Virus record (IMG/VR): IMGVR_UViG_3300046678_000325
Length of the DNA: 64,000 nt
Direction: 5' to 3' (one strand)
Source: an uncultured virus (IMG/VR IMGVR_UViG_3300046678_000325)
Lineage: Duplodnaviria; Heunggongvirae; Uroviricota; Caudoviricetes
Positions 1 through 64,000 of this stretch are shown piece after piece (positions within the stretch are counted from its first letter, which is position 1; each line of letters opens with the position of its first letter). The position numbers and the translations under genes were made by a program. The notes under the pieces were generated by a model. The model searched no databases and was not told the origin of the DNA. It worked only from the letters and a program-made list of their open reading frames with translations.

Positions 1-570
1 TTCAGAATACTTCGCTCTTTTGTTCCTACGGTTCCAGCATGTGTCACAGCCATCAGTGTAATTATTCAGCCTGCAACCACACTCTTTGCACGAGTCTTCG
101 GGGTCGATCAACCGCTTCTGATTGTGCGCCTTGGCTACAGGGTGAGCAGAGTATTCGTTCTTACGTCTGATTGAAATTAATTCAAGCATGACCGCACGAA
201 CGATCCGCTTCTGCACCTTCTGTTGTTTCAGCATGCAGACCTTCTGAATTGTTTCACGGGCCACGCCTGCACGACGGGCCAGCTCTGTCATTCCTACACG
301 AGACACTGCCTCCTGAAAATACAGGGTTACTTGGCGGCATTCGATGTAACCAACCACATAACCCGGAGACGCGCCGATCCTCTCCCAATTTTCACAGAGC
401 CGACACTTGGAACGCAATTTCCTTCCACTGCCCTTGTAGAAGTATTTCTCGTTGGCAGGCAGATAGACCGGCTCATCATGGGCGATCCCGGTACAACGCT
501 TGTGCCAGATTCCATTGACCCTCTTGTAATTGCCGTTGTTGACTTGTTGCTGTCTAGGTTGATTTTCCAA
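1..570 (-). CDS. Zn-finger/HTH DNA-binding protein (3' end runs off the window)
   Basis: Hand-translated open frame from TTG at 570, absent from the ORF track because it has no stop in the window. Contains CRLC, an HTH-like segment MTELARRAGVARETIQK and C-terminal CKEC...CDTC. Confidence 0.65.
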   Translation of the reverse strand, partial: MENQPRQQQVNNGNYKRVNGIWHKRCTGIAHDEPVYLPANEKYFYKGSGRKLRSKCRLCENWERIGASPGYVVGYIECRQVTLYFQEAVSRVGMTELARRAGVARETIQKVCMLKQQKVQKRIVRAVMLELISIRRKNEYSAHPVAKAHNQKRLIDPEDSCKECGCRLNNYTDGCDTCWNRRNKRAKYSE

Positions 571-832
571 GCGTAGCCCCCTTGTGATAAATGGAATTCA
601 CCTTCTGTCTGATCGTATTTCCCTTGCCTCGCTCCTCGGCCTTCTGCAAGAAGATACGAGTGCCCTCACTCTTCCCATACTCCTTGATGAAATTGGCATA
701 AGCCTTCTGTGCACCTGCCGACTGCTTTGAAATATCAAACGGTAATTCACTCATGGTCACGCGATCCATCTCAGTGCGACATAGAAAACGCAGCCAACGA
801 CCACGGCAACGAACCACCGAGGCGGGAGCCAA
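554..832 (-). CDS. hypothetical protein (true start probably MSELPF, about 754)
   Basis: ORF in a tightly packed minus-strand series. Confidence 0.5.
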   Translation of the reverse strand: MAPASVVRCRGRWLRFLCRTEMDRVTMSELPFDISKQSAGAQKAYANFIKEYGKSEGTRIFLQKAEERGKGNTIRQKVNSIYHKGATLGKST

Positions 833-1102
833 CTAGACACGGGGCGCTCGATTCTCGACCACGGCCCGTTCTGGCTCGATTAATTCCGCGCCCCAACCGG
901 AAAAGATGAACACCGGATCGCGGCCTGTAATTTCTCGGTAGGCTCGCGTGATCGCCTCACGCATCGGAAGGTCTGAGTTGTCCGGCAACAAACCACGCGG
1001 AATTTCACCGATCTTGCAATACCACGTTGCAGGATCAGGGCCGATACGTTGCTTCGCGGCAGTGCGATCGCCACAACTATTTTCATCATTTGAAATACTC
1101 AT
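833..1102 (-). CDS. hypothetical phage protein
   Basis: ORF with an AGGAGG-like RBS and ATGA overlap with the upstream ORF. Confidence 0.6.
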   Translation of the reverse strand: MSISNDENSCGDRTAAKQRIGPDPATWYCKIGEIPRGLLPDNSDLPMREAITRAYREITGRDPVFIFSGWGAELIEPERAVVENRAPRV

Positions 1103-1320
1103 TGCTTGATCCCTCCTACAGCGCTAGGTCGTAACTGCGCCTTCCAGATAATCCGACCGCGATAGATGAAACCGGCTTTTTCAATTACCTCATCGGTGCA
1201 ATGCCAATTACCTCTGTTGAGACCGGAAACCTCCATTACTTTTTCCGACGCCTTGCGCAACTCATCGGAGCATTCGATCTGTGTCTTACCCGTTCCCTCT
1301 AAACGAAACCTCGTGATCAT
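1099..1320 (-). CDS. hypothetical protein
   Basis: ORF, translationally coupled to its neighbour. Confidence 0.55.
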   Translation of the reverse strand: MITRFRLEGTGKTQIECSDELRKASEKVMEVSGLNRGNWHCTDEVIEKAGFIYRGRIIWKAQLRPSAVGGIKQ

Positions 1321-1333
1321 GTAATTTCACCGC

Positions 1334-1552
1334 TCACGGTGTAACGTCCCAAGCAGCGCGAGCGATCCCTAGATACATCGCCACGTCCTCAGGTGAGGCT
1401 GCTAGTCCACCGCGAGCCACGAACTCTTGCTCTAGCTTCTCTAGTGCGTCGTGTAGCTGCTGGTTCTCCGCCACAAGCGCGTCCAGGGCGTCGGCCGTCT
1501 CAAAGTAACCATGCGCCCTTGCATCCGCAGAGAGATTGGCATAGTCGTTCAT
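1334..1552 (-). CDS. hypothetical coiled-coil protein
   Basis: ORF with ATGA overlap. Confidence 0.55.
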   Translation of the reverse strand: MNDYANLSADARAHGYFETADALDALVAENQQLHDALEKLEQEFVARGGLAASPEDVAMYLGIARAAWDVTP

Positions 1553-1935
1553 CGGATCATCCGTCTTTCAATTTCATCATCGATCATGCCACGCGCCCGC
1601 TCTTCGTCTGCTTCGTACCGCGCCCTCTCTGCACGGAGCTTCGCTGTTTTCACTTTGATCGCCTCTTGAAACTCCGGGTAGTGGTATTTCATCCAGCCGT
1701 ACACACGGCCAAACACAAACCCGCTGAGGAAACTGACGATGATTGTGAAATATGTCATCGCAGCTCTGCAAGAATGCAAACGACACGACGAGGCTCGATC
1801 CCGTCCGGTATATCGAATCCCCACTCGCACCTGTCATTCCCCTGCACAGTTCTCTCCGCGCTGACGAAGATCGGTGCGACCTTGATCTTCATTCCGCCCT
1901 CGACTGTAATTTCAAACTCTTCGGGAGTTGTCTCT

Positions 1936-2184
1936 TCAGCCATTGTCGGTCTCCTTTTCAAGCCGCTGCTTTTCAACTTCCATCAGGTCTCCGATGAAAC
2001 CGGAAAGTTCTGCCATTGACATTACAACTTCGGTTGTAGTTAACACGGCATATTTCACTGTTACGACTTGCATGCCCGTGTCATCCTGTACCTCGTACCC
2101 AAACTCGACTTCCTGAATTTCCTCTACAGGAACGCTCTCGCGCATTGCTGCCCAATACGGAAGAGTCTTAGATAGATCAGCCAC
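1936..2184 (-). CDS. hypothetical protein
   Basis: ORF with GGAGG RBS, coupled to 2184..2456. Confidence 0.55.
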   Translation of the reverse strand: MADLSKTLPYWAAMRESVPVEEIQEVEFGYEVQDDTGMQVVTVKYAVLTTTEVVMSMAELSGFIGDLMEVEKQRLEKETDNG

Positions 2185-2456
2185 TAGATTCTACCTCCAT
2201 TTTGTTCTGCTGCTTGGTTGAGTATTTGCCGCACCATCTCCCACGGGTGATAGGACTTGCGAGGGAAATTTTTCAGACGGCCAACAAACCACGGCACTGA
2301 ACGCCGCTTCTTAAAGATCGTGTATTTGTAATTGCCCCTCCTGTGGTTGGTCATTGTAAGGATCACATCATTGGCGATGTGAATTTCACCAAGCAGTTCA
2401 TTCTCGTCGCCCATATCGAATCCGCCTGGAAGTAATTCCACTCTAACACGGATCAC
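2184..2456 (-). CDS. hypothetical phage protein
   Basis: ORF, coupled on both sides. Confidence 0.6.
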   Translation of the reverse strand: MIRVRVELLPGGFDMGDENELLGEIHIANDVILTMTNHRRGNYKYTIFKKRRSVPWFVGRLKNFPRKSYHPWEMVRQILNQAAEQNGGRI

Positions 2457-2710
2457 TGGACTGACTCCGTGAACAGGCCGATGATCCGCTTAACAGCGGT
2501 CATTTGTAATTCAGGAGAGTAGGTCTCGCTGGCTTCGCCCTCAGACCGCTTGGCAAGAGTTACAAGCAGGACGCGAATCAGCTCGACACATTCGATGTTG
2601 CTCAGCGCTGCAACCATGTCCCAAAATTTCGGAGGCATCTCCTTCATCTTGGAATTCACTTTGGGATCGAGAATCAGTTGCTCGATTTCATCCCTTATGG
2701 AATCAGCCAT
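2453..2710 (-). CDS. hypothetical protein (start MADSIRDE)
   Basis: AAGGAG RBS precedes the ATG at 2710; the upstream part of the track ORF lies in a structured leader. Confidence 0.55.
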   Translation of the reverse strand: MADSIRDEIEQLILDPKVNSKMKEMPPKFWDMVAALSNIECVELIRVLLVTLAKRSEGEASETYSPELQMTAVKRIIGLFTESVQ

Positions 2711-2910
2711 CCGGCTTCTCCTTTCGTGGCCCATCCGGGCGCTTATGTAATTGAGCCCCTCCCCCTGGCGAGAGGCGGTAGCCAAGGGGGAGGAGGCCAA
2801 CGGGGAAATTAAGAGAGAGGAACCACAGGGGTGAAGTCCCTCTCTCTAGTAAGCCATCACCACAGCGTAGGCGTTCCCCAACGTCACGCTCACGATCAGG
2901 CCCAGCCGGA

Positions 2911-2940
2911 AGTAAAGCAGACGGAGCACGATCGTGTCAA
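2911..2940 (-). promoter_or_regulatory. sigma70-type promoter TTGACA-18-TTTACT
   Basis: Consensus -35 and -10-like hexamer, mostly intergenic. Confidence 0.55.
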
Positions 2941-3314
2941 GCCTCACTGAAGACCCCGTGCTCGATGTAGCCATGCCAAGACGTACCTCCGCGTGAAACG
3001 AGAATCGAGTTGGACGAACCATCACCCGGCCGCACTGAGATTGTCCCGTCCTCGTGCTCTCTCACAGTGTGAAAATCGAGGTTGCCGATCGCGTAACCTT
3101 CACCCAGCGGCACTACGACCCGCCAGCATTCCTCGGTTAATTTCCCTCCGTGATGGACGATCTTTGGCTTGTCATCTTGATCGAGAACTTTCCAGTATGC
3201 GCCGACTTGAAAGTTGCCGATTTTCACATCATCCTCACGCGCGTCCCGAAGACGTTGACCTTGAAATTCATTCATGCGTCTACCCAGCGCCCCTGTCGAA
3301 TGTAGCCGTGGCAA
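2937..3314 (-). CDS. DUF6527-like protein (probable start MNEFQG)
   Basis: C-terminal motif HEDGTISV...SIL...WHGYIEHGVF. Confidence 0.55.
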   Translation of the reverse strand: MPRLHSTGALGRRMNEFQGQRLRDAREDDVKIGNFQVGAYWKVLDQDDKPKIVHHGGKLTEECWRVVVPLGEGYAIGNLDFHTVREHEDGTISVRPGDGSSNSILVSRGGTSWHGYIEHGVFSEA

Positions 3315-3619
3315 CAGCCAGTGTCGATCGAGGGGCTGAGAGTCAACGGCTCTTCCACTTCAACGCTCCACCAAGTTGCGCCTTTGAAAATTTCAGTGTA
3401 CGCCTTGCCGCGATAGAGATGGCACACGCCGTCTTTGCCGTGAGGACAAGTCAGGATGATGCAGATGCGATTCGCGTCTGGAATTTCCTTGTACCTCTCG
3501 TTGTTTGCCGGGATCGACCTGTCCGGTGCCCACGATGCAAAGCGGAATGAGAAACCCTCGCCAAGATCGAATGGACTCTTGGAGTCTGGGTACTGAGAGA
3601 ATTCCAAAACATCACCCAT
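3272..3619 (-). CDS. DUF6527-like protein
   Basis: Motif W...PLTLSPSI...CHGYIRQGRW. Confidence 0.65.
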   Translation of the reverse strand: MGDVLEFSQYPDSKSPFDLGEGFSFRFASWAPDRSIPANNERYKEIPDANRICIILTCPHGKDGVCHLYRGKAYTEIFKGATWWSVEVEEPLTLSPSIDTGCCHGYIRQGRWVDA

Positions 3620-4023
3620 CAGATGAGCACCGTCCGCTTGATTGGCTCGCCCTTTTCATCGAGCTGCTGTGTAATCCAACACGTCATCGCATACGTGCGG
3701 TTTTCGCTGGTCGGAGTGTCGTAGGGCATCGCTGCATTCTGAGACGAGTCGTACACGATCGGATCGGCAGCAAAGCGGAATCGGTTGTCGTTCTGAAACG
3801 TCGAGATAATTTCACCGACTGTAGTTACAACCTTCTCGTCGTAGTCCATCACGAACGTTCCATTGTTCACTTCAACTCTGAACATCATCCCTCCTTGTGT
3901 TGAAATTTTGCAGGATCGATCGGCACGAGCAAGTAGTAGCCGAGCAGAAAAATGTCGTTGTCCTTCGTACCTTTGACCGTTCCACCGGGATTGTAAACGC
4001 AGCGATGATTCTTCATCACGCAA
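3619..4023 (-). CDS. hypothetical protein (probable start MMFRVEV, about 3888)
   Basis: ORF with GGAGG RBS before the internal ATG. Confidence 0.5.
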   Translation of the reverse strand: MRDEESSLRLQSRWNGQRYEGQRHFSARLLLARADRSCKISTQGGMMFRVEVNNGTFVMDYDEKVVTTVGEIISTFQNDNRFRFAADPIVYDSSQNAAMPYDTPTSENRTYAMTCWITQQLDEKGEPIKRTVLI

Positions 4024-4394
4024 ACGTGATAGATTTCATTATCAACGATCCACTCGACACGCGCGATCCGTGCAAACCAATATCCATGCGGAGGCCACGA
4101 CTCATCAGGCTCAGACTTCTCAGTTTGAAATTGAGCAAACTGAATCGGTCTGCAAGTCGTGTAGTAGAGATGGTAGCCCCTCTTCTTCAACCACTTCTGA
4201 ATCGCGGCATACCAAAGAGCAGCATCATACGACTTGTCTTCAAAGAAGTCTGGAATTTCCTCAATGGGAATCTCCAAGACTGAGGCGAGACTGACAGCCA
4301 TGCAGTCGTTCTTGTGCCGAGGAATCGCATTGATCATTTCAGACCCAGCTCCTTCGCGGCAGTCACCATGTCGTCCGCTGCATTGTTGATCCAC
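3885..4394 (-). CDS. papain-fold (C39-like) peptidase-like protein (probable start MINAIP, about 4337)
   Basis: NDCMAVSLASVLE...HVCV...VYNP Cys/His pattern. Confidence 0.5.
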   Translation of the reverse strand: MDQQCSGRHGDCREGAGSEMINAIPRHKNDCMAVSLASVLEIPIEEIPDFFEDKSYDAALWYAAIQKWLKKRGYHLYYTTCRPIQFAQFQTEKSEPDESWPPHGYWFARIARVEWIVDNEIYHVCVMKNHRCVYNPGGTVKGTKDNDIFLLGYYLLVPIDPAKFQHKEG

Positions 4395-4780
4395 GAATCG
4401 TAGCCGTGTTCTCGATCCATTGTGCAGTCAGGAACGCGGCAGAAGATTTCATGCGCGAGGTTGATGTGACAGAGAGGACAGAACGGCCAAGTACGACCTT
4501 CGTATCCTGGAATTCCCTCGATGGGTTGTTCCTCATCCGAAGCGACCATGACGTAAAGAGGATTGCCACCTTGCTTCTGCACAAGATCAGCCGCGTTATT
4601 TGAAATTGCAAACATCGCGCCCATCAACGGATCGAAGGTTGTAGGTGTTGCCTTTCCGTCTTCAATCTGCTTCGCAAGCATTGCGGCGACTGTTTCACCG
4701 TCGGGGGCGACTAGATCGGTGAGACCACGATCGTCGATCGCCTTTTTCAGCATGTCCCAATGTCCTTGACAGAAATTCAT
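4334..4780 (-). CDS. hypothetical protein with CPLC motif
   Basis: ORF, coupled. Confidence 0.6.
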   Translation of the reverse strand: MNFCQGHWDMLKKAIDDRGLTDLVAPDGETVAAMLAKQIEDGKATPTTFDPLMGAMFAISNNAADLVQKQGGNPLYVMVASDEEQPIEGIPGYEGRTWPFCPLCHINLAHEIFCRVPDCTMDREHGYDSWINNAADDMVTAAKELGLK

Positions 4781-5052
4781 GAGCGAGCCTTCGGCGGTTC
4801 GCCTTCACCAATGAAGATCAGATCGAGACTAGGGCGAAAGCCGGGATGAGAGATTTCAAAGTGGGCTTCAACCATCCCCATCTCAGCCTTCTCGGGAAAC
4901 GGCTGTCCACAGTTGTGACAAGCCATGATGAAGTCGTCGCCATGTGAAATTCCATTCTCTTCACACAGGTTCTTCAATACACGCTTCACTTGCTCGTACA
5001 GCTTGATTGCTTCTTCGTTCGTCATACGGCCTCTCTTTCTGAAACGTTGCAC
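4777..5052 (-). CDS. hypothetical C2H2-like Zn-finger protein
   Basis: CHNC...HFEISH; first gene after the promoter at 5092-5121. Confidence 0.55.
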   Translation of the reverse strand: MQRFRKRGRMTNEEAIKLYEQVKRVLKNLCEENGISHGDDFIMACHNCGQPFPEKAEMGMVEAHFEISHPGFRPSLDLIFIGEGEPPKARS

Positions 5053-5091
5053 AGCACCGTGAGCGGGAAGCTGTGGCCTTTGGAGATACGA

Positions 5092-5121
5092 AAGGTACTA
5101 GAGAACCCCCCTAGTCGTCAA
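5092..5121 (-). promoter_or_regulatory. sigma70-type promoter TTGACG-18-TACCTT
   Basis: Hexamers upstream of the minus-strand operon. Confidence 0.5.
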
Positions 5122-5240
5122 GTCGGTGAAACGTCTCCTATGGGCTTGCATCCCGACTCCAAAAAATACCCCCAAATGAAATTTGAAAACGCTTGTTTCT
5201 GGCTCGTACATGCCGACGCCTTCTTCATTCAAACTGAAAA

Positions 5241-5280
5241 TACGGTATATCAGTACGCGATCTACGGTGTATCAGTACGC
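5241..5280. repeat. 18-bp tandem direct repeat TACGGT(A/G)TATCAGTACGC x2
   Basis: 5241-5258 and 5263-5280, one mismatch, 22-bp period. Confidence 0.85.
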
Positions 5281-5519
5281 CCCGGCGGAATACCCCTCGG
5301 TAGGTCGTCCGATTCCTGAAATCCGGTGAATTTCACTTTGTGCCCATTTGCAGGGGTTTTAGTGAAATTGATCGAACGCCTGTTTGCCTCGCAAAGCCGC
5401 ATGGTTACGTGGGTCATGGAATTACATTTCAGGGTCTAGCCCGCATTCCGCTGATGCTTAGGCGATGTGCTGATGTGCCCACGGAGATAGGGGTCTGAGC
5501 AGTGATCCCTGAAACGTTC

Positions 5520-6180
5520 TCAGTCCCTCTAGGCCATTGGTATAACCATGCAGGCACTCCCTCCCCGCTCTAGGTCACTAGCCTGTAATTCGCCATAGGT
5601 TCGGCGCGTATCAGCACTAGGGTGCAGTGGCGATCTAGTAGCAATCTTGGAATGGCCTAGGATTACACTCCCGGACTGAAATACAGGCTAGGGCGGAAGG
5701 GTAATTTAGTGCCCCGAAACCGCTTGATTCAGTGAGGCGCTGAGGAGCGTTCTGCCGCACTAGCTGAGCCTTGTTAGGTCTGACTCTCCCTGCCCCGCCG
5801 ATCGGCCGTAGCGAAGCGCTGAGACGCTGCTAGCAGGCAGTCATTCAGGACGATTCCAGCGGGGATAGCTGAGCCTCCCTCGCGGGCGGGGCGAATGGAT
5901 CAATTTCCAATGCGGGAATGATCGTTTGACGGTAGTGAAATTCTCGGCTACCATCCGCGGCGTAGTCGATAGCTTGAACCGTTGGCAGGCAGTCAACGGC
6001 GGCCGATTTTTCACTAGGTCGCCAATCGTGCCCGAGCCGCAGTAACGGGAACGGCGCAAGAGCTAGGAACGATCATCCGGCGGATACTTGTCGCCTGCGA
6101 TTTCAACAATCGGCGGACGGATGGAAACGGCCTAGCTCGCTGAGCTTGAAATGAGGCGGTTTAGTGAAGCTTCGGCGGAA
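5520..6180 (+). ncRNA. long structured non-coding leader of the plus-strand island (candidate structured RNA)
   Basis: No credible ORF; many perfect 7-11 bp helices, both local and with 8936-9251. Confidence 0.45.
6140..6180 (+). repeat. inverted repeat 1, left arm (pairs with 7442-7482)
   Basis: 41 nt: 37 Watson-Crick, 3 G-U, 1 A-G. Confidence 0.95.
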
Positions 6181-6209
6181 TTCCATTCCGACACTGAGGA
6201 GCTTTCACA

Positions 6210-7406
6210 ATGACCAAGCATCATGGCACTGCGACTGATTGGCGGGCAGGCAGTAAGCGGCGGATGATCGCCGAGCTTGCTGAGCTTGGAAGGACAAAGC
6301 GCGAGACTTACGCCGCACTGCGGCCGATGGTCGAAGGACAAAGCGCGCCGATGATCTTTTCAGCGAACGTCAATGGTCGCCGCACTCCTAAGCCGATTTC
6401 GTTGCAGCTTGTTGAGCTGAAAAACGAAATTGGTCGGGTCTTCGCCCTGCTAGGTCGGGCGGAATCCGCCGCGTGGGAATCGGCCGAGACTGAGCCGAAT
6501 GAAATTCCCGACGCTGAGGATGAGACCGAGAACGAGGAGGATGATGAGACCGAGGAAACGAAATCTCCCAAGGCTATCGGGAAGGATCGCGTTAATTCGG
6601 AGCTAGACCACTTCCTCCGTGAGGTACGGCGCATTCGCACACTGTGCGAACGGCGCGCCGAGACCGGAGCCGCGTTGGATTCAATTTCAATGCGGCCTGC
6701 ACAAGCGGCCGGACGTTTGATCCCTGCGGGGATTCCGGCCGCCGCACTATTGCATTCAATGCTCCTGCACTGGTCGCCGGAAATTCGGCGTAGCGATGCA
6801 GGGGTGCCCGATTTCGATTACACGGCGCTATCCGCTGAAATCATGCGGGATCGTGGAATCGATTCGGCCGGACGACATGAGCTTTTCGGCTACGTGCTCA
6901 CTCTCGCTGAGGAGCGACAGCCGGTTATGTTGATCGGCCCTGCGGGAACGGGAAAATCTCGCCTATGTAAACAGGTCTCGGAGTATTTGGAGATTCCCTA
7001 CGGGGAAACGCCGATGACTCCGGGCGCTACACGGGGAGATTTACTCGGTCGGATGACTGCAAACCCGAATGAGCCGTTTATCCTCAGCCAATTCGCCGAA
7101 ATCTATTCCGGCGGAGGGGTTTTCAATTTCGAGGAAATCGACGCGGCCGATCCGGGAATGCTGCTAGTCCTGAACAATGCACTAGCCGGAGATGAGCTTT
7201 TCAATTCGGCGAATGGTCAGCGCTACGGACGAAACGCTGATTTCGTAGCGATGGCGACTGCGAACACGTTCGGAATCGGGGCTAATCGGGAATTCACCGG
7301 CCGCGAAAAGCTTGACGCTGCAACGATCGATCGTTGGCGGATGGGTCGCGTTTTCCTGCCGCTGGACGAAACGATTGAAGAGGGTTTGCTCTACGGAACC
7401 CTGTAG
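6210..7406 (+). CDS. AAA+ ATPase, MoxR/CbbQ/CobS-like
   Basis: Walker A GPAGTGKS, Walker B FNFEEID, sensor ATANTFG, arginine finger LDAATIDRW; GAGGAG RBS. Confidence 0.9.
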   Translation: MTKHHGTATDWRAGSKRRMIAELAELGRTKRETYAALRPMVEGQSAPMIFSANVNGRRTPKPISLQLVELKNEIGRVFALLGRAESAAWESAETEPNEIPDAEDETENEEDDETEETKSPKAIGKDRVNSELDHFLREVRRIRTLCERRAETGAALDSISMRPAQAAGRLIPAGIPAAALLHSMLLHWSPEIRRSDAGVPDFDYTALSAEIMRDRGIDSAGRHELFGYVLTLAEERQPVMLIGPAGTGKSRLCKQVSEYLEIPYGETPMTPGATRGDLLGRMTANPNEPFILSQFAEIYSGGGVFNFEEIDAADPGMLLVLNNALAGDELFNSANGQRYGRNADFVAMATANTFGIGANREFTGREKLDAATIDRWRMGRVFLPLDETIEEGLLYGTL

Positions 7407-7441
7407 GACGCACTGAGGAGCGTTTTACGGCGCTTCTGACC

Positions 7442-7482
7442 TTCCGCCGGAGCTTCACTAAGCCGCCGCGTTTCAAGCTCAG
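7442..7482 (+). repeat. inverted repeat 1, right arm
   Basis: Reverse complement of 6140-6180. Confidence 0.95.
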
Positions 7483-7520
7483 AGAGTGTGACTAGGCAAC
7501 GGGGATGACTTCGCCCGGAT
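7482..7520 (+). repeat. inverted repeat 2, left arm (pairs with 8566-8603)
   Basis: 7482-7504 is a perfect 23-bp complement of 8581-8603; extends inward with G-U pairs, one mismatch and a bulge. Confidence 0.95.
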
Positions 7521-7551
7521 AGCTAAACCTTCCGATAGGAGAATTTCCACA

Positions 7552-8562
7552 ATGCCTAGAGCAATGACTGCTAGATACGCGGGCCGTTGCAGAACGTGCG
7601 GGAAATCGATCAATCCGGGCGATGCAATTATCTACGCCGGGAAACGAAATTCCCGCCATGCGGCTTGCGTCGGAGGATCGAACGCGGGAACGAGTGAAAT
7701 TCCCACTAGCTCGTCCTCCGAAAAAAGCGGCGTCGGACACTTCACGATCGATTGGGCGGATTTGAAAGATTCCGTTGTAGCATCGATTGAAAAGAAGTCT
7801 ACGCCGAAATTCCACGTTTCCAAGAACGGGAAAACGTGGGCGCACGTAACGCAAGAGGAATCAGAGTCATTCCGTGGCTACTCACTGACCCAAGCAAAAG
7901 ATTGGGCAGTGAATGGTTATGAGTCAGACTCATTGGCGGGAATTTCGGATTTCGCCCCGCCAATCCGCGAAAAGCGGCGATTTGTTCACACTGACGACGG
8001 GGACGAAATCGACCTATCCGCAGCTTGGGCAGGAGATGACGATTTCATGACTCAGTGGACAAAGCGGGATGCAATTCCGGGAATAGCGATTGAGTTTTTC
8101 GTCAATCTCTATGCCGGGGTTTCAGCCGCCGTAGTGAACAAATACATTCATTGGATCGCGCAAGCGATTTTCGCTATTGAAGCGGCCGGGATCGATCCGG
8201 AAATTTCAATGGGCATTCACAGTGAATGGAATTGGTCGCGCGCGCATAAAAGCGGATATACGAAAGTCCGCGTAAAGCGTGAGGGCGAAACAGTAGATTC
8301 CACTTATTGGTCAGCGATGGTAAGTCCTGCCGCGTTTCGCACGTTTGGATTCGCTGCAATTATCCTCGCAGCTGATTCGGTCGGATGCCATTCCGATATG
8401 GGAATCGATTCACCGAATCGCACTGATTCTTGGGATGTGAAATTCGATCCCGAGACTCAGACGATCATGGTAATGAGTCCGTGGGATTCTGGGAATTTCC
8501 CTGAAGCGGAGATGACCGAAAAACTACGGGCGGCGATCGAAGTTCTGAAAAAAGGAAACTAA
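7552..8562 (+). CDS. N-terminal Zn-ribbon plus VWA/CobT-like partner of the AAA+ ATPase
   Basis: CRTCGKSI...HAAC; C-terminal alpha/beta region; follows a MoxR-type ATPase; AGGAG RBS. Confidence 0.65.
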   Translation: MPRAMTARYAGRCRTCGKSINPGDAIIYAGKRNSRHAACVGGSNAGTSEIPTSSSSEKSGVGHFTIDWADLKDSVVASIEKKSTPKFHVSKNGKTWAHVTQEESESFRGYSLTQAKDWAVNGYESDSLAGISDFAPPIREKRRFVHTDDGDEIDLSAAWAGDDDFMTQWTKRDAIPGIAIEFFVNLYAGVSAAVVNKYIHWIAQAIFAIEAAGIDPEISMGIHSEWNWSRAHKSGYTKVRVKREGETVDSTYWSAMVSPAAFRTFGFAAIILAADSVGCHSDMGIDSPNRTDSWDVKFDPETQTIMVMSPWDSGNFPEAEMTEKLRAAIEVLKKGN

Positions 8563-8565
8563 CCG

Positions 8566-8603
8566 ATTCGGGGAAGTTAGCCCCGTTGCCTAGTCACACT
8601 CTC
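8566..8603 (+). repeat. inverted repeat 2, right arm
   Basis: Reverse complement of 7482-7520. Confidence 0.95.
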
Positions 8604-8606
8604 CCG

Positions 8607-8632
8607 AATTTGTTTAGGTAAGCTCGCGGCGG
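8607..8632 (+). repeat. inverted repeat 3, left arm (pairs with 8909-8934)
   Basis: 26 nt: 24 Watson-Crick + 2 G-U. Confidence 0.95.
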
Positions 8633-8660
8633 AATTTCCTTCCGAACGAAAGGCATTCCA

Positions 8661-8876
8661 ATGATCCGCGAGCTTGATACCCGCACTGACACTTTCGTAA
8701 CCGTTTCCCTACTTTGGGACGATGAGACGGACGAAACCCTGATCGAACTTTGCAGCGAGGAGAACGAGGAAATTTTTCCCGTTCCGCACGAGGACGCTGC
8801 AAAGGCATTCCATCATCCGTTCGTATACGCGGCGGGAATTTCCGCCCGGCGGGAACGTATCCCGTCGTCCGTGTAA
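8661..8876 (+). CDS. small acidic hypothetical protein
   Basis: GAAAGG RBS; motif VSLLWD...AFHHPFVYA. Confidence 0.75.
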   Translation: MIRELDTRTDTFVTVSLLWDDETDETLIELCSEENEEIFPVPHEDAAKAFHHPFVYAAGISARRERIPSSV

Positions 8877-8908
8877 TTCCGGCGTAGCTAGCAGCTAGTC
8901 CAATCCTG

Positions 8909-8934
8909 CCGCCGCGAGCTTACCTAAGCGAATT
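8909..8934 (+). repeat. inverted repeat 3, right arm
   Basis: Reverse complement of 8607-8632. Confidence 0.95.
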
Positions 8935-8935
8935 T

Positions 8936-9340
8936 CAAGCGAGACGATTACAAGGCAATGGCCGACCCGATTGGCCTAAAACGGGAGGACTACCCCTGCG
9001 CAAAAACAGGTGTAATTCCAAGTGTAATTCGGCCGGGAATTCCTCGCGCGGGCGAAACCGGAATTCTCGAGAATTTCAGACCAACCATTCCCATCCGCAT
9101 TCGCTTTGAAACTTGTAATTCGGCTCTGACACGGCCTTTGCCTAGAAATTTGGGCCGGGATCGGTACACCGCTTTCATTTGGCTGAGAGTCACAGGCCCA
9201 TAACGGGCGAAGGTCAAGTGAGGGGGTACAAACTTGACGCTCTGTAATCCTCTGTACCGATCCCAGCTTGCTCCGGCATGTGCGAGACCGGAGCGGGCCT
9301 CAGTATGCCTCTCATGGCCTTACGGCGTCAAGTTTGAGCT
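8936..9340 (+). ncRNA. structured non-coding trailer of the plus-strand island
   Basis: Pairs with 5659-6140 in nested order; also two crossing perfect 12-bp helices. Confidence 0.45.
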
Positions 9341-9531
9341 GAAGTAACGTCACCACGAAGCCACAGGAGCGCGTTTAAGACCAAGGGAGGGGTGAGCCGG
9401 TATTCCCAGCATCCCCCTTCCTCAGATCGGCTTACACGGCGTCGGCGCGAGATTCGGCGCGGCGCGGAAACCGACCCCCAACGAGTGAGACCCGCCGGAG
9501 CGGGCCTCGGGTAGCGCGGATGAAATTTCAG

Positions 9532-9945
9532 CTAGGGCTGGTCGTTGTCGTGCAAGTCGGAGCGCTGAGCGAGCCACGGCGCGGAGTGAGTCGGGAGAAG
9601 GTCGCGCCTCCACTGCTTGATCCGATCGTGCTCCTTGGTCGTCTGCTCGATGAAATCTTTGAGGCTCTTGTAGTGACCACAGATCGCCTTGGGATCGTGA
9701 GCGAAGATCGCCGCGATGAAAATTCCCCACTCGTCCCAAGTCGCGGCCTTCTCGGGGAGTCGCTGCATCATGTAGCTGCTCGACCCGGAGATACGCACCA
9801 CGTAGCCCCGCTCCCGCTTGCGTGATCCCTCGATGCCGACATTCGTGTAACCCTGAAACTTCTCGCCCGGATCGGCCAGGTAGCAGCCGCTCGGCACTGC
9901 GGAAAGAACGTCCTGAAGCGTCAGCGTGTCGGAATGAATCTTCAT
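9532..9945 (-). CDS. hypothetical early protein
   Basis: Own promoter, conserved leader motif and RBS. Confidence 0.75.
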   Translation of the reverse strand: MKIHSDTLTLQDVLSAVPSGCYLADPGEKFQGYTNVGIEGSRKRERGYVVRISGSSSYMMQRLPEKAATWDEWGIFIAAIFAHDPKAICGHYKSLKDFIEQTTKEHDRIKQWRRDLLPTHSAPWLAQRSDLHDNDQP

Positions 9946-9947
9946 GC

Positions 9948-9968
9948 GAATTTCCTTTCGTCGGAAGG
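9948..9968 (-). promoter_or_regulatory. start-associated repeat CCTTCCGACGAAAGGAAATTC
   Basis: Identical 21-mers at 9948-9968, 11456-11476 and 12420-12440, each 2 nt before an ATG. Confidence 0.85.
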
Positions 9969-9978
9969 TAACGCGCGG

Positions 9979-10007
9979 AGCGTAGCAGCAAAAGGAAATT
10001 CCGTCAA
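9979..10007 (-). promoter_or_regulatory. sigma70-type promoter TTGACG-17-TACGCT
   Basis: Near-duplicate of the promoter at 12453-12481. Confidence 0.75.
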
Positions 10008-10027
10008 GTAGACTTTACAAACGACGA

Positions 10028-10047
10028 AAGCCACCCGAAGGTGGCTT
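10028..10047 (-). terminator. intrinsic terminator-like hairpin
   Basis: AAGCCACC-TTCG-GGTGGCTT on the minus strand followed by a T-containing tail. Confidence 0.65.
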
Positions 10048-10072
10048 CCGACGTTCCCTTCCGACAGGAAAT

Positions 10073-10573
10073 TTACGCGGCAGTCATCTTGCTATGGCTG
10101 GGCCTGCGATGCTCCCGGCCTGCTGCTCGCCGCTCAAACTTCTGTGCGGGCTTCAGCGTAGCAAACGTGCGCCGCTGCTGAGCCTTGCGGTTGATCCTGC
10201 GCTGCTGCTCATCCCGACGTGCGAGCGCGTCCGAGAGAGGCTTACCCTTCAGCTTCATCCCCCGCCGAGGATCAGCGACCATGATCGGCTCGGAATCTTC
10301 CACCGTTCCGGTCGTGAAATCTTTGTTGACGGAGACGCCTGACTCGATGAGCGCAACCGTCGCCTTGTCGCGCGCTCTGACCGGCAGAGATTTCAGAGTG
10401 ACCATCGCGTTCGGCGGAATCACAAACTCCTCGCTTGCGCGGCGCTCGATCGCGCGGGTGATCTTGCGGACGTGCCGATCCCTACGCCGGTAGCTCTTGA
10501 TCTTGTCCGGCTTGTTGCTCTTGTTCTTCGACATTTCAGACTCCTTTGGTAGTAGTGGCTTTGGGGATTTCAA
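10073..10573 (-). CDS. basic hypothetical protein (probable start MSKNKS, about 10534)
   Basis: AAGGAG RBS before the internal ATG. Confidence 0.6.
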   Translation of the reverse strand: MKSPKPLLPKESEMSKNKSNKPDKIKSYRRRDRHVRKITRAIERRASEEFVIPPNAMVTLKSLPVRARDKATVALIESGVSVNKDFTTGTVEDSEPIMVADPRRGMKLKGKPLSDALARRDEQQRRINRKAQQRRTFATLKPAQKFERRAAGREHRRPSHSKMTAA

Positions 10574-10660
10574 CTTCGCGCAAGTGCATTACGGCCCATC
10601 GAACGACCCAAAGGCTAGCGACGATTTCAACCGTGACCCACGTTACCCACAGGACGATGA

Positions 10661-10831
10661 TCATGATTTCAGACCTGACTTCAGACCGAGACAAATACCA
10701 TGTGCAGCGCAGACGACAAGATAAACGCCGGACACGATAATCGCCCACGGCCAATGCCCCGTCAAAATCGAACCCATGACGCCGATGAAAAGAATGGCAT
10801 CAAGCGCTTTTCTTATGACGTTATCAATCAT
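10661..10831 (-). CDS. small membrane protein (56 aa)
   Basis: Hand-translated MIDNVIRKALDAILFIGVMGSILTGHWPWAIIVSGVYLVV..., ATGA-coupled on both sides. Confidence 0.5.
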   Translation of the reverse strand: MIDNVIRKALDAILFIGVMGSILTGHWPWAIIVSGVYLVVCAAHGICLGLKSGLKS

Positions 10832-11013
10832 GACGTAGTGGCCTTCCGAATTTCATGATAGAGCATCTTGCCCGTCAAAGCTGCGATCAACGTCCACACT
10901 GCTTGACTCGGGCCGTGGCCCAGAAAGAAAACGGATGAGCCGAGATACGCGCCTTTCACGAAGTAGATGAAATTGAACGAGTAGATTGCAAGCCAGAACG
11001 CTTTACCGATCAT
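10828..11013 (-). CDS. small membrane protein
   Basis: Hydrophobic ORF, coupled. Confidence 0.55.
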   Translation of the reverse strand: MIGKAFWLAIYSFNFIYFVKGAYLGSSVFFLGHGPSQAVWTLIAALTGKMLYHEIRKATTS

Positions 11014-11453
11014 GCCTTGATCCCGTCACGAATTTCAGCGTGGCTATAGCTGAGCTTGTGCAAGCGCTCACGGTCGGCGCTCGTAAGCTTCGGCGTCGGC
11101 TTCTTGATCGCCTTGCGCGCCTTGTGCAAGCGATCCCAGCATGCGCGAGCTTCGGCACGAACAGCGTTTCGGAGCGCGACGTTCGGCTTCTTCGGCGTCT
11201 GCTTTTTCACCACTGTGGAATCGACGTGATGAAATTGCTTCCGCGTCGGCTCGTGCTCGTGGCCGTCCGGCGAAGTCCAGTCGCACCCTGTGCAAATGAA
11301 AAGCAGCACACCGTCGTCTCCTGCCTCAACAATGTGACCTTCGCAGTCGGGATCGAGACAAGCCAGCGCGCCGTGAGGCTTGCGCGGCTCGTACATGAAA
11401 CTGATTCCGCTCGGAGCCTTGGTGATCTTCGCGTTCTTTTTCTTTGCTGCCAT
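11010..11453 (-). CDS. Zn-ribbon basic protein
   Basis: CLDPDC...CTGC; leader motif and RBS. Confidence 0.7.
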   Translation of the reverse strand: MAAKKKNAKITKAPSGISFMYEPRKPHGALACLDPDCEGHIVEAGDDGVLLFICTGCDWTSPDGHEHEPTRKQFHHVDSTVVKKQTPKKPNVALRNAVRAEARACWDRLHKARKAIKKPTPKLTSADRERLHKLSYSHAEIRDGIKA

Positions 11454-11602
11454 TGGAATTTCCTTTCGTCGGAAGGGATTTGCGAGTGACGCCTTGCCGC
11501 CCTGACACTACTTTGCCGTCATGCCCAAACGGTAGCTACGTCACTCGCGCGGACGATCGGTGCAATCGGTGTTTCACGTTGAAACCGATTCCCGCTGAGA
11601 CC

Positions 11603-11631
11603 AAGGTAGCACAGTCTCCGGCCGTTGTCAA
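11603..11631 (-). promoter_or_regulatory. sigma70-type promoter TTGACA-17-TACCTT (extended TG)
   Basis: Hexamers and spacing. Confidence 0.7.
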
Positions 11632-12216
11632 ATTTCCTTTTGCATGCCGACGAGTGACTTGCTAAAACGGCGGGCCTGCTGGTAGTACGCAAGCGCTTCC
11701 GGGAGGAAGACGCCTTTTTCCTCTGTCCGCTTGATCGCTTTGCGCAGACTACGCCGGATCGCATTGATGATGAGCCGCTGTTGATGAATTTCAAGCGGAG
11801 TCATGCCAGAAGCTCGGAGTAGACAATTTCATCGCCTTTGGTCAGCACAACCTCGTTGGTGTCATCGTTGAAAAACAGCTCGTAGTGCATTTCAGTCCGC
11901 TCAGTGTCGAGCGCTTCCCCGACCGGCGTATGCCGAGTGACGCTGAGATACGCAAGATCAGGCCCACGGCCACACTGATACCCGGCCTGTGCATAGAATT
12001 TCACTTCACGCTGCATGGTGAACCTCCTCGGTTCCAAGAAAATAGACCGGGCCATTGTAATTCTCACCGTCGATCCGACGCGAGCCTGTCCACGAACGAA
12101 ACATATATGCGCTCGTCTTATGCCAGCGCCCACGTATTGAAACTTCGTAGACGTGCCCGCCGCATAGGTAGCAGCGGGCTTCGTCGTCAGTGTAGGTGTG
12201 GAAATGCTCCAACATT

Positions 12217-12417
12217 TCAGTTGAGGCAAATGTCGATGAAAATGTCCTGCTCGGGCACAAGCGGCTGGACGTAGGCGATGCAGTTGGGAGCGAGCCGCAC
12301 ATAGCAGGCGATCGGAATTCCGTCCACCGTTCGCTCTCCAACGATCCCGCGCTCACACTCTGCGCTGAGCTGCGTGATTGCCTCTGCGATCTTTCTTTCG
12401 ACCTGTGCTGCCTTCAT
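12217..12417 (-). CDS. hypothetical early protein
   Basis: Leader motif and RBS. Confidence 0.65.
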   Translation of the reverse strand: MKAAQVERKIAEAITQLSAECERGIVGERTVDGIPIACYVRLAPNCIAYVQPLVPEQDIFIDICLN

Positions 12418-12452
12418 GAGAATTTCCTTTCGTCGGAAGGTACTGTGCGACC

Positions 12453-12481
12453 AGCTTAGCAGCTAAAGGAAATTCTGTCAA
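12453..12481 (-). promoter_or_regulatory. sigma70-type promoter TTGACA-17-TAAGCT
   Basis: Hexamers and spacing; repeated at 9979. Confidence 0.8.
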
Positions 12482-12498
12482 GCAGGCTTTACAAACAA

Positions 12499-12527
12499 CG
12501 AGACCCCGCACCGTAGCCGGGGTCTCG
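12499..12527 (-). terminator. terminator-like hairpin
   Basis: CGAGACCCCG...CGGGGTCTCG followed by TTGTTT on the minus strand. Confidence 0.65.
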
Positions 12528-12601
12528 CTTGCCGGGAATTGCCCCGGCGGTTCATGGTCTCACCCCCTCAGCGCGGGCTTACCGCGTCTCTCTTGCGTGA
12601 G

Positions 12602-12630
12602 ACCCTATAGGTAATTCGCTCACGTGTCAA
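12602..12630 (-). promoter_or_regulatory. sigma70-type promoter TTGACA-17-TAGGGT
   Basis: Hexamers and spacing. Confidence 0.5.
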
Positions 12631-13118
12631 GCCTCGATCCAGTTGCGAGCGAATCCCCAATCCTCGACCGTCCGCGAGCGCCACTCCTCTAGCGCCTCTT
12701 CCTCCGATGCCCACGGTGCGCTCGCTGCTAGGCGTAGCGTCATCATGAAATCCGATACGTCGTAATACACAGTGGTCAGCTCCCGAGGAATTCCCTGCCA
12801 GTATGTAATTGTTGCTGAACGCGGAGCGAGCTGTCGCCGCCGCTCGCGCGTATGCTCCTGCCACGCCTCCTCTTCCTCAATGTCCGCGATGGTCAAGTCG
12901 TCCGACCCGAACATCTGGGAAATTTCCTCTCCGTGGTGTCCGCTGTCAAACAACGGAAGCTCTGGCTGCTTGTTCGGAATTCCAAGCTTCTGCTTGTGCT
13001 GTTGCCGCCGACACTTCTCAATCAAGCGTTGAAGTTGACTCATTGAAATTCTCCTTAGTCGGTGAAGAACCATGCGAAGACCACGAGGACAACGAAGATC
13101 AAAATTACAATCGCCCAC
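12627..13118 (-). CDS. hypothetical protein (probable start MSQLQR, about 13043)
   Basis: AAGGAG RBS. Confidence 0.6.
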   Translation of the reverse strand: MGDCNFDLRCPRGLRMVLHRLRRISMSQLQRLIEKCRRQQHKQKLGIPNKQPELPLFDSGHHGEEISQMFGSDDLTIADIEEEEAWQEHTRERRRQLAPRSATITYWQGIPRELTTVYYDVSDFMMTLRLAASAPWASEEEALEEWRSRTVEDWGFARNWIEA

Positions 13119-13248
13119 GCATCAACAAATAGCGACGTGAAGCTGGCGAGCATCTAGAAGACCCCCGTTACCCACAGCACACGAGCGATGATGCACACGA
13201 TGAGATAGACGAAAAGAATCAGCCCGATCCATTTCAGCCAGCGTCCCA

Positions 13249-13809
13249 TCAGTTGTCACCCATTCCAAGGTACGAACGAATTTCACCGTGCATCTGCTCT
13301 TCCATCTGTTCCACGATTGTCGATGCTTCGGCGCTCATCACCGTGCCTGCCCACAGGCCGAGAATCATCGCCGTAGAGCAACCGCCCTCGTCTGTGTAGC
13401 TCGGTGTGCGGCCTGCCAGAGCCGCGCATGCTGTCGCAGCTACGGCCGCAACCAGCGTCTCTTTGATGTTCTCCCGAATTTCACGCATCGGCGGCATGTC
13501 CAGCTCTGGGTCAGCCGCCATCGCAGGCTTGATCCTCCGCTCGACAATTTCATGCACTGCGCCGTCAAGGTGATCGTTCACACTCTGCATGAGTCGAGAG
13601 TCAGGATGGTTTTCCAAGAGCTGAATCAGATCGTTCCGAATTTCTTCCCTCATCTGTCTGCAATTTTCACACATGGTCATCGCCTCCGTTGGTGTCGGTC
13701 TGCTCGACAACTGCGAGCAATCTCTGAAATGGCACACGGTTGATCTTCCCGCGCTGGCGCATCGGGCCATTGAGCGGCGTGAAAAGAGCGAACGTCTCTT
13801 CGCGCTCAC
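13249..13809 (-). CDS. hypothetical protein (probable start MTMCENC)
   Basis: GGAGG RBS before the internal ATG. Confidence 0.55.
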   Translation of the reverse strand: MSAKRRSLFSRRSMARCASAGRSTVCHFRDCSQLSSRPTPTEAMTMCENCRQMREEIRNDLIQLLENHPDSRLMQSVNDHLDGAVHEIVERRIKPAMAADPELDMPPMREIRENIKETLVAAVAATACAALAGRTPSYTDEGGCSTAMILGLWAGTVMSAEASTIVEQMEEQMHGEIRSYLGMGDN

Positions 13810-14044
13810 CGACCTGTACCTTCTCGGTCGTATCCGCTACGCGAGCGAAGACCGGCATGCTCTCGGCCTCGTAGGTCGGAGCCTCGTTCGTGAAATACAC
13901 GGCGTGACCTTCGACGCCGAAACCCTCTTGTACGTAGATTGCAAAACCTGACATTGGAATTTCCTTCCTATCGCTTTGCGTAATTGAGCCGTTGACGTTG
14001 CACACGCGCTCGATCGAGAATCGTCTTTGCGAGGAAGATAGCAT
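13667..14044 (-). CDS. hypothetical protein (probable start MSGFAI)
   Basis: AGGAAGG RBS. Confidence 0.55.
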   Translation of the reverse strand: MLSSSQRRFSIERVCNVNGSITQSDRKEIPMSGFAIYVQEGFGVEGHAVYFTNEAPTYEAESMPVFARVADTTEKVQVGEREETFALFTPLNGPMRQRGKINRVPFQRLLAVVEQTDTNGGDDHV

Positions 14045-14572
14045 GATCAGCCTCTACCTCCAAGCGTTTCAGCGTCTCCGTATTTGTGTACCCCTCTTCG
14101 TCGGCATTGAGAATTTCCTGCACCGTCTCTCCGGTCTCCTCTGCGAGCTTCGCAGCAAGCTTGACCATCGGCATTTCCGGGTCTCTCCACTTTTTCCGGT
14201 TCATACCAATTTCACCGTGATGATCAGGAACGTTGCCAGAGTCAGAAGTGTGGTGGTCAACGAGCACACCGTGCGGACTAGCTCCGCATGCGTCTTGTAA
14301 TGTTTCGTCGGCTTTGGCATTATCGCCTCCTCTTGATTTCATGGGTCAGTAGCAGCGGGTGATCGTCCGGCCTCGTAGGGTCGTTGTCAGAGCCACGCCG
14401 CGCCCGATCGATCTTCTCCCACTCGTACTCTCGCGGAGCCTCTAGCGGCGTCTCACGCTGTCGTGGGGGGAAGCAAATGCCAATGATCCCCAGACACAGT
14501 GCTCCGATGATCATTGCGTACCAGCCTCCCCACCAAAAGCCGCCACCGAGAACTGTAATTGTGATCACGAGC

Positions 14573-15214
14573 CTAAGCACCCGGAGTCACTTCCGTGCGC
14601 AGTCCGCCGACGATGTGCTGGGCCAATTCCTCGTTCGACATAGCCATAAGAACGTCCGGCTCAATGTCTTCAAGGATTTCAGCGATCAGAACAACGTCGG
14701 GATCGGAAGTCATGACGATGCTGATAGCTCGTCCGTTTATTTCAGCACGAGTCGCCTCAAACGTTAGCCCGTCTGAATCGTCCTGGTACGTGCGGCGCGT
14801 CGAAACGTCAACGAGTTGGTGATCGATCCCCAGCCTCATTGCGAGCAGCCGTGCGATACCAAGCGCGAAATCTCGCTGCGTCTTCACAATTTCAAGCCTT
14901 CTCTGTTCGCGCGCATCACGGACTGCTTTTTCACGAGCGGCTTCTTCCAGTGAAACAAGCTCACGCGCCATGAGCAGGAAGCGAATCGGATTGCCGTCTG
15001 AGCTTCGGGCACCTGAATATTCCCACTCGCCTGTCTCTTCATTCAAATTCACGTTGTGAACCTGCACCCGATCGAAGCGCCCACTCGTACTGCCGTCATA
15101 CCGAACAGCCGTGGCATCGACCTTGACGTGCTGCTGGCTGGGGCGTGTCCCATGTCGGCCTCTGAAATAGCCTCTTACGTACACCGCCCCAACTTGTACC
15201 TCAGTCATCCTCAT
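14573..15214 (-). CDS. hypothetical early protein
   Basis: Promoter, CCTTCCGACGAA leader and GGAG RBS. Confidence 0.7.
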   Translation of the reverse strand: MRMTEVQVGAVYVRGYFRGRHGTRPSQQHVKVDATAVRYDGSTSGRFDRVQVHNVNLNEETGEWEYSGARSSDGNPIRFLLMARELVSLEEAAREKAVRDAREQRRLEIVKTQRDFALGIARLLAMRLGIDHQLVDVSTRRTYQDDSDGLTFEATRAEINGRAISIVMTSDPDVVLIAEILEDIEPDVLMAMSNEELAQHIVGGLRTEVTPGA

Positions 15215-15255
15215 GAAATTCTCCGTTCGTCGGAAGGTAATTGACCATAGGTGGG

Positions 15256-15284
15256 ATTAGAGCACAAGAGAGGGCCACTGTCAA
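15256..15284 (-). promoter_or_regulatory. sigma70-type promoter TTGACA-17-TCTAAT
   Basis: Hexamers and spacing. Confidence 0.6.
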
Positions 15285-15309
15285 GTGACCCTCATCTTGC
15301 ACCGTTTGA

Positions 15310-16056
15310 CTAGCGCCGCGTCTTTGCCTTTGCGCGCCCACCAGCGGCCTTCTTACGGCCTCCGGCCTTGCGCGCGGGCTTCGCAGCGGTCGTCTTCTTT
15401 TTCGCCGCAGCGGGCTTCTTAGCAGCCTTGGCCTTCGCAGGCTTAAAGGTGCCGTTGCCGGTTCCACCCGTCCCGTATTTCACGCGGTTCGTGCTCGACT
15501 CGTGCTGTCCCGTTGCGATGGCGAAATCGAACAGGGTGCGAGAGATGCGGTATTTCAACATGCTCTCGGCTTCGGACTTGGTGCGCTTCGTCCCATTCAT
15601 CTTCTTCTTGGAGACGAAATTCCAAATGTCTCCCTTCAGAAGACCGAACGCCTTCGTCCGATCGCCCTTGCATTTCTTCAGCGCCTTGATGATCAGGTCA
15701 GGTGCCGAACCACTGCGCGGATTCCAACCCTCGGAATCGTTGAAATTGATCTTGCCGAGAGTGTTGCGCCCGTCCGTGGAATTGCTCGACCGCTTCGCCT
15801 TTGCGCCTTTCGACTTGGCAGGTGTCGATGCCTTCCGGCCGGGAGACTTCTTGGTGGCAGTCTTCTTGGCGACGGACGCCTTACGCGCGGACTTCCGTGC
15901 CGGTGCCACCTTCTTGACTGCGGCCTTCTTACGCGGCTTGCTCCCGTGGTCAGCGATGATCTTCTGAAGCTCGGGGGCGGTCGTCGCGCCGCGAAGGACT
16001 GCGGCTGAAATACCGAGACCCTTCGCTTTCTTCCGAAGCTCAGCTAGCTTCGCCAT
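15310..16056 (-). CDS. histone H1-like Lys/Ala-rich DNA-binding protein
   Basis: AKK/PAK repeats on both sides of a central globular region; AGGAGG RBS. Confidence 0.75.
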   Translation of the reverse strand: MAKLAELRKKAKGLGISAAVLRGATTAPELQKIIADHGSKPRKKAAVKKVAPARKSARKASVAKKTATKKSPGRKASTPAKSKGAKAKRSSNSTDGRNTLGKINFNDSEGWNPRSGSAPDLIIKALKKCKGDRTKAFGLLKGDIWNFVSKKKMNGTKRTKSEAESMLKYRISRTLFDFAIATGQHESSTNRVKYGTGGTGNGTFKPAKAKAAKKPAAAKKKTTAAKPARKAGGRKKAAGGRAKAKTRR

Positions 16057-16112
16057 GACGTACCTCCTGGTTGATTGCCGTTCGGGTTGTGAAGCTTTGT
16101 CTCACAGTGAGA

Positions 16113-16141
16113 AGTGAAGCACCTTTAGGGCAATTTGTCAA
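16113..16141 (-). promoter_or_regulatory. sigma70-type promoter TTGACA-17-TTCACT
   Basis: Hexamers and spacing, intergenic. Confidence 0.55.
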
Positions 16142-16163
16142 ATTACCTCCCTTTGCAGGCATT

Positions 16164-16625
16164 TCATCTACGCACCTTGGCCTGCAATTCGGCCGTTGAC
16201 TCGATCAAATCCAATTCCAGCACCCACGCTTCCTCGACTTTCATCCCGCCGTCCAGCCTCGGGGCTATTTCCTTTGCGACCGCGCGAGACAAGTAGCCGA
16301 TATGGAAATTCTCATATGGCTTCTCGATCAGGTACACCGCAACCGCGTTGTCATCGTGGCTGTTCTCCGGTTCACGCACGAGCTTGGCCTTCAGCGGAGT
16401 TTCACTCGCCAGCATTTCCATCTTCGCCGGGGTCAGGCGATAGCCCAAACCCACGACGGTCAGATCGAGCGTACGGAATTTCGCTTTAGCTTTTGGTTGG
16501 TCTGCCAACTTGGTGCCCCTCGATGATGCCCTTGATTTCCTCCGCTTGCTGAGGAGACCAAAGCCGGATCGAAAGCGCTCCCATCGGCACACGTTGCGCC
16601 TCTGGAATTCTCCCGTCCGCTTCAA
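16164..16625 (-). CDS. HIRAN domain protein (true start about 16508)
   Basis: VVGLGYR...LVREPENSHDDNAVAV...IGYLSR. Confidence 0.8.
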   Translation of the reverse strand: MKRTGEFQRRNVCRWERFRSGFGLLSKRRKSRASSRGTKLADQPKAKAKFRTLDLTVVGLGYRLTPAKMEMLASETPLKAKLVREPENSHDDNAVAVYLIEKPYENFHIGYLSRAVAKEIAPRLDGGMKVEEAWVLELDLIESTAELQAKVRR

Positions 16626-16833
16626 GCCTCTTCAGCCAACGCGGATCGCATGGAACGAACAGGGCCAGCTCGCTGCTCGTGAGGTAGTGCTTGAATTTCT
16701 TCGGCTTCAAGTAATCCAGCCCGCGCGGGCCTTTCGCACCCTGACCACGAGCGCGATTGGAATTCCGGCCTTTGCCCTGTCCCTCCATGCCCTTGTAGAC
16801 GCGCTTCTTTACTCCTGGCTTCCGCTTGGTCAT
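16486..16833 (-). CDS. MerR-like HTH DNA-binding protein
   Basis: YLTSSELA...WLKRLEADGRIP...RLWSPQQ. Confidence 0.65.
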   Translation of the reverse strand: MTKRKPGVKKRVYKGMEGQGKGRNSNRARGQGAKGPRGLDYLKPKKFKHYLTSSELALFVPCDPRWLKRLEADGRIPEAQRVPMGALSIRLWSPQQAEEIKGIIEGHQVGRPTKS

Positions 16834-17355
16834 TTACTCGTCCTCATAGACCCGGAGATATGGCGCGCGCTTCGTCTCGTACCACGCCGGTGAAATTTCG
16901 TCAACGTCCAGCGCACCCTCCTGCACAAGCTCCTCGATCGCCTCGGGGTCAAGAACGCGCTTTGTAATCTTCATCCACATCTTGCGCGCTTTCGATCCCT
17001 TGACACTCACCTTCGACTTGAATTTCTTTTCGATGATCGACTGAAGCGACCTACAGCGCTTCGGCATGTCCACCTGAAGGTCATCGTCAGTTGAAATCCA
17101 GTGCGAGGTTCCACTGCTCTCTACGATCGTGCCGTGCCAACCATCGCCCTGAATGTGTTTGAGCTTAGAGCGGATGAGAAATTCCTGCGCCGCTGCCTTG
17201 AATGCGACTGCATCCTTCTCCATGTCGTCAAGGTCGTTCTCCTCACGAATTTCCCTGATCGACGCTTGCAGCTCACGAAACTTCGTGAGTGCTTCCAGAG
17301 CGTCCCCCTCGGTCTTGATTTCAACAAACCCGTTGTCATGAACCTTGACGGCCAT
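16834..17355 (-). CDS. hypothetical protein
   Basis: Long coupled ORF. Confidence 0.7.
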   Translation of the reverse strand: MAVKVHDNGFVEIKTEGDALEALTKFRELQASIREIREENDLDDMEKDAVAFKAAAQEFLIRSKLKHIQGDGWHGTIVESSGTSHWISTDDDLQVDMPKRCRSLQSIIEKKFKSKVSVKGSKARKMWMKITKRVLDPEAIEELVQEGALDVDEISPAWYETKRAPYLRVYEDE

Positions 17356-17651
17356 TACGTCACCTTTCGGTAAATTACATTTGGAGTGTTGTGTCCGCCG
17401 ATAGACGTTCTTGCATAACTCACGTATGGGGTTAGCGGCATTCCCTGCAAGGCCATCTCAACTGCCTTTTCCAACGCAGGCAGATCAATTTCATCGTGCG
17501 CGTATTCCTCACGAAACCGATGAAGCTGTAGCTCGACCGTTGAAGCACCCATCGCCTGTTTGTTGGCCTGGGCAATCTTGTTGCCATAAGTCCAACCAAT
17601 CGACGCAAGGACGCACGGTGCGAGCATGGTAATTACATACCACACGCTCAT
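17355..17651 (-). CDS. membrane-anchored hypothetical protein
   Basis: N-terminal hydrophobic helix. Confidence 0.55.
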   Translation of the reverse strand: MSVWYVITMLAPCVLASIGWTYGNKIAQANKQAMGASTVELQLHRFREEYAHDEIDLPALEKAVEMALQGMPLTPYVSYARTSIGGHNTPNVIYRKVT

Positions 17652-19018
17652 ACAACCCGCTCCTTCTTCTCGACTCTGACCTTCCAGCGAGGTACACGCC
17701 GAGTCTTAATTGAAATTCCTTCCTTGATATATGTGCGCTTCCGATGATCCCACTGTCGGCGCAGCACACGTACCTTCCAGTCCACGAAGTCGTACACCTT
17801 CGCGTCATCCTTGTCAGTGAATTTCCTCAGCGCTCGTCCGATCTGCTGAATGATGCGGCCCTCGTGCTTTCCAGGATGCGTAAGCAGGACTCGATTGAGT
17901 CGTGGCACATCAAGAGCCTCGTCTGCAAGCTGTGTTGCAAGAACACACCGAATTTCGCCCGATCGGAAAGCGGTGAGGATACGGTCTCGTTCCTTCTTTG
18001 TGACTCTAGCCGCAGCAAGTATTTCGCATTCCTCTCGCATTTCCTCAGCGATCTTTTCAAGATGCTCAATACGACGCGAAAGAACAAGGACTGAATTGCC
18101 CTCTTCAATTTCACGATCAGCCACCTTTGCGATCTGTCGATTGCGCGGTCGGTCTTCCACGAGTGCAGTCACAAGCCGCGTCCAATCATGACGGCCTCGA
18201 TACAGGTACGTGAATTTCGTTCGCACTGGAATAACCTTCAGCGGAACCGACGATGTGAATTTCTGCTTGGCAATCACTGGCCCGATGATGAACCGCATGC
18301 TCGGGTGCATTCCGTCAGCCCTGGTTGCGCTCGCTGTAAATCCGAAGCGGTAGAACGCCGGACAAGCGTTAATGACCGACTCCCACGACGGTGCAGCTAC
18401 GTGGTGCCCCTCATCGGCAATGAGCGCTCCCCACTGCGCCCACCAATCGCGCCCCTTGTGCAGATACGAAGCGTTAAGCGTCTGCACCGTCGCAACTGTA
18501 ATTTGCCGAATGCGGCAAGTCTTCCCCCGAATGATGCCGACCTTCCCTTTCATTTCGGGAATTGCATTCTCAATGTAATCGACCCACTGCTTCAGAATGT
18601 CGTGGGTATGCACGAGAACGAGCACACGGGTCTGACAGGCCGCAGCGAACGCGCAAGCGATCTGAGTCTTCCCTGACCCCGGAGGACGCAAGATAAGCCC
18701 CTGCTGCTCTTCCAGCATGGTTCTGACGGTCGCAGCCTGCCCAGCGAAGCGAGGGTCTTTCTCAACGGCGTCCAGAGTCAGACTGAAATCTAGCTCGGGC
18801 ATTTCAGGCTTTGTCCGCTTGTCGCTGTAACGAATGTGGTCAGGCATGAGATTCCACGCGCCGCGCGGGAGGAGATAGCAGCCCTTCGTCGGCAACTTGC
18901 GATACGAAATTACAATATCGCCGTTCGGTTTCGCGTAGGTGAGCTGCTTTTCCAGCTTCTCCATCTCACGAGCTGTCAGCTCGCTGAATTCCACTTTGAG
19001 CCAGCGGTCAACGATCAT
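17648..19018 (-). CDS. superfamily 2 (UvsW/XPB-like) DNA helicase
   Basis: PPGSGKT, DEGHH, TAS, QQIGRALR motifs. Confidence 0.9.
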   Translation of the reverse strand: MIVDRWLKVEFSELTAREMEKLEKQLTYAKPNGDIVISYRKLPTKGCYLLPRGAWNLMPDHIRYSDKRTKPEMPELDFSLTLDAVEKDPRFAGQAATVRTMLEEQQGLILRPPGSGKTQIACAFAAACQTRVLVLVHTHDILKQWVDYIENAIPEMKGKVGIIRGKTCRIRQITVATVQTLNASYLHKGRDWWAQWGALIADEGHHVAAPSWESVINACPAFYRFGFTASATRADGMHPSMRFIIGPVIAKQKFTSSVPLKVIPVRTKFTYLYRGRHDWTRLVTALVEDRPRNRQIAKVADREIEEGNSVLVLSRRIEHLEKIAEEMREECEILAAARVTKKERDRILTAFRSGEIRCVLATQLADEALDVPRLNRVLLTHPGKHEGRIIQQIGRALRKFTDKDDAKVYDFVDWKVRVLRRQWDHRKRTYIKEGISIKTRRVPRWKVRVEKKERVV

Positions 19019-19390
19019 GGCTTGTCCCTTTGCCGACGTTTCTTAGCAGCACGTCGTTTCACGAGCCTGTTCTGCGCCGACGTAAGCGAACGCGAACGCA
19101 TTTCACTACCGATTTTTTCGTCCGGCCGCGTCTCACCGTGGTGGTTGTGAATGAAACCTCTAGCCACGAGGCACCGATCCTGGAAACGAGATACGAGCGA
19201 AGTCTGCGGTCGTCGGCGCAGCCGCCTTCGCATGAAATTCGCGCTCTTCCTCCAAGCGAGCTACAGCCCGCTCCATTTCCTTTTTGCTCCTGAAGAGCGA
19301 GTCTGGAAAATCGGAGTGCTTGTAATGCGTCAGCCGCATCTTGGTGATCTTGTCATCCTCTGTCATAGCTCTCCCATCGTCGGTGCCCAC

Positions 19391-19419
19391 AGCTTACCCA
19401 CCTAGGGTCGATATGTCAA
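19391..19419 (-). promoter_or_regulatory. sigma70-type promoter TTGACA-17-TAAGCT
   Basis: Near-duplicate of 22326-22354 (TTGACATATC-ACCCT-GGT). Confidence 0.7.
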
Positions 19420-20236
19420 GAAGACCCAGCTCAGTCAGCTCCTTGAAATAACTCCACATGACCGCCAGCGCGTCGTAGCGGTCGTCCGGCTGTCTTGCCT
19501 TAGCCACCGATCCCTCGGGCCTCGGCTTGTTCCCATCGCTGGAATTGATTATGTCGGGCCAGTCTGGAATTTCACTATCGAACATCACTGGAACGTCCCA
19601 GCCCAACAGCCCATCTTTCCAAGCAAGCGCCCATTGCTTCGCGCGAAATTTCCCAGAGTCGGCAGGCTTGCAGTTGTATTCAAGCGCCAGCTCGGGAGAC
19701 CGCCACTTGGAATGATGAGTTGTAATTCCCAGATCATCAGCCACAGTCTTGCGCCACTGATGACTGTTCATCTGCGCAATGTTGGTGTACCCCCAACGCA
19801 CAGCGCCACCGAGGAATGAACCACTAATTTCCGCTTGCTGTTTTAGCCAGCTCGATACGCCTCCTCGGATCATTCCAACCGGCCACGGTTCTTCCTGCGC
19901 GATGTAAATTTCCTTCATGTCGAGGATCATCCCCAGCTCTTCAATCAGCCCTTGAATCCACAGCTCTGCATGTGACGCCTCTCGGAGCCGATCGAAATAC
20001 TCGTCGTCCTTCTCCCAACGAACGTAGACAAACTTCGGGCCTAGGAATTTCTTCAACGTGGTGTCGTAGCCAATAGCCGCTCCCGCAATGCTCGACATTG
20101 AAACGTCGAACCCACAAACGGCCCAACCCCGCGAGCGTAATTCGCGGGGCTTAGGCGGGTACTTCTTATGCTTGGCTCTTGGCTTGGGCTTAACAGCCTT
20201 CACCTGACACCGGCCTTTTGATGAAATTTGGGACAA
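19394..20236 (-). CDS. RuvC-like (RNase H fold) Holliday junction resolvase
   Basis: VCGFDVS...QEEP...QWRK...DDRYDALAV acidic catalytic pattern. Confidence 0.65.
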   Translation of the reverse strand: MSQISSKGRCQVKAVKPKPRAKHKKYPPKPRELRSRGWAVCGFDVSMSSIAGAAIGYDTTLKKFLGPKFVYVRWEKDDEYFDRLREASHAELWIQGLIEELGMILDMKEIYIAQEEPWPVGMIRGGVSSWLKQQAEISGSFLGGAVRWGYTNIAQMNSHQWRKTVADDLGITTHHSKWRSPELALEYNCKPADSGKFRAKQWALAWKDGLLGWDVPVMFDSEIPDWPDIINSSDGNKPRPEGSVAKARQPDDRYDALAVMWSYFKELTELGLLDISTLGG

Positions 20237-20566
20237 TCATTCGACGTTAGCCGCTGAGTCTTTGGGCATTGACATTCCAAACCTGCGATGCTCACCTGTC
20301 AAAGCGCCCACAACAGATGAAATCATTTGAATGTCAACCTCTCCCCTGAATTTCGCACGGCAATGAATGTTCTTCTGATCGTGGCATTGGCGCACAAGGA
20401 AATACCCACGAGGGTTAATTGTTCCCCAATGCAATGAGCCACAGACCGGACAACGTGTGCTGATTGGAAGGTTAAGCCAGTCCTGCATCGGAGGATCGTA
20501 TTTGCCCGCTTCCATCGGCGTGCAAATTTCAACACGATACGCAGCTACGTCCACCACTTCACTCAT
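20237..20566 (-). CDS. Zn-finger hypothetical protein
   Basis: CPVC...C..C. Confidence 0.5.
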   Translation of the reverse strand: MSEVVDVAAYRVEICTPMEAGKYDPPMQDWLNLPISTRCPVCGSLHWGTINPRGYFLVRQCHDQKNIHCRAKFRGEVDIQMISSVVGALTGEHRRFGMSMPKDSAANVE

Positions 20567-21159
20567 GAGTGCTCCTTGCAGAGCGCCGCAGGTACTTCAG
20601 CCTCTCGCGCGACGGCGCTATGTCCGTAATGAATTTCGCGCCAGATGATCAGCGCCTTATCCCGTGCGTTGTGTTCGTCAATCTCTTCCATCCCCAGGTC
20701 GTGATAAATGTCCTGAAATTCATCACCCCAGATGTTGACTATCTGCTTCGTCTCAATTTCATCGCGGTGTTGCTTTGGCCCCTCCTGTGTTGCAACCGGC
20801 TTCAGCGCCTCCTTTTCAAACGCGGCTACGGCTTCTTCGTCTTCTGCGATTTCCGTGCGGCGCTTTTTGCCTTTGGCTGTTGGGCCTTTGCGCTCGGCTC
20901 TTCTAAGCGCCTCCTGTACGCCCTTGTCCGCTCTTCTGGCGTCCTTGCGTTGCGGGCCTCGGCCTCCACTCGCTTTTGCGCCTTGCGAGCGCGAGCGATC
21001 CCCTTGTTGCCTCCGGTTTTTGGGTTTGTCTGACTCATCAGTACCTCCTTGAATTTCATCGATGGTGAAAGCACCCTCACAACCCGGACACTCGTACCAC
21101 TCGTATTCCGGGTCGTAGTTCTTGGTTGTGAGCTTGGTATCACACTCGGGACATTTCAT
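20563..21159 (-). CDS. Zn-ribbon hypothetical protein
   Basis: CPEC...CPGC at the N-terminus. Confidence 0.6.
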   Translation of the reverse strand: MKCPECDTKLTTKNYDPEYEWYECPGCEGAFTIDEIQGGTDESDKPKNRRQQGDRSRSQGAKASGGRGPQRKDARRADKGVQEALRRAERKGPTAKGKKRRTEIAEDEEAVAAFEKEALKPVATQEGPKQHRDEIETKQIVNIWGDEFQDIYHDLGMEEIDEHNARDKALIIWREIHYGHSAVAREAEVPAALCKEHS

Positions 21160-21561
21160 AGCCCTGGAAGCTCCTCTCCGGTCTGAATAAAAGCACCAAG
21201 TTCCCCCGGCCTACCTTCGTCGTCATAGACCGTTGTAATTTCATAACCCTGGTCGTTAGTGTTATCCCACACGAAGACTTCAACATCGTCTTCAAACCGT
21301 GACAGCGCCATTCTCAGGTCGTTGACCCTCATGACTTCACCCTCGCCCAAATTACGCATTCATCATTCCGACCACGCAGAATCGTGATTGAAGTACGAGT
21401 ATGGAAATTCACGCGATAGCCTTCCTCAACAAACTTGAAAGCAAGCTCGCGTAATTTCTGTTCACTTGGCACAGTGACTTCCAGCTTGGAAGTTTCCAAG
21501 CGACAGACGCTACTCACGTCCGAAAGCGTCAACTGTACCTCTCTCAACTGCGCCCATCCAA

Positions 21562-21972
21562 TCATGACTTGACCTTCTTTCCACAACGCGCACACTTCGA
21601 CTTCGGCAGCTTGAACCCTGAAATTCGTATGTCCCACTCAGCCGCCGCTACCAGGAGACGCACTGCGATCCACCAATGAAGCTTTCGGTTGATCGCGCGT
21701 AACTCGTCCTCGTGTCCCAAGACTGAAATCCCGTCGATCTTCAGCCGGTTCGGAGCCTGCCTGCCTAGCGTCTCCACTATCCCCTCAGCAATCTCATTCA
21801 GCTCCGGCTTGTTCACGTCGAGAATCTTCTTGGCATACTTGAATTTCTTCTCGGCGCTTTCAGCCTGCTCGTCAAGCGCCTGACGAATTCGCTTCTCAGA
21901 TACGACAGGTGTAATTACGTCTTTCTTCTTGGCCTTCGCCTTGACTTTCCCCTTCGCCTTGACCGCCATCAA
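21562..21972 (-). CDS. hypothetical protein
   Basis: Coupled ORF, C-terminal CARC. Confidence 0.55.
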   Translation of the reverse strand: MMAVKAKGKVKAKAKKKDVITPVVSEKRIRQALDEQAESAEKKFKYAKKILDVNKPELNEIAEGIVETLGRQAPNRLKIDGISVLGHEDELRAINRKLHWWIAVRLLVAAAEWDIRISGFKLPKSKCARCGKKVKS

Positions 21973-22313
21973 TGCACCTTCGCCTCAACCGTCTTAATGT
22001 CGCCGCAGTCAGGGCATTTCAGAAAGCGCTTGGTCGGACTCTGCCCGACGACGATACGAGTCTTCGTATGCTTGCACTCTTCCTGAAATTCATGCACCAA
22101 CTCGGTCGTTGACTTGTCCGTCTCTTCTTCGCGCTTCGTCTCAACGTAGTCCACAATTTCACTACGTGGCTCTGGCTTGCGCATCTTCGATCTGAAAGCC
22201 ATACTCGCACCCGGACTCTTACGCTGGCCGGGTGAGCGTAAAGCTTTGGTGAAATTCGTCTGTGTCTTCTTGCCCTTTGGCATTGCCTCTCCTTTCAGGG
22301 TGCCTCTCAACAA
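21969..22313 (-). CDS. hypothetical protein (probable start MPKGKK)
   Basis: AAGGAG RBS, follows a promoter. Confidence 0.55.
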   Translation of the reverse strand: MLRGTLKGEAMPKGKKTQTNFTKALRSPGQRKSPGASMAFRSKMRKPEPRSEIVDYVETKREEETDKSTTELVHEFQEECKHTKTRIVVGQSPTKRFLKCPDCGDIKTVEAKVH

Positions 22314-22325
22314 CAGGCTTGCGCC

Positions 22326-22354
22326 AGTTTACCGACCCAGGGTTGATATGTCAA
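22326..22354 (-). promoter_or_regulatory. sigma70-type promoter TTGACA-17-TAAACT
   Basis: Hexamers and spacing. Confidence 0.7.
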
Positions 22355-22357
22355 GCC

Positions 22358-22945
22358 CTAGTCTGTGGCCGCGCGCTCGCCCATACGCCGCGTTATTTCA
22401 CGGCTGGCGGCATCCCGAATGTCGGCATAGCCCTGTGCGACCGCATCGAGAATGTCGCCTCGGGCTTCAACCTCTTGTAGCTTCTCTTCCAGGTCTGAAA
22501 TTGTCGCGTCCTGATCCATCATGGCATTCACGACGTTGACCTTCAGAGCCTTATGCTTCGCCTTCAGACGGAATTTCGCTTTTTCAAGACGTAGTTCACG
22601 TTTGAGCGCGGCGGCATCTGCACCGAGTTTCGACGCTGCAAAGATAGCGTGGGCATGACGGACTGCGTAACGCGATTGCATGTGCCCGATCCCGCGATTG
22701 GAAAGTCTCGTGAAATCGAGTGGTACGTGGTCTTCATCGCTTGGAATTTCTTCGGGAACGATTATTCCCGCGTCTCTCAGGAATTGCAACGGTGAGTCCT
22801 TCGGCGTCCTTACGCGCAGCCCGCTTAGCTCGTCTTTCGATGACTTGGACTTCTTCTTTGCAGAATTTCCTGAACGGGCATGCTTTGAACTGGACTGTTC
22901 CGATGCTTGTGCATTCCGGCGGTGGGATTTCTTTTTTGTCGGCAT
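22358..22945 (-). CDS. coiled-coil protein, possibly a UvsY-like recombination mediator (true start probably downstream of 22945)
   Basis: Helical; C-terminal ASREITRR; lies in the recA cluster. Confidence 0.4.
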   Translation of the reverse strand: MPTKKKSHRRNAQASEQSSSKHARSGNSAKKKSKSSKDELSGLRVRTPKDSPLQFLRDAGIIVPEEIPSDEDHVPLDFTRLSNRGIGHMQSRYAVRHAHAIFAASKLGADAAALKRELRLEKAKFRLKAKHKALKVNVVNAMMDQDATISDLEEKLQEVEARGDILDAVAQGYADIRDAASREITRRMGERAATD

Positions 22946-23693
22946 AGCTACGCAGCTCCTTCAGGCGTGATCTGACTTCGGGCAAGTGAGTCTCGATCTG
23001 AATTTCGGTCTCCTGCAATGCGAGCGGACGTTTCGCGTCTGCCCCACCCTTGTTCTCTGACACCAGCAGCGCCGTAGAAATTTTGGCCTCTCCATTTTTA
23101 CTCGCCGCCGAGTTGAACAACATTCCGTAATCCGTCAGTTGAATCGTGTACGTTACCGGAACAAACCCCCGTGAAATTTCCTGAAACGATCGAACATTGA
23201 TGCCTTTGAAATCTACGATCGACGGCTCTTCGTTAATGGACACAAGCGCATCGACCGTGCCGCCGTGGTCTTTTCGCTTTGAAACGATCGGAACCTCAAC
23301 ACCATGCAGTCGGAATATCGCCGGGTTGTTGACGGCCTTTTCAAGCTTCATCAGCGCGAACTGCCACTTTAGATGAAGGAAATTTCCGGTGAAGAAATAG
23401 TAATGGGCCGACGCACTCCGAGACCCGGTGCGTACAAGGCCCAACTCTTTCCGGTGCTTCAGCAGATAGACGTAGCGCAAGCACTCTGAGAGCTGTGAGG
23501 GCGAGTAGAGCGGTCGGTTGTTCCGATCCTGTCCTCGCGCAAGCATGCGGCGTAGAAGCTGCTCGATCCACTCAATGTCTTCCTCCGACTCAATTTCAAC
23601 CGGCTGAGTGAACAGGTCTTCCAGCAGCGGGACTAGCTTTCCCTTCCGCGTACTACGGCGTGAAATTTCCTTTTCCAGTTTCGTCTTAGGCAT
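22734..23693 (-). CDS. PD-(D/E)XK Cas4/RecB-like exonuclease
   Basis: SPSQLSEC, GNFLH, GTVDA, IVDFKG, QLTDY, C-terminal C..CPFRKFC. Confidence 0.8.
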   Translation of the reverse strand: MPKTKLEKEISRRSTRKGKLVPLLEDLFTQPVEIESEEDIEWIEQLLRRMLARGQDRNNRPLYSPSQLSECLRYVYLLKHRKELGLVRTGSRSASAHYYFFTGNFLHLKWQFALMKLEKAVNNPAIFRLHGVEVPIVSKRKDHGGTVDALVSINEEPSIVDFKGINVRSFQEISRGFVPVTYTIQLTDYGMLFNSAASKNGEAKISTALLVSENKGGADAKRPLALQETEIQIETHLPEVRSRLKELRSYADKKEIPPPECTSIGTVQFKACPFRKFCKEEVQVIERRAKRAARKDAEGLTVAIPERRGNNRSRRNSKR

Positions 23694-23848
23694 TTGTATC
23701 CTTGAATCGACTTACGGGCCGGTAGTAAATGCCGCCGCAATGATCACAGCGAAGCATGACCCGACGGGGGATATGAAATTTTTCTGGAATCGTGTCGAGC
23801 AACGTTGGTCTGTCCGTCTTGTGACAGGAGGGGCATTCATCAACGTGC

Positions 23849-24229
23849 TCAAATTTCACTTTCTTCGCCATTTTGCCTCTCTAACAACGCTTCCAATTCC
23901 AGAATGCGCACACTCATGTCCTGAAACGCACTCAGCTCCACCACCATCAGATGAAGCTCGCCCAAGTCTAGCTGCATCGACGGCAGAAGTCCAGGGGGCG
24001 TTTGCAGACCTTGCCGCTTAATGTCCAGAAATTCCTTCTTCTCGATCCGGTACGACCCGGCATCCGTGGTGCGAGCTTCAATAAGGAAATTGTGCAGGAC
24101 TGCATCTCGCTTCGATCGCCAGAAGCGGCCGGAGTTGATCTGCTTCTTCCCGCCCTGCATTTCACCCAAGCGTTCTTCCTGACGCTGGGATTTCGTTTTC
24201 TTAGCTCGCGCCCACGGAGTGTCAGGCAC
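23849..24229 (-). CDS. Holliday junction resolvase-like PD-(D/E)XK nuclease
   Basis: RQEERL...NSG...KRDA...LIEARTT. Confidence 0.65.
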   Translation of the reverse strand: MPDTPWARAKKTKSQRQEERLGEMQGGKKQINSGRFWRSKRDAVLHNFLIEARTTDAGSYRIEKKEFLDIKRQGLQTPPGLLPSMQLDLGELHLMVVELSAFQDMSVRILELEALLERQNGEESEI

Positions 24230-24506
24230 CGTTGCCTCCGTTCTTCCCCGTGTTGGTTGCGCGAACAGTGCTGGAATGCGAGCGCCGCTTACGCGCGTCC
24301 TGATATTCCTGCCGCGTCATTCGCTTGCGGAATTTCACCGTCTTGAACAACTTGTCCTTGCAGCACATGCCTACATCGGCGGTGTGCGTGTAATTGCTCC
24401 ACATCTTTCGCGTGACCCCTGGAATCTGAGGGACGAAAGAAATTTTCCCCGCGATCTGATCCGTAGGCTCGCCGCATATGTCACAGACGACAACTTGGTG
24501 TCTCAA
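24222..24506 (-). CDS. hypothetical Zn-binding protein
   Basis: CDIC...CC. Confidence 0.5.
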   Translation of the reverse strand: MRHQVVVCDICGEPTDQIAGKISFVPQIPGVTRKMWSNYTHTADVGMCCKDKLFKTVKFRKRMTRQEYQDARKRRSHSSTVRATNTGKNGGNGA

Positions 24507-24509
24507 ATT

Positions 24510-25625
24510 TCAGTCCTCCCCTTCGTCGTCGTCGGCGTTGTCAGGGTTATTGGTCACATCGATGATTGCAGCTTCCAGCTCCATGCGAAGCTCGGGATTG
24601 GAATTGATGTTAGCCGTGAAACGTTTCTCGGTTCCCTTCCATTCGTGATCGTCAAGATCGACGTAGGAATACTGACCTGACGCACTCCGCTCGATCAGCC
24701 CGTCTTCTAGACCAAGCTGAAGAATTTCATATGCCGGATCGATTCGCTTCATCTCGTGGTTGAAAACGAACGCACCTTCGCGGTAGGGCACCGTGCTCTT
24801 GTCTTTCACGGCCTTGACTTGAACCCAGCGGCCTACCGGCTTCTCCGTCTCAATGAGCTTGCCGCCACGCGCAACTTTCTTCTTACGTAGTAGCTGGCTA
24901 CTTCGGCGAAATTCAATGCGTCCCGTAGCGTAGTAACGAAGAGCGCGACCACCCGATGTTGTCTTTGGGTTTCCAAATTTCACCCCCACGTCCATTCGCT
25001 CCTGATTCGTCCACAGGAACAGCGTCTTTTTGTTGACGGTTGTAATTCTTCGCAACGCCTTGCTCATCATGCGAGCCTGCGATGCAACTCGATCTACCTC
25101 GCGCGGGTCTTTCTGCGCTTCCTCAGTTGTGAGGAACGAAGCCACTGAGTCGATACCTACAATTTCAATGAGCTGTTCCTTCGCCGCCTGTGCAAGCATC
25201 ATCATCACAGCAATTGCATCTTCTGCCGTTTGCGGATGCTGAATCAGAAGCTCGCCAGGGTTTCCCCCAAGGAAGCTGAATCGCTCGGAGTCAAATGAGT
25301 GTTCGGGATCGACCACTGCACAGAGATTTCCTCTTCGTTGGCTGAGCGCCATTGTGCGGTAAACGATGTACGATTTTCCAACTGACTCGTCACCGTAAAG
25401 CTCATAGTGCCGACCGAGGGCGAATCCTCCACCCGTGATTCGATCCATGACGAGACTGCCCGTAGGAATTCGGCTGATTTCAAAATACGGGTCTGATCCA
25501 AGCCTGATCCCCTCTTCCAGCTTCAGCGTCGAGTTAATTTCAGCCACAAGCGCAGCAGCTCTGATCCCCTGCTTGCTCTTCTTCTTAGTTGCGGCCATGT
25601 GACTTCCTCTTCCTGTGAATTTCAC
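24510..25625 (-). CDS. recA: RecA recombinase (probable start MAATKK, 25598)
   Basis: IPTGSLVMD, ELYGDESVGKS, VDPEH, IDSVA, QARMMSKALR, NQ.R, TSGGRALRYYA. Confidence 0.95.
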   Translation of the reverse strand: MKFTGRGSHMAATKKKSKQGIRAAALVAEINSTLKLEEGIRLGSDPYFEISRIPTGSLVMDRITGGGFALGRHYELYGDESVGKSYIVYRTMALSQRRGNLCAVVDPEHSFDSERFSFLGGNPGELLIQHPQTAEDAIAVMMMLAQAAKEQLIEIVGIDSVASFLTTEEAQKDPREVDRVASQARMMSKALRRITTVNKKTLFLWTNQERMDVGVKFGNPKTTSGGRALRYYATGRIEFRRSSQLLRKKKVARGGKLIETEKPVGRWVQVKAVKDKSTVPYREGAFVFNHEMKRIDPAYEILQLGLEDGLIERSASGQYSYVDLDDHEWKGTEKRFTANINSNPELRMELEAAIIDVTNNPDNADDDEGED

Positions 25626-25843
25626 GAGACCGTTTTATCGTCTTGTTGTCCGCGCGACGCTGCTTGCGCTCCTCGGCATTGAGCCTGTGCTGGGTCTCCA
25701 TCTGCACATCGGTGATCGCCTGAATTCCATGAGCCTTGATCGAGGTTCCCTTCACCTTTGAAGTCGGCTTCTGCTCCTTTTTCTTCGACCGACTGTAAGC
25801 GTCTCTAGCGACGAACAGGCCCGAGTCAGTCTCTTCGATCTTC

Positions 25844-26197
25844 CTAGCCATTCTTGCCCGGAGAACGGCTCTGACGGCCCTTGGAGGGCTTCTTTTGAGC
25901 CTCTTCAGCGGCTTCATGCGCCTGATCAATATCCATCGGCTCGATCGTCTCATCCTGACCGGCAAGCTGAGGCGTACCGATAGGAATTTCAGTCTGACGC
26001 ATAGCGGGCTGTCCGGGCTGTGTGTAGCCGAAAATCAGCTTGTCATCCTCGACTAGCAGAAGGGACTGACCAACAAGGTCAGCAGGAACCTCATCAGGAA
26101 CGTCGATCAACGAACCATCTTCAAACGTAATTCCTCCACGCCCGTCGTGATTGTGAATCGACTTGACTGCCTTGCCATTGTGATGATCGAAATTCAC
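25844..26197 (-). CDS. hypothetical protein, paralog of 26194..26685
   Basis: Shared GK.V..I...GI..E.G..I...D.VG pattern. Confidence 0.55.
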   Translation of the reverse strand: MNFDHHNGKAVKSIHNHDGRGGITFEDGSLIDVPDEVPADLVGQSLLLVEDDKLIFGYTQPGQPAMRQTEIPIGTPQLAGQDETIEPMDIDQAHEAAEEAQKKPSKGRQSRSPGKNG

Positions 26198-26685
26198 TTT
26201 GAATCCTCCTCTAGCCAGTTACGAGCTTCCGTTTGAGTCTCTTCGTGTCGGCGCATAATTTCACTACGCCGGTGCTTCTCCCAACCTTCAGCGTTATCGG
26301 GCTGGTCTGAAACTCCTTCCATCGGATGAGATGGAATTCCTGCCTCTTCCAGCTCAACCGGCCACTGTGGGTAAACCTCGCCGCCATGCTGCGGATCGTG
26401 GACTGCGTACTGCGTCGGGTTGAGACTCCATTTCAGTCCGCCAGAGAACGTGATCGTTGTGTCCTTGACGCTGAATGAAATTGTCATGATGCACTTGCCC
26501 ACAATGTCAGTAGGCACGAACGTCTCACGACGATCCTTGTTGCGGATTTCAACACCGTTTTCAAGCCGGATGCCCCACTGCCACGGAAGAGCGTTCTCGG
26601 GCTTAACGATACCTTCCACGTACTTGCCGATGTAGAGGGTTAGGTCAGGCTTCTGAGGAAATTCCAAATGGCGGTTGTCATCCAC
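26194..26685 (-). CDS. hypothetical protein
   Basis: Coupled ORF downstream of dnaE. Confidence 0.65.
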   Translation of the reverse strand: MDDNRHLEFPQKPDLTLYIGKYVEGIVKPENALPWQWGIRLENGVEIRNKDRRETFVPTDIVGKCIMTISFSVKDTTITFSGGLKWSLNPTQYAVHDPQHGGEVYPQWPVELEEAGIPSHPMEGVSDQPDNAEGWEKHRRSEIMRRHEETQTEARNWLEEDSK

Positions 26686-29600
26686 GGTAGTTACCTCTTT
26701 TCATCTTGTCGAGTGCAGCGATACCCCGTTTGTATTTCTCTTCTCGCTTCTCGGGCAGATGCCAGATTTGCGGATCGTCTTTGATCGAGCCTGTAATTCC
26801 AAAGAACCGGAATCCAGTAAGGCCGTTCTGCACGAAGGGTAGGCGAATCATCCCGTCAGCACAGATCACTGCGCCGCGACACTTTTCAGACAGGAATGTA
26901 ATTAGCCTGACTTCCTCCGGCTTGTTCTCGTTGACCATCAGGTGCATTGGGACGCCGTTCTCGTCTACGACTTCCAGCAAGTAACATTTCACGTTGGCCC
27001 ACGGGGACGCCTTCAGCTCAAACTTCGACACAGGCGGAATCCAAAAGAGCTTGGAAACCGACGAACGCGATTCAGTGAAATCAATGCTCCTTTCAAGCCC
27101 TGTGTGCTGCCATCCCGACGATGACGTTCTCTCGCCTACGTGCTTGGGCTTGCAACCCTTAAACGCTCGCGGCTTGTTGAGGCAGAGACCGAGGATTTCA
27201 AACTCAGTTGTGTCCCGATCGGAGTCACCCTTGATTCCAAGCGACCCCATAGCACCAACCCGCCTGAGATTTTCCAGAACAGGCGTTTTCACCTTGGTGC
27301 GTGTTGTCCTTGTTGTGAAGTCGTCGTAATCAGTAAACGGTGCAGCTCCCATGATTTCACCAGCACCGCCGGGGCCGAGCTTGAATATCTTGTCGATCCC
27401 TGCACGAATTCCACCCTCGATCTTGTCGAGCGACCATCCCCTCGTCGCGCGGTTCACATCTGGCGGCAACAATTTGTATCCCTCAGCTCGTGCTGCCGCG
27501 ATGTAATTACCTCTCTCTGGAAAGACCTGAAGCAACGCTGCAAAATATTCGGCCGGGTGATACCACTTCAACCATGCCATCTTGTAACCGAGGAGACCGT
27601 AGCTCGTTGCGTGACCCTTGTTGAATCCGTAACCCTGAAAGCTCTTTACGTATTCCCAAATTTCCTTGGCAGTGTCTTTGGTGCATGAGAGATTTCCACG
27701 CGCCAAACGAAGGAAGCGAGGCTCCAAGTCATCGAAAATCTCCTTGGCACCCCGGCCTGCACCTTTTGCTTTCTTGATTCCCTGGTAAACGTCGTCAACG
27801 AAAGCGTCGTCACCGCCCGCTTTATAGACAATTTCCATTGCCTGCTCTTGGAATACTGAGAGTCCAAGCGTTGGGCCGAGAACGTCTTCAAGAATTTCAT
27901 GCGGGTACTCAGCAACATCTGCGCCTCTCCTTCGCTCGTTGTAGAGAATGTGCTTGTCCTCTCGCGTGTTCGCAGGCCGGTAGAGCGCCGCACAGAGGAT
28001 CAGGTCGTCCACGTTCTGTACCTGTACCTCCATCACGCCCTTGCGCGTCTCCTTGCCCTGCAACGTGTGAACACCATCGACATGCCCTGCCCGAATCATT
28101 TCAAAGACCTCGGGATCGTTCAGCTCAATTTCATGGAAGTCCAGCGGCGACATGCCTGCCGCCTTCAGCGTCTCGGCCGCAATGTCTAGAGTTTTGAGAC
28201 GAAGGAAATCCATCTTTGTGAGGCCGAAGTCTTCAAGCGTCTTGAAATCGTATTGGGTAACGAGCGTCCCAGACGATGCAATGAGATACAGCGGTATCCA
28301 TTCACTGACCGGACGCTCAGGTGTACCGAAGACCCAAGCACAGGCATGTTGACTGACAGATGTGATGCTGTCGAAAATTCCTGATGCAATTTCGTATAGT
28401 TCAGGGTAATCTTCCCGAAGTGCGATGAATATGTCTGTGTCCTCATCTACCATCCCTGAGTCGATCATTTGTGGGAGCAGTTTTGAAATTTCGTCCTGGG
28501 TTTCTTTCGGCATGCCCAGCGCTGATGCCGCCAAGCGAAAGGCACGACGGTTAGCGGCGGTGCCCCAATTTGAAATCTGGACGATCTGGCCTTTGCCGAC
28601 AAGAGGCTCCATCTCCTCGTGAACGATTTTCATGAAGTCGTCGTACCGCGACGGTTGAATGTCCACGTCAATGTCCGGCAATTTCTTTCTCGCTGGGTTG
28701 AAGAACCGCGAGAAGATCAAGCCGTACTCGATCGAGTCAATCTCGTGAATTTCAAGGCAGTAGCACAGCAGCGAGTTAGCTGCCGATCCCCTCGTCCACG
28801 TCAGGATTCCCTGCCGCTTCGCCTTACGCACGAAGTCTGACATGAGCAGCAGGTAATCCGCGAAGCTTTCCATCGACTCTAGTTCATGTTCAAAACGTAC
28901 ACGCGCTTCTCTTCCATGCCGCTTAACGAGCGCTTTGAGTCGAGAATTACAACGTTTACGGATCGCCGCAATCGGATCATCACGGCCGGACGGGGGCAAC
29001 GAGTATTGAAAATTGTTGAGGGGTTCCAGTTGAATGTCACATTCGTTGACGATTTCCTCAACGCTGTCAAGCGCAGCAGCGGGAACATTTCCTCGATCAA
29101 CGATGGCCTCCAAGTTGCGCATGTAATTCCCGTAATAGGTGTAGTCCGGTCGGAAGGCTTCCATAATCCGAGCTTCTGACTGACTGTAGTGCCCGTCGTC
29201 TCTGTTGCGCCAGCCAGAAGATTTCAAAGCCATGTGGTTTGTGCGATGTGCCGTCGTCGGCATGTGCGAGTCGTTCGTTAGAACAACATTCGTTCCGGTT
29301 GCTTCCGCAATTTCCAACAGTTGCGCGCGGACTTGGGCCTCACGAGCAATGAGAGCCACATAAGCCGGATACGTACTCTCGTCCATCCTCTTTGGAATTT
29401 CATGATCCACTACCTCGATGTAGAAGTTGGGAAACAGCATTTTCATCTGTCTAACGTACTCTGCGCCCAGCGCAACCCCCGCGCCATTTGATTCAGCAAT
29501 TGTTCGACAAAGCTCAGAAGCAAGACAACCACTAAGCACCACATTATGGTGCAGGTCATGCGGAGCAATTTCAGCCATTCGGAAAAGCGAAATTCTCGGT

Positions 29601-29971
29601 TTGCGGTGATAGTTGTCTCGCAACATTGCTTCGGTTGTCCATGCAACGAGGTTTTCATAACCCTCCTTTGAGAGCGCCAACGTGGTCAAGTGAAATGTAT
29701 GCCCGTCAGCTTCCTTGCCTCTCACGCCGTGCAGGAAGTCAGGGGTCACGTAAAGCTCACAACCGATGATCGGTTTGATACCTGCCTCTCGTGCCGCCTT
29801 GTAGAGAGCAGGAGCGCCGCCTAGCCAACCATGATCGGTCAACGCGACAGCGCTCCATCCCAATTTCACCGCGCGGTCTACCATCTCAGCGGGTGTTCCG
29901 ACTGCATCGCCGGAAGTCATAGCGGATGAGAATGTGGAATGCGCGTGAAGATCGGGGTAAATAGATTTCAC
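26678..29971 (-). CDS. dnaE: DNA polymerase III alpha subunit
   Basis: PHP domain HAHS/TDHG/GCE/NDSH; RGSAA; PDIDVD; KMDFL; YGFNKGHA; PPDVN. Confidence 0.95.
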   Translation of the reverse strand: MKSIYPDLHAHSTFSSAMTSGDAVGTPAEMVDRAVKLGWSAVALTDHGWLGGAPALYKAAREAGIKPIIGCELYVTPDFLHGVRGKEADGHTFHLTTLALSKEGYENLVAWTTEAMLRDNYHRKPRISLFRMAEIAPHDLHHNVVLSGCLASELCRTIAESNGAGVALGAEYVRQMKMLFPNFYIEVVDHEIPKRMDESTYPAYVALIAREAQVRAQLLEIAEATGTNVVLTNDSHMPTTAHRTNHMALKSSGWRNRDDGHYSQSEARIMEAFRPDYTYYGNYMRNLEAIVDRGNVPAAALDSVEEIVNECDIQLEPLNNFQYSLPPSGRDDPIAAIRKRCNSRLKALVKRHGREARVRFEHELESMESFADYLLLMSDFVRKAKRQGILTWTRGSAANSLLCYCLEIHEIDSIEYGLIFSRFFNPARKKLPDIDVDIQPSRYDDFMKIVHEEMEPLVGKGQIVQISNWGTAANRRAFRLAASALGMPKETQDEISKLLPQMIDSGMVDEDTDIFIALREDYPELYEIASGIFDSITSVSQHACAWVFGTPERPVSEWIPLYLIASSGTLVTQYDFKTLEDFGLTKMDFLRLKTLDIAAETLKAAGMSPLDFHEIELNDPEVFEMIRAGHVDGVHTLQGKETRKGVMEVQVQNVDDLILCAALYRPANTREDKHILYNERRRGADVAEYPHEILEDVLGPTLGLSVFQEQAMEIVYKAGGDDAFVDDVYQGIKKAKGAGRGAKEIFDDLEPRFLRLARGNLSCTKDTAKEIWEYVKSFQGYGFNKGHATSYGLLGYKMAWLKWYHPAEYFAALLQVFPERGNYIAAARAEGYKLLPPDVNRATRGWSLDKIEGGIRAGIDKIFKLGPGGAGEIMGAAPFTDYDDFTTRTTRTKVKTPVLENLRRVGAMGSLGIKGDSDRDTTEFEILGLCLNKPRAFKGCKPKHVGERTSSSGWQHTGLERSIDFTESRSSVSKLFWIPPVSKFELKASPWANVKCYLLEVVDENGVPMHLMVNENKPEEVRLITFLSEKCRGAVICADGMIRLPFVQNGLTGFRFFGITGSIKDDPQIWHLPEKREEKYKRGIAALDKMKRGNYRG

Positions 29972-30162
29972 GCGGTCTTGTCCTCGATTTCAACATCGTC
30001 ACCGAAGACACCGTGAATGGCACCGATCGCGTCGTCCTTGTTCGTATAGCCCTCGCTCGACTCCACGATGGTTAGGTCGTTGCTGGCAATTCCAATGAAC
30101 CGGAATTCACCGGCACCGTCTATGAAAATTCTGACATGCGTGATGTGAGGGTGTTCTGCCAC
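29968..30162 (-). CDS. DUF1508/YegP-like protein
   Basis: GEFRF...ASN...ESSEGYTNKDDA. Confidence 0.7.
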   Translation of the reverse strand: MAEHPHITHVRIFIDGAGEFRFIGIASNDLTIVESSEGYTNKDDAIGAIHGVFGDDVEIEDKTA

Positions 30163-30170
30163 TTCTCTCC

Positions 30171-30434
30171 TTAATCCGGTAATTTCACGAAACCGGGGTT
30201 TCGTTGCTGCCAGTCAATGAAGTCTGAAATTACCTCATCGAGATTGGCAACGAACTGCTCCTCTGGAACTTGATGGTCAAGCAGCATCCTTTGTGTGTAG
30301 AACCGCCGATACTCCACGATCGTTGCAACCGAGAGACGGTCTTGCGCACGAAGAATGAAGATTGGCTCATTCGCCGGAATTCCAAGAAGCGAATGAATGT
30401 AACTATATTTGCCTACGTCGTGAACGCCCATCAA
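30171..30434 (-). CDS. hypothetical phage protein
   Basis: EPIFILRAQD motif. Confidence 0.6.
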   Translation of the reverse strand: MMGVHDVGKYSYIHSLLGIPANEPIFILRAQDRLSVATIVEYRRFYTQRMLLDHQVPEEQFVANLDEVISDFIDWQQRNPGFVKLPD

Positions 30435-30772
30435 ATTTCCTCAAAGCCCATGTCCAGCAACTCTTGAAATTCATTTGCTGTCAGGATTGCTGAACATTCA
30501 CCTAGGGCGGTAGACACAGGTGAAATCTTCGATCCACCGCTTTGCCACTCGTGCTGCACGTCATTGATCCTGACACGCACTTGCCTCGTGCTCAGCCGGA
30601 AAATTACGGTCTCGCCCATCTCTACACTTGCCGAGTGTGTAATTCCCCGTGAGAAACCAGTAAGGAGGACGACGGTTGAACCGTCATCCTCCCTCTGGAC
30701 TGAAACTTCCAGATTGACGCTCATGTAATTCCTAGAGCGCGTTCTGAAGCTTCTTGACGGACGGCACAGCAT
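30431..30772 (-). CDS. hypothetical protein (probable start MSVNLE)
   Basis: ORF downstream of HU. Confidence 0.5.
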   Translation of the reverse strand: MLCRPSRSFRTRSRNYMSVNLEVSVQREDDGSTVVLLTGFSRGITHSASVEMGETVIFRLSTRQVRVRINDVQHEWQSGGSKISPVSTALGECSAILTANEFQELLDMGFEEI

Positions 30773-31061
30773 CCGACAGCGGCTTGACGATCTTCGCCTT
30801 CACCTTCACCGACGCGGGCTTAGCACCGATCTTCACCGGGTCTCCGGTCTGCGGGTTGCGACCCATACGGGCCTTTGTCTTCTTGCGAAGCTTCGGCTCG
30901 ATCACAACACCGGCCACCTTGGTGCGAACGCAGTTCTTCGCGTTCTCCACCACAATTTCAGTCAGTTCTGCGAGGGCATGGCGAACATCGCTCTTCGTCC
31001 ATCCCGTCCGCTCAGCCAATTCCTCGACCAACTCGACCTGACTCATCATCGTTAGTGCCAT
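30732..31061 (-). CDS. hup: HU/IHF-family DNA-binding protein
   Basis: ELVEELAERTG...ARMGRNPQTG...I.AK. Confidence 0.9.
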   Translation of the reverse strand: MALTMMSQVELVEELAERTGWTKSDVRHALAELTEIVVENAKNCVRTKVAGVVIEPKLRKKTKARMGRNPQTGDPVKIGAKPASVKVKAKIVKPLSDAVPSVKKLQNAL

Positions 31062-31172
31062 TGAAATTCCTCCTTGACGTTCGGGTTGAAAAACGGTCAG
31101 TGCGCCTTGTCAAGCATCATCATCGCAGGCCACACTCGTTACCTGATGCCACGACCGCTGATGAAATTCGGG

Positions 31173-32282
31173 CTACTTCTTCTTGCCGCCCTTGCCCTTG
31201 CCCTTACCGCCAGCGGCCTTCTTGACCTTCAGCGCCGTGATGATCCAGTCGCCTTCGTCGTCCTGCTCAGCGTCCACAGTGACGCTGACGCCCTTCTTCA
31301 GCACGTCGGCATCTGCATCGACGCCCTCGCCAACCCACATCTTGACCTTACCATCGTCGTTCTTCAGGTCGAGAATTTCATCCTTGGGCTGGAACTTGAC
31401 GACTTCGTAGACGCCCTTTGAAATTGACTTGGACTCTTCCTCGTCATCATCGTCGTCGTCATCGTCATCGTCGTCGTCGGAATCGTCGTCGTCATCATCC
31501 GCGTCATCGTCATCGTCATCATCGTCGTCATTTTCATCGTCGTCGTCATCGTCATCATCGTCATCATCGTCGTCGTCATCGTCGTCCGAGTCGTCGTCGT
31601 CATCGTCGTCGGCGGCAGGCTTGCCCTTGCGAGCCTTCGATCCCTTCTTCGGCTCGTCCTCATCGTCGCCGTCGTCGTCATCGTCGTCATCGTCTTCCAA
31701 CTCGTCCAGAGCCTTCAGGCGCTCCATCTGAGCCTTCAACTGACGCAGCACGAGACCGCCCAACCCCTCTTCACCGAATTTCTCTTCCAGAAGCTTCAGA
31801 GCCTTTTTCAACTCCGACTTGGAAAGCGGCTTGTCGGCAAGAACACGCACCTTGTAATCGCCCTTGTCGGACAGGCGCTTGATGCGAACCTTCTTACCCT
31901 GAAGACCGCCCTCCTCTTCCGCCTCATCTGAAATGTCGTTCAAGGTGCTGTAATTCATGGTGAACACCTTGATCTGATCGGCGGTATCGTTGTCGGGGAA
32001 ATACCACACCGTCAACGCACGAGTCGAGGGGTTGTCGTTCGCAGTGCAGAACGGGCATTTGTCACCCGAACACGGAACGTAAGAATTTCCCTGCTTGTCG
32101 TAGTGGTCGTAATACTCGTAGTAGCCGGAGTTGTTGTCCAGCTCGGGGTCAGGCTCAAAGAGCGCAATGCCCTTGAACATTTCATCCGTCTTCAGACGCA
32201 TGAAAACTGACGGGCGCTTACGGTCTTCCTTCGACTTGACCGTGCGCACAGTGAATGTCGTACCTTTTCCCTTCTTAGCCAT
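31173..32282 (-). CDS. single-stranded DNA-binding protein (gp32-like) with poly-Asp linker and extra C-terminal domain
   Basis: FMRLK...H...VPC..DKCPFC; sits between primase and HU. Confidence 0.7.
   Translation of the reverse strand: MAKKGKGTTFTVRTVKSKEDRKRPSVFMRLKTDEMFKGIALFEPDPELDNNSGYYEYYDHYDKQGNSYVPCSGDKCPFCTANDNPSTRALTVWYFPDNDTADQIKVFTMNYSTLNDISDEAEEEGGLQGKKVRIKRLSDKGDYKVRVLADKPLSKSELKKALKLLEEKFGEEGLGGLVLRQLKAQMERLKALDELEDDDDDDDDGDDEDEPKKGSKARKGKPAADDDDDDDSDDDDDDDDDDDDDDDDDENDDDDDDDDDADDDDDDSDDDDDDDDDDDDEEESKSISKGVYEVVKFQPKDEILDLKNDDGKVKMWVGEGVDADADVLKKGVSVTVDAEQDDEGDWIITALKVKKAAGGKGKGKGGKKK
31440..31695. repeat. (GAY)n low-complexity tracts encoding poly-Asp
   Basis: Direct reading of the TCG/TCA runs on the plus strand. 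Confidence 0.95.
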
Positions 32283-33378
32283 GAATTACCTTTCTGCTCG
32301 ACTGACGTTGGGCCTTACGGTTGAACACAGACAACGGGAGTGCTCTTGAAATTTGTCTCTTCGCCTCCTTCTCGCTCAACTCTTGCGGGTCACTTCTCCC
32401 TGACGGGTATCGCATCACGTAAAGCGGATATTTCCTCAGCTTCCGTGCTGCAATTTCAATGTTCCGAATTCCAGCCGCATCTCTATCGAACGCCAGGATG
32501 ATCTTCGGTGGCCGCAATTTCGCAATGATCCTGACTTGCTCATCGGAAATTCCAGTACCGAGGATTCCGCCAGTATTCGATAGCCCGTGCTGGTGGAACG
32601 CAATCGTGTCCAAACTCCCCTCTACGACGATCAGGCCGTCTGAGTGTACCAGCCCTAGGTCGATATAGCAAGCCCCGAATAGCAGGGAAGTCTTTGGGAA
32701 ACCCTCGGTGTAGAGGTACTTGGGCTGAGTCTTTTCAAGCACCCCGCGCTTGATCAGGAAACGGAGCTTGCCATCGAGAGACCGCGCTGGAATAACTAAA
32801 CGCTTGGAATCGCCGTCCCAACCAAGCTCCCACTTAGCGGTAGCGCCATCGGAAATTTCACGTCCTTCCAAGTAGTCAACCGCCAGCGGCGGTAGGAATC
32901 GCTCATAGCGCAGCTCGTCGGATCGAACAGCAGGAGTTGCCCCCGAACTTCGTACCTTTTTTCTGACACGGGATTTTTCGGTGAAATTTGAGGGTCTTGC
33001 ACCCGTAACAATGAGCTTCTTGGCTTGCCGGATTGCGCGTTCACGCCGTCGCAATTGCTCCCGGTCATTCGCCGTCCTCTCGGTCGGGTGTTTATCGAAG
33101 GCTGTCCTGACCACCTTCAGGTCAACTTTGAATTTCTCGTACAGCCCCTCAATGACGCAGACGGCATGCTCGTAGCTGCCGGAAATTCCACAATACGCAA
33201 AGCAGTGAACCTTCGGCTCACTGAGGTTCACCTGAAAATGCCGCTTCTGCGTATCATGGTCGGGGTTCGGGCACTGTGTCTTCGGGGCAAAAACGTCGTT
33301 CTCTTTTGTCCCCACCGGAAATTCCACGTACCTCTCCCAGAACGAGAGAGGATCAATGCTGCGGCCGTGGAATCTCAC
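32275..33378 (-). CDS. dnaG: DnaG-type DNA primase
   Basis: Zn finger CPNPDH...HCFAYC; YLEGREI; PKYLY; TOPRIM VVEGSLD...FDRDAAG. Confidence 0.9.
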   Translation of the reverse strand: MRFHGRSIDPLSFWERYVEFPVGTKENDVFAPKTQCPNPDHDTQKRHFQVNLSEPKVHCFAYCGISGSYEHAVCVIEGLYEKFKVDLKVVRTAFDKHPTERTANDREQLRRRERAIRQAKKLIVTGARPSNFTEKSRVRKKVRSSGATPAVRSDELRYERFLPPLAVDYLEGREISDGATAKWELGWDGDSKRLVIPARSLDGKLRFLIKRGVLEKTQPKYLYTEGFPKTSLLFGACYIDLGLVHSDGLIVVEGSLDTIAFHQHGLSNTGGILGTGISDEQVRIIAKLRPPKIILAFDRDAAGIRNIEIAARKLRKYPLYVMRYPSGRSDPQELSEKEAKRQISRALPLSVFNRKAQRQSSRKVIHG

Positions 33379-33761
33379 AGGGTGTCAGGCTTGTCAAAGC
33401 CGAGGTTGACACAGGAATTACCGTTTTGCGAATGCTTAGGCAACTCTGTTGTCGTAAGCGTGTGATGGTGCGGGTGCCCATATGGGTGCATTTCGTCGTA
33501 CACAGCCTGCGGGTCTCGGTTGTCTCTTCGATCTGCAATTCCAGGTGAACCGATCGAGCCTTTTGGAGTTTCACCGTGCCGCAGCCGATAGTCACCGTTG
33601 TAGTCAATGATCATGTTGCCCTGTGGCCCTCGCTTGTAAAGCGCGACAGGAATTACAGCAACTACATCTTCCTCCGGTTCCTCATACGACAAGCATGCCT
33701 CGGTGCCGATGTGCTCGTTGATCGGTTCCCTGCATCTCGGATCATGCACTACGCGCCCCAT
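33375..33761 (-). CDS. hypothetical protein
   Basis: Coupled ORF. Confidence 0.45.
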   Translation of the reverse strand: MGRVVHDPRCREPINEHIGTEACLSYEEPEEDVVAVIPVALYKRGPQGNMIIDYNGDYRLRHGETPKGSIGSPGIADRRDNRDPQAVYDEMHPYGHPHHHTLTTTELPKHSQNGNSCVNLGFDKPDTL

Positions 33762-34040
33762 CTAGCCCTCCACCTTCGTCTCAGCGGTCACACCAACAGA
33801 AACCGGCGGGAACCCACCGATCCATCCAACCCCGAGCTTGATGTTTTGGCCGTTCGCAATCGCCCGACGCTCGCCCTCGCTGGGTTCCCACACTGACCAA
33901 ATTACACGGCCGCGTGCATATCCTGGCACATCGTCTTCAATTTCACACGGAAGATCGGTAATCACATCTTCCTGCCCCTTCGGAGGCCCAAAGTTGTGAT
34001 TGGAATGTTCTGTCTTAATCGCCTGCATTAGTCCTCCCAC
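33762..34040 (-). CDS. hypothetical phage protein
   Basis: DLPC...SVWEPSEGER..IANG...PPVSV. Confidence 0.65.
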   Translation of the reverse strand: MGGLMQAIKTEHSNHNFGPPKGQEDVITDLPCEIEDDVPGYARGRVIWSVWEPSEGERRAIANGQNIKLGVGWIGGFPPVSVGVTAETKVEG

Positions 34041-34327
34041 ACATTAGATTTCACTTTCTCCCATTCCGCTCGCTCTTCCTTCGACATGATCTGTAATCGA
34101 ACGTCTGGGTCAGACTTGCGCTTCGGCTTGCGCCGCGTGTGAGTCTCAACCGTCACCACATCGCCATGCGTCTTCTCCTGAATTTCAATCGGAGCCTGCT
34201 TGGTGTTTTGGTCGATGACCTTGGGTGTACGTGCCTCGCTCATGCCTGCCGCTCCACCAAGAATCTTCGGCTGTGGAATCTCCTGCTTACTGCGAGACGT
34301 ACCCTTGACGTTCCTGATTTCGCTCAT
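34028..34327 (-). CDS. hypothetical protein
   Basis: Coupled ORF. Confidence 0.5.
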   Translation of the reverse strand: MSEIRNVKGTSRSKQEIPQPKILGGAAGMSEARTPKVIDQNTKQAPIEIQEKTHGDVVTVETHTRRKPKRKSDPDVRLQIMSKEERAEWEKVKSNVWED

Positions 34328-35796
34328 GTAATTCCTGCCTCCTTCAACTCTTTGCGGACTGTTGCCGCCTTGTCAACATCGTAGCCGTTTGTGTAGCTTC
34401 CTGAAATTGGTGTTACGTCTTCCAGAATGCCGATGTTGGGCTTGAAGCTTGCGGTGAATTTGAACGGCTCACCGTCGCGGTTCTTTGAGCAGTTGTATTT
34501 CATCATCTGCTCATCGCTGAAATGCTTGACTCCGATCACGCAGTTGGCTTCCTGCACCGGGGAGTCAGCACCGAAGCTCGCATCCTTGTCCGGCGGGTCT
34601 CCACGCTTGCCCATGAGCGATCGTGTGGCCTGGTTCGTCATTACCACTGGAATGTTGTACGTGTGGCTCAGATCGATCAGAGCGTCCGTTATGTCGCCCA
34701 GCTCTTCCCAGCGCGATCCTCGCTTGCGGGGAGAACGTAATTTGTAGATTGGGTCAATGAGGATCAAGTCGAGACCGTAATCCTCAATCCGCGACTCGAT
34801 ATACGAGACCGACATTTTCTCACGCTGATAGCGCTGGGTGAACAGATGAATTTCACCCTTCAGACCTTCCTCGTCCAGCCACTCTAGGAATTTCCTATAC
34901 GCATGCAGCTCACCCTTGGAAAGATGGCCGTCCTTCAGCGCGCGGTTGCGGAATGCTCCTTTGAGACCCAGCGCTTCCTGTACCTCGCGTTTCGCTGAAA
35001 TGAGCGTATGCACTCGACAGTTGTGTTGGTGCTGCGTCATTTCAGGCGAGAAGAGACCGACCCTGTATCCATCCCACGCTGCCTCTGAGCAGAATTTCGC
35101 CAGTGAAAAGCTCTTCGCATCACCCGGTCTGCCGAGGAAGAGATAGCTCGTCTCTTTCTGCAAGCCACCGAAGTGATGATCGAAGTGTGTAATTCCAGTG
35201 CGTATCCCGGCCGCTTCTCCGTTACCACGCAGGATCGACAAGTTCTTGATCCGTTCGTAGCCACGTTGCCAGTCAGATTTCATAGCAACGTCAGAATACG
35301 GACTGTGAATCTTCAGGGTTGCACCGAGTGATTCCCGAAGCTCTGCTGCCTTCTCAACTGCATTTTCCTGCCCGAGCGGATCATCGCCAGAAAAAACTTC
35401 ATCGATGGCGGATGAAATTGCTACAAAGGCGCGTTCCTGTTTCAGCTCTTCAATCAAGTCCTGAAGCTTGTCCGAGACCGGCATGTAATCGAACTCAGGA
35501 AATGTGCGCTTGAAAGCGCGAGCTGTAATTGGCTTACGTGTACCCGCCCTCTGAATCAGCCAGTTCCACTCCTCGTCGTGAATCTCAAAGTCCTCATGCG
35601 TAATTCCTGCTTGAAATGCTTTCTTCAGTGATCCCTCGTCTACCAGCTTTGAAATTACCAACGCCTCTACGGACACAATTCTCCCTTCGACCAGCTTGCG
35701 AATTTCCTTTCTGACCCCCCTACAACCCCCCGGTCTAAACCTAGACAAGAGAGAAGCTAAGAGAAAGACTTGTCCCCCTACCCCTCCCGCCTCCAC
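34324..35796 (-). CDS. dnaB: DnaB-like replicative helicase (true start probably GTG near 35676)
   Basis: TGITHFD, GRPGDAKS, FSPEM, LILIDPI, NIPVVMTNQ, KNRDG. Confidence 0.9.
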   Translation of the reverse strand: MEAGGVGGQVFLLASLLSRFRPGGCRGVRKEIRKLVEGRIVSVEALVISKLVDEGSLKKAFQAGITHEDFEIHDEEWNWLIQRAGTRKPITARAFKRTFPEFDYMPVSDKLQDLIEELKQERAFVAISSAIDEVFSGDDPLGQENAVEKAAELRESLGATLKIHSPYSDVAMKSDWQRGYERIKNLSILRGNGEAAGIRTGITHFDHHFGGLQKETSYLFLGRPGDAKSFSLAKFCSEAAWDGYRVGLFSPEMTQHQHNCRVHTLISAKREVQEALGLKGAFRNRALKDGHLSKGELHAYRKFLEWLDEEGLKGEIHLFTQRYQREKMSVSYIESRIEDYGLDLILIDPIYKLRSPRKRGSRWEELGDITDALIDLSHTYNIPVVMTNQATRSLMGKRGDPPDKDASFGADSPVQEANCVIGVKHFSDEQMMKYNCSKNRDGEPFKFTASFKPNIGILEDVTPISGSYTNGYDVDKAATVRKELKEAGIT

Positions 35797-35866
35797 ACCT
35801 TAGTGCTGTAGTCAAGAATTTCCTTTTCTCTTGATACAGCACCAATGCGGAACAAACGGGACAGGT

Positions 35867-35895
35867 AGTAAACCATCCTGCGTAGAACCTGTCAA
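35867..35895 (-). promoter_or_regulatory. sigma70-type promoter TTGACA-17-TTTACT for the replication module
   Basis: Hexamers, intergenic, just downstream of a terminator-like hairpin. Confidence 0.65.
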
Positions 35896-35917
35896 GTGAT
35901 CGGCGTTTGCAGGCAAA

Positions 35918-35950
35918 AGAAGAGGGAGAGCACGAATGCCCTCCCCCTTC
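35918..35950 (-). terminator. terminator closing the late/lysis operon
   Basis: Imperfect GC-rich hairpin with a TTCG loop followed by TTTTT on the minus strand. Confidence 0.6.
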
Positions 35951-35960
35951 AGCTCGTGCG

Positions 35961-36098
35961 TTAGACCCGTCTTCCGCTTACCATCGCTGCGACTGCAACG
36001 ATCAGAACGATGATCAGCAGCCACAGGATCAGATGTGAAATTGCGAATCCTCCTGCGAGAACGAGGATGAGCAAAATCAACACGATCAGCCAGAGCAT
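35961..36098 (-). CDS. 45-aa two-helix hydrophobic membrane protein
   Basis: Hand-translated MLWLIVLILLILVLAGGFAISHLILWLLIIVLIVAVAAMVSGRRV; AGGAGG RBS. Confidence 0.7.
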   Translation of the reverse strand: MLWLIVLILLILVLAGGFAISHLILWLLIIVLIVAVAAMVSGRRV

Positions 36099-36131
36099 CT
36101 ACCCCTCCTTCCTGCGCTCGTAGGAGCCATC

Positions 36132-36677
36132 CTAGAGCAGTCCGCAGTACCGGGCGGTGTTCGGCCAGGGAGTAAATCCCCGAACGGCTACGGCCCTCTC
36201 AGCGGCTTGCAGTTGTGCCCAGACAGGCCAATGGTCAGCGGTTCCCCAGCGGGCTAGAAATTCCGGCCCATACGTGGACTGAAAACTAATGTCCATCTGA
36301 AGACCACCCCAATAAGGCGCGGCGGGATCAGTCCATGAACCTTCGTACCGATGTATGCACATGAGCGCTGCTGTAATTCCTCCCCCGACGGCTCTTACAG
36401 CCGGAGCTAGCAGCTTGTGCAAATTTCGCTGAACGATGCGAAGGGACTTCTGTGCCCACTTGACCTGAGACTGAGCGCTCACGTTTTGGAGTTGTCGATG
36501 GTTCCGCCAGAAGCGAATGATCGACCTATCGTGAAGACGCTGTAATTTCAGGTAGTGAATCATCTGAGTCCTCGTCATGGTGTGGAACGGTTTGTGCGGC
36601 AACCTCATCTGCGCCGCGTTAGCTGGTGTCACGCTCACCGTAAAGATGATGAGCACTGTGGCAAGCAGCTTCAGCAA
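36132..36677 (-). CDS. secreted Rpf-like (resuscitation-promoting factor) lytic transglycosylase
   Basis: Signal peptide ending ANA; CIHRYEG...YWGGLQM...Q...A...GFTPWPN..C. Confidence 0.8.
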   Translation of the reverse strand: MLKLLATVLIIFTVSVTPANAAQMRLPHKPFHTMTRTQMIHYLKLQRLHDRSIIRFWRNHRQLQNVSAQSQVKWAQKSLRIVQRNLHKLLAPAVRAVGGGITAALMCIHRYEGSWTDPAAPYWGGLQMDISFQSTYGPEFLARWGTADHWPVWAQLQAAERAVAVRGFTPWPNTARYCGLL

Positions 36678-36802
36678 ATTACCTTCTCCTTCAATAGCTT
36701 ACTAGACAGCGGGGTTGACTTTCTTCTGTCGCTCGATTCGCACGAGCACCCCGTCGTACCTAGTTATCGATCTGCACCCTCCTTTCGGCCCTCATGAAAT
36801 TT

Positions 36803-37189
36803 CTAGCGTCGAGCGTTTGTTGCAACCGTTGGTGAAGTTACTGCACCTGTGTTCGTGGTCTCGTAAACGAGTCCTGTTGCGATCACAGCGGCCATGAAAG
36901 CAGTTACCCACTCCAACTGCGTGATGTGGTTGTCATTCAGCGCAATTACAAGCGAGCCGAGACCGGCCGTGAGAAACGCGATAGCCGTCTTTGCGATCCC
37001 ACCTGCAATTCCAGGAATGTTCGACAACGCAGCCACCATCGCACCCGAGCCGAGCACAGTCAAAGCCGCGATGATCCAATGCTTCGTGTCGATGTTGCTT
37101 ACGTCACCCGTGCTGCCTGTTCCAAGCGCAGTAACGAGCGCACCTGCTGCTGCAACCACGACGGCAAGAACTGCCTTCGCGTATTTCAT
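36803..37189 (-). CDS. holin-like protein with 4 TM helices (internal duplication)
   Basis: AKA..A...A..GALV.AL....I....W..A repeated twice. Confidence 0.7.
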   Translation of the reverse strand: MKYAKAVLAVVVAAAGALVTALGTGSTGDVSNIDTKHWIIAALTVLGSGAMVAALSNIPGIAGGIAKTAIAFLTAGLGSLVIALNDNHITQLEWVTAFMAAVIATGLVYETTNTGAVTSPTVATNARR

Positions 37190-37491
37190 TTTTCCTCCTC
37201 TTCGTTTTTTCCTCGCACGTACTCACCTTTGAAGATGGCAACAAGGGCGATAGTAGCCGCTATTGCCACGATCGGAGTCCGCCATGTGATCGGGTAGTTG
37301 TAGCGCACGATCATCCCCGATGCTGCGGCGAACGAATAGAGCAAGAGTGAAAACGCCATTAGGCTTAGATACTGAAATGGGTTGTGGCGGTGAATCCACA
37401 GCCGAGCCGCAAGGAATCCCGCCCCGAAGAAAATTTCCAGAACGATGAAAATGCGGAAAACTTCTGAGGCTGTGAACGCCGCCAGGATCAT
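37186..37491 (-). CDS. membrane protein with 3 TM helices
   Basis: Hydrophobic; in the lysis cassette. Confidence 0.6.
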   Translation of the reverse strand: MILAAFTASEVFRIFIVLEIFFGAGFLAARLWIHRHNPFQYLSLMAFSLLLYSFAAASGMIVRYNYPITWRTPIVAIAATIALVAIFKGEYVRGKNEEEEK

Positions 37492-38315
37492 TGGTTGACC
37501 TTGCCTGTAATTTCAGCCAGCTCCTTTTCCATCGCATCTACATTGAGATGGCCCGTCTTGCGCCACGGATCGAGATTGTCCACGACGCCCCACGCTTCAT
37601 CGGCGTACTTGTCGATGAAACGGTTGGTGACTTCAACTTCCATCTCCCACGTTTCAACAAAGATGGAATTCGGTGAGAACTTTTTCGCGTACACGCAGTG
37701 ACCGCCCCATGATCCCGGCTTCCAATCTGCGCCCGTCTCACCGTTGTAATCCCACTTGCCCTTGCCCGTCATGTCCTGTGCCGCGAGGGGGAGCCAGAAG
37801 CCCCACTGAGTGCCGTGCAGCAAGAAGGTGGTCAGCCGTACCAGCTCATGATCCGACGGATCAATTTCACCATAAGCGTCGATCTTGTATGTGCGACCCT
37901 TGTACGCGATCATGAAACCGTTGTTGCGCCAGTCCCTATGCGCTGCAACAATTTCAAGGCCCGTGTCGTTTGCATCGCCCGGTTCCTTGCAGCCGGTCAG
38001 GTGCATGTATCTGTTGATCGCATCCTCATCCGTGAGCTGAGGCGTCTGCCATGCTTCAACTCTTTCCAGGCGAAGAATTTCATTCGCCTCCCCTGCGATC
38101 ACACAGTCGCCGAAGCTGTCGTTTCCCCACATGTGAGGGGTCTGTGGCTTGCGCCCTGCGTCGAAATCGAAATCCGCAGGTACACGAATATCGGTCGGCA
38201 TGAATTTCGCAAGCATGAGCGTTCGCTCATCGTGCTGGTACGGCTGCTTGCCGAGCTTCACTGCATCGTGCTGAAATTCTTTAGTTTCCACGCTACCTTC
38301 CCTTCGGGTTTGCAA
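37488..38315 (-). CDS. papain-like cysteine peptidase
   Basis: GND..GDCV, GGHCVY, VETW. Confidence 0.7.
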   Translation of the reverse strand: MQTRREGSVETKEFQHDAVKLGKQPYQHDERTLMLAKFMPTDIRVPADFDFDAGRKPQTPHMWGNDSFGDCVIAGEANEILRLERVEAWQTPQLTDEDAINRYMHLTGCKEPGDANDTGLEIVAAHRDWRNNGFMIAYKGRTYKIDAYGEIDPSDHELVRLTTFLLHGTQWGFWLPLAAQDMTGKGKWDYNGETGADWKPGSWGGHCVYAKKFSPNSIFVETWEMEVEVTNRFIDKYADEAWGVVDNLDPWRKTGHLNVDAMEKELAEITGKVNQ

Positions 38316-38700
38316 GAGGATGAACTGACTTCTCTGCTACCGCTTTGCAGTTTCGTACAGGCACGAGGGCGTCAATCAAAAATTCCGTTTGATTAACCGC
38401 CGCGTCTACTTGTTGCTTCGTAAAGCTTGGGTTGTCTTTTTTCACAAGAGCTTTCAAGCGCTTAATCGTGTTGTCATGACGCCTGTTCTGATCAACACAG
38501 TTCTGAAATGTTGCGTCATAGCGCTGTTGCTGAATCTGCGTTGCACGGATGGTTGCTTCTTTTCTCAGGTTGTCTCGATCGGAAAGGATGAGCGAAAACA
38601 AAACTGCCATTGAAATTGATGCAACAATGACAATTGCGATGTACGCCCACCTTGCCAGCTCACTAGCGTTCCAGTCCTCTCTGCGCATTGACGGCATCAC
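38293..38700 (-). CDS. single-TM coiled-coil protein in the lysis cassette
   Basis: TM helix then coiled coil with two Cys. Confidence 0.6.
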   Translation of the reverse strand: MMPSMRREDWNASELARWAYIAIVIVASISMAVLFSLILSDRDNLRKEATIRATQIQQQRYDATFQNCVDQNRRHDNTIKRLKALVKKDNPSFTKQQVDAAVNQTEFLIDALVPVRNCKAVAEKSVHPLANPKGR

Positions 38701-38960
38701 TTCCCCTCTTTATGTGAATTTCCGCTGCCGTTGCTGCGCGAGGACGAGCTTCGGCTGCCGAAGAGAAACCCCGACACGATCATCATTACAGGTGTTACTG
38801 CGCCCAGAGATGTGTAATTATTGGTCACAATGGAAGCGAGTGCTGTAATCGTCCACACAGATACAACAGCTCCCGCGATGATGTTGCGCATGGACAAGGT
38901 TAGTGCCATAGCTTTCTCTCTAATTTCACGACAGTCCCCCAGCGGTGTTTGCATGACCAA
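38697..38960 (-). CDS. small holin-like protein with 2 TM helices (probable start MALTLS)
   Basis: Two hydrophobic helices. Confidence 0.55.
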   Translation of the reverse strand: MVMQTPLGDCREIREKAMALTLSMRNIIAGAVVSVWTITALASIVTNNYTSLGAVTPVMMIVSGFLFGSRSSSSRSNGSGNSHKEGK

Positions 38961-39049
38961 CGCCCTACCGCATACCCGATCACTAAACAGATCGGACTAG
39001 TGAGCAAGCCGACAACCTGGCTGCTCATAATTACCATCTCCTCTGACCC

Positions 39050-39754
39050 CTACGCCGCTAATTTCATCGGTGTAGCCGTTTTGCTTTCATTCCCGCTGTG
39101 ACGGTTAGCGATGAACTGCTTGTAACGCACCCACCATTCCGGTGAAATTACCTTGGGTACGTTAGGCCGCACACTCGCCGTCGATGCAGGATAGTGCTGC
39201 CAGTCTCCTTCACCGAGCCGCCACTGAAGCCACGACCAATAGCCAGTCTTACTCCGCAAAATTTCAGCCTTGGTCGGTACGTAACGCTCAACTGGAACAC
39301 GAAGAAGCTGATGCACCCTACGATCCTGAGAGAGCCGGTACTGATTCGGTGCGCCTTGGTGCCCGAAGCTCCACAGAATCGGATCGCTGCCGCGCACCAT
39401 GACCTTCGTTGCATGCTCACTGCCCCACGCCCCGAACGTCACCATGTCGCCGATCAACAATTCAGACGGGTGCGCGAGATGCTGCAAGTGAGCTGCGTAA
39501 GTGGCTGAATTTCCATACGGCCCGAAATGCTGCCCCATCGGGTCAACTGGAATGTCAGACCACCAATCGATGAATTGACAACCCTTTGAACAGTCGCCAG
39601 TTACATGCTCATCGGAATGCCACGGTCGTGAAGGCATGCTGATCGGTCGAACTGCACGATACGCCCAATCATGGTGAGCTGCTTCGTCACCAAGCGTCTC
39701 GTGCATCAACTTTTCCATCCGAGATCTGTAGTCAATTTCAGTCATTGGTCTCAT
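39050..39754 (-). CDS. endolysin, NlpC/P60-like amidase/peptidase
   Basis: Y..VRP, GDCSKG, GDMVTFG, EHAT, SFGH. Confidence 0.7.
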   Translation of the reverse strand: MRPMTEIDYRSRMEKLMHETLGDEAAHHDWAYRAVRPISMPSRPWHSDEHVTGDCSKGCQFIDWWSDIPVDPMGQHFGPYGNSATYAAHLQHLAHPSELLIGDMVTFGAWGSEHATKVMVRGSDPILWSFGHQGAPNQYRLSQDRRVHQLLRVPVERYVPTKAEILRSKTGYWSWLQWRLGEGDWQHYPASTASVRPNVPKVISPEWWVRYKQFIANRHSGNESKTATPMKLAA

Positions 39755-39962
39755 CTCCGATCACGATACTCATGCTTCCCATGACAGCTACGAGCAAGCG
39801 GCGAACAAGTCCCTCGATCTGCCAAATGGCACTGTTGCTCCATCCCCAACCGCATTTCAGCCTGTCGTCTTTCAGGTACTCACAGACGTAGGCGCAATGC
39901 GTAATGTCCTCCGGCTTACAATCGAATTCCTTAGCTAGAGCCTCGAGAATTTCAGTTGCCAC
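39738..39962 (-). CDS. hypothetical protein
   Basis: GGAG RBS; follows the fibre gene. Confidence 0.5.
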   Translation of the reverse strand: MATEILEALAKEFDCKPEDITHCAYVCEYLKDDRLKCGWGWSNSAIWQIEGLVRRLLVAVMGSMSIVIGDETND

Positions 39963-39980
39963 TTCATTCTCCCTTCGCAG

Positions 39981-41558
39981 TTACGTCTTGATGATGTGGT
40001 TAATTACACCGTAGGGCTGAAGGTTGTTGTGGGCTGTGCTGCCTCCGTCGTTTGAAATTGTGTGAGTGTGCGTTCCCAGCGCTGAGCCAGCGAATGTTGC
40101 CGTGTGACCATGCGCCGGAACATCATGCTGATGGTTCGCGGATCGTCCACCCGTCGTAAAGCTGTGTGAGTGGTCAGTCGAATCGGTGCTCGTAAGAGTG
40201 GCAACAGCGTTCGTTGCGTAAGGAAACGACCCCGCCCCGTATGACTGACCATTCACGGTGTTGCGGTCGTTGTAGGAGTGAGTATGGAATGTGCTTACAC
40301 CGCTCGTTGTACCAGCGTGCACATGGTCAGTAGTGTCTACGCCAGTTGTAATTACACCAGCATTGACCACTGAAACCGTTCCAGCCGGAGTGCCTGCTGA
40401 AACTGCCGAAGTTGAACCTCCATGCGCATGTGTCGGCATTTCAGTATTGGTGATCAGATGAGTTTCCTCACCACCCTTGGAACCAAGATTCTGAAATGTT
40501 GCACCGTTCTTGTTGACAAGCGTAACTCCACGAGTGTCCGGCACGTTGAACGTCGTAGCGGACATAGTTCCCAACGCCCACGGAGCACGGAAGGCTGTAT
40601 GCGTTCCCGACTGCGTACCCGTGGTTGTAATTCCTGTACCGCCCTTAGTAGTTGCCACCTGAAATGTGTTGGTGGTCGCAGCAACTACGAAGTACGCGGT
40701 GTCGGCAGACAGTCCTGTGGGAAGAGCACCCGTCGTCTCGATGTAAATTACATCTCCGTTTACCAAACCATGAGCATTCAGCGTCCAAACGCCCGGAGCT
40801 GCAATCGTCACAGTGGCCGTTCCGATCGATGCCACGAGTGCGGCAAAGAGAGTTGGGAACGACGCACGAAGCTGAGCTGTTCCGTCACAGGCCAAGAATC
40901 CAACCGGGGTTGAAATTCCAGCAAACTGCAAGATCGTCCCCGAAGGTACTCCACCAGCGGAAGCCACGAAAGCCGTCGTAGCGATCTTGGTCGAGCTATC
41001 ACCAGGGGTCGGTGTAGGTGCCAGGGGAATCCCTGTGAGGGTCGGAGAAGCCAGCGGAGCACGAGATGCGTCTGTGGGGTGTACGTGGTCTGCTCGCGCC
41101 ATACGGAGGCTCGTACCAACTGCACCCGTACCGTCCACGATTGGAGTCGAGGTTGAAAGCTGACCAATTACAAAGGCAGTAGTCGCCAGAGAGAAATCGT
41201 TGTCATCCTGCGCGGGAGTCGGCCCGGTCGGGTTGCCGGTAAGAACCGGAGAAGCCAAACGAGCTAAAGCTGCGGAGTCAGACAGATGGGTTGAAGCCAA
41301 TGAAGTTCCATTGACCTGAAATCCGTTGATCGCGTTAACGAGGTTTGACGCACGAAGTGTTCCAGCGAGACCCATTACCCCGGCCGCAAACTGCGAGAAC
41401 GTCAGACCCGATGCTGCAACTGTAATTGATCCAACGCTCAGTGCTTGCGTAAGGTTGACTAGATCGGCGTACTGATCCTGAATTGCATTCAGGTCGCCAG
41501 CGAAGATTCGCCCGTTAGGGGAAACGCCTGTGGAATCGAATGTCTTTACTCTAGAAAT
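39981..41558 (-). CDS. tail fibre with collar domain and HxH needle (probable ATT start at 41558)
   Basis: PSGTILQFAG..P.GFLACDG, FNVPDTRG, GGEETH, HNNLQPY..INHIIK; frame is open 61 codons upstream of the track's ATG. Confidence 0.85.
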   Translation of the reverse strand: MSRVKTFDSTGVSPNGRIFAGDLNAIQDQYADLVNLTQALSVGSITVAASGLTFSQFAAGVMGLAGTLRASNLVNAINGFQVNGTSLASTHLSDSAALARLASPVLTGNPTGPTPAQDDNDFSLATTAFVIGQLSTSTPIVDGTGAVGTSLRMARADHVHPTDASRAPLASPTLTGIPLAPTPTPGDSSTKIATTAFVASAGGVPSGTILQFAGISTPVGFLACDGTAQLRASFPTLFAALVASIGTATVTIAAPGVWTLNAHGLVNGDVIYIETTGALPTGLSADTAYFVVAATTNTFQVATTKGGTGITTTGTQSGTHTAFRAPWALGTMSATTFNVPDTRGVTLVNKNGATFQNLGSKGGEETHLITNTEMPTHAHGGSTSAVSAGTPAGTVSVVNAGVITTGVDTTDHVHAGTTSGVSTFHTHSYNDRNTVNGQSYGAGSFPYATNAVATLTSTDSTDHSHSFTTGGRSANHQHDVPAHGHTATFAGSALGTHTHTISNDGGSTAHNNLQPYGVINHIIKT

Positions 41559-41573
41559 TTCAGCTCACCCCTC

Positions 41574-43391
41574 TCAGGCGGCGTCGTCGTATCGGTCAAA
41601 GTTGGTCGGTATGCCTGCGCGTAGATCAATCGAGCTTGAAATCTTTTCGGTGCTGCCTGCGAACGTTGTAATTGTCGGGGGAGAGTTACCGAGGGCAAAC
41701 AGCGTTGCTGCGTCTGCGTTGGACAGTGTACCTTCGCCAGTAGCAACCCACACAACACTGCCACCAAGTTGACTTGTATTGGCAAGTGAGCCAATATCGA
41801 AATTTGTATCCGATGGAAGCACTCGACCGCCCGTAGGCGTAACTGACACAAACGTCTGACCATCGACGCTGAGGTAAACCTTTGTTGCATCCCAGGCCAT
41901 GATCACCGTCATGAATTGTCCAGCGGTGTAATTTCCATCATTCGCATTCGGGCCTGTACCTACACCTGAAATTGCGTTCGTAGCTTGAAAAGTATTGGTT
42001 CCTTGCGTAAACAGGAGCAGGGCGTTGTTTGCGTCTGATCCCCAATTGAAAAGGTAACTGCTACTGACGCTTGGTGAAGAAAATCCCATTCGGAGCCTCA
42101 CTGCTACCCAGCCCTGTAATCCTGCGAACATTGCTGCGGGAGCCTGCACACGGCCAGCACTGCGGGTTGTAAACGATCCATTCGTCGTACTGTTGTTGGC
42201 GATGTAAGGCGCGTCTACATTGCCTTGGCTCAGCATCGGGGCGGTCATGTAATAAGTCTGAGCGCCTACAGGCTGAATTACACCTGAAACAGCGGTTGTC
42301 GTACCATTTGCAAGCGTGAACGTTGCAGTCATCCTCTGCCAACTGCCAGTCAGTGTAATTACTGAGCTGAGAAGAAGTTCTGAGTTTGCTCCTCCGCTGG
42401 TATAACCATATAGGCCAATTTTCACTTGCTGACCCGATGTGCCTTTAACCCAGCATGAATACGTCCATATCTGACCTGACCCGGCGGCGGGTGACGCAGC
42501 AAGAGTCATTTCAGTTGTGGTCGTCGCACCAACAACAGATTTCAAAGCGCTGTGGGATGGGAACGGCGGTGACTGAGTTGCATCTACCGAAAGCGTTCCA
42601 GTCGAAACCCAGCCAGTTGTCACCGACGAAAATTGTGTGTTGATCGCCTTATTGCTGTGCGCCTTGTAAATTCCAGTTCCGCCGTTAGCACCAGCCGCAA
42701 AACCATCTACCGGCCCCTGTGCTGTTCTCAGGGTGTCAGTAATTTCGTTACCGCTTACAGTCAATACGCCGGAAGTAAACGGGTCGGCTACTGAAACTAT
42801 ACTGAATGTAATTCCAGCAGGCGTGACTCGTGCAAGTTCACGCGCCATACCCGAAGCAACCGTGATCGTGTTGACGATCCGCACAGCGTAGGAGAAGCCT
42901 GCAACATTCTCCACGATCTTGTACGCCGCCTTGACGCTTCCCACATCGGAAAAGAGTGGAATTCCCCCTGCGCTCAGCGGCAATCCTGACGGGCTGAGTG
43001 AAGCGGGAGTACCAAACGTCGCCCCAATGTAATTCTCCACGATCTTTCGACGCATCGTGCGAGTAAACGGGCCTTTGCGGATTCGGTTGAGCACGATCGC
43101 CTGCCGCGTAGCTGTATCGAGACCTGTCGGAGCTACAGGCAGACTCTCCTCAATTTCCCATTCATCGAGAAACTGAGTGCTCGTGCTTACGAAGCGCTCG
43201 TTGTAAATCGTGTTCTGCTGGCCGATTAGCTCCTGAATACGATCCGTGAAAAGTTTGCGAATGAAGAAACCGAAATTTGAGTTTTGGTTCTCCGGGAATA
43301 TTGATGGCGGCTCGGACTCCATGAAGTCAAGCTCAGCATCACTAAAATCCCCTTCGATCGGGAGCGTAGGCTGATAAGGCGTCGTAGTCAT
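41574..43391 (-). CDS. baseplate wedge protein fused to CBM-like and LamG-like domains
   Basis: LDEWE...LP, R.TPAGI N-terminal module; YSCWVKG...WQR and beta-rich C-terminus; follows baseplate J. Confidence 0.7.
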   Translation of the reverse strand: MTTTPYQPTLPIEGDFSDAELDFMESEPPSIFPENQNSNFGFFIRKLFTDRIQELIGQQNTIYNERFVSTSTQFLDEWEIEESLPVAPTGLDTATRQAIVLNRIRKGPFTRTMRRKIVENYIGATFGTPASLSPSGLPLSAGGIPLFSDVGSVKAAYKIVENVAGFSYAVRIVNTITVASGMARELARVTPAGITFSIVSVADPFTSGVLTVSGNEITDTLRTAQGPVDGFAAGANGGTGIYKAHSNKAINTQFSSVTTGWVSTGTLSVDATQSPPFPSHSALKSVVGATTTTEMTLAASPAAGSGQIWTYSCWVKGTSGQQVKIGLYGYTSGGANSELLLSSVITLTGSWQRMTATFTLANGTTTAVSGVIQPVGAQTYYMTAPMLSQGNVDAPYIANNSTTNGSFTTRSAGRVQAPAAMFAGLQGWVAVRLRMGFSSPSVSSSYLFNWGSDANNALLLFTQGTNTFQATNAISGVGTGPNANDGNYTAGQFMTVIMAWDATKVYLSVDGQTFVSVTPTGGRVLPSDTNFDIGSLANTSQLGGSVVWVATGEGTLSNADAATLFALGNSPPTITTFAGSTEKISSSIDLRAGIPTNFDRYDDAA

Positions 43392-43401
43392 CTATCTCCC
43401 C

Positions 43402-44811
43402 TTACGTTACGGAAATTGTTCCGACGGTGCGCTTGCTGGTAGCGCCGGTCGTCTGATTGGTGGTCGGAGTAGTCACAGTCACGTCGATGATCCCTGCGAG
43501 ACCGAAGACTGCATCGACAATTCCAGAAAGGTAAAGCGTACCTCCGACTTCCAGGTTGTTGATGTAGTCTGAAATTGCATTAACCACCGAAGCTGAAACG
43601 TCGGAGAGGGCGTATGCAGGATCGGTCGTAGCATCCACTGTCACGTTTGTTGGCACAGCGGTGAAGGTCGTAACGCTGATCGTGATGTTCGCCAAGTCCT
43701 GTGACTGAAGTGCAGCGAGCACAGCAGCAATTACATCTGATCCCGGTACTGATCCTCCCGGCCCTGAAATGTAGACCGTCACCTGACCAGCGCTCGGGAC
43801 GTTTGGAACAGCCGTCGCCTGATCCACACCGGCAACTTCCATTGCCCACTCCTGCATGTCCTGCACTGAGCCGGTCTGTGGGTTCTGAATGAATTGCAGG
43901 AGACGCTGCCTGAAATCCTCTGTGTCCTCGGGATCGGTTGCGCCAGTGAACGCCGTAGTGTTAACGACGGCCACTAGATCGGACGGAGCATTCGTCAACT
44001 CTGTAATTGTTCCGATGGCAACATTCCCATCCGCCCCTGTGTCTTCCGACTGACCAAGGACAATCACGCTGTGCGCAGTGTCTACGGTCGGTTCAAGCGC
44101 GCCAGCGTCATGAGTGGCATCTGAAATGTTGTCGGCGTAAGTCGTCGTGGTGTTATCAGCGATCGTTGCGATGAGCCGCCAATTCCCTGCGCCGTTCTTG
44201 TCGCGGTAGATGTTCCTCGCAGTCGTCCCCGTTCCGCCGAGTGGAACTGCCGTGAGGTTCACTTGCTTGGACGAAGGAGACACAGGGTTGCTTACCGGCC
44301 CTCCTAGCGTCTCTCCGCTCGCTGTAACGAACGTGACGGCATATTCGTAGGTTCCGATGAGAACGCCCGCTGTGGCGCTTACAGCGGCTACAGGAGCCGT
44401 GGGAGTACCAGGGTTCGGAATCGTTCCATCCGTCGTCGTCAGGAAGTAAATTACATCGAGTCCACCGCCCGGATCGTAACCTACCTCAGAGCCGATCGGA
44501 ATGTACGTTCCACCATCTCCCTGAAATTGCAGACTACCCACGCTCTGCGCACCAAGGTCAGGTGAAAGCCCGAACTGATCCCCATGCCGCAAGAGAGCTT
44601 GGTAGCTCGCTGTCTGCACGAACATGTCTTCTAGAAGCAACTGATTGGCGAGGTACAGATTTTCAAGCTGTCCCGCTTCGATTGTCAGGAGGATTGAAAT
44701 TACACCATCGTCTCCCGTGTAAGCATCAGGAACCGCAGCAAGAATCTGGGCGACCATCTCTGAAAGAATGTCAGCCTGAGTCCGGTACATCGAGGTATCA
44801 ACGATTGGCAT
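43402..44811 (-). CDS. baseplate J-like wedge protein with inserted Ig/Fn3-like domain
   Basis: QTA...L..HG, GADGNV, GATDPEDTEDFRQR, GS..D...WAMEVAGV. Confidence 0.9.
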   Translation of the reverse strand: MPIVDTSMYRTQADILSEMVAQILAAVPDAYTGDDGVISILLTIEAGQLENLYLANQLLLEDMFVQTASYQALLRHGDQFGLSPDLGAQSVGSLQFQGDGGTYIPIGSEVGYDPGGGLDVIYFLTTTDGTIPNPGTPTAPVAAVSATAGVLIGTYEYAVTFVTASGETLGGPVSNPVSPSSKQVNLTAVPLGGTGTTARNIYRDKNGAGNWRLIATIADNTTTTYADNISDATHDAGALEPTVDTAHSVIVLGQSEDTGADGNVAIGTITELTNAPSDLVAVVNTTAFTGATDPEDTEDFRQRLLQFIQNPQTGSVQDMQEWAMEVAGVDQATAVPNVPSAGQVTVYISGPGGSVPGSDVIAAVLAALQSQDLANITISVTTFTAVPTNVTVDATTDPAYALSDVSASVVNAISDYINNLEVGGTLYLSGIVDAVFGLAGIIDVTVTTPTTNQTTGATSKRTVGTISVT

Positions 44812-45218
44812 TAGATCGAACCTCCAAACGGAATCGTAATTTCAATTTCCTGAGCTTGCTGTTCCGCATCACCGCCCAAGTCGTCTAGCACTTGATAGAG
44901 AAGCGTGAGTGTGATCGAGCGACTGTCATCGAAATTGACTTGAACATCGTCAATCAAAACTTCATTTTCCATTGGGCGCAATGCTTCTCTGACGTATGCC
45001 GGAGCCTGCGCCTGCGCCTTCACCGGATTTTCACCGATGAGTCGGTAAAGCTGAGAGCCGAATGAGTCGTTGTCGTCATACGACCATTCGCCTCTATGCA
45101 ATTTCAGTCGCAGGATCATCCTCTGTTCCAGAAGATCGGTGCCTGACTTCCCAGCCAGGTCACGCGCGCCTGAAATTATCAGATCACCATTGGGTGCGAG
45201 TGCCAAATCCCAGGCCAC
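44811..45218 (-). CDS. baseplate wedge/sheath initiator (gp25-like)
   Basis: GDL...Q...LRL...GEW.....FGS. Confidence 0.75.
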   Translation of the reverse strand: MAWDLALAPNGDLIISGARDLAGKSGTDLLEQRMILRLKLHRGEWSYDDNDSFGSQLYRLIGENPVKAQAQAPAYVREALRPMENEVLIDDVQVNFDDSRSITLTLLYQVLDDLGGDAEQQAQEIEITIPFGGSI

Positions 45219-45575
45219 TTAGTTCTCCTCTGAGGTAATCCAGTTTTTACCCTGCACCACACCGATGCAGCGGGGAATACTTTGGTCTCCTAATTCCAAA
45301 GCGACTACGACGATCTGACCGACCTTTGGTGTCTTCGGTGTAGCCGTCATATGCCTGACGTTCACCGTGCCGGTTGAATCAGTGTCGTAATATTTCACAT
45401 CGTAGTCGAAGCCTACCACGGGAATCGCCTGAGCGCCAAGCTCTTTCAGCCACACGGTTTTGTTGCCTGTGTTGTTCTTCACTACTTTGCCCGTGATGAA
45501 TTGCCTTTTATTGGCTTTGCCCGTGATCTTGGTGATCAAGGCACCGATGGAAGCCCATTCGCGTTCTGAAATCAT
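45219..45575 (-). CDS. baseplate spike-like OB-fold protein
   Basis: GKVV...PKVGQIVVV; position after the hub gene. Confidence 0.55.
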   Translation of the reverse strand: MISEREWASIGALITKITGKANKRQFITGKVVKNNTGNKTVWLKELGAQAIPVVGFDYDVKYYDTDSTGTVNVRHMTATPKTPKVGQIVVVALELGDQSIPRCIGVVQGKNWITSEEN

Positions 45576-47974
45576 GATGTGGGATACGTCCTATAGCCCT
45601 TAATGTCAGACCTGTAATTGACCTTCATGAGAAGAGGGCCAGGGTTTCCACCGAATTCACACTCGATGCCGTTGCCGAGGTACACACCTACATGCGCCGG
45701 GTTGATATAGAAGACCAAATCCCCCGGCCGTAGAGCACCGAACGTAGTTGCTCGACCATGTGCCCACAGAGTTGTTGTATTTCCACTCCCGTTGTAGCCC
45801 TCAGCGTTAGGATCGGCTGAGCCGGAAGCTTCGTAGCACCACGTTGCAAACTGTGAGCAGTCTGAATTTGCCGGAACGTTTGGCGGGCCTTGCATGTCCT
45901 TCATCGGCCGCGTCTCTAGGTAATTCATCGCGTCCGCGTGATACGCGCCCCACAGAGCTGCGTACCAAATTGCCTGACGCCGTTCTGCTGTGGTTGCATG
46001 AATCTTGCTGAAGCCCTGGAAGAAGCTTTGAATTTCAGACCTGGACGGGAATCCGGTGAAACGACCACTCTTAAAATTGATGCCAACATCTGAACCCTCT
46101 GCTGCGGAAGTCTGCCCGTCCTTTGAAACTTGCTGCGCGTTCTTGGTGGCCTGAATCGAAGATTTCACTTCTGCCAAGTAGCCGGGATCGGTGTTGACTG
46201 CCTTACGCACTGCCTGCGCATACGGTGAAACTCCACCTGACGCCCTGAAATAGTCCTGCGCGCCTTGTACGCCTCTGTTGTACGCATCGACGGCAATCCA
46301 AATGTCCACATCGCGCGTCGTGTGAAGAGCTTGACAGTCGGTATGTAATGTTCGCGCCGCGATCATGATGTTGAATTCCGGGTGCCAACGACCGCCTGCG
46401 TACTGATCACGATGCCCCGGATTCAGCAGATCGTCCGCAGCTTGTTTCACGCCGATGCTCGTGAGCTGCATTGGCCCAACGCCGTACTCTTGATTAATTC
46501 CAAAAGCCCCAGGCTCATTAGCGAATTTCTTTTCCCACTCTTCCTTGGAATTCGCAACGTTAGCTGTAGGCGGCGGTACAGGTGAAGGAACGGTGCCCGG
46601 AGCTGGCGGCGGCACGATCGGCTCATCATGCGACGGAGTGAACGGATGCCAGATGTGATGATCGCCTCCCGGCCCTCCATTCTGCCGCTCATTTTCAAAG
46701 CCGGTCTCTACATGGCAAATTCCCATGAGGCATGCGAGGAAGAGACTGAAATCCATTACGTCGTGATATTTCTTCGCAGCCTTCACGAAGTAGTCTCCCC
46801 AGCCCGCAGGCATTCCCGCTGCTTGTTCAAGCGACTTGCCGAGCGCCGAGCCACCACTAGCTGTAGTCGGCCCTTGCCCAGAAGTCAGCTTAGGCGCTAC
46901 AGGCACACGACGACTGACTGCGTACTCAATTTCACGCAGCCTGACTTCCTGAATGAAACCGTCCGGCCCACCTTGAATACGCGAGCCAACTACGAAATAA
47001 TTTCCAAACAGGCCAATGTCCTTCAGGTACAAGCGAGCGATCTTGTTCTGCTGAAGCACAAAGCCCGGATCAGGAATCGTAATTTTCAACTCTACCGATC
47101 CGACCTTACCCTCGAAAATTTCCTCCCACGCCGCCTTCTTCGCTGCGTTCGCATTGCGCGCGTCATTAGACAGCATCACCTTACGCGGCTTTTTCAGCCA
47201 CTTGTTCATCGTCGGGTCTTTCTGGGTGACAGTAAACCCTGTATTTCCTCTTTGTCCATAGACGACTACTTCTTCTACGCGAGCCTGTGTGGTCTTCGTC
47301 AACGAGCCATCAATTACAGGAATGAGCGCAGCCTTGATTCCCGCATGGTCTCCATCTCGTGCGTCACCGATGAAATACACAGGGTCTTTCCCGTAATTCA
47401 GCTTCGATCCGACAAGCTCACCGTTCGGCAACGTCCACAGCCACATCTTCTCTTGACGATAGAGCCGATACCAAAAGTCCCAATACGACTCAGAGCCGTC
47501 CGTGTATTGCAATTTCTTCACGATGCCGGTGTGCGACAGATGAGTGTTCTTAAACCCAATGTCATGCGCCTGAGATTTCACAATGCCCCATGCGCGAGCC
47601 TTAGCCCAGCGTTGAGGCAGAGGAGTGGAATCGATTGCGAGCGAAGACAAATCGCGTCCTGTCAACGTCCAAATTCCATCGCTCTCTAGGTAGTCCGTCT
47701 CATCGGCAATTCCAGTAAGCAGGAATTGGTGGGCTTGACCGACTCCGTAGATTTGCACACGAGTCTCGTTGTCCCGCTTCAGCATCGGCAGGTAGACGCC
47801 GTTAGGATCGCCAATGTCGATCGTCCACGTATCAGCGTCATTGTCTAGCGCTGTGTCTACGTAATACGACTCCAACGAATCGACTGTAATTGGCCGGTAG
47901 GCGTTTCCCTTCCAGCGCGTCGTTACAACAGCTCTCACTGTCAGGACGCTTGATTCAAGGTTCGGAATCGTCAA
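45572..47974 (-). CDS. baseplate hub fused to lytic transglycosylase and NlpC/P60 domains
   Basis: Hub D..AD.W...LTGRD; SLT VETGF, GPMQL, AYNRG; NlpC DCSQF, PGDLVFY, HVGVY. Confidence 0.85.
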   Translation of the reverse strand: MTIPNLESSVLTVRAVVTTRWKGNAYRPITVDSLESYYVDTALDNDADTWTIDIGDPNGVYLPMLKRDNETRVQIYGVGQAHQFLLTGIADETDYLESDGIWTLTGRDLSSLAIDSTPLPQRWAKARAWGIVKSQAHDIGFKNTHLSHTGIVKKLQYTDGSESYWDFWYRLYRQEKMWLWTLPNGELVGSKLNYGKDPVYFIGDARDGDHAGIKAALIPVIDGSLTKTTQARVEEVVVYGQRGNTGFTVTQKDPTMNKWLKKPRKVMLSNDARNANAAKKAAWEEIFEGKVGSVELKITIPDPGFVLQQNKIARLYLKDIGLFGNYFVVGSRIQGGPDGFIQEVRLREIEYAVSRRVPVAPKLTSGQGPTTASGGSALGKSLEQAAGMPAGWGDYFVKAAKKYHDVMDFSLFLACLMGICHVETGFENERQNGGPGGDHHIWHPFTPSHDEPIVPPPAPGTVPSPVPPPTANVANSKEEWEKKFANEPGAFGINQEYGVGPMQLTSIGVKQAADDLLNPGHRDQYAGGRWHPEFNIMIAARTLHTDCQALHTTRDVDIWIAVDAYNRGVQGAQDYFRASGGVSPYAQAVRKAVNTDPGYLAEVKSSIQATKNAQQVSKDGQTSAAEGSDVGINFKSGRFTGFPSRSEIQSFFQGFSKIHATTAERRQAIWYAALWGAYHADAMNYLETRPMKDMQGPPNVPANSDCSQFATWCYEASGSADPNAEGYNGSGNTTTLWAHGRATTFGALRPGDLVFYINPAHVGVYLGNGIECEFGGNPGPLLMKVNYRSDIKGYRTYPTS

Positions 47975-48135
47975 CTGAGAATTTCCTCCAACTCAGACGA
48001 GTCTACGTAGCGGTCGAAAGCTGCGAGTCGTGCTTTGCGCTTTGCTTGCGGATTTTGTGCGAGCCACTTTTCATACCCCTTGATCGCACGAGCGTGTTGC
48101 GTCTTCCGCGTGGACTTCTTCTTTAGAGCAGGCAT
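47971..48135 (-). CDS. 54-aa basic hypothetical protein
   Basis: Hand-translated MPALKKKSTRK...EEILS; fills the gap and overlaps the next start codon. Confidence 0.5.
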   Translation of the reverse strand: MPALKKKSTRKTQHARAIKGYEKWLAQNPQAKRKARLAAFDRYVDSSELEEILS

Positions 48136-48151
48136 TTGAAATCCCCCATTT

Positions 48152-48943
48152 CTAGTACCTGAACTGTGTCCCGATCGGCCAGCGGTAAGTAGGAATTTGA
48201 TGCGTTGGAATGTCGGGGTGGTTCTTTTTCCACTTGTTCAACTGACCCTCGTTGAGCGCGACAATCCTCGGCCATGCGTTGTCGTTCTTGTAGACCGCCT
48301 TTGCAACTGCACGAAGAGTCCTCACGTTCGCCTTGATTGTGAAAATCTTCGCAGGCTTACCCTTCGGCTTTGTCTTCGATCCCGGATTCGGCGGCGGGAT
48401 CGAACCGGACGGATCGGAAACGCGATGCTTGTCTCCGATACGAACAAATGTAATGTTGTAATCGATGGAATGAGTGCGATCGTCTGCGCCGTGAGTGAAC
48501 GTCCACGTCTCTGCGAGCACATACTGCTCTTTTACAAACACGCCGGGAACCCACAGGATCAGCCCGAGCTTCTTTGGAATTGCAACAAGCATGCTGCGGC
48601 AATCCACCATCACGTCTACAGATGTAAGACCCGGCCATGTTCCAGAGAGGATGATTCGACTCTCATCCCTGTGAACGGTTACACCATCGGATTCCACATC
48701 GCCGATGTATTTGTGCAGGCCGAGCGTAGCCTGTCCTTGCTCCTCAAATCCTTCAGGCCCAACAGGAAACACAAACACGTCAGACCCATTTGAAATATAC
48801 GGCCGTGCGTGTGCCCACTGTCCTGCTGAATGATCACCAGGGGAAGTGACAGTCCCCGGCTTTATCAGGTACGCCGCAGGATCAATCCCCACGCCGGGAA
48901 TGAAAGAGTCGTTCTCTTGAATTACAGGCGGCCTAGCGGTCAT
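48152..48943 (-). CDS. tail tube initiator with LysM-like domain
   Basis: TLRAVAKAVY....WPRIVALN; follows the tape measure. Confidence 0.7.
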   Translation of the reverse strand: MTARPPVIQENDSFIPGVGIDPAAYLIKPGTVTSPGDHSAGQWAHARPYISNGSDVFVFPVGPEGFEEQGQATLGLHKYIGDVESDGVTVHRDESRIILSGTWPGLTSVDVMVDCRSMLVAIPKKLGLILWVPGVFVKEQYVLAETWTFTHGADDRTHSIDYNITFVRIGDKHRVSDPSGSIPPPNPGSKTKPKGKPAKIFTIKANVRTLRAVAKAVYKNDNAWPRIVALNEGQLNKWKKNHPDIPTHQIPTYRWPIGTQFRY

Positions 48944-51027
48944 CTGCTCCTCACCGTCTTATGAACCTGACCGCGATGCGACGGAGAACGCCCACCTTCC
49001 CACAGGCCGATTGGAATATGCACACGCTGCCGCGTCATCTTCCCGGTGTGAGGATCGGTCAAGTCAATTACAAGATTCACGTCCGCTTGTCCACGAAGCA
49101 TTGACTCTACACCTGAAATGTTTCTACCGGGGAAAGCTCGCTGTGCGCGCTGAAGGTCTCTCGCGTACTGATTCCCCGGAATGATGCCGTGCTGCCTGTT
49201 CAACGCTCCCAGGGTAAGGAAATTCTCCCAACCCGGATTGCGACGATGCGTAATCGGATTGAATGCACCAGGGAGCCACATGCGCCAATCACCAATCCCC
49301 GGCATTTCAGCTCCGAATCCTTCAAGACCACTAGCACCCTTTCCAAGCAGTCCTGGAATTCGGCCACCAAACGAAGTCAACGCTTTGATGCCAAGGAATG
49401 ATGAAGCGCCACCTGTAATTTTGCTAAACCAGCCACCACCGTGTGGTGTCGGCTCATTGGTTGGAGATGGTGTATTTCCACCAAACAACTGACCGACGAC
49501 AACGACGTAAAGCGGATGCTGTGGTGATGCACCGAGGCCAGCTCCTCCGGTCATTGCCGCTGTAATTGCCTGCTCTCTCACGATCGCTTGCCCTGGCCCA
49601 CCGAACATCTTGGTGATCCCTGTAAAGCGTCCTACGCCCAGCGCTGCGATGAGTGCCCCAGCACCGAGGGTTATGTCTCTCGTGGCCCTAGGATGCCTCC
49701 TGGCCGCTCCTGCGACGGGATCGAGAACGTGTTGAGCAACAAAGCCCATGACCGGCTCAAACGTCTGCGCAACCTGAAGCCCCATCGTGTTAATTGCATT
49801 TGCAGCTTCAGCCAATCTCGCCCTCTGGCGGAACTGCTGCCAGTTCTTCGCAAGCTGATGAGTCTCTTTGGAATTCTGATCCTGCACTTGCAGCATGCTC
49901 TGCAAGTCCTGCTGAATGCTCGATACATCACCGCGCTGCTGAAGCTGCGACGAAAGGATCAATGCTGCGCGAATTCCATGAATTCTCGGGATCATCGCAC
50001 GGAGCTTCACCATCTCGGCTGCTGGAATACCTGGCAAATTTCCGTTTTGTGCATCGAGCGAGTCCATTGTCGTGTCGTCAATCGCACCGAGCTGCTTTGC
50101 GTTGCCGTGATGCGTGATCGAACCGAGCAGTTTCATCACACCCGCGAAAATTCCCTTTGACGCGACGAACTGTGGTGTAATTCCGATTCCAGCCAACGCC
50201 TTTGATGCACCGCCGGTTGGCTGTGCAATTGACTGAAGCAGATACGTGAGTCCACGCATACCTGTCGAAGCAGGCATACCCGTTCTCAACACACCAAGGC
50301 TGAGGGCCATCATCTGAGCCTGCCCCAAGCTGCCGGTCACTCCATGTCCCGGTGCGAGCTGGAACATTGAAGCGAGACCCGGCATCGCCTGTGCAATTGT
50401 CGAGCCTGCGATTCTTGCACCAGGGGCAGTTGTAATTAGCATCTGCCACATTCGTGAAAACTGTCCGATGGACTGCGGGTTGACTTTCCTGTTGAACGCA
50501 ACTTGCATCGTCGTCGCTGCCTGCGTCAAGTCTTCAATCGGCGTCTGTGCAATTTTCGCACCAATACCGATCTGTGCAAGCATCGTCGGAAGCTCAGACG
50601 GCTTCACGTTCTGCACCGTCGAGAGGAAGTTGGTTGCTGCGTCGTTCACTTCACTCAAAGGTGTAATTGTTGCCACTGATGTGTTCATGAGGTTGTTGAG
50701 CAAGGTCGGCACCTGATTGTTGGAGATGCCGACCGTCGTTCCAATTCCAGCGTTTGAAATTGCCTGCATTTGTGCAAGCTGAACGTTGAGCTGCGAGACC
50801 TTGCTGACCATGCTGGTCAACCCGTATAGCGCCGTGCCCGCAACCGCGTAGCGAATTGTCGTTCCAAGTGCCCGCCACTGATTATTCAGCCGCGTACTCA
50901 TGTTCGACGTTTGGTTGATCTGCTGACCGATCGTGCCAAAGCCAGCCGCGTAGCTACGCAGTTGCGAGACAACATTTCCACCGACTGCGCGGAATGACGT
51001 TACGACGGTATTAGTTATCTGGCTCAT
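48940..51027 (-). CDS. tape measure protein
   Basis: Ala/Gln/Gly-rich helical protein; G..AS....GL..LLQ....PT; follows the chaperones. Confidence 0.85.
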   Translation of the reverse strand: MSQITNTVVTSFRAVGGNVVSQLRSYAAGFGTIGQQINQTSNMSTRLNNQWRALGTTIRYAVAGTALYGLTSMVSKVSQLNVQLAQMQAISNAGIGTTVGISNNQVPTLLNNLMNTSVATITPLSEVNDAATNFLSTVQNVKPSELPTMLAQIGIGAKIAQTPIEDLTQAATTMQVAFNRKVNPQSIGQFSRMWQMLITTAPGARIAGSTIAQAMPGLASMFQLAPGHGVTGSLGQAQMMALSLGVLRTGMPASTGMRGLTYLLQSIAQPTGGASKALAGIGITPQFVASKGIFAGVMKLLGSITHHGNAKQLGAIDDTTMDSLDAQNGNLPGIPAAEMVKLRAMIPRIHGIRAALILSSQLQQRGDVSSIQQDLQSMLQVQDQNSKETHQLAKNWQQFRQRARLAEAANAINTMGLQVAQTFEPVMGFVAQHVLDPVAGAARRHPRATRDITLGAGALIAALGVGRFTGITKMFGGPGQAIVREQAITAAMTGGAGLGASPQHPLYVVVVGQLFGGNTPSPTNEPTPHGGGWFSKITGGASSFLGIKALTSFGGRIPGLLGKGASGLEGFGAEMPGIGDWRMWLPGAFNPITHRRNPGWENFLTLGALNRQHGIIPGNQYARDLQRAQRAFPGRNISGVESMLRGQADVNLVIDLTDPHTGKMTRQRVHIPIGLWEGGRSPSHRGQVHKTVRSR

Positions 51028-51388
51028 TTTCCTCCGAGCGAACTAGCTCCCAGCCTCCGTCACTGTAGGACTCAGCACGTTCCTGCTCAATTTCAACATC
51101 TGGAATGATGCCATCAACCCCCGGACGGTATATCTTGTCTTGTAATTCTTCCGGGACTCCGTAATTGATTGGCTCATAGCAGACCTCACAAACCTCTTGA
51201 TCGAATTTCGGTAAGCAGTGGAGATGAACACGCCTTCGCTTCTCCCCGTAGTCAACTAGCTGATTGAGGAAGACCCAGGTGACTTGTCCAGGAGTGGCGA
51301 GGGCATAATCTTGGAAAGGAAGCGTTTGGCTGCGTACCATGCACTGCCAGAGAGATCGTTCCAGTCCATCTCCTGCAAGGCTTTTTTT
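51011..51388 (-). CDS. tail assembly chaperone, -1 frameshift extension (gpGT-like)
   Basis: Frame is open from the A AAA AAA G site at 51381-51388 to the stop at 51011. Confidence 0.65.
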   Translation of the reverse strand, partial: KKSLAGDGLERSLWQCMVRSQTLPFQDYALATPGQVTWVFLNQLVDYGEKRRRVHLHCLPKFDQEVCEVCYEPINYGVPEELQDKIYRPGVDGIIPDVEIEQERAESYSDGGWELVRSEENEPDN

Positions 51389-51813
51389 AGGTTCTCTAGC
51401 TCCTCTTTCGGAATTCCATCGAGCGACGGGCTGGACTGAAATACCATCTCGTTGTAGCAGTCGATGGCATGATCTATGTCATGAATTTCAAAATCCACCG
51501 TCAACTCTTCCACATCGTCGTAAATGAGCTGCGTCAGGTCGTGCTCCTCACGGATGGCTCTTACGAGAATTTCCTCAGCCTGCACACGATCCTTGATCTG
51601 CACACCGGCCAGATCGTCGCCAGAGGGAACGGCTGCAACCTTCTCCAACACATTCCTGTAATCCGCTTCGGTGAGCGGAACGATTGCGAGTCTTATTTCA
51701 GGATCAGACGGCATCGTGACGAAATCACACGTTGCCTGTCCCGAGCGCATCCGGGCCAGCTTCCGTTCTTTGATCTTGTCCTTAGTGCTCATCGTTGTTG
51801 CGTTCATAACCAC
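51256..51813 (-). CDS. tail assembly chaperone (gpG-like)
   Basis: Position between tube and tape measure; slippery site. Confidence 0.75.
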   Translation of the reverse strand: MVMNATTMSTKDKIKERKLARMRSGQATCDFVTMPSDPEIRLAIVPLTEADYRNVLEKVAAVPSGDDLAGVQIKDRVQAEEILVRAIREEHDLTQLIYDDVEELTVDFEIHDIDHAIDCYNEMVFQSSPSLDGIPKEELENLKKALQEMDWNDLSGSAWYAAKRFLSKIMPSPLLDKSPGSSSIS

Positions 51814-52111
51814 CCATCTCCCTTCGGGCCTCGATCATTTGTGGTAGTTCGGTAATTCGTGTAGTTGTCTGATACTGAAGTGCTAGTGCGTAGAACGGGT
51901 TTCCGCACGACGTACACCGAGCCTTAATTACAAACTCGGCCATTGGGCCTGACCCGCCTGATTCCGCCACATGAATTACAGGGTTCATCACCCCACAGGA
52001 CGGACATGCAGGCGGGCCAGTCTCCATCTGAATTACCGGGTCTTCTGCCATACGCTCACAAGCGACGGCAATTCGTTCCAGTAGTTCATTTGCTTCTGCC
52101 ACTTCACTCAC
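51782..52111 (-). CDS. Zn-ribbon hypothetical protein
   Basis: CPSC...CTSC. Confidence 0.6.
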   Translation of the reverse strand: MSEVAEANELLERIAVACERMAEDPVIQMETGPPACPSCGVMNPVIHVAESGGSGPMAEFVIKARCTSCGNPFYALALQYQTTTRITELPQMIEARREMGGYERNNDEH

Positions 52112-52114
52112 TCC

Positions 52115-52513
52115 CTACTGAGGCGATGCGTAGCCGGGAACTGAAATGTCTGCATCGAGCGTCACCTGATCGAGAGTTGACCGAACTGTAATTCTCGTCC
52201 AGTTACAGCCCTGATAGGTATGAACACTTGATCCCCGCACGGTCTGAATGTCGAAATCTCGCATCGTCCTCAGCAAGTCTTCGTCATTCATCTTGTTGGC
52301 AACACCGTCCTTCAGAAGCACGCAGGTAAAGGACACGGTTCCCTCGTCTGCGGCCCGAACACGACGGAGCACAGGGCCATCCGTACCAAACGCGCCCATG
52401 TACGTGACTTCCTGGCGAGTCTCCTCTGACATATCCTGCACGGCTGCGAAATCTTTTCCAGCCTCAAAGGAAATTCCCAGATCAACCGCAGTGAGTCCTT
52501 GGAGCCATGACAT
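52115..52513 (-). CDS. tail tube protein
   Basis: 132-aa beta-rich protein directly after the sheath. Confidence 0.75.
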   Translation of the reverse strand: MSWLQGLTAVDLGISFEAGKDFAAVQDMSEETRQEVTYMGAFGTDGPVLRRVRAADEGTVSFTCVLLKDGVANKMNDEDLLRTMRDFDIQTVRGSSVHTYQGCNWTRITVRSTLDQVTLDADISVPGYASPQ

Positions 52514-52527
52514 ATTCTCTACCCTCC

Positions 52528-53670
52528 TTAAACGGTAATGGTGAGGTTGGCACTGACCTGCACCGTGTTAATTCCACGGACAACTGTGCCCTGATAACCG
52601 ACCGTCACCTGACGCTGATCGGGAGACGCCGTAACCGACACGCCGTAACCCGTGGTGCCATCGCCCTGTGTAACCGGATTGATCCATGCAGCGCGAGCGG
52701 TGAGAAGAGCCTTCACGCCTGATGCAATTCTGTTCCTCGTTGCGTCCGTGTTGCCCGCGCGAAGGAAATTGTTGTCCAAGATGTAGCTTTTCACGTCAAG
52801 GAAAATCTGATCCACGATGATGCGCGTGTAGAGATTATCCCACTGCGTGTTGACGATGTACGCCGTGCGAAGGTGCGTAGTGCTGACACCACCTGCAACG
52901 CGCGACGGCTGAAGCGGAGACACACCGCCATCCAACAGGTCTTCGTAGTCATTGACCGCAGCACCGCCGACGATCTTGCGACGAAATACCGGAAGCCCAG
53001 CGGTATCAAGCTCAATTCCAGTCAGGTTCGGAATCGGCCACAAGTCCAAGTCCTGCGAAGGATCGGCATTCTTCGCAACCTCTGCCGCGACAAGTGCAGC
53101 TCCGTAATTTCCGCTGCGAAGCACACCCGCTGCGTCGTAGACACCCGGAGCCACGAGAACTGCACGAGGGGCATCTCCAACCGCGATTGCTCCCGCTGCT
53201 GAAATTAGTGCTGCCTTCGCCGTGCCCGAAGGCATTCCGACAATGGCTACCTGCTTGTTGTAAACGAGGTTCGCAAGGTTCGCGGAAGCCGCCAGCGCCA
53301 CGAGGTCTGACTGGACTGCGGAATCCGTGAGCCGAAGGCGAACGTCAACATCGCTTTCCAGCGTTGCCCATGCTGCCTGCCGCTGAAGCAGCGTAGGAGT
53401 AGAACCCTTCGCTGAAATTACAACCTTCACCGGGCCAGCACCCGCCGTAAGGATCGCCTGTACGTGCCGAGACAACGAATTTACAGCCTGCGGGCCGATG
53501 ATCGTTTCAGCCTGATCACCGCGTGAAATTACAACCGGAGTTGCAATCGCACCCGTTCCTGCGCTTTCTCCCTGTCCCTCGATGCCGATGGGCAGAAAGA
53601 TGGCCGATGTTTGACGCGGGGTGAGACTACTCGCATCAATTACACCGGGATCCATTTGAGTGCTAGACAC
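52528..53670 (-). CDS. tail sheath protein
   Basis: PGV N-terminus; L.DGGVSPL, TRIIVD, NT...RN.I, V......INT C-terminus. Confidence 0.9.
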   Translation of the reverse strand: MSSTQMDPGVIDASSLTPRQTSAIFLPIGIEGQGESAGTGAIATPVVISRGDQAETIIGPQAVNSLSRHVQAILTAGAGPVKVVISAKGSTPTLLQRQAAWATLESDVDVRLRLTDSAVQSDLVALAASANLANLVYNKQVAIVGMPSGTAKAALISAAGAIAVGDAPRAVLVAPGVYDAAGVLRSGNYGAALVAAEVAKNADPSQDLDLWPIPNLTGIELDTAGLPVFRRKIVGGAAVNDYEDLLDGGVSPLQPSRVAGGVSTTHLRTAYIVNTQWDNLYTRIIVDQIFLDVKSYILDNNFLRAGNTDATRNRIASGVKALLTARAAWINPVTQGDGTTGYGVSVTASPDQRQVTVGYQGTVVRGINTVQVSANLTITV

Positions 53671-53679
53671 TGTTCCTCC

Positions 53680-54291
53680 TTATCCGATAATCGTAAGGTT
53701 CGGGGATTGGTCAATTTCCTCGATGGCCGGAGCGCTCTCAGTTGGAATTGGAGTGCGACTGTAAACCCTGACCGTTAGCTGACAGTCCACCATCCTGTAG
53801 AGTCTTACATTGTTAGACGAGTCGAGCACGAACCTCCCTCCTGAAAATGACAACACTTCGATCCGCCCATCCCCGTTGTCGCTGAAATCACCGAATCTCT
53901 TCGATCCGCCGTTGTTCATGTCGAAAAGGTAATTGAGAGCCTGCTTAACTCTCATTCTCGACGTTGTTCCACCCGAGCTATCGCTAGCCCAAATTCCAAC
54001 ATCGAACGTGAACGTCTGTACGGCCGCATACTGCGGGAAGAGACCGACGCCGGGTTGGTAATTATCAGCGAACATTCCATCGCCGAACCCAACAGGCTTG
54101 CTTTCCTGATCGTCCATCTCAAAGTGAATGAGTGTCTTCTTCATCGGTAATTCACCAGCATCAAGCTGCGCACCAGGAAATTCCATCACGACTTCATAGA
54201 TGCGAGTGTTGATGTTGGTCTCCACGTACTCCTTGATCGTCCTGAACGTGGACTCCATGAATTTTTCAGGGTCGTAGAAATTCTCTTGCAT
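53680..54291 (-). CDS. tail terminator/completion protein
   Basis: Position upstream of the sheath; size. Confidence 0.6.
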   Translation of the reverse strand: MQENFYDPEKFMESTFRTIKEYVETNINTRIYEVVMEFPGAQLDAGELPMKKTLIHFEMDDQESKPVGFGDGMFADNYQPGVGLFPQYAAVQTFTFDVGIWASDSSGGTTSRMRVKQALNYLFDMNNGGSKRFGDFSDNGDGRIEVLSFSGGRFVLDSSNNVRLYRMVDCQLTVRVYSRTPIPTESAPAIEEIDQSPNLTIIG

Positions 54292-54875
54292 TACGGCAGG
54301 AACCTCCCGAGCATCGGCCCTGTGAACGAACCCATCGCAGGCGACTGCACCTGCTGCTCAAAGCCGAGCGTCTTGTGACGAGTACGATAAATTTCACCCC
54401 AGATGCGGTGATAGGCCATTGTGCTTGCCATGTAATCCATCGTCTGTTTCAGGGACAACCTCTGCACTGGACGCCTGACTCTTCTACCTCCGCCGAGCCA
54501 GTTGATTCCGTACTCGATGAAATACGCCTCTCGTGAGTCGTTGTAAAGCTCCCAACCGCCACGTACAGGGCGAACTTTCCATCCGAGGTAGTACCTTCCT
54601 GAAATTCTACGGACAGGAAGCCTCCAAGCCAGTTCGTTGTTCGCTCCCGTCGGGTCTTCAGGGCCAAACGACATTTTCCTCGCAAAGCCCTGATTGACAA
54701 GCGCCATCAACTGAGTCAATTTCAACATCTGTTCCGCAAGGTGCATCGGAACCTCGTACTCAGCCCATCGAATTGCAGCTTCGATCCCGTTGATCGTCTC
54801 TTTGGTCGGCTCTAGGATGCCGCCCTTGCCCTGATACGAGAATGGAGTGAATCTTGCCATGAAATTACTGACCAA
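54291..54875 (-). CDS. neck/tail completion protein (HK97 gp10-like)
   Basis: PVR..SG.Y...W...N...AYFIEYG. Confidence 0.6.
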   Translation of the reverse strand: MVSNFMARFTPFSYQGKGGILEPTKETINGIEAAIRWAEYEVPMHLAEQMLKLTQLMALVNQGFARKMSFGPEDPTGANNELAWRLPVRRISGRYYLGWKVRPVRGGWELYNDSREAYFIEYGINWLGGGRRVRRPVQRLSLKQTMDYMASTMAYHRIWGEIYRTRHKTLGFEQQVQSPAMGSFTGPMLGRFLP

Positions 54876-55368
54876 GCGGCATGTCGATCAACCGCAAGCC
54901 AACCTCCCAATGATGCCTCGGGTCGCCAGTGTCCGGTGCAGCAAGGAGATGCGCTGCAACTGCAAAGTAGAAGCGTCCGTTGTATTCGATCCAGTCCTCG
55001 CCGCTCTGAGACCAATCGTAAAAGCTCAGAACCGTTCCCTCCCATGACTCCGGGAACAATCCGATGTGGTCGCCTACTTGAATTTCACCGAACATGTCCT
55101 GAAGGTATTCAGGCGACATGCGCGTAGCCCTTGTGGACTGCGACGGCTGGACGAAACCTTTGATCAGAATTTCAGTCGTCTCAGCGTCATCATGCAAGTA
55201 ACCGCGCTCATCGCACACCGGAGCTGCCGGGTTAGCATCGTGCCACTCGGGATCGCGGAATCCTTCAGGCGTCACACAGGGGCAGATAACGAGGGAATCG
55301 TCGCGGTGGTATTTCACCGTCGATCCATGCAGATTGAGCAGCCCTATGAAATCTTCTTTAGCGCCCAC
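54865..55368 (-). CDS. head closure/stopper protein
   Basis: Position; CPC...C; HHWEVGLR. Confidence 0.55.
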   Translation of the reverse strand: MGAKEDFIGLLNLHGSTVKYHRDDSLVICPCVTPEGFRDPEWHDANPAAPVCDERGYLHDDAETTEILIKGFVQPSQSTRATRMSPEYLQDMFGEIQVGDHIGLFPESWEGTVLSFYDWSQSGEDWIEYNGRFYFAVAAHLLAAPDTGDPRHHWEVGLRLIDMPLGQ

Positions 55369-55416
55369 GGTTCCTTCCTCGGTTGTAGTTCTTGGTGGTC
55401 GTACTAGGGGGTCGTA

Positions 55417-56100
55417 CTAGGCAAGCTCGATCAACGCGCGTGAAACGTCAAAGCTCTTCAACTGCTTGAAGCCACCTGCGACTGAAATTTCTTCCAGAAC
55501 CATGATCGTACTGACATTGCGACCCAGCTCCCGGTTCGCCATGTCGATCATGTTGTCGATGTTCTTCCATGCAGCACTGGACGCAGAGGATGCGTCCATT
55601 GAAATCAGTCCCGCCTGCCACTTGGGAGTAAGCGACTGTGTAATTAGACGGCTGATGTAGACACGAGCAAGCGTCAGTGTCGTAAGGCCGGAAAGGATGA
55701 TCGGTGATGCCTGCGACGGATCAACGCTGTAGGGATCGGTCACGCCGTAGTACCACGCGATGACTGCCTCTGCTTCCTGTCCGGCGATGATCGGGTTGAC
55801 ACCAGGATCACGAAGAATTACACGATCCATCACCTGAGCGACGATCGTAGTCGTCCCACCCTGAATCGGAGACGAGTATGGAGTGAAATTGCCTGAGCCA
55901 TTCTGCCAGCGGATGCGGAACCAATCCGTCGGTGTTACGGCATCAGTAACTTCAGCGCTAGTGATGTAATTCGGCTCAGTCCCGGCTGGGAACTGCTGAA
56001 TTTCCGCGTAGACGCCTCCCTGAGTCGGAGCCTCTTCGACATGCAGGGTCACAATGTCTTCTTCAAGCGGCGGAAGAAACTGAAGTTCGACTCCTGCCAT
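55417..56100 (-). CDS. head-tail adaptor with N-terminal Fn3-like domain
   Basis: WFRIRW....G..T.YS then a helical domain; position. Confidence 0.55.
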   Translation of the reverse strand: MAGVELQFLPPLEEDIVTLHVEEAPTQGGVYAEIQQFPAGTEPNYITSAEVTDAVTPTDWFRIRWQNGSGNFTPYSSPIQGGTTTIVAQVMDRVILRDPGVNPIIAGQEAEAVIAWYYGVTDPYSVDPSQASPIILSGLTTLTLARVYISRLITQSLTPKWQAGLISMDASSASSAAWKNIDNMIDMANRELGRNVSTIMVLEEISVAGGFKQLKSFDVSRALIELA

Positions 56101-59100
56101 TATCTCGCCCTTTCGATGATTGGAATTTCATCGTCACCAGCCGAAGTAAGCTGAGCAGCCTCCATCGTACCCGAAACCAGCTCTGCCTGCGTGGAGGTTC
56201 CCGAGACCAGCTCTGGAATGTCATACCGTGCCGATGTAATTCTCGGCGTAGTCTTTCCGTATATAACAATTCCGGGCTGAATCGTCCCTGTGACTGTCGA
56301 GAAGGCATGCACAGCCCCGCCGAATGTCGAGTGCGGCCGAGAGACGACTGCCCCGCTGACAACCGAGATGGCCTGTACCGCTCCGGGACTGACCACACGG
56401 AGGACAACGATCGCCCCAGCGACGGTAGACGTGGCTGAAATTGCTCCACTTACCGGCCTCTTGCGACCGATCTTGCCCGTAACGGTCGAGGTAGCAAGGA
56501 CTGCTCCACTGATCGCTCGCCTTGCCACGATCTTTCCGGTGACGGTTGACGTTGCAGCGATAGCTCCTGAAATTTTCCTCAGCGCACGGAGTGATCCAGC
56601 GACGATTGATGTTGCGGCTATTGCGCCTGCGACCTTCCTCCGAGCAACCACTGTGCCAGCAACAGTAGAGGTTGCTGAAATTAGACCACTGATCTTGCCA
56701 GCGAGCTTGATCGCTCCTGAGACGATGGACGTAGCTGCAACAGCCGCAACTGGAATCCGCCGCTTGACAACAATGCCACCCGAAACTGTAGATGTTGCTG
56801 AAATTGCTCCCGGCAGAATCCGTCTTGCTGCACGGATCGCGCCGGAGACAATCGAGGTAGCTGCGACGTTGCCAGCGATCTTTCGTGCCGCCCTGACCGA
56901 TCCTGCGACTGTGGACGTAGCTGAGACTGCCCCTGTGAGCGCGCGTAAGGCCCGTAGAGCGCCCGAAACGGTTGATACGGCCGAAACTGCGCCCCCGATC
57001 CGAGCAAGCTTTCTGACGCCTCCTGTAACCGCGCTCGTAGCAGCGATTGCACCGGAGATAAATTTCCCTGCCGCGACCTTTGAAACTGTACCGCTGACGG
57101 TACTCGTAGCATTGACTGCGGCTGCCGGAACCTGAATTCCAAACCACTTAGCGCGCAAGTAATTCTCGACAGTCTGACGCTCGCTGGCAGTCAGTACCCG
57201 GTTGTAGACAATTACCTCGGCAATGTCTACGTTACCGAACTGCGAAGTAGGCTTTGCTGATCCAAGCTGGAAACTGACAGTAGGCGTCGGAGGAGAACCT
57301 GTAATTGCTGTCGAACCATCGCTTGCGCCTTCGACAAACGTTTCAATCACCGCTGCGGCATGAAGGATTGAATTACGTTGCCACGTTTGCGTCAATGCAG
57401 CGGTATCGTCAAGATACGCTACCCCGACCGAATCAAAAGCTGCCGCCTGCACCGAAGACGCATCCTCCTGACGGAATTGCAGAACCCTGGTTGCGCCAGT
57501 AGCGATGTTGAAATAACCATCCAGCGAAGGCGCAGCATCATTTGCCTTAGCAAGAATGCAAACAGTCCGCTCTGCTGACTGCACAAACGCGGCAGTAAGA
57601 ATGTTGTCATCAATTCCATCAAAGCTCACAATCGGCAGACCATCAAGCCGATTAGTGTGAAATATCGGTTGTGTCGTTCCCGTTGCTTGTGTGGCATCAT
57701 TTCCATTACCGGACAAATCAGGCCACGTCGCTACAGACGCGCCATCGGAAAGAGCCAACTGCGAAGCATCAAACCAAACCGTCAGACCTGCAAGCTTAGC
57801 CGGGTTGAAAATTCCCGTGTAACCGCTAATCGCTGAAATTGCACTGATAGCGCCAGCAATCGGCTTTGGCACCCCGCCGATCTTCGTGACTGTACCACTG
57901 ACCGTTGAAGTAGCTGAAATTGCTCCCGGAAGAATTCTACGTAGAGCAACAATTCCGCCCGAGACAATGCTCGTTGCACTGATTGCGGCCGAAACAATCG
58001 GTCGCCTTCTACCGATAGCGCCAGAAACAGTAGAAGTTGCTGAAATTTGTCCCGGTGTGATCGGTTTCAGCCTCAGCACAGCACCCGACACTGTGCTCGT
58101 GGCATTGATCAGCCCTGAAATCTTCCGCAGCGCACGTACAGCTCCCGAAACGACAGATGTAGCTGAAATTTGTCCCGGTATGACCTTGCGCAGCGAGCGA
58201 ACCGCACCACTGACGACTGAAGTAGCTGCAACCGCCCCTGCGATCGCCCTCAGCGCACGAATTCCACCGCTTACGACACTCGTAGCTGAAACTGCGCCGG
58301 GTTTGATGGCTCGTGCTGCATGAATTGAGCCGGAGAGTGTGCTTGTAGCTGAAATTGCTCCCGGAACGATCTGCTTCAGTCGAGTAATGCCACCTGAAAC
58401 TGTGCTGGTAGCGCTGATTGCTCCGGGTGAAATCTTTCTACGCGCGCCAACCGTTCCGCTGAACACTGAAGTCGCGCTAACTGCTGCTGGTGTAATTGGT
58501 CTCTTGGCAGTAACAGCACCGCCCATCGTGCTCGTAGCGCTAATCGCCGCTGGTGTAATAGCAGCCGATGATGGTGCCCACGCGATTGCAATTGGCACTT
58601 GCAGTAGCGAATCTGGCGAAGATTCGGCACTACCAAAAGATACAAAGGTATTCGTACCGTTCAAAAAGGCCGTGAGCGTTATGCCCGTCGTTGCCATGCT
58701 CTCGGTTGAGTCAGCAAACACTTCAAGTACCAAAATGTCATCGGCTTGCGTCGTTACGCCTGCCGTATGCGTAGTGTCCTTCTGAGCAACATTCGACTGC
58801 CAAGTTTCTGAGGTCGTTACAGTGCCGCTTGAAACAGCAACGTCAAAGATCGTGCCGACGATTGCACCTGTAGAGGGACGCCACACATACAAAGTCCCCC
58901 ACCAAGTTGCCGTTCCGGTCGTGTTAGAAATTGTAGCCGCAAGCCTGACAAGATACGAATTTGCGGTGAAGGTCGGATCACACGCCGGAAATACATTGAC
59001 ACCAAGAGGGTTAGAACACCAACGACCCATCCATGAAGTTTGAGAAGCCGTTTGTCTTGTCAGGGTTGCAGCAAGTGAAAACACCGAGCCGCCGTTCACA

Positions 59101-59240
59101 GTCAAATCCATGCTGCGATTTGTTTCAGCACCCGTCGCGCTTTGAAGCGGCGTCTTAGCGCTGCTGTTATCAGTAGACCCCGGCAACGTGCCGGTATCTG
59201 TCGTTGTTGCCGAGTGAAGATGGAGGTTGGTAACAGCCAT
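56100..59240 (-). CDS. long repetitive virion fibre protein with central LamG-like domain
   Basis: Dozens of 19-21 aa GAISATSTVSG..R.R repeats; WFDAS...W.DLSGNGN...IAEVIVYNR.L...ER..VE.YL..KW. Confidence 0.8.
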   Translation of the reverse strand: MAVTNLHLHSATTTDTGTLPGSTDNSSAKTPLQSATGAETNRSMDLTVNGGSVFSLAATLTRQTASQTSWMGRWCSNPLGVNVFPACDPTFTANSYLVRLAATISNTTGTATWWGTLYVWRPSTGAIVGTIFDVAVSSGTVTTSETWQSNVAQKDTTHTAGVTTQADDILVLEVFADSTESMATTGITLTAFLNGTNTFVSFGSAESSPDSLLQVPIAIAWAPSSAAITPAAISATSTMGGAVTAKRPITPAAVSATSVFSGTVGARRKISPGAISATSTVSGGITRLKQIVPGAISATSTLSGSIHAARAIKPGAVSATSVVSGGIRALRAIAGAVAATSVVSGAVRSLRKVIPGQISATSVVSGAVRALRKISGLINATSTVSGAVLRLKPITPGQISATSTVSGAIGRRRPIVSAAISATSIVSGGIVALRRILPGAISATSTVSGTVTKIGGVPKPIAGAISAISAISGYTGIFNPAKLAGLTVWFDASQLALSDGASVATWPDLSGNGNDATQATGTTQPIFHTNRLDGLPIVSFDGIDDNILTAAFVQSAERTVCILAKANDAAPSLDGYFNIATGATRVLQFRQEDASSVQAAAFDSVGVAYLDDTAALTQTWQRNSILHAAAVIETFVEGASDGSTAITGSPPTPTVSFQLGSAKPTSQFGNVDIAEVIVYNRVLTASERQTVENYLRAKWFGIQVPAAAVNATSTVSGTVSKVAAGKFISGAIAATSAVTGGVRKLARIGGAVSAVSTVSGALRALRALTGAVSATSTVAGSVRAARKIAGNVAATSIVSGAIRAARRILPGAISATSTVSGGIVVKRRIPVAAVAATSIVSGAIKLAGKISGLISATSTVAGTVVARRKVAGAIAATSIVAGSLRALRKISGAIAATSTVTGKIVARRAISGAVLATSTVTGKIGRKRPVSGAISATSTVAGAIVVLRVVSPGAVQAISVVSGAVVSRPHSTFGGAVHAFSTVTGTIQPGIVIYGKTTPRITSARYDIPELVSGTSTQAELVSGTMEAAQLTSAGDDEIPIIERAR

Positions 59241-59561
59241 TTAGAACGCTTCCACCGGCTCTAGCTCTTCATACTGAAAAATGTCAGCGCCACAGCAAGT
59301 TTGAAATTCGGGAGTGACTGGAACGTCCATCTCCGAGTCGATGCGATCCCTGCCGAGGCGTTCACATATTTCAGCCAAATCCTCGTGACTCTCAATTCTA
59401 ACTTGTCCATCGGGCATATCAATTGCAGAACCGATAAGACAGTCGCCCCGATGATCGCACTGCCCACGAACGATCCAACGTCGGCCGTCTGTACGCCTAT
59501 AGCGCACGTACCCTGGCCTTTGCTCTTCAATGAAAACCGTTGGGTCACTCGTGGGCCGCAC
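59241..59561 (-). CDS. Cys-rich hypothetical protein
   Basis: GQCDHRGDC...TCC. Confidence 0.55.
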   Translation of the reverse strand: MRPTSDPTVFIEEQRPGYVRYRRTDGRRWIVRGQCDHRGDCLIGSAIDMPDGQVRIESHEDLAEICERLGRDRIDSEMDVPVTPEFQTCCGADIFQYEELEPVEAF

Positions 59562-59563
59562 GA

Positions 59564-60184
59564 TTAGTCCTGCACCACCGACATTGCATTCTGCGCGAGC
59601 TGCGGAGTGTCGCCCGTGTTAATTACAGTGGACGTTACCGAGCACCATGCAAGGCCGTGGTCTGCCGAGGTTCCCGCATTTCCATCGAGGTCTCCGAGGA
59701 ACGTCACGGTCGGCGCAGTGCCTCCCGTACTCGTTGCCCAAGATTTCGTCGCGTCCGAAGGCCACGTTTTCGTGTACGTGGTCGTTCCCGAACCCGCTGC
59801 GAAAATCGTCGTGTTGTTCGTCAGCGAAAGAGCGGCGTAGCTGGTGTACGCAGCTTTGCCCGTCGTGGCACCGTTGAAAGTGTCATCGATGGACGCTGTA
59901 TAGAGGTTGATGAAATGTGTTCCGATTGCCGACGGCGAAGTTGCACCGTACAGCAAATCCTGAAGCGCCTTTGAGCTGAAATTCGCCAGCGATCCGCTCA
60001 TCATCAGGATTTTCTCCTTCAAGGAGTCTGCCTTGAAGAAGCGATCGTACAACCTCCGCACTTCCTTCGGAAGATCATTCCAAACGGTCTCGGCACCAAC
60101 TCGCGTCGGCATCCAAGGGCCGTTCGGAACAATCATCCTGGTGCGCGGAAGAATTACACCACCCGGAGAGACTTCAAAATCCAT
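59564..60184 (-). CDS. virion structural protein (fibre/adaptor type)
   Basis: LANF....LQDLL...LYTA...INTGDTP pattern common upstream of fibre genes. Confidence 0.6.
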   Translation of the reverse strand: MDFEVSPGGVILPRTRMIVPNGPWMPTRVGAETVWNDLPKEVRRLYDRFFKADSLKEKILMMSGSLANFSSKALQDLLYGATSPSAIGTHFINLYTASIDDTFNGATTGKAAYTSYAALSLTNNTTIFAAGSGTTTYTKTWPSDATKSWATSTGGTAPTVTFLGDLDGNAGTSADHGLAWCSVTSTVINTGDTPQLAQNAMSVVQD

Positions 60185-60546
60185 TATCCCTCCTTGTGCT
60201 GATGAGTGTGACCTGAAATTCTTGCGGCCACCTTGTCGGGGAGCTGCTTGGGCGGAGCAATGTCAGCAGCCTTCAGGAAATGATGCTCCATCCCTTCGAC
60301 CGGATCATCCTCCGTGCCCGCGTAGCCCGGTTGCGTTGAATCTTCACTCTGAGTCGGCACCATCCCGACGAAATTCTGATGGTGCTGATCGTTGTGAGAA
60401 GGCTCACCCTTCGCTAGAAAACGGAAATTGTCAGCATCCTCATCGTAAGTGACAGGATCGCCCTGTCTCTCACCCTCGTCCGCCAGCAAATTCCCGTTTC
60501 CGTCTGCCACGAGTCTGCCTTCGTACTCTTCGGTCTTCAATTTCAC
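60184..60546 (-). CDS. acidic hypothetical protein
   Basis: AGGAG RBS; follows the capsid gene. Confidence 0.6.
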   Translation of the reverse strand: MKLKTEEYEGRLVADGNGNLLADEGERQGDPVTYDEDADNFRFLAKGEPSHNDQHHQNFVGMVPTQSEDSTQPGYAGTEDDPVEGMEHHFLKAADIAPPKQLPDKVAARISGHTHQHKEG

Positions 60547-60558
60547 TCCTTTCAGCTT

Positions 60559-60598
60559 CGGGGGAGGGACTGAAGTGGCAAGAAAGCCCCTCCCCCGA
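60559..60598 (-). terminator. hairpin after the major capsid gene
   Basis: TCGGGGGAGGG...CCCTCCCCCGA inverted repeat; no long U tract. Confidence 0.5.
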
Positions 60599-60608
60599 AT
60601 TTCGGCGC

Positions 60609-61790
60609 TTAGCTCGTGGCCGTTGCCAGCGTGATCTTCTCAACGCTGTTGTTGAGGTCGGTGTAGAGACCGCGACGTGCACGGCCAACCTGCTGACCCT
60701 CGATGAGACGTGAGAGGTCGGCAGCACCAACATCGACACGCAGGTCGTGATGCACAAGCTCCTTCATACGCATTCTCGGTGCGATGAAATAACAAGTGCC
60801 CTGCGTTACGCCCGGATACGTGAACGAGTTGACCCCGTTCGTAACCGTTGCGCCGTTGTAGTAGATGATCGTGTCCACCGGGACGCGGCGCAGCTCGTTG
60901 CCCAGAGCGTCGAGCACAGGCGTGAGCAGAGCATCCTCGATCTGGAATCGATCAGCCTCGTTCGCCAGAATTACAGTCGGCACACGCTGCGGAACTGCGA
61001 GCGCAGCATTGCGGTATGCCTGCTGGAACTGGACGAGCGTATTTGCAACGAGCGAACCGTTACCGCTGTTCGCCGCAATTGCATTCGTGCCCGAGTAGGT
61101 CGCTGCGATGATCGGCGAGAGATGAATATGGTTGAGCAAGTAGTTGTATGCCCTACCGAACGCCCGCGAGTTCATCCCAATTTCATACGACCTGTCGAAT
61201 TCCATCATGTCCTCAGTCCACTCAAACCCTGCGGCGTAAGTGGTAATCGGAACGAAGGACGGTGCTCCGGCCCGCGCGAGCGTACCGAAGACAACTTCCT
61301 CACCCTCCAACTTCTGAAGGAAGACGACGTTTGCATCGAAGAGAACGTCCCCGCCGATCTGCACTGACCCGCCGGGGAACGGCCCATCGATCCGTTCGTA
61401 CAACGGCTGGTAGAGAAGCGGAACGTCGGCAAGGCCAACGTCAATGTCGATCCGCACCTTTTCCAGCAAGTCCATCGCACCCTGAGACGTGGTGATCATT
61501 TCACTTACCGACTTCAGAAGCTCCAACTCGGGAAGATCCTTCTGAAATTCCGGCGTGAGCCGACTTGCCATCTCCGAAGCGACAGCCACCTTGACGCCGC
61601 CCTGTGAAACAGGCGACCAACGGCGGTTCTTCTGATCCCTACCGACCGGAGCGCCTGAAAATGCTCCGGGGCGAAGGGCATCGAACCGACCATCGTGCTT
61701 GATACGAATTTCACCGTGACGATTCTTCTTGGTGATCTTTGCCATCGTGTGAGCCTCGGGAACGAGGACTCCACCCTTGCTTTTTCTCAT
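60609..61790 (-). CDS. major capsid protein
   Basis: Head-module position; EGEEVVFG, YAAGFEWT, AFGRAYN; followed by a hairpin. Confidence 0.85.
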   Translation of the reverse strand: MRKSKGGVLVPEAHTMAKITKKNRHGEIRIKHDGRFDALRPGAFSGAPVGRDQKNRRWSPVSQGGVKVAVASEMASRLTPEFQKDLPELELLKSVSEMITTSQGAMDLLEKVRIDIDVGLADVPLLYQPLYERIDGPFPGGSVQIGGDVLFDANVVFLQKLEGEEVVFGTLARAGAPSFVPITTYAAGFEWTEDMMEFDRSYEIGMNSRAFGRAYNYLLNHIHLSPIIAATYSGTNAIAANSGNGSLVANTLVQFQQAYRNAALAVPQRVPTVILANEADRFQIEDALLTPVLDALGNELRRVPVDTIIYYNGATVTNGVNSFTYPGVTQGTCYFIAPRMRMKELVHHDLRVDVGAADLSRLIEGQQVGRARRGLYTDLNNSVEKITLATATS

Positions 61791-61808
61791 GGAATTTCCC
61801 TCCTTCCT

Positions 61809-62183
61809 TTACGGCCCGACGTTTAGCACGCGAACTGCCGCGTACCCGTTTGCGTTCTTTGCTTCCTCGACCTTTGCTACCGGCGATCCAGTCACCGTTG
61901 CCGTCAAGTCAGTGTCGCCTCGCTTGAAGCCTGCACCCGCAGTCCAATAGAGGAAATCACCAACAGCCGGGTTCAGTGCGCCCGGAAGGAGCACGTACCA
62001 AATCCGCTCTGCCGAAATTTCACCGCCGTATGCGCGCACGGTATCGGCAGAACCGATCTTGGTCATTGCGATGTGGTTCCATCCGTTGAGACGGTAAAGG
62101 TCTCCGAAATTGATGACAGTCGCGGCGGGAGCAGAGAATGTTCCGCCCGTCGTTGCCTTGCCATCACCTTTCAACTGGCCCAT
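61809..62183 (-). CDS. capsid decoration/cement protein (DUF2190-like)
   Basis: 124 aa, AVGD.LYW, AK.....A.VR; upstream of the capsid gene. Confidence 0.7.
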   Translation of the reverse strand: MGQLKGDGKATTGGTFSAPAATVINFGDLYRLNGWNHIAMTKIGSADTVRAYGGEISAERIWYVLLPGALNPAVGDFLYWTAGAGFKRGDTDLTATVTGSPVAKVEEAKNANGYAAVRVLNVGP

Positions 62184-62204
62184 TGAATTTCCCTCCTCCC
62201 GTTG

Positions 62205-62753
62205 CTAGTTGTTTTCACGCGCAGCAATGTAATCTTCCACATCGCTCTTCGTGATCCGACCGTCAGCACCCGTCCCATTGACCTCTGAAAGATCAATGTT
62301 CTCTTCCGACGCAAGCTCAGTCGCGCCATCCGTTGCATCAATTTCAGCACCTTCGTGCGGAAGCTGCACAGCGTCCTCGGGGCGCTGAACAGTACCCGGC
62401 TCACCGTAGTCCTCTGAAATTGCCACGGGGTGATCCTCGGGGAGTCCGGCAAGCGGGTGCCCGTCCTCCAACGTCATGAGCCGACCCGCAGCGGAAGCCG
62501 GGTCAGGCGACCCGTACTGCGGAGGGCCGAACATCTTTGCGATCATTTCCATTCCCTGCATCTCCTCCGACACGTAGGGGTTGGGGAACGAGCTTGCGAG
62601 GACGACGCCGGTAGGGGCAGTCACACCGGCAGCGCGCTCAGCGGCAAGCTGGTCATCCATTGCGTCCAAGTCCATGTGCTTACCCTCAGCAATGGTCTCG
62701 TCAGCGGGCTGCTGCTCATGATCCGGGTTCGGAGCAGTCTGTCTTTTACCCAT
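62205..62753 (-). CDS. acidic protein with C-terminal E3-binding (PSBD) domain
   Basis: ATDGATELASEENIDLSEVNGTGADGRITKSDV. Confidence 0.8.
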   Translation of the reverse strand: MGKRQTAPNPDHEQQPADETIAEGKHMDLDAMDDQLAAERAAGVTAPTGVVLASSFPNPYVSEEMQGMEMIAKMFGPPQYGSPDPASAAGRLMTLEDGHPLAGLPEDHPVAISEDYGEPGTVQRPEDAVQLPHEGAEIDATDGATELASEENIDLSEVNGTGADGRITKSDVEDYIAARENN

Positions 62754-62771
62754 TCGGAATTTCCTCCTTCC

Positions 62772-63935
62772 TTAAACGCGCGCCTTGACGCGAACGTTTC
62801 CGGTGTTGACGCCAATTTCATACTTCGTCTTCTCGTTGGGATCGTCGGACGTATTCGGAAGATTCGGCGGAGCGGACTCCATCTCCGAAACGGTCTTCTT
62901 CAAGTCGGCATCTCCATCGATGGTCTCCGTGACCATCTCTGAAATTACCTTCAAGTCCTTCTCTTCGTCGCCCGTCACTGAAATGTCCTTGGAGGCCATC
63001 TCACCAACAAGCACACGACGAAGAAGAGCAACGTCGCTCTTGTCCGCATCCTTGAACCGCTTTGCGAGCACGGAATCAAGAATCGACTCACGCAACGTTC
63101 TTGCCTCACTCCTCAGCTTTGAAAATGCAGACTGAAGAATGGTGGCATTGTCGGCATCTTCTTTGAGGCCGAGAATTCCACGAAGCTGCGGCAGAAGATC
63201 GAGCACCGGCTTAACCGCAGCCGCGTCGGTCTCCATTTCACTGATCTTCGTGTTGAGAGGAGCCGATGCGCCGTCCTCGATGGTCTTAACCAAACTCGGA
63301 GCATGCGCACGAAGCTCGTTCTCCTGAAGCGCAGCAATTTCCTCTGGCTTCACTTTTCCATCTCCTTCCATTTCGCTTGTAAGAGCGCCAACAAGCCGTG
63401 CGCTCATGCCCGCAGAACGCGGACGACTCAGATCGATAGACTCGATCTGAAATTTCTTGACCCTAACTCCTTTCTCGTATGGCTCTTGCATTGCTTTGCC
63501 GCGCCAAGATACTGTCTTGACGATTCCCTTTTTCAGATACTTTTTTCCGAGGGTGTCCGGTAGGACGTAAGCCTTGACTGCGAGCTTCGCCTTCTCACCG
63601 GCCTGAAGCAACTTCGCTCCAACCCACTGAAGCTGAATTTCAGGGAATGTGTACGGGTCATCGTCGGGCTTGATGTGACCCATGTAGCCGACAATCGGAT
63701 CGGTTGCGGCTGTGGACTGAATTTCACTGACAACATCAGCGAAAAGCTCACCGCCCCAATACCGCTTCGACTTCGACCAACCGGCCTCAATTACAAACGT
63801 TGCGAACTTCGGATCGTCGTCACCGTCTGCTAACGATGCCACAACATCAGAAGACAGAGGAACAAGTCCACCTGCCGCATCGCTTGAAATCTCTGAAACC
63901 GTATCGAAGATTTCGATAATTTCCTGTTCGTCCAT
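62772..63935 (-). CDS. prohead protease/scaffold protein
   Basis: GWSKSKRYW, GYMGH, VSWRG, SIDL; helical C-terminal half. Confidence 0.75.
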   Translation of the reverse strand: MDEQEIIEIFDTVSEISSDAAGGLVPLSSDVVASLADGDDDPKFATFVIEAGWSKSKRYWGGELFADVVSEIQSTAATDPIVGYMGHIKPDDDPYTFPEIQLQWVGAKLLQAGEKAKLAVKAYVLPDTLGKKYLKKGIVKTVSWRGKAMQEPYEKGVRVKKFQIESIDLSRPRSAGMSARLVGALTSEMEGDGKVKPEEIAALQENELRAHAPSLVKTIEDGASAPLNTKISEMETDAAAVKPVLDLLPQLRGILGLKEDADNATILQSAFSKLRSEARTLRESILDSVLAKRFKDADKSDVALLRRVLVGEMASKDISVTGDEEKDLKVISEMVTETIDGDADLKKTVSEMESAPPNLPNTSDDPNEKTKYEIGVNTGNVRVKARV

Positions 63936-64000
63936 CGCTAGACCCGCCGCAGCGTCTTCCCACCGAACAACGTCTGAATGTTCGGCTTCTGCACAGTGCC

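What the first reader, a model, noticed from the sequence alone, without database searches (positions are those of the whole stretch)
6136..8943. Three consecutive genes each looped out by its own long inverted repeat, forming a four-way RNA junction
Seen: 6140-6180 pairs with 7442-7482 (37 WC + 3 G-U of 41) around the AAA+ gene. 7482-7520 pairs with 8566-8603 (23 bp perfect plus extension) around the VWA-like gene. 8607-8632 pairs with 8909-8934 (24 WC + 2 G-U) around the 71-aa gene. The three stems are unrelated in sequence and abut within 0-3 nt. CTCGC 6136-6140 / GCGAG 8939-8943 closes the junction. Most non-WC positions are G-U on the plus (sense) strand and would be A-C on the other, which argues for single-stranded pairing and against dsDNA recombination sites. 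Each RBS lies just inside its loop. Known: pre-rRNA encloses 16S and 23S in such stems for RNase III cleavage, while T7 early mRNA uses local hairpins. Inference: an rRNA-operon-like mRNA maturation system that releases end-paired (stabilised, possibly circularised) single-gene mRNAs, or an ssDNA cassette structure. I know of no described case for phage protein-coding genes.
Basis: partly seen in the sequence, partly recalled or inferred. Interest (0 to 1): 0.93.

Follow-up and report, generated by a model that had tools for sequence, protein, structure and literature searches.

The report
Phage genes each enclosed by RNA stems
In an uncultured soil phage and about twenty relatives, three neighbouring genes each sit between two complementary sequences that have co-evolved to stay paired, most likely folding the shared message into one loop per gene, as ribosomal RNA precursors are folded before cutting.

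Summary
The three inverted repeats are real. They score 58, 49 and 39 bits against a background of 27.6 or less in the 64-kb window. Each brackets one + strand gene plus its ribosome-binding site: a CobS-like AAA+ ATPase, a DUF7192 protein and a 71-aa protein.

The layout is conserved. 21 of 24 distinct related loci carry such stems, 49 stems in all with the window's. Arm sequences differ between loci but stay complementary: 96% paired with their own partner against 52-62% with swapped partners. In four relatives, 10 of 37 pairs changed on both sides.

Transition mismatches favour G-U on the sense strand, 52 to 26. No loop is inverted, and contigs from four runs show no rearrangement.

The proposed closing helix, and so a closed four-way junction, is not conserved. 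No RNA data exist, so cleavage is only inferred.

Best reading: long-range helices in a polycistronic mRNA, probably RNase III substrates, that make each gene a self-contained, end-paired unit. Whole stem-plus-gene units are gained and moved between relatives. Four literature searches found no description. Earlier notes from this scan report the same layout in unrelated phages.

The parts
6136..6180 (+). 5' arm of stem A, which encloses the ATPase gene
   Evidence: Pairs with 7442-7486: 40 WC + 3 G-U of 45; 38 pairs in the fold.
6186..6209 (+). Conserved leader and ribosome-binding motif (TTCCGAC...GAGG...) just inside loop A
   Evidence: The same motif sits inside the loops of relatives.
6210..7406 (+). 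Gene 1: 398-aa AAA+ ATPase, CobS/MoxR-like
   Evidence: Pfam AAA_5 E 7.8e-13. PHROG 249 E 4.6e-31. PDB CobS E 5.4e-07.
7442..7486 (+). 3' arm of stem A; 7482-7486 is contested with stem B
7482..7520 (+). 5' arm of stem B, which encloses the DUF7192 gene
   Evidence: 34 nt, 91%. (37 pairs, 7482-7520 with 8566-8603).
7529..7551 (+). Leader and ribosome-binding motif of gene 2 (CTTCCGATAGGAG...)
7552..8562 (+). Gene 2: 336-aa DUF7192 protein with an N-terminal Cys-rich stretch; possibly VWA-like
   Evidence: Pfam DUF7192 E 7e-10. Weak fold match to the NorD VWA domain. No PDB sequence match.
8566..8603 (+). 3' arm of stem B
8607..8632 (+). 5' arm of stem C, which encloses the 71-aa gene
   Evidence: (24 WC + 2 G-U of 26).
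8640..8660 (+). Leader and ribosome-binding motif of gene 3 (TTCCGAACGAAAGG...)
8661..8876 (+). Gene 3: 71-aa protein in no known family, conserved in relatives
   Evidence: Homologues inside the last loop of L001, L003, L005, L016 and L022. No Pfam, PHROG or NCBIfam hit.
8909..8934 (+). 3' arm of stem C
8938..8943 (+). 3' half of the proposed closing helix (with 6136-6141); probably chance
   Evidence: Present in the fold, but outer flanks do not pair preferentially in 6 complete arrays.

Best explanation
The three genes are transcribed together on the + strand, and the message folds into three adjacent long-range RNA helices of 26-45 bp. Each helix forms between the sequence just before a gene's ribosome-binding site and the sequence just after its stop codon. 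Every cistron thus becomes its own closed domain, with its ribosome-binding site left single-stranded inside the loop.

The helices are near-perfect duplexes longer than two helical turns, so the host's double-strand-specific RNase III most likely cuts them. This would work as it does for the leader-trailer helices around 16S and 23S rRNA. It would release single-gene mRNAs whose 5' and 3' ends stay base-paired and are shielded from end-dependent nucleases.

Each unit (stem, leader, ORF) behaves as a portable, context-independent expression cassette.

Shown: the pairing, its conservation, its co-variation, its sense-strand bias and its modular gain and relocation. Inferred: co-transcription, helix formation in vivo, RNase III cleavage and stabilisation.
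For: (1) The three repeats are the only strong long-range repeats in 64 kb and they form in the + strand fold.

(2) Conservation. 21 of 24 distinct related loci (45-67% ATPase identity) carry gene-bracketing stems, 49 stems in all counting the window's. Stem A is present in 14 of 16 loci that have both flanks, with own-flank helix scores of 20-31 against a cross-locus mean of 8.35, sd 2.2. Stem B is present in 13 of 13 loci where gene 2 is complete.

(3) Co-variation. Own arms are 96% paired against 52-62% with deranged partners, and 0 of 500 derangements reach the observed value for any stem. In L011-L014, 10 of 37 pairs changed on both sides, against a shuffle mean of 3.6 (0 of 500 reach it) and at most 2 when the partner is slid by 1-3 columns.

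(4) Strand. Transition mismatches are G-U on the + strand 52 times and A-C 26 times (binomial p = 0.004). The + strand duplex is the more stable in 22 stems, the - strand in 11, and 7 are equal.

(5) Geometry fits an mRNA element. Arms never enter ORFs. The start codon lies 17-42 nt after the 5' arm in 31 of 40 stems. The 3' arm starts 35 nt or less after the stop in 31 of 40. Consecutive stems are 4 nt or less apart at 20 of 20 junctions, and 4 of 5.

(6) All 40 catalogued loops hold a + strand ORF of gene size (longest frame on + in 36 of 40).

(7) Modularity. L003 has an extra 89-aa gene with its own stem between units 2 and 3. Units encoding a small protein that looks similar by eye sit upstream of the ATPase in L016 and L020.

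(8) Precedent. RNase III cuts long-range (over 100 nt) intramolecular duplexes in B. subtilis mRNAs (PMC11780869, abstract and passages read).
Against: There is no RNA evidence at all. No listed run is RNA, so transcription as one unit, helix formation and cleavage are untested.

The strand bias is only 2:1. 26 A-C and more than 20 transversion mismatches are tolerated. A strand-asymmetric mutation bias could mimic the effect and was not polarised against an outgroup.

Co-variation alone cannot separate RNA selection from concerted evolution of DNA repeats.

Other genes of the same phages carry the same leader motif without stems, so stems are not needed for expression in general.

Cultured phages with a distantly related ATPase (Tunturi_4, Aegeus, Bestia) lack the stems.

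Three loci that extend beyond stem B (L018, L019, L024) show no third stem. L004 has a degraded stem A.

No promoter was convincingly identified. The scan found one sigma-70-like site at 5926-5954, no more than chance gives.
Confidence: 0.55

Rival explanations
1. The helices form in the mRNA but are not processing sites. They would act as uncut structural clamps or insulators. They would close each cistron into its own folding domain and keep neighbouring sequence from occluding the ribosome-binding site. They might also bring the stop codon close to the start for ribosome recycling, or block exonucleases.
For: The same structural evidence applies. Ribosome-binding sites are always left free inside the loop. 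Units work in different positions and neighbourhoods. 5'-3' UTR pairing that controls translation is known for icaR (PMC3868564, listing and abstract only).
Against: Near-perfect duplexes of 23-52 bp are generic RNase III substrates, by established knowledge of the enzyme. Escaping cleavage would need antideterminants or a host without the enzyme. Neither could be tested, because the host is unknown.
Confidence: 0.2
2. The repeats act in DNA. Each gene would be a cassette whose flanking inverted repeats fold in single-stranded DNA or serve as recombination sites for gain, loss or shuffling of cassettes. The arms would stay alike through gene conversion.
For: Whole units are gained or relocated between relatives. 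Co-variation is also expected from concerted evolution. L004 looks like a recombinant whose homology to L003 starts inside the 5' arm. The phage encodes RecA.
Against: Every unit has different arms, so no single recombinase site is shared. With arms 0-4 nt apart there is no room for target-site duplications. No integrase or transposase family was hit among the 63 ORFs scanned. None of the 40 catalogued loops is inverted, and no joints appear in contigs of 4 runs. The 52:26 G-U bias on the sense strand is not expected for dsDNA sites. The arms respect ribosome-binding-site and stop-codon spacing.
Confidence: 0.12
3. The segments are invertible switches (invertons) flanked by inverted repeats.
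For: Inverted repeats flanking a segment are the hallmark of invertons.
Against: All 40 catalogued loops hold a gene-sized open frame in the ATPase orientation. No inverted joint is present in contigs of 4 runs. Three different repeat pairs would need three specificities, and no invertase was found.
Confidence: 0.02
4. The repeats are chance matches or assembly artefacts.
For: None.
Against: The three score 39-58 bits against a background of 27.6 or less. The same junctions appear in contigs of two runs that are not flagged as the likely source (X3, X4). The layout recurs in 21 independent relatives.
Confidence: 0.01

Closest known systems
Leader-trailer processing helices around 16S and 23S rRNA in bacterial rrn operons (RNase III substrates; from established knowledge)
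   Same: A long-range helix forms between the sequences immediately flanking a 0.3-1.4 kb RNA and loops it out of a multi-gene transcript. Several such helices occur in one transcript. The helices are long enough for RNase III.
   Different: Here the enclosed RNAs are protein-coding cistrons with free ribosome-binding sites. The helices abut within 0-4 nt rather than being separated by spacers and tRNAs. The units are modular and move between genomes. Cleavage is untested.
Intercistronic RNase III sites of phage T7 early mRNA (from established knowledge)
   Same: A phage polycistronic message would be cut between genes by host RNase III into stable single-gene mRNAs.
   Different: T7 sites are local hairpins with internal loops. 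They are cut once and leave a 3' hairpin. Here each intergenic spacer is made of halves of two different long-range helices, so both ends of each mRNA would end up paired to each other.
Long-range intramolecular RNase III targets in Bacillus subtilis mRNAs (PMC11780869, abstract and passages read)
   Same: mRNA duplexes form between segments more than 100 nt apart and are cut by RNase III.
   Different: Those are scattered host cases (73 sites on 45 mRNAs) and are not described there as one-per-cistron tandem arrays. They are not from phages.
5'-3' UTR pairing in Staphylococcus aureus icaR mRNA (PMC3868564, listing and abstract only)
   Same: The two ends of one mRNA pair with each other.
   Different: In icaR the pairing involves the Shine-Dalgarno region and represses translation. 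Here the ribosome-binding site is left outside the helix.
Integron gene cassettes with attC sites (from established knowledge)
   Same: Arrays of single-gene units are bounded by imperfect inverted repeats that act as single strands. Units are gained and shuffled.
   Different: An attC is a local repeat at one end of a cassette, has conserved core sites and needs an integrase. Here the two arms lie on opposite sides of the gene, share no core between units, and no integrase was found.

Membership tests
rRNA-operon-type RNase III processing helices | A long-range helix formed by the sequences flanking the enclosed RNA | tested here: met
   conserved.
rRNA-operon-type RNase III processing helices | Duplex of about two helical turns or more, suitable for RNase III | tested here: met
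   49 stems of 23-52 nt, median 30. The lower bound is partly set by the detection threshold.
rRNA-operon-type RNase III processing helices | Staggered cleavage by RNase III within the helix | not testable with these tools
   No RNA run holds the sequence.
rRNA-operon-type RNase III processing helices | The enclosed RNA is a ribosomal RNA | tested here: not met
   The loops hold protein-coding genes. No Rfam family or tRNA is present in the window.
T7-type intercistronic RNase III hairpins | A local stem-loop in the intergenic spacer | tested here: not met
   The spacers consist of halves of two different long-range stems. Only the L011-L014 arms contain an internal palindrome.
Integron cassette array (attC) | A local imperfect repeat with shared core sites at one end of each cassette | tested here: not met
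   The arms flank the gene and share no core between units.
Integron cassette array (attC) | An adjacent integron integrase | tested here: not met
   No integrase family was hit among 63 window ORFs scanned against Pfam. The rest of the phage genome was not available.
IS/MITE-type elements with terminal inverted repeats | The same terminal repeats in all copies, plus target-site duplications | tested here: not met
   Each unit has unique arms. Arms abut within 0-4 nt, which leaves no room for duplications.
Invertons (invertible DNA segments) | Both orientations are found in populations or relatives | tested here: not met
   All 40 catalogued loops hold a gene-sized frame in the ATPase orientation. 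No joints appear in contigs of 4 runs. Contigs drop rare variants, so rare inversion is not excluded.
MoxR/CobS AAA+ with VWA partner (gene content of the module) | An AAA_5 ATPase followed by a VWA-domain protein | tested here: inconclusive
   The AAA_5 match is clear. The partner is DUF7192, with only a weak fold match to the NorD VWA domain (E 0.023, TM about 0.2).

The most novel reading that the evidence does not exclude
Each stem, leader and ORF unit is a self-contained, portable expression cassette. A double-strand RNA nuclease excises every cistron from the operon transcript as an end-paired 'panhandle' mRNA, which might even be ligated into a circle. This would give each gene a stability and translation rate that do not depend on its neighbours. 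That in turn would let phages swap single genes in and out of operons without breaking their expression. It would be a natural counterpart of the RNA-processing insulators built in synthetic biology, and a general but undescribed principle of phage operon organisation.
Probability: 0.25. Interest if true: 0.9.

Novelty: new variant of a known kind. Interest (0 to 1): 0.8.

Why it matters
If the helices work as inferred, phages use the logic of rRNA maturation on ordinary protein-coding messages. One long-range helix per gene would turn an operon transcript into separately stabilised or insulated mRNAs.

That would add a new layer to phage gene-expression control. It would suggest how single genes can move between phage operons and still be expressed. 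It would also offer natural parts for insulating genes in engineered operons.

The case is directly testable. The stems are long and sharply defined, and dozens of natural compensatory variants are available.

Tried and rejected
- **RNA evidence.** The search for sequencing runs listed no RNA holder, so expression and processing could not be examined.
- **Own genome.** No whole genome is held for this window. I could not look for a phage RNase III, RNA ligase or RNA polymerase beyond the 63 window ORFs scanned against Pfam (none found).
- **Host and prophage search.** The scan of genome contigs found no relative, so the host remains unknown.
- **Cultured phages.** There was no nucleotide match in the phage collection. 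Three cultured phages with a 34-37% identical ATPase domain have no gene-bracketing repeats. No published transcriptome can therefore be borrowed.
- **Closing helix.** This was tested and rejected as a conserved feature.
- **Flanking regions.** The ORF-poor flanks are not unusually structured as RNA: z -0.14 for 5400-6135 and z -1.44 for 8935-9420.
- **Promoter scan.** It gave no more sites than chance: 2 found against 3.1 expected.
- **Other genes of the window.** None shows a weaker bracketing stem above background.
- **Literature.** Four full-text searches returned no paper describing gene-bracketing stems in phage mRNAs.
- **Earlier notes of this scan.** Look-ups by place and by sequence gave nothing for this genome or family.
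- **K-mer test.** A maximal-order Markov test did not single out the AATT-core octamers, because their sub-words are enriched too.
Full report
**Observation**

The window is part of a tailed phage. It encodes a DnaE-like polymerase, helicases, RecA, baseplate and capsid proteins, almost all on the - strand.

Between 6136 and 8934 lie three + strand genes:
- a 398-aa AAA+ ATPase of the CobS/MoxR type (Pfam AAA_5 E 7.8e-13, PHROG 249 E 4.6e-31, PDB CobS E 5.4e-07);
- a 336-aa DUF7192 protein;
- a 71-aa protein in no known family.

Each gene is bracketed by its own inverted repeat:
- 6136-6180 with 7442-7486 (45 nt, 89%);
- 7482-7515 with 8570-8603 (34 nt, 91%);
- 8607-8632 with 8909-8934 (26 nt, 92%).

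In a self-versus-reverse-complement BLAST of the whole 64 kb these score 58.4, 48.8 and 39.1 bits. Every other long-range pair scores 27.6 or less.

The minimum-free-energy fold of 6100-8980 as + strand RNA contains all three helices, with 38, 37 and 25 pairs.

No Rfam family and no tRNA is present.

**Not an artefact, not an inversion switch**

Contigs of four public runs were laid on 5400-9400. One contig spans 5400-8698. Contigs from two runs not flagged as the possible source (X3, X4) carry the arm junctions unchanged. No joint of any kind (inversion, excision) was reported. Contigs can miss rare forms, so rare rearrangement is not excluded.

**Conservation**

The ATPase retrieved 28 related loci from IMG/VR and soil metagenomes, at 40-69% identity in the best segment. 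Four are near-duplicates of others: L005 of L001, L002 of L003, L018 of L017, and L021 of L006. Their arms are flagged as duplicates. That leaves 24 distinct loci.

- 21 of the 24 carry gene-bracketing inverted repeats at BLAST E of 0.01 or less.
- The other three are L004, whose stem A is degraded, and L007 and L025, where the contig lacks one flank.
- Counting the window, 49 stems were catalogued, of 23-52 nt with median 30. The lower bound is partly imposed by the detection threshold.
- Stem A is present in 14 of 16 loci that have both flanks. Three near-duplicates were dropped before this count. Own-flank helix scores are 20-31 against a cross-locus mean of 8.35, sd 2.2.
- The two exceptions are L004 and L023. 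In L023, as in L031, a larger stem encloses a small looped gene plus the ATPase.
- Stem B is present in all 13 distinct loci where gene 2 is complete.
- A third stem is present in 7 of 10 distinct loci that extend far enough. L018, L019 and L024 show none.

**Co-variation**

Arm sequences differ widely between loci but remain partly alignable. I aligned the 5' arms together with the reverse complements of the 3' arms.
- Own partners are 95.9%, 95.8% and 96.3% paired for stems A, B and C.
- Deranged partners give 61.5%, 52.1% and 59.1%, and none of 500 derangements reaches the observed value.

For the four relatives L011-L014, RNAalifold recovers stem A as the outermost helix. On that helix the counts are as follows:
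- 93.9% of cells are paired;
- 10 of 37 pairs changed on both sides, against a shuffle mean of 3.6 (0 of 500 reach it);
- at most 2 such pairs appear when the partner is slid by 1-3 columns.

The pairing is therefore under selection, or is homogenised in some other way.

**Which strand, and RNA or DNA**

Transition mismatches are G-U on the + strand 52 times and A-C 26 times (37:19:7; binomial p = 0.004). In the window the count is 6 to 0.

The + strand duplex is the more stable in 22 stems, the - strand in 11, and 7 are equal (Wilcoxon p = 0.015).

This favours pairing in the sense transcript but is not decisive. A strand-asymmetric mutation bias could contribute, and I could not polarise the substitutions.

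The geometry also fits an mRNA element:
- the arms lie wholly outside ORFs;
- the start codon follows the 5' arm by 17-42 nt in 31 of 40 stems;
- the 3' arm begins 35 nt or less after the stop codon in 31 of 40;
- the longest open frame in the loop is on the + strand in 36 of 40, and the four exceptions are small loops;
- consecutive stems are 4 nt or less apart at all 20 junctions, and at 4 of 5.

Several points argue against DNA elements:
- every unit has different arms;
- there is no room for target-site duplications;
- no integrase, transposase or invertase family was hit among 63 window ORFs;
- all 40 catalogued loops hold a gene-sized frame in the ATPase orientation.

**Modularity**

L003 carries an extra 89-aa gene with its own stem (3501-3528 with 3838-3865) between the DUF7192 unit and the small-protein unit. 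L016 and L020 carry related small-protein units upstream of the ATPase. These two cluster with each other. Their likeness to the L003 gene is from my reading of the sequences, not from the clustering. L008, L023 and L031 have other extra looped genes. Stem and gene are thus gained, lost and repositioned together.

**What is not supported**

The closing helix 6136-6141 with 8938-8943 is in the fold. However, the outer flanks of six complete arrays pair no better with their own partner than with foreign ones. The structure is best described as adjacent helices radiating from an open junction, not a closed four-way junction.

'VWA-like' for gene 2 rests on a weak fold match to NorD.

The stems are not a property of the ATPase family as such. 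Three cultured phages with a distant homologue lack them.

Stems are also not needed for every gene that has the shared leader motif. That motif occurs at unlooped - strand genes too.

**Mechanism**

The best reading is long-range helices in a polycistronic sense mRNA that close each cistron into its own domain.

Near-perfect duplexes of 23-52 bp are generic RNase III substrates. This rests on established knowledge of the enzyme. Long-range mRNA duplexes cut by RNase III have also been mapped in B. subtilis (PMC11780869, passages read). I therefore think host RNase III most likely cuts the helices and leaves single-gene mRNAs with paired ends, as in rRNA maturation.

An uncut insulator or clamp role is the main rival. 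A DNA-level cassette role is less likely. No step after the pairing itself is shown, because no RNA data exist for this phage.

**Novelty**

Four full-text searches found no description of gene-bracketing stems in phage messages.

Earlier notes of this scan report the same layout in unrelated uncultured phages. I did not test those notes. If they hold, this is one instance of a wider, apparently undescribed pattern.

I class it as a new variant of a known kind, namely long-range processing or closing helices.

Noticed in passing
window 6186-6209, 7529-7551, 8640-8660 (+); 9943-9966, 11451-11474, 12415-12438 (-): A conserved leader, TTCCGAC(A)GAAAGG(A/T)AATTC-N2-ATG, precedes the looped genes. 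It also precedes several unlooped - strand genes, and in 13 of 31 loci it occurs on both strands. The upstream TTCC can pair with the GGAA of the Shine-Dalgarno region (predicted, columns 76-79 with 94-97; these columns are invariant, so there is no covariation). It may be a class-specific translational operator or a promoter-proximal signal.
   Followed up: partly
whole window: AATT-core octamers are strongly over-represented genome-wide, inside genes as well. TGTAATTC occurs 34 times against 1.05 expected (24 on +, 10 on -). GGAATTTC occurs 41 times against 3.1 expected. The cause is unknown. Candidates are a binding site, a modification motif or a packaging or recombination signal.
   Followed up: partly
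L009 161-172, L012 156-167, L013 1993-2004 and 2263-2274, L014 10-21 and 277-288, L020 3039-3050, L001 4801-4812: The motif GACTTTGAAAAY occurs only on the + strand, in 8 of 25 loci. It usually ends 3-6 nt before the first 5' arm of the array. In L013 and L014 it occurs twice, about 270 nt apart. It could mark the transcript start or a processing site. The window has only a degenerate version inside the 5' arm of stem A.
   Followed up: partly
window 5053-6135 and 8935-9420: ORF-poor regions flank the module. An 88-nt block (about 5985-6069) and a 62-nt block (about 8957-9018) are 78-82% identical to L003 754-840 and 4328-4388. As RNA the regions are not unusually stable. Tunturiibacter phage Tunturi_4 also has a 2.4-kb unannotated gap upstream of its ATPase, and that gap contains CA/GT-rich repeats.
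   Followed up: partly
L004 1-385 compared with L003 909-946: L004 is 95% identical to L003 from inside the 5' arm of stem A onward and is unrelated upstream. Its two arms pair poorly (helix score 8 against 26). It is either a natural recombinant with a degraded stem or a chimeric assembly.
   Followed up: partly
window 7438-7486: A co-occurring variant strain in runs X2 and X4 carries nine substitutions and a 1-nt insertion between 7438 and 7486. Eight of these ten changes lie in the 3' arm of stem A, and two of them would give G-U pairs. The matching 5' arm of that strain was not covered, so compensation could not be checked.
   Followed up: no
window 7552-8562: The DUF7192 protein begins with a Cys-rich, zinc-ribbon-like stretch that matches PHROG 1581. 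Its best, though weak, structural neighbours are the NorD VWA chains of NorQ-NorD complexes. This would make the gene pair a MoxR-AAA+/VWA-type module.
   Followed up: partly

Follow-up and report, generated by a model that had tools for sequence, protein, structure and literature searches.

Three abutting long-range helices, each enclosing one gene, in a plus-strand island of an uncultured phage

The window, a 64-kb stretch of DNA from an uncultured virus, contains an island of three plus-strand genes. ORF1 (6210..7406, 398 aa) encodes what its sequence indicates to be a CobS-like ATPase of the AAA_5 type (Pfam PF07728, 7.8e-13; phrog_249, 4.6e-31). An assignment as CobS itself was not supported, since the protein scored only 26 bits with TIGR01650, compared to a curated equivalog cut-off of 558.55, and matched nothing other than AAA_5 and phrog_249. 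ORF2 (7552..8562, plus strand) encodes a 336-aa protein with a DUF7192 domain (Pfam PF23822, 7e-10); it had tblastn matches in 25 loci, and it comes after ORF1 in every relative with sequence at that position. ORF3 (8661..8876, plus strand) encodes 71 aa of no known family and is conserved in six relatives (L001, L003, L005, L006, L021 and L022).

Three long-range helices of 46, 34 and 27 nt abut one another on the plus strand, with one gene inside each. Gene stem 1 pairs 6135..6180 with 7442..7487 and encloses ORF1; over 45 nt, it comprises 40 Watson-Crick pairs, 3 G:U pairs and 2 mismatches, with a score of 39.0, a duplex energy of -82.3 kcal/mol and a pairing probability of 0.87. Gene stem 2 (7482..7515 with 8570..8603), which overlaps the end of stem 1 by 5 nt, encloses ORF2 with 31 Watson-Crick pairs, 1 G:U pair and 2 mismatches over 34 nt (score 28.5; duplex -62.0 kcal/mol). 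Gene stem 3 (8606..8632 with 8909..8935) begins 2-3 nt past stem 2 and encloses ORF3; its 26-27 nt form 24 Watson-Crick and 2 G:U pairs (score 25.5; duplex -48.0 kcal/mol; pairing probability 0.98). All three scores exceeded the shuffle maximum of 20.5. Among the 14 inverted repeats listed in the window, the gene stems were the only ones with at least 89% complementarity, and each pair of arms was unique in the window.

The gene stems are conserved in relatives, with compensating changes. A helix bracketing ORF1 beat all 100 shuffles in 17 of the 21 loci that have both flanks; the four others were a locus with a mis-set start (L015), one with a truncated flank (L019), one whose outer arm lay outside the 150-nt search range (L023) and one unexplained case (L004). 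The helices in relatives measured 23-61 nt, and the sequences of their arms differed between loci while the layout was kept. In a subfamily of eight loci, 233 of 272 cells were canonical pairs (86%), compared to 34-47% with slid partners, and 23 of 38 pairs showed a double-sided change, compared to 4-8 with slid partners. G:U pairs were favoured on the sense strand: under strand-neutral scoring, 55 distinct helices gave 76 G:U pairs on the plus strand, 33 A:C mismatches and 63 other mismatches; the 55 include at least four that bracket no gene, and related loci are not independent. The bias points to pairing in RNA.

The 5′ arm stops 25-63 nt before the start codon, so that the ribosome-binding site is left in the loop, and neighbouring units follow one another head to tail, either separated by 0-4 nt or overlapping slightly. 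Each loop holds one ORF, and additional loops in relatives carry diverse small ORFs. One such loop lies between ORF2 and ORF3 in L003, and others, with unrelated small ORFs, precede ORF1 in L008, L016, L020, L023 and L028; L023 and L028 contain nested loops.

The preliminary description of this DNA had placed the three gene loops on a long imperfect trunk formed by the two flanks of the island. The seven short helices listed as its parts do exist: the 5′ arms at 5659-5667, 5781-5788, 5891-5897, 5914-5920, 5936-5946, 6107-6113 and 6128-6132 are exact Watson-Crick complements of 3′ arms spanning 8960..9251 on the same plus strand, in strictly nested order, and two of the seven were additionally confirmed by eye. 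As an isolated duplex, each of them had an energy of only -8.1 to -13.0 kcal/mol. Once the interiors of the gene loops were removed, a partition-function fold gave trunk helices 4 and 5 pairing probabilities of ~0.5, which counts against their being due to chance, and the other five probabilities of at most 0.014.

The duplex energy of the flanks, by which the preliminary description had proposed to judge the trunk, did not stand out from shuffled or real-sequence controls. RNAduplex gave -305.8 kcal/mol for 5400-6135 against 8935-9400, compared to -294.2 ± 9.8 kcal/mol for dinucleotide shuffles (n = 117; z -1.19), and 13 of the 117 shuffles were equally good. The best local 50 × 50 duplex between the flanks had an energy of -44.4 kcal/mol, and 62 real controls taken from this genome gave -42.6 ± 3.7 kcal/mol, with 17 of them matching it. 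Single helices from flank to flank fared no better, as neither of the best two (scores 12.0 and 11.5) rose above 100 shuffles, 36 and 50 of which reached these scores, respectively. Shuffled flanks likewise folded with trunks of 8-165 pairs. The energy gained through the trunk, -28.4 kcal/mol, lay at the edge of 19 shuffles, one of which was as good, and this result counts against a chance origin.

The flanks shared 29 exact complementary matches of at least 7 nt, more than the 17.4 ± 4.1 found in shuffles. However, same-strand (direct) matches of that length were on a par with them (28), and among 504 further pieces of this genome, each 466 nt long, 61 had as many complementary matches. Direct matches are as common as complementary ones because the iterated words TGAAATT, GAAATTC and TGTAATT fill both flanks. 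Genome-wide, TGTAATT occurred 89 times (3.4 expected), GAAATTC 130 times (13.3 expected) and TGAAATT 165 times, and 10 of the 29 complementary matches contained one of the three words by manual count. The nested chain of 71 bp was reached by none of 300 shuffles, which again counts against chance. Real 466-nt pieces gave 47.0 ± 9.6 bp with a maximum of 83, and 6 of 504 reached 71 bp. The chain is thus on the high side (about 1%), yet it is neither unique nor conserved: in the window and eight relatives, a nested chain outdid a parallel one in four of nine cases, lost in four and tied in one, and no closing helix of gene-stem quality was found in the eight relatives searched. The nested order was not borne out as evidence of a trunk by the controls, by the reduced fold or by the relatives. 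The seven helices are probably chance complementarities rather than a selected structure, their frequency raised by short words that are repeated in both orientations. There is a lesson for method here: in a genome that repeats words in this way, nested lists of complementarities of 5-11 bp give an impression of structure and outperform dinucleotide shuffles, but they fail against real-sequence and same-strand controls.

Other elements were found in the flanks. A trailer stem-loop (9151-9168/9253-9270, plus strand), which has a loop of 84 nt and lacks an ORF, was present in both the MFE and the centroid folds, and its score of 14.0 was reached by none of 100 shuffles of the trailer. Two of the trunk 3′ arms, 9185-9192 and 9243-9251, sit within its loop. 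On the 5′ side, an AU-rich box, TTTGAAAAC (5182..5190), stands at the start of the leader; on the plus strand of the island flanks, its strict form occurs nowhere else. In eight relatives (L009, L011, L012, L013, L014, L020, L026 and L027), and as a variant in L015, the box precedes the first stem by a few to about 30 nt.

A candidate outer helix that is not among the seven trunk pairs joins 5191..5215 to 9274..9298, where the trailer ends, on the plus strand. Compared by eye, its 25-nt arms form 18 Watson-Crick pairs, 5 G:U pairs and 2 mismatches, and the duplex energy of -38.4 kcal/mol is close to the -48.0 kcal/mol of gene stem 3. The score of 17.5 was rare in both kinds of control, being reached by 1 of 100 shuffles and 6 of 286 real controls, and by 4 of 1360 real 70-nt pieces in a restricted search whose restriction was chosen after the helix was seen. 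This raises an alternative, in our view rather unlikely, that the real trunk is this single helix closing the whole 4.1-kb unit. A hierarchically closed messenger would result, likewise a doubtful proposition, in which TTTGAAAAC marks the 5′ end and a 0.9-kb leader, the three gene loops and the trailer stem-loop all lie inside one outer helix. The phage would then package an entire operon into one closed RNA domain, inside which the single-gene loops are nested. In its favour, the 5′ arm starts directly after the conserved box, the 3′ arm begins 3 nt past the trailer stem-loop in keeping with the abutting layout of the array, and the nested loops of L023 and L028 repeat such an arrangement on a smaller scale. 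However, the reduced fold gave the helix a pairing probability of only 0.07, with competition from other registers and from a local hairpin on the 3′ arm. In seven relatives (L001, L009, L011, L013, L014, L026 and L027), the copies of the box that lie upstream precede no significant helix. The closest relative, L002 taken together with L003, had no outer helix above shuffles, and scores in the other relatives did not go beyond 12-16, values that 2-69 of 100 shuffles equalled. Covariation is not available for the helix, and other soil and rhizosphere runs have identical letters there. It is nevertheless unusual enough that some contact between the 5′ and 3′ flanks may exist in this phage.

Less probable still is that the inverted repeats act in DNA, either as recombination sockets or terminal repeats through which single-gene cassettes could be gained, exchanged or lost, or as hairpins in replicating single-stranded DNA. 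The varying cassette content is what such elements could produce, given the extra loop in L003 and those before ORF1 in L008, L016, L020, L023 and L028; the units also lie head to tail, 0-4 nt apart, and neighbouring arms overlap in L006 and L021, suggesting unit duplication. The base pairs themselves, however, speak for RNA. An excess of sense-strand G:U over A:C (76 compared to 33) is not expected of a DNA duplex or of a strand-neutral element, and the compensating changes preserve pairing amid sequence drift, as selection on a helix would. Furthermore, each pair of arms is private to its own gene and unique in the window, unlike transposon ends. A DNA-level role can nevertheless coexist with a function in RNA.

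The preliminary description had further taken the island for one giant structured RNA, possibly intron-like, with non-coding flanks and ORFs inserted in its loops. The flanks are indeed largely free of convincing genes, although small ORFs are present in both. In the 5′ flank (5053-6209), these encode only 51-109 aa, and the two tested had no match in Pfam. The 3′ flank (8877-9421) has one ORF of 81 aa (8958-9203), which had no match in Pfam and whose sole match in a relative was weak and read through a stop in L003. The placing of ORFs in loops also holds in that a helix surrounds every one of the three genes, whereas the joining of the flanks by a trunk was unsupported. The intron-like part found no support. 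An Rfam scan of the window, with ORFs left in, returned nothing at gathering score; the lone match in 5000-9500 at E ≤ 1 was to a microRNA family (E 0.16) and was taken as noise. In Pfam, the island proteins matched neither a reverse transcriptase nor a maturase or homing endonuclease domain. Some traits would fit an ORF-carrying element of this kind, be it intron-like (group I/II) or a large or giant structured ncRNA: long non-coding flanks, ORFs in helix-closed loops and a 3′ flank whose fold was somewhat better than that of shuffles (z -2.05; one of 100 reached it). This origin is highly improbable, however, given that there was no Rfam match and no intron-type protein, that the 5′ flank did not outdo shuffles in folding on either strand (z -0.65; z -0.88), and that the flanks are barely conserved, with one block of 87 nt, one of 62 nt and an exact match of 19 nt shared by the closest relative. 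Relatives also have this island with its neighbouring layout unchanged, so it is not an insertion. The likeness to group I/II introns and large ncRNAs with ORFs lies in the helix-closed loops, and the island differs from them in having no covariance-model match, no intron-type protein and no conserved catalytic core, as well as in its poorly conserved flanks.

The explanation that we regard as probable is that the trunk is due to chance and that the selected structure is the array of three plus-strand RNA helices, which would work as stems for processing or stabilisation, comparable to those of rRNA operons. Each helix would close exactly one translation unit, consisting of a ribosome-binding site and its ORF, into a loop of the plus-strand transcript, and the helices may act in the way of the stems on either side of 16S and 23S rRNA. 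Two modes of action can be envisaged. The host RNase III, which is specific for double strands, could cut the helices and release one mRNA per gene with its two ends still paired; alternatively, the helices could stay uncut, and each cistron would then be shielded and insulated. Co-transcription, cleavage and the stabilising effect are what we infer from the arrangement. Among the sequencing runs listed as containing the stretch, none was recorded as RNA.

Several observations bear on this array of processing or stabilising stems. A stem of the RNase III type requires about 20 bp or more formed between distant segments, and the helices measure 46, 34 and 27 nt. Selection for pairing in RNA, another mark of such a stem, was seen in the covariation and in the tolerance of G:U on the sense strand. 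The A:C mismatches (33 in the 55 helices) are not rare, which counts against the processing model. No RNase III gene was found among the 58 other ORFs of the window or in the records of four relatives, including a complete 74-kb genome, and a host enzyme would thus be needed. In soil phages, these loci make up a conserved operon family, with every cistron inside its own long-range helix and additional single-gene loops that come and go. If the helices are cut or read as proposed, they would offer phages a general means of expressing and stabilising single genes out of one shared transcript, and accessory genes could be added as ready-made units.

Known systems resemble the array in part. In rRNA operons, long-range helices flank 16S and 23S rRNA and are cut by RNase III. 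The gene stems share with them the pairing across more than 1 kb, the placing of several helices side by side and a length sufficient for RNase III (24-46 bp here). The phage loops differ in that they hold protein-coding genes and ribosome-binding sites, abut at 0-4 nt and vary in number and content, and their cleavage is suggested by analogy. In phage T7, RNase III sites lie between early genes, and the stems that persist after cleavage stabilise the products. The likeness is that of a polycistronic phage RNA cut between cistrons, as may happen here; the T7 sites are local hairpins between genes, whereas the present helices involve both flanks of a gene. In the icaR mRNA of Staphylococcus aureus, the 3′ UTR reportedly covers the Shine-Dalgarno sequence, and translation is blocked. 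The pairing of the icaR 5′-UTR with the 3′-UTR (PMC3868564) resembles the present case in that two untranslated ends of one mRNA pair, but the ribosome-binding site of the phage units stays in the loop. For Bacillus subtilis, one study describes long-range intramolecular RNase III targets (73 sites on 45 mRNAs) with pairing over more than 100 nt and paired cleavage sites per mRNA (PMC11780869). As described there, those targets are scattered over host mRNAs, whereas in the phage island an array of helices brackets every cistron.

The window belongs to the genome of a tailed phage. Its genes, among them those for DNA polymerase, helicases, primase, a UvsX-like recombinase, baseplate, tail fibre and capsid proteins, lie almost all on the minus strand, and a three-gene island is the sole sizeable plus-strand feature. 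ORF1 (6210-7406, +) encodes a CobS-like AAA_5 ATPase with a match to phrog_249; its score was far below the CobS equivalog cut-off. ORF2 (7552-8562, +) encodes a DUF7192 protein, and ORF3 (8661-8876, +) encodes a protein of 71 aa without a known family. The two flanks, a leader and a trailer (5053-6209 and 8877-9421), contained no convincing genes and can be kept as non-coding, as the preliminary description had them. A tRNA scan found 0 tRNAs, blastn of 5000-9500 against deposited phages gave no match, and the Rfam search gave no useful match. Consensus scans of 4900-9600 returned 2 promoter-like sites (2.5 expected) and 2 terminator-like sites (6.0 expected).

A repeat scan showed that each gene is enclosed by a long-range helix of its own. 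Gene stem 1 (6135-6180/7442-7487, +), with 40 Watson-Crick pairs, 3 G:U pairs and 2 mismatches over 45 nt, encloses ORF1; gene stem 2 (7482-7515/8570-8603, +; 34 nt) encloses ORF2, and gene stem 3 (8606-8632/8909-8935, +; 26-27 nt) encloses ORF3. Their scores were 39.0, 28.5 and 25.5, respectively, whereas the highest of 40 shuffles reached 20.5. Of 14 inverted repeats listed across the window, these alone had at least 89 % complementarity. As isolated duplexes they reached -82.3, -62.0 and -48.0 kcal/mol, and in a reduced construct, from which the gene-loop interiors had been removed, they formed with pairing probabilities of 0.86-0.98. One ORF with its ribosome-binding site lies within each stem, and the 5' arms stop 28-36 nt upstream of the start codons. 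The stems abut: 5 nt are common to stems 1 and 2, and a gap of 2-3 nt separates stem 3 from stem 2.

A search with ORF1 yielded 28 related loci from soil-type metagenomes and IMG/VR, with 40-69 % amino-acid identity; no relative was found with ORF1 in the genome collection, or with ORF2 alone among viral contigs. ORF2 followed ORF1 in all 25 loci with sequence there. Almost all loci with sufficient flank showed this loop layout, built from arms of quite dissimilar sequence. In 17 of the 21 loci having both flanks, none of 100 shuffles matched the helix bracketing ORF1. Of the four misses, L015 had a mis-set start and L019 a truncated flank, and in L023 an extra inserted loop puts the outer arm past the 150-nt search range; L004 is unexplained. 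Covariation was tested in an eight-locus subfamily with alignable arms, with slid partners as the control. Canonical pairs filled 233 of 272 cells (86 %) compared with 34-47 % for slid partners, and double-sided changes were observed in 23 of 38 pairs compared with 4-8. Strand-neutral scoring of 55 distinct helices, at least four of which do not bracket a gene and which come from related loci that are not independent, gave 76 G:U on the plus strand, 33 A:C and 63 other mismatches; the excess of G:U over A:C indicates that the pairing takes place in RNA of the sense strand. The comparisons across loci show abutting helices, 24-46 bp long, each enclosing a single translation unit with its ribosome-binding site left free, and under selection at the RNA level.

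Extra loops varied among the relatives. The array of L003 includes a fourth loop, placed between ORF2 and ORF3, and L008, L016, L020, L023 and L028 have extra loops upstream of ORF1; the ORF1 loop of L023 and that of L028 each contain a small nested loop. Each extra loop carries one small, mostly unrelated ORF, and the window flanks contained no remnants of the relatives' loop ORFs (best E 0.037). Neighbouring stems overlap by ~28 nt in L006 (3126-5998) and in L021, which suggests that the loop units arose by duplication; the 61-nt helix 4338-4398/5453-5513 shares sequence with the arms of both adjoining stems. In the complete record of L028 (G001, 74,373 bp, direct terminal repeats), the island lies in the first 9.5 kb, facing the genome end, a position that would fit an early-injected, early-expressed region.

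The preliminary description had placed the ORFs in loops carried by one enclosing trunk, built from seven nested pairs of 5-11 bp between the flanks (5659-6132 with 8960-9251). The enclosure of each gene by a long helix was borne out, whereas the trunk found no support in controls or relatives. Its seven pairs do exist, as exact Watson-Crick complements in strictly nested order (-8 to -13 kcal/mol each in isolation); the duplex energies and the relatives showed them to be neither stronger than controls nor conserved. RNAduplex of 5400-6135 against 8935-9400 gave -305.8 kcal/mol, compared with -294.2 ± 9.8 for 117 dinucleotide shuffles (z -1.19), 13 of which were as good. The energy lay within the shuffled range and therefore counts against the trunk on the preliminary description's own terms. 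The top gapless flank-to-flank helices scored 12.0 and 11.5, and of 100 shuffles 36 and 50, respectively, did as well; the strongest local 50x50-nt duplex (-44.4 kcal/mol vs -42.6 ± 3.7) was equalled by 17 of 62 real controls. In the reduced fold, the fourth and fifth trunk helices had pairing probabilities of ~0.5 and the other five of at most 0.014. This fold contained 116 flank-to-flank pairs compared with 73.5 ± 41 for shuffled flanks (3 of 19 reached 116), and the energy gain from the trunk was -28.4 kcal/mol compared with -18.9 ± 5.7 (1 of 19 as good). Folded alone, the 5' flank was not better than shuffles (z -0.65 and -0.88 for both strands), with no internal helix above shuffles in the leader at 5216-6134, and the 3' flank was somewhat better (z -2.05) through local stem-loops.

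Match counts between the flanks were higher than in shuffles. Exact complementary matches of at least 7 nt numbered 29 (17.4 ± 4.1 in shuffles, 4 of 300 reaching 29), and the longest nested chain was 71 bp (41.2 ± 9.0, 0 of 300). Same-strand matches were about as frequent (28), since the flanks share words repeated throughout the genome: TGTAATT occurs 89 times in the window (3.4 expected), GAAATTC 130 times (13.3 expected) and TGAAATT 165 times, all in both orientations and within genes. By hand count, 10 of the 29 complementary matches contain such words, including those of 9, 10 and 11 bp, and their removal leaves 19, near the shuffle expectation. Chained in non-nested order, the complementary matches gave 40 bp, and direct-match chains gave 52 and 43 bp. 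Among 504 other 466-nt pieces of the genome, 61 equalled the match number and 6 the nested chain (maximum 83). The length of the nested chain is the only trunk measure left mildly unusual.

None of the eight relatives with both flanks had a flank-to-flank helix near gene-stem quality; their top scores were 12-16, with 2-69 of 100 shuffles as good. Across the window and these eight, the nested chain was larger than the parallel chain in 4 of 9, smaller in 4 and tied in 1. The trunk is not conserved among the relatives and does not count as a genuine feature in its proposed form. L002 and L003, which differ at 11 of 3488 overlapping positions and together stand for the closest relative, share only three flank sequences with the window: a leader block before the array of stems (window 5985-6069, L003 754-840; 77 % over 87 nt), a trailer block after it (window 8957-9018, L003 4328-4388; 82 % over 62 nt) and a 19-nt exact match in the leader (5312-5330). 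The trailer block overlaps the start of an 81-aa ORF (8958-9203), but the two reading frames part after ~18 codons, and the block resembles an element of the nucleic acid rather than protein-coding sequence. Within the leader block, 6002-6023 (22 nt) can pair with 6155-6176 in the 5' arm of gene stem 1 and might form an alternative fold; this pairing scored 15.0, no better than the shuffle mean of the long-range search, and no counterpart was seen by eye in L003. The leader also carries a tandem direct repeat, ACGGT(A/G)TATCAGTACGC, at 5242-5258 and 5264-5280, with a spacing of 22 nt (by eye).

The array might instead be closed by a different outer helix, 5191-5215/9274-9298 (+), which we consider unlikely. 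By hand reading, its arms form 18 Watson-Crick pairs, 5 G:U pairs and 2 mismatches (-38.4 kcal/mol), and a score as high as its own came up in 1 of 100 shuffles and in 6 of 286 real controls. The 5' arm begins directly after an AU-rich box, TTTGAAAAC (5182-5190); with the search limited to the 70 nt after the box, a restriction chosen post hoc, 4 of 1360 real controls equalled the helix. In the trailer, a local stem-loop (9151-9168/9253-9270, 84-nt loop) that 0 of 100 shuffles reached lies 3 nt ahead of the 3' arm. However, the pairing probability of the outer helix in the reduced fold was 0.07, and no helix follows the upstream box copies in relatives. For the closest relative, the leader of L002 and the trailer of L003 gave no helix that exceeded shuffles, the other relatives likewise lacked a counterpart, and contigs of four soil/rhizosphere DNA runs offered no natural variants by which the pairing could be judged. 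Against 5100-9400, flanks and stems in these runs were near-identical, and the differences listed fell within the two genes ORF1 and ORF2 and at positions 5134 and 5244; near-identical copies of 5100-9400 occur in contigs of several soil/rhizosphere DNA runs from different studies, and none of the public runs listed with the stretch was recorded as RNA. The trailer stem-loop crosses a candidate helix at 9225-9241/9324-9340, and the two would form either a pseudoknot or alternative folds.

The box itself, (A/G)ACTTTGAAAAC(T), recurs in many relatives, a few to ~30 nt upstream of the stem that opens the array (L009 163, L011 277, L012 158, L013 2265, L014 279, L020 3041, L026 3909 and L027 3912, with a variant in L015 at 935), often with a second copy 120-270 nt further upstream. 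The strict form has a single plus-strand copy in the island flanks, at 5182-5190. A sigma-70 promoter was rejected, as no consistent -10 element was seen by eye at the right spacing; the box might serve as a start signal peculiar to the phage, or mark a site of cleavage.

For the side-by-side gene stems, we propose a role as processing or stabilising stems of the kind found in rRNA operons. Host RNase III might cut each helix, which would release a separate mRNA for every gene, its two ends remaining paired; alternatively, uncut helices might protect and insulate individual cistrons. In bacterial mRNAs, RNase III targets formed by long-range pairing within one molecule have been documented (PMC11780869). 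A phage-encoded RNase III was sought in the window and in the records of four relatives, including the complete 74-kb terminal-repeat genome, and none was found. A full-text literature search, judged by titles and abstract openings and no proof of absence, returned no description of gene-bracketing helix arrays in phage operons.

AATT occurs 532 times in the window compared with 178 by base composition; relative to it, position -2 is biased towards G and position +2 towards C. Frame use differs among the longer words: a single reading frame takes most copies of TGTAATT and of its complement, whereas GAATTTC, which is GAAATTC on the other strand, prefers two frames and GAAATTC itself none. A translation-start context, TTCCGAC..(G)AAAGG(A)..ATG, precedes the island genes and several adjoining minus-strand genes in the window (6186-6200, +; 9953-9966, 11461-11474 and 12425-12438, -) and in relatives such as L001 (3969-3990 and 5221-5241, +; 8005-8030 and 8871-8892, -). 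The pattern gave 6 matches compared with 2.0 expected, a number reached by 5 of 100 shuffles.
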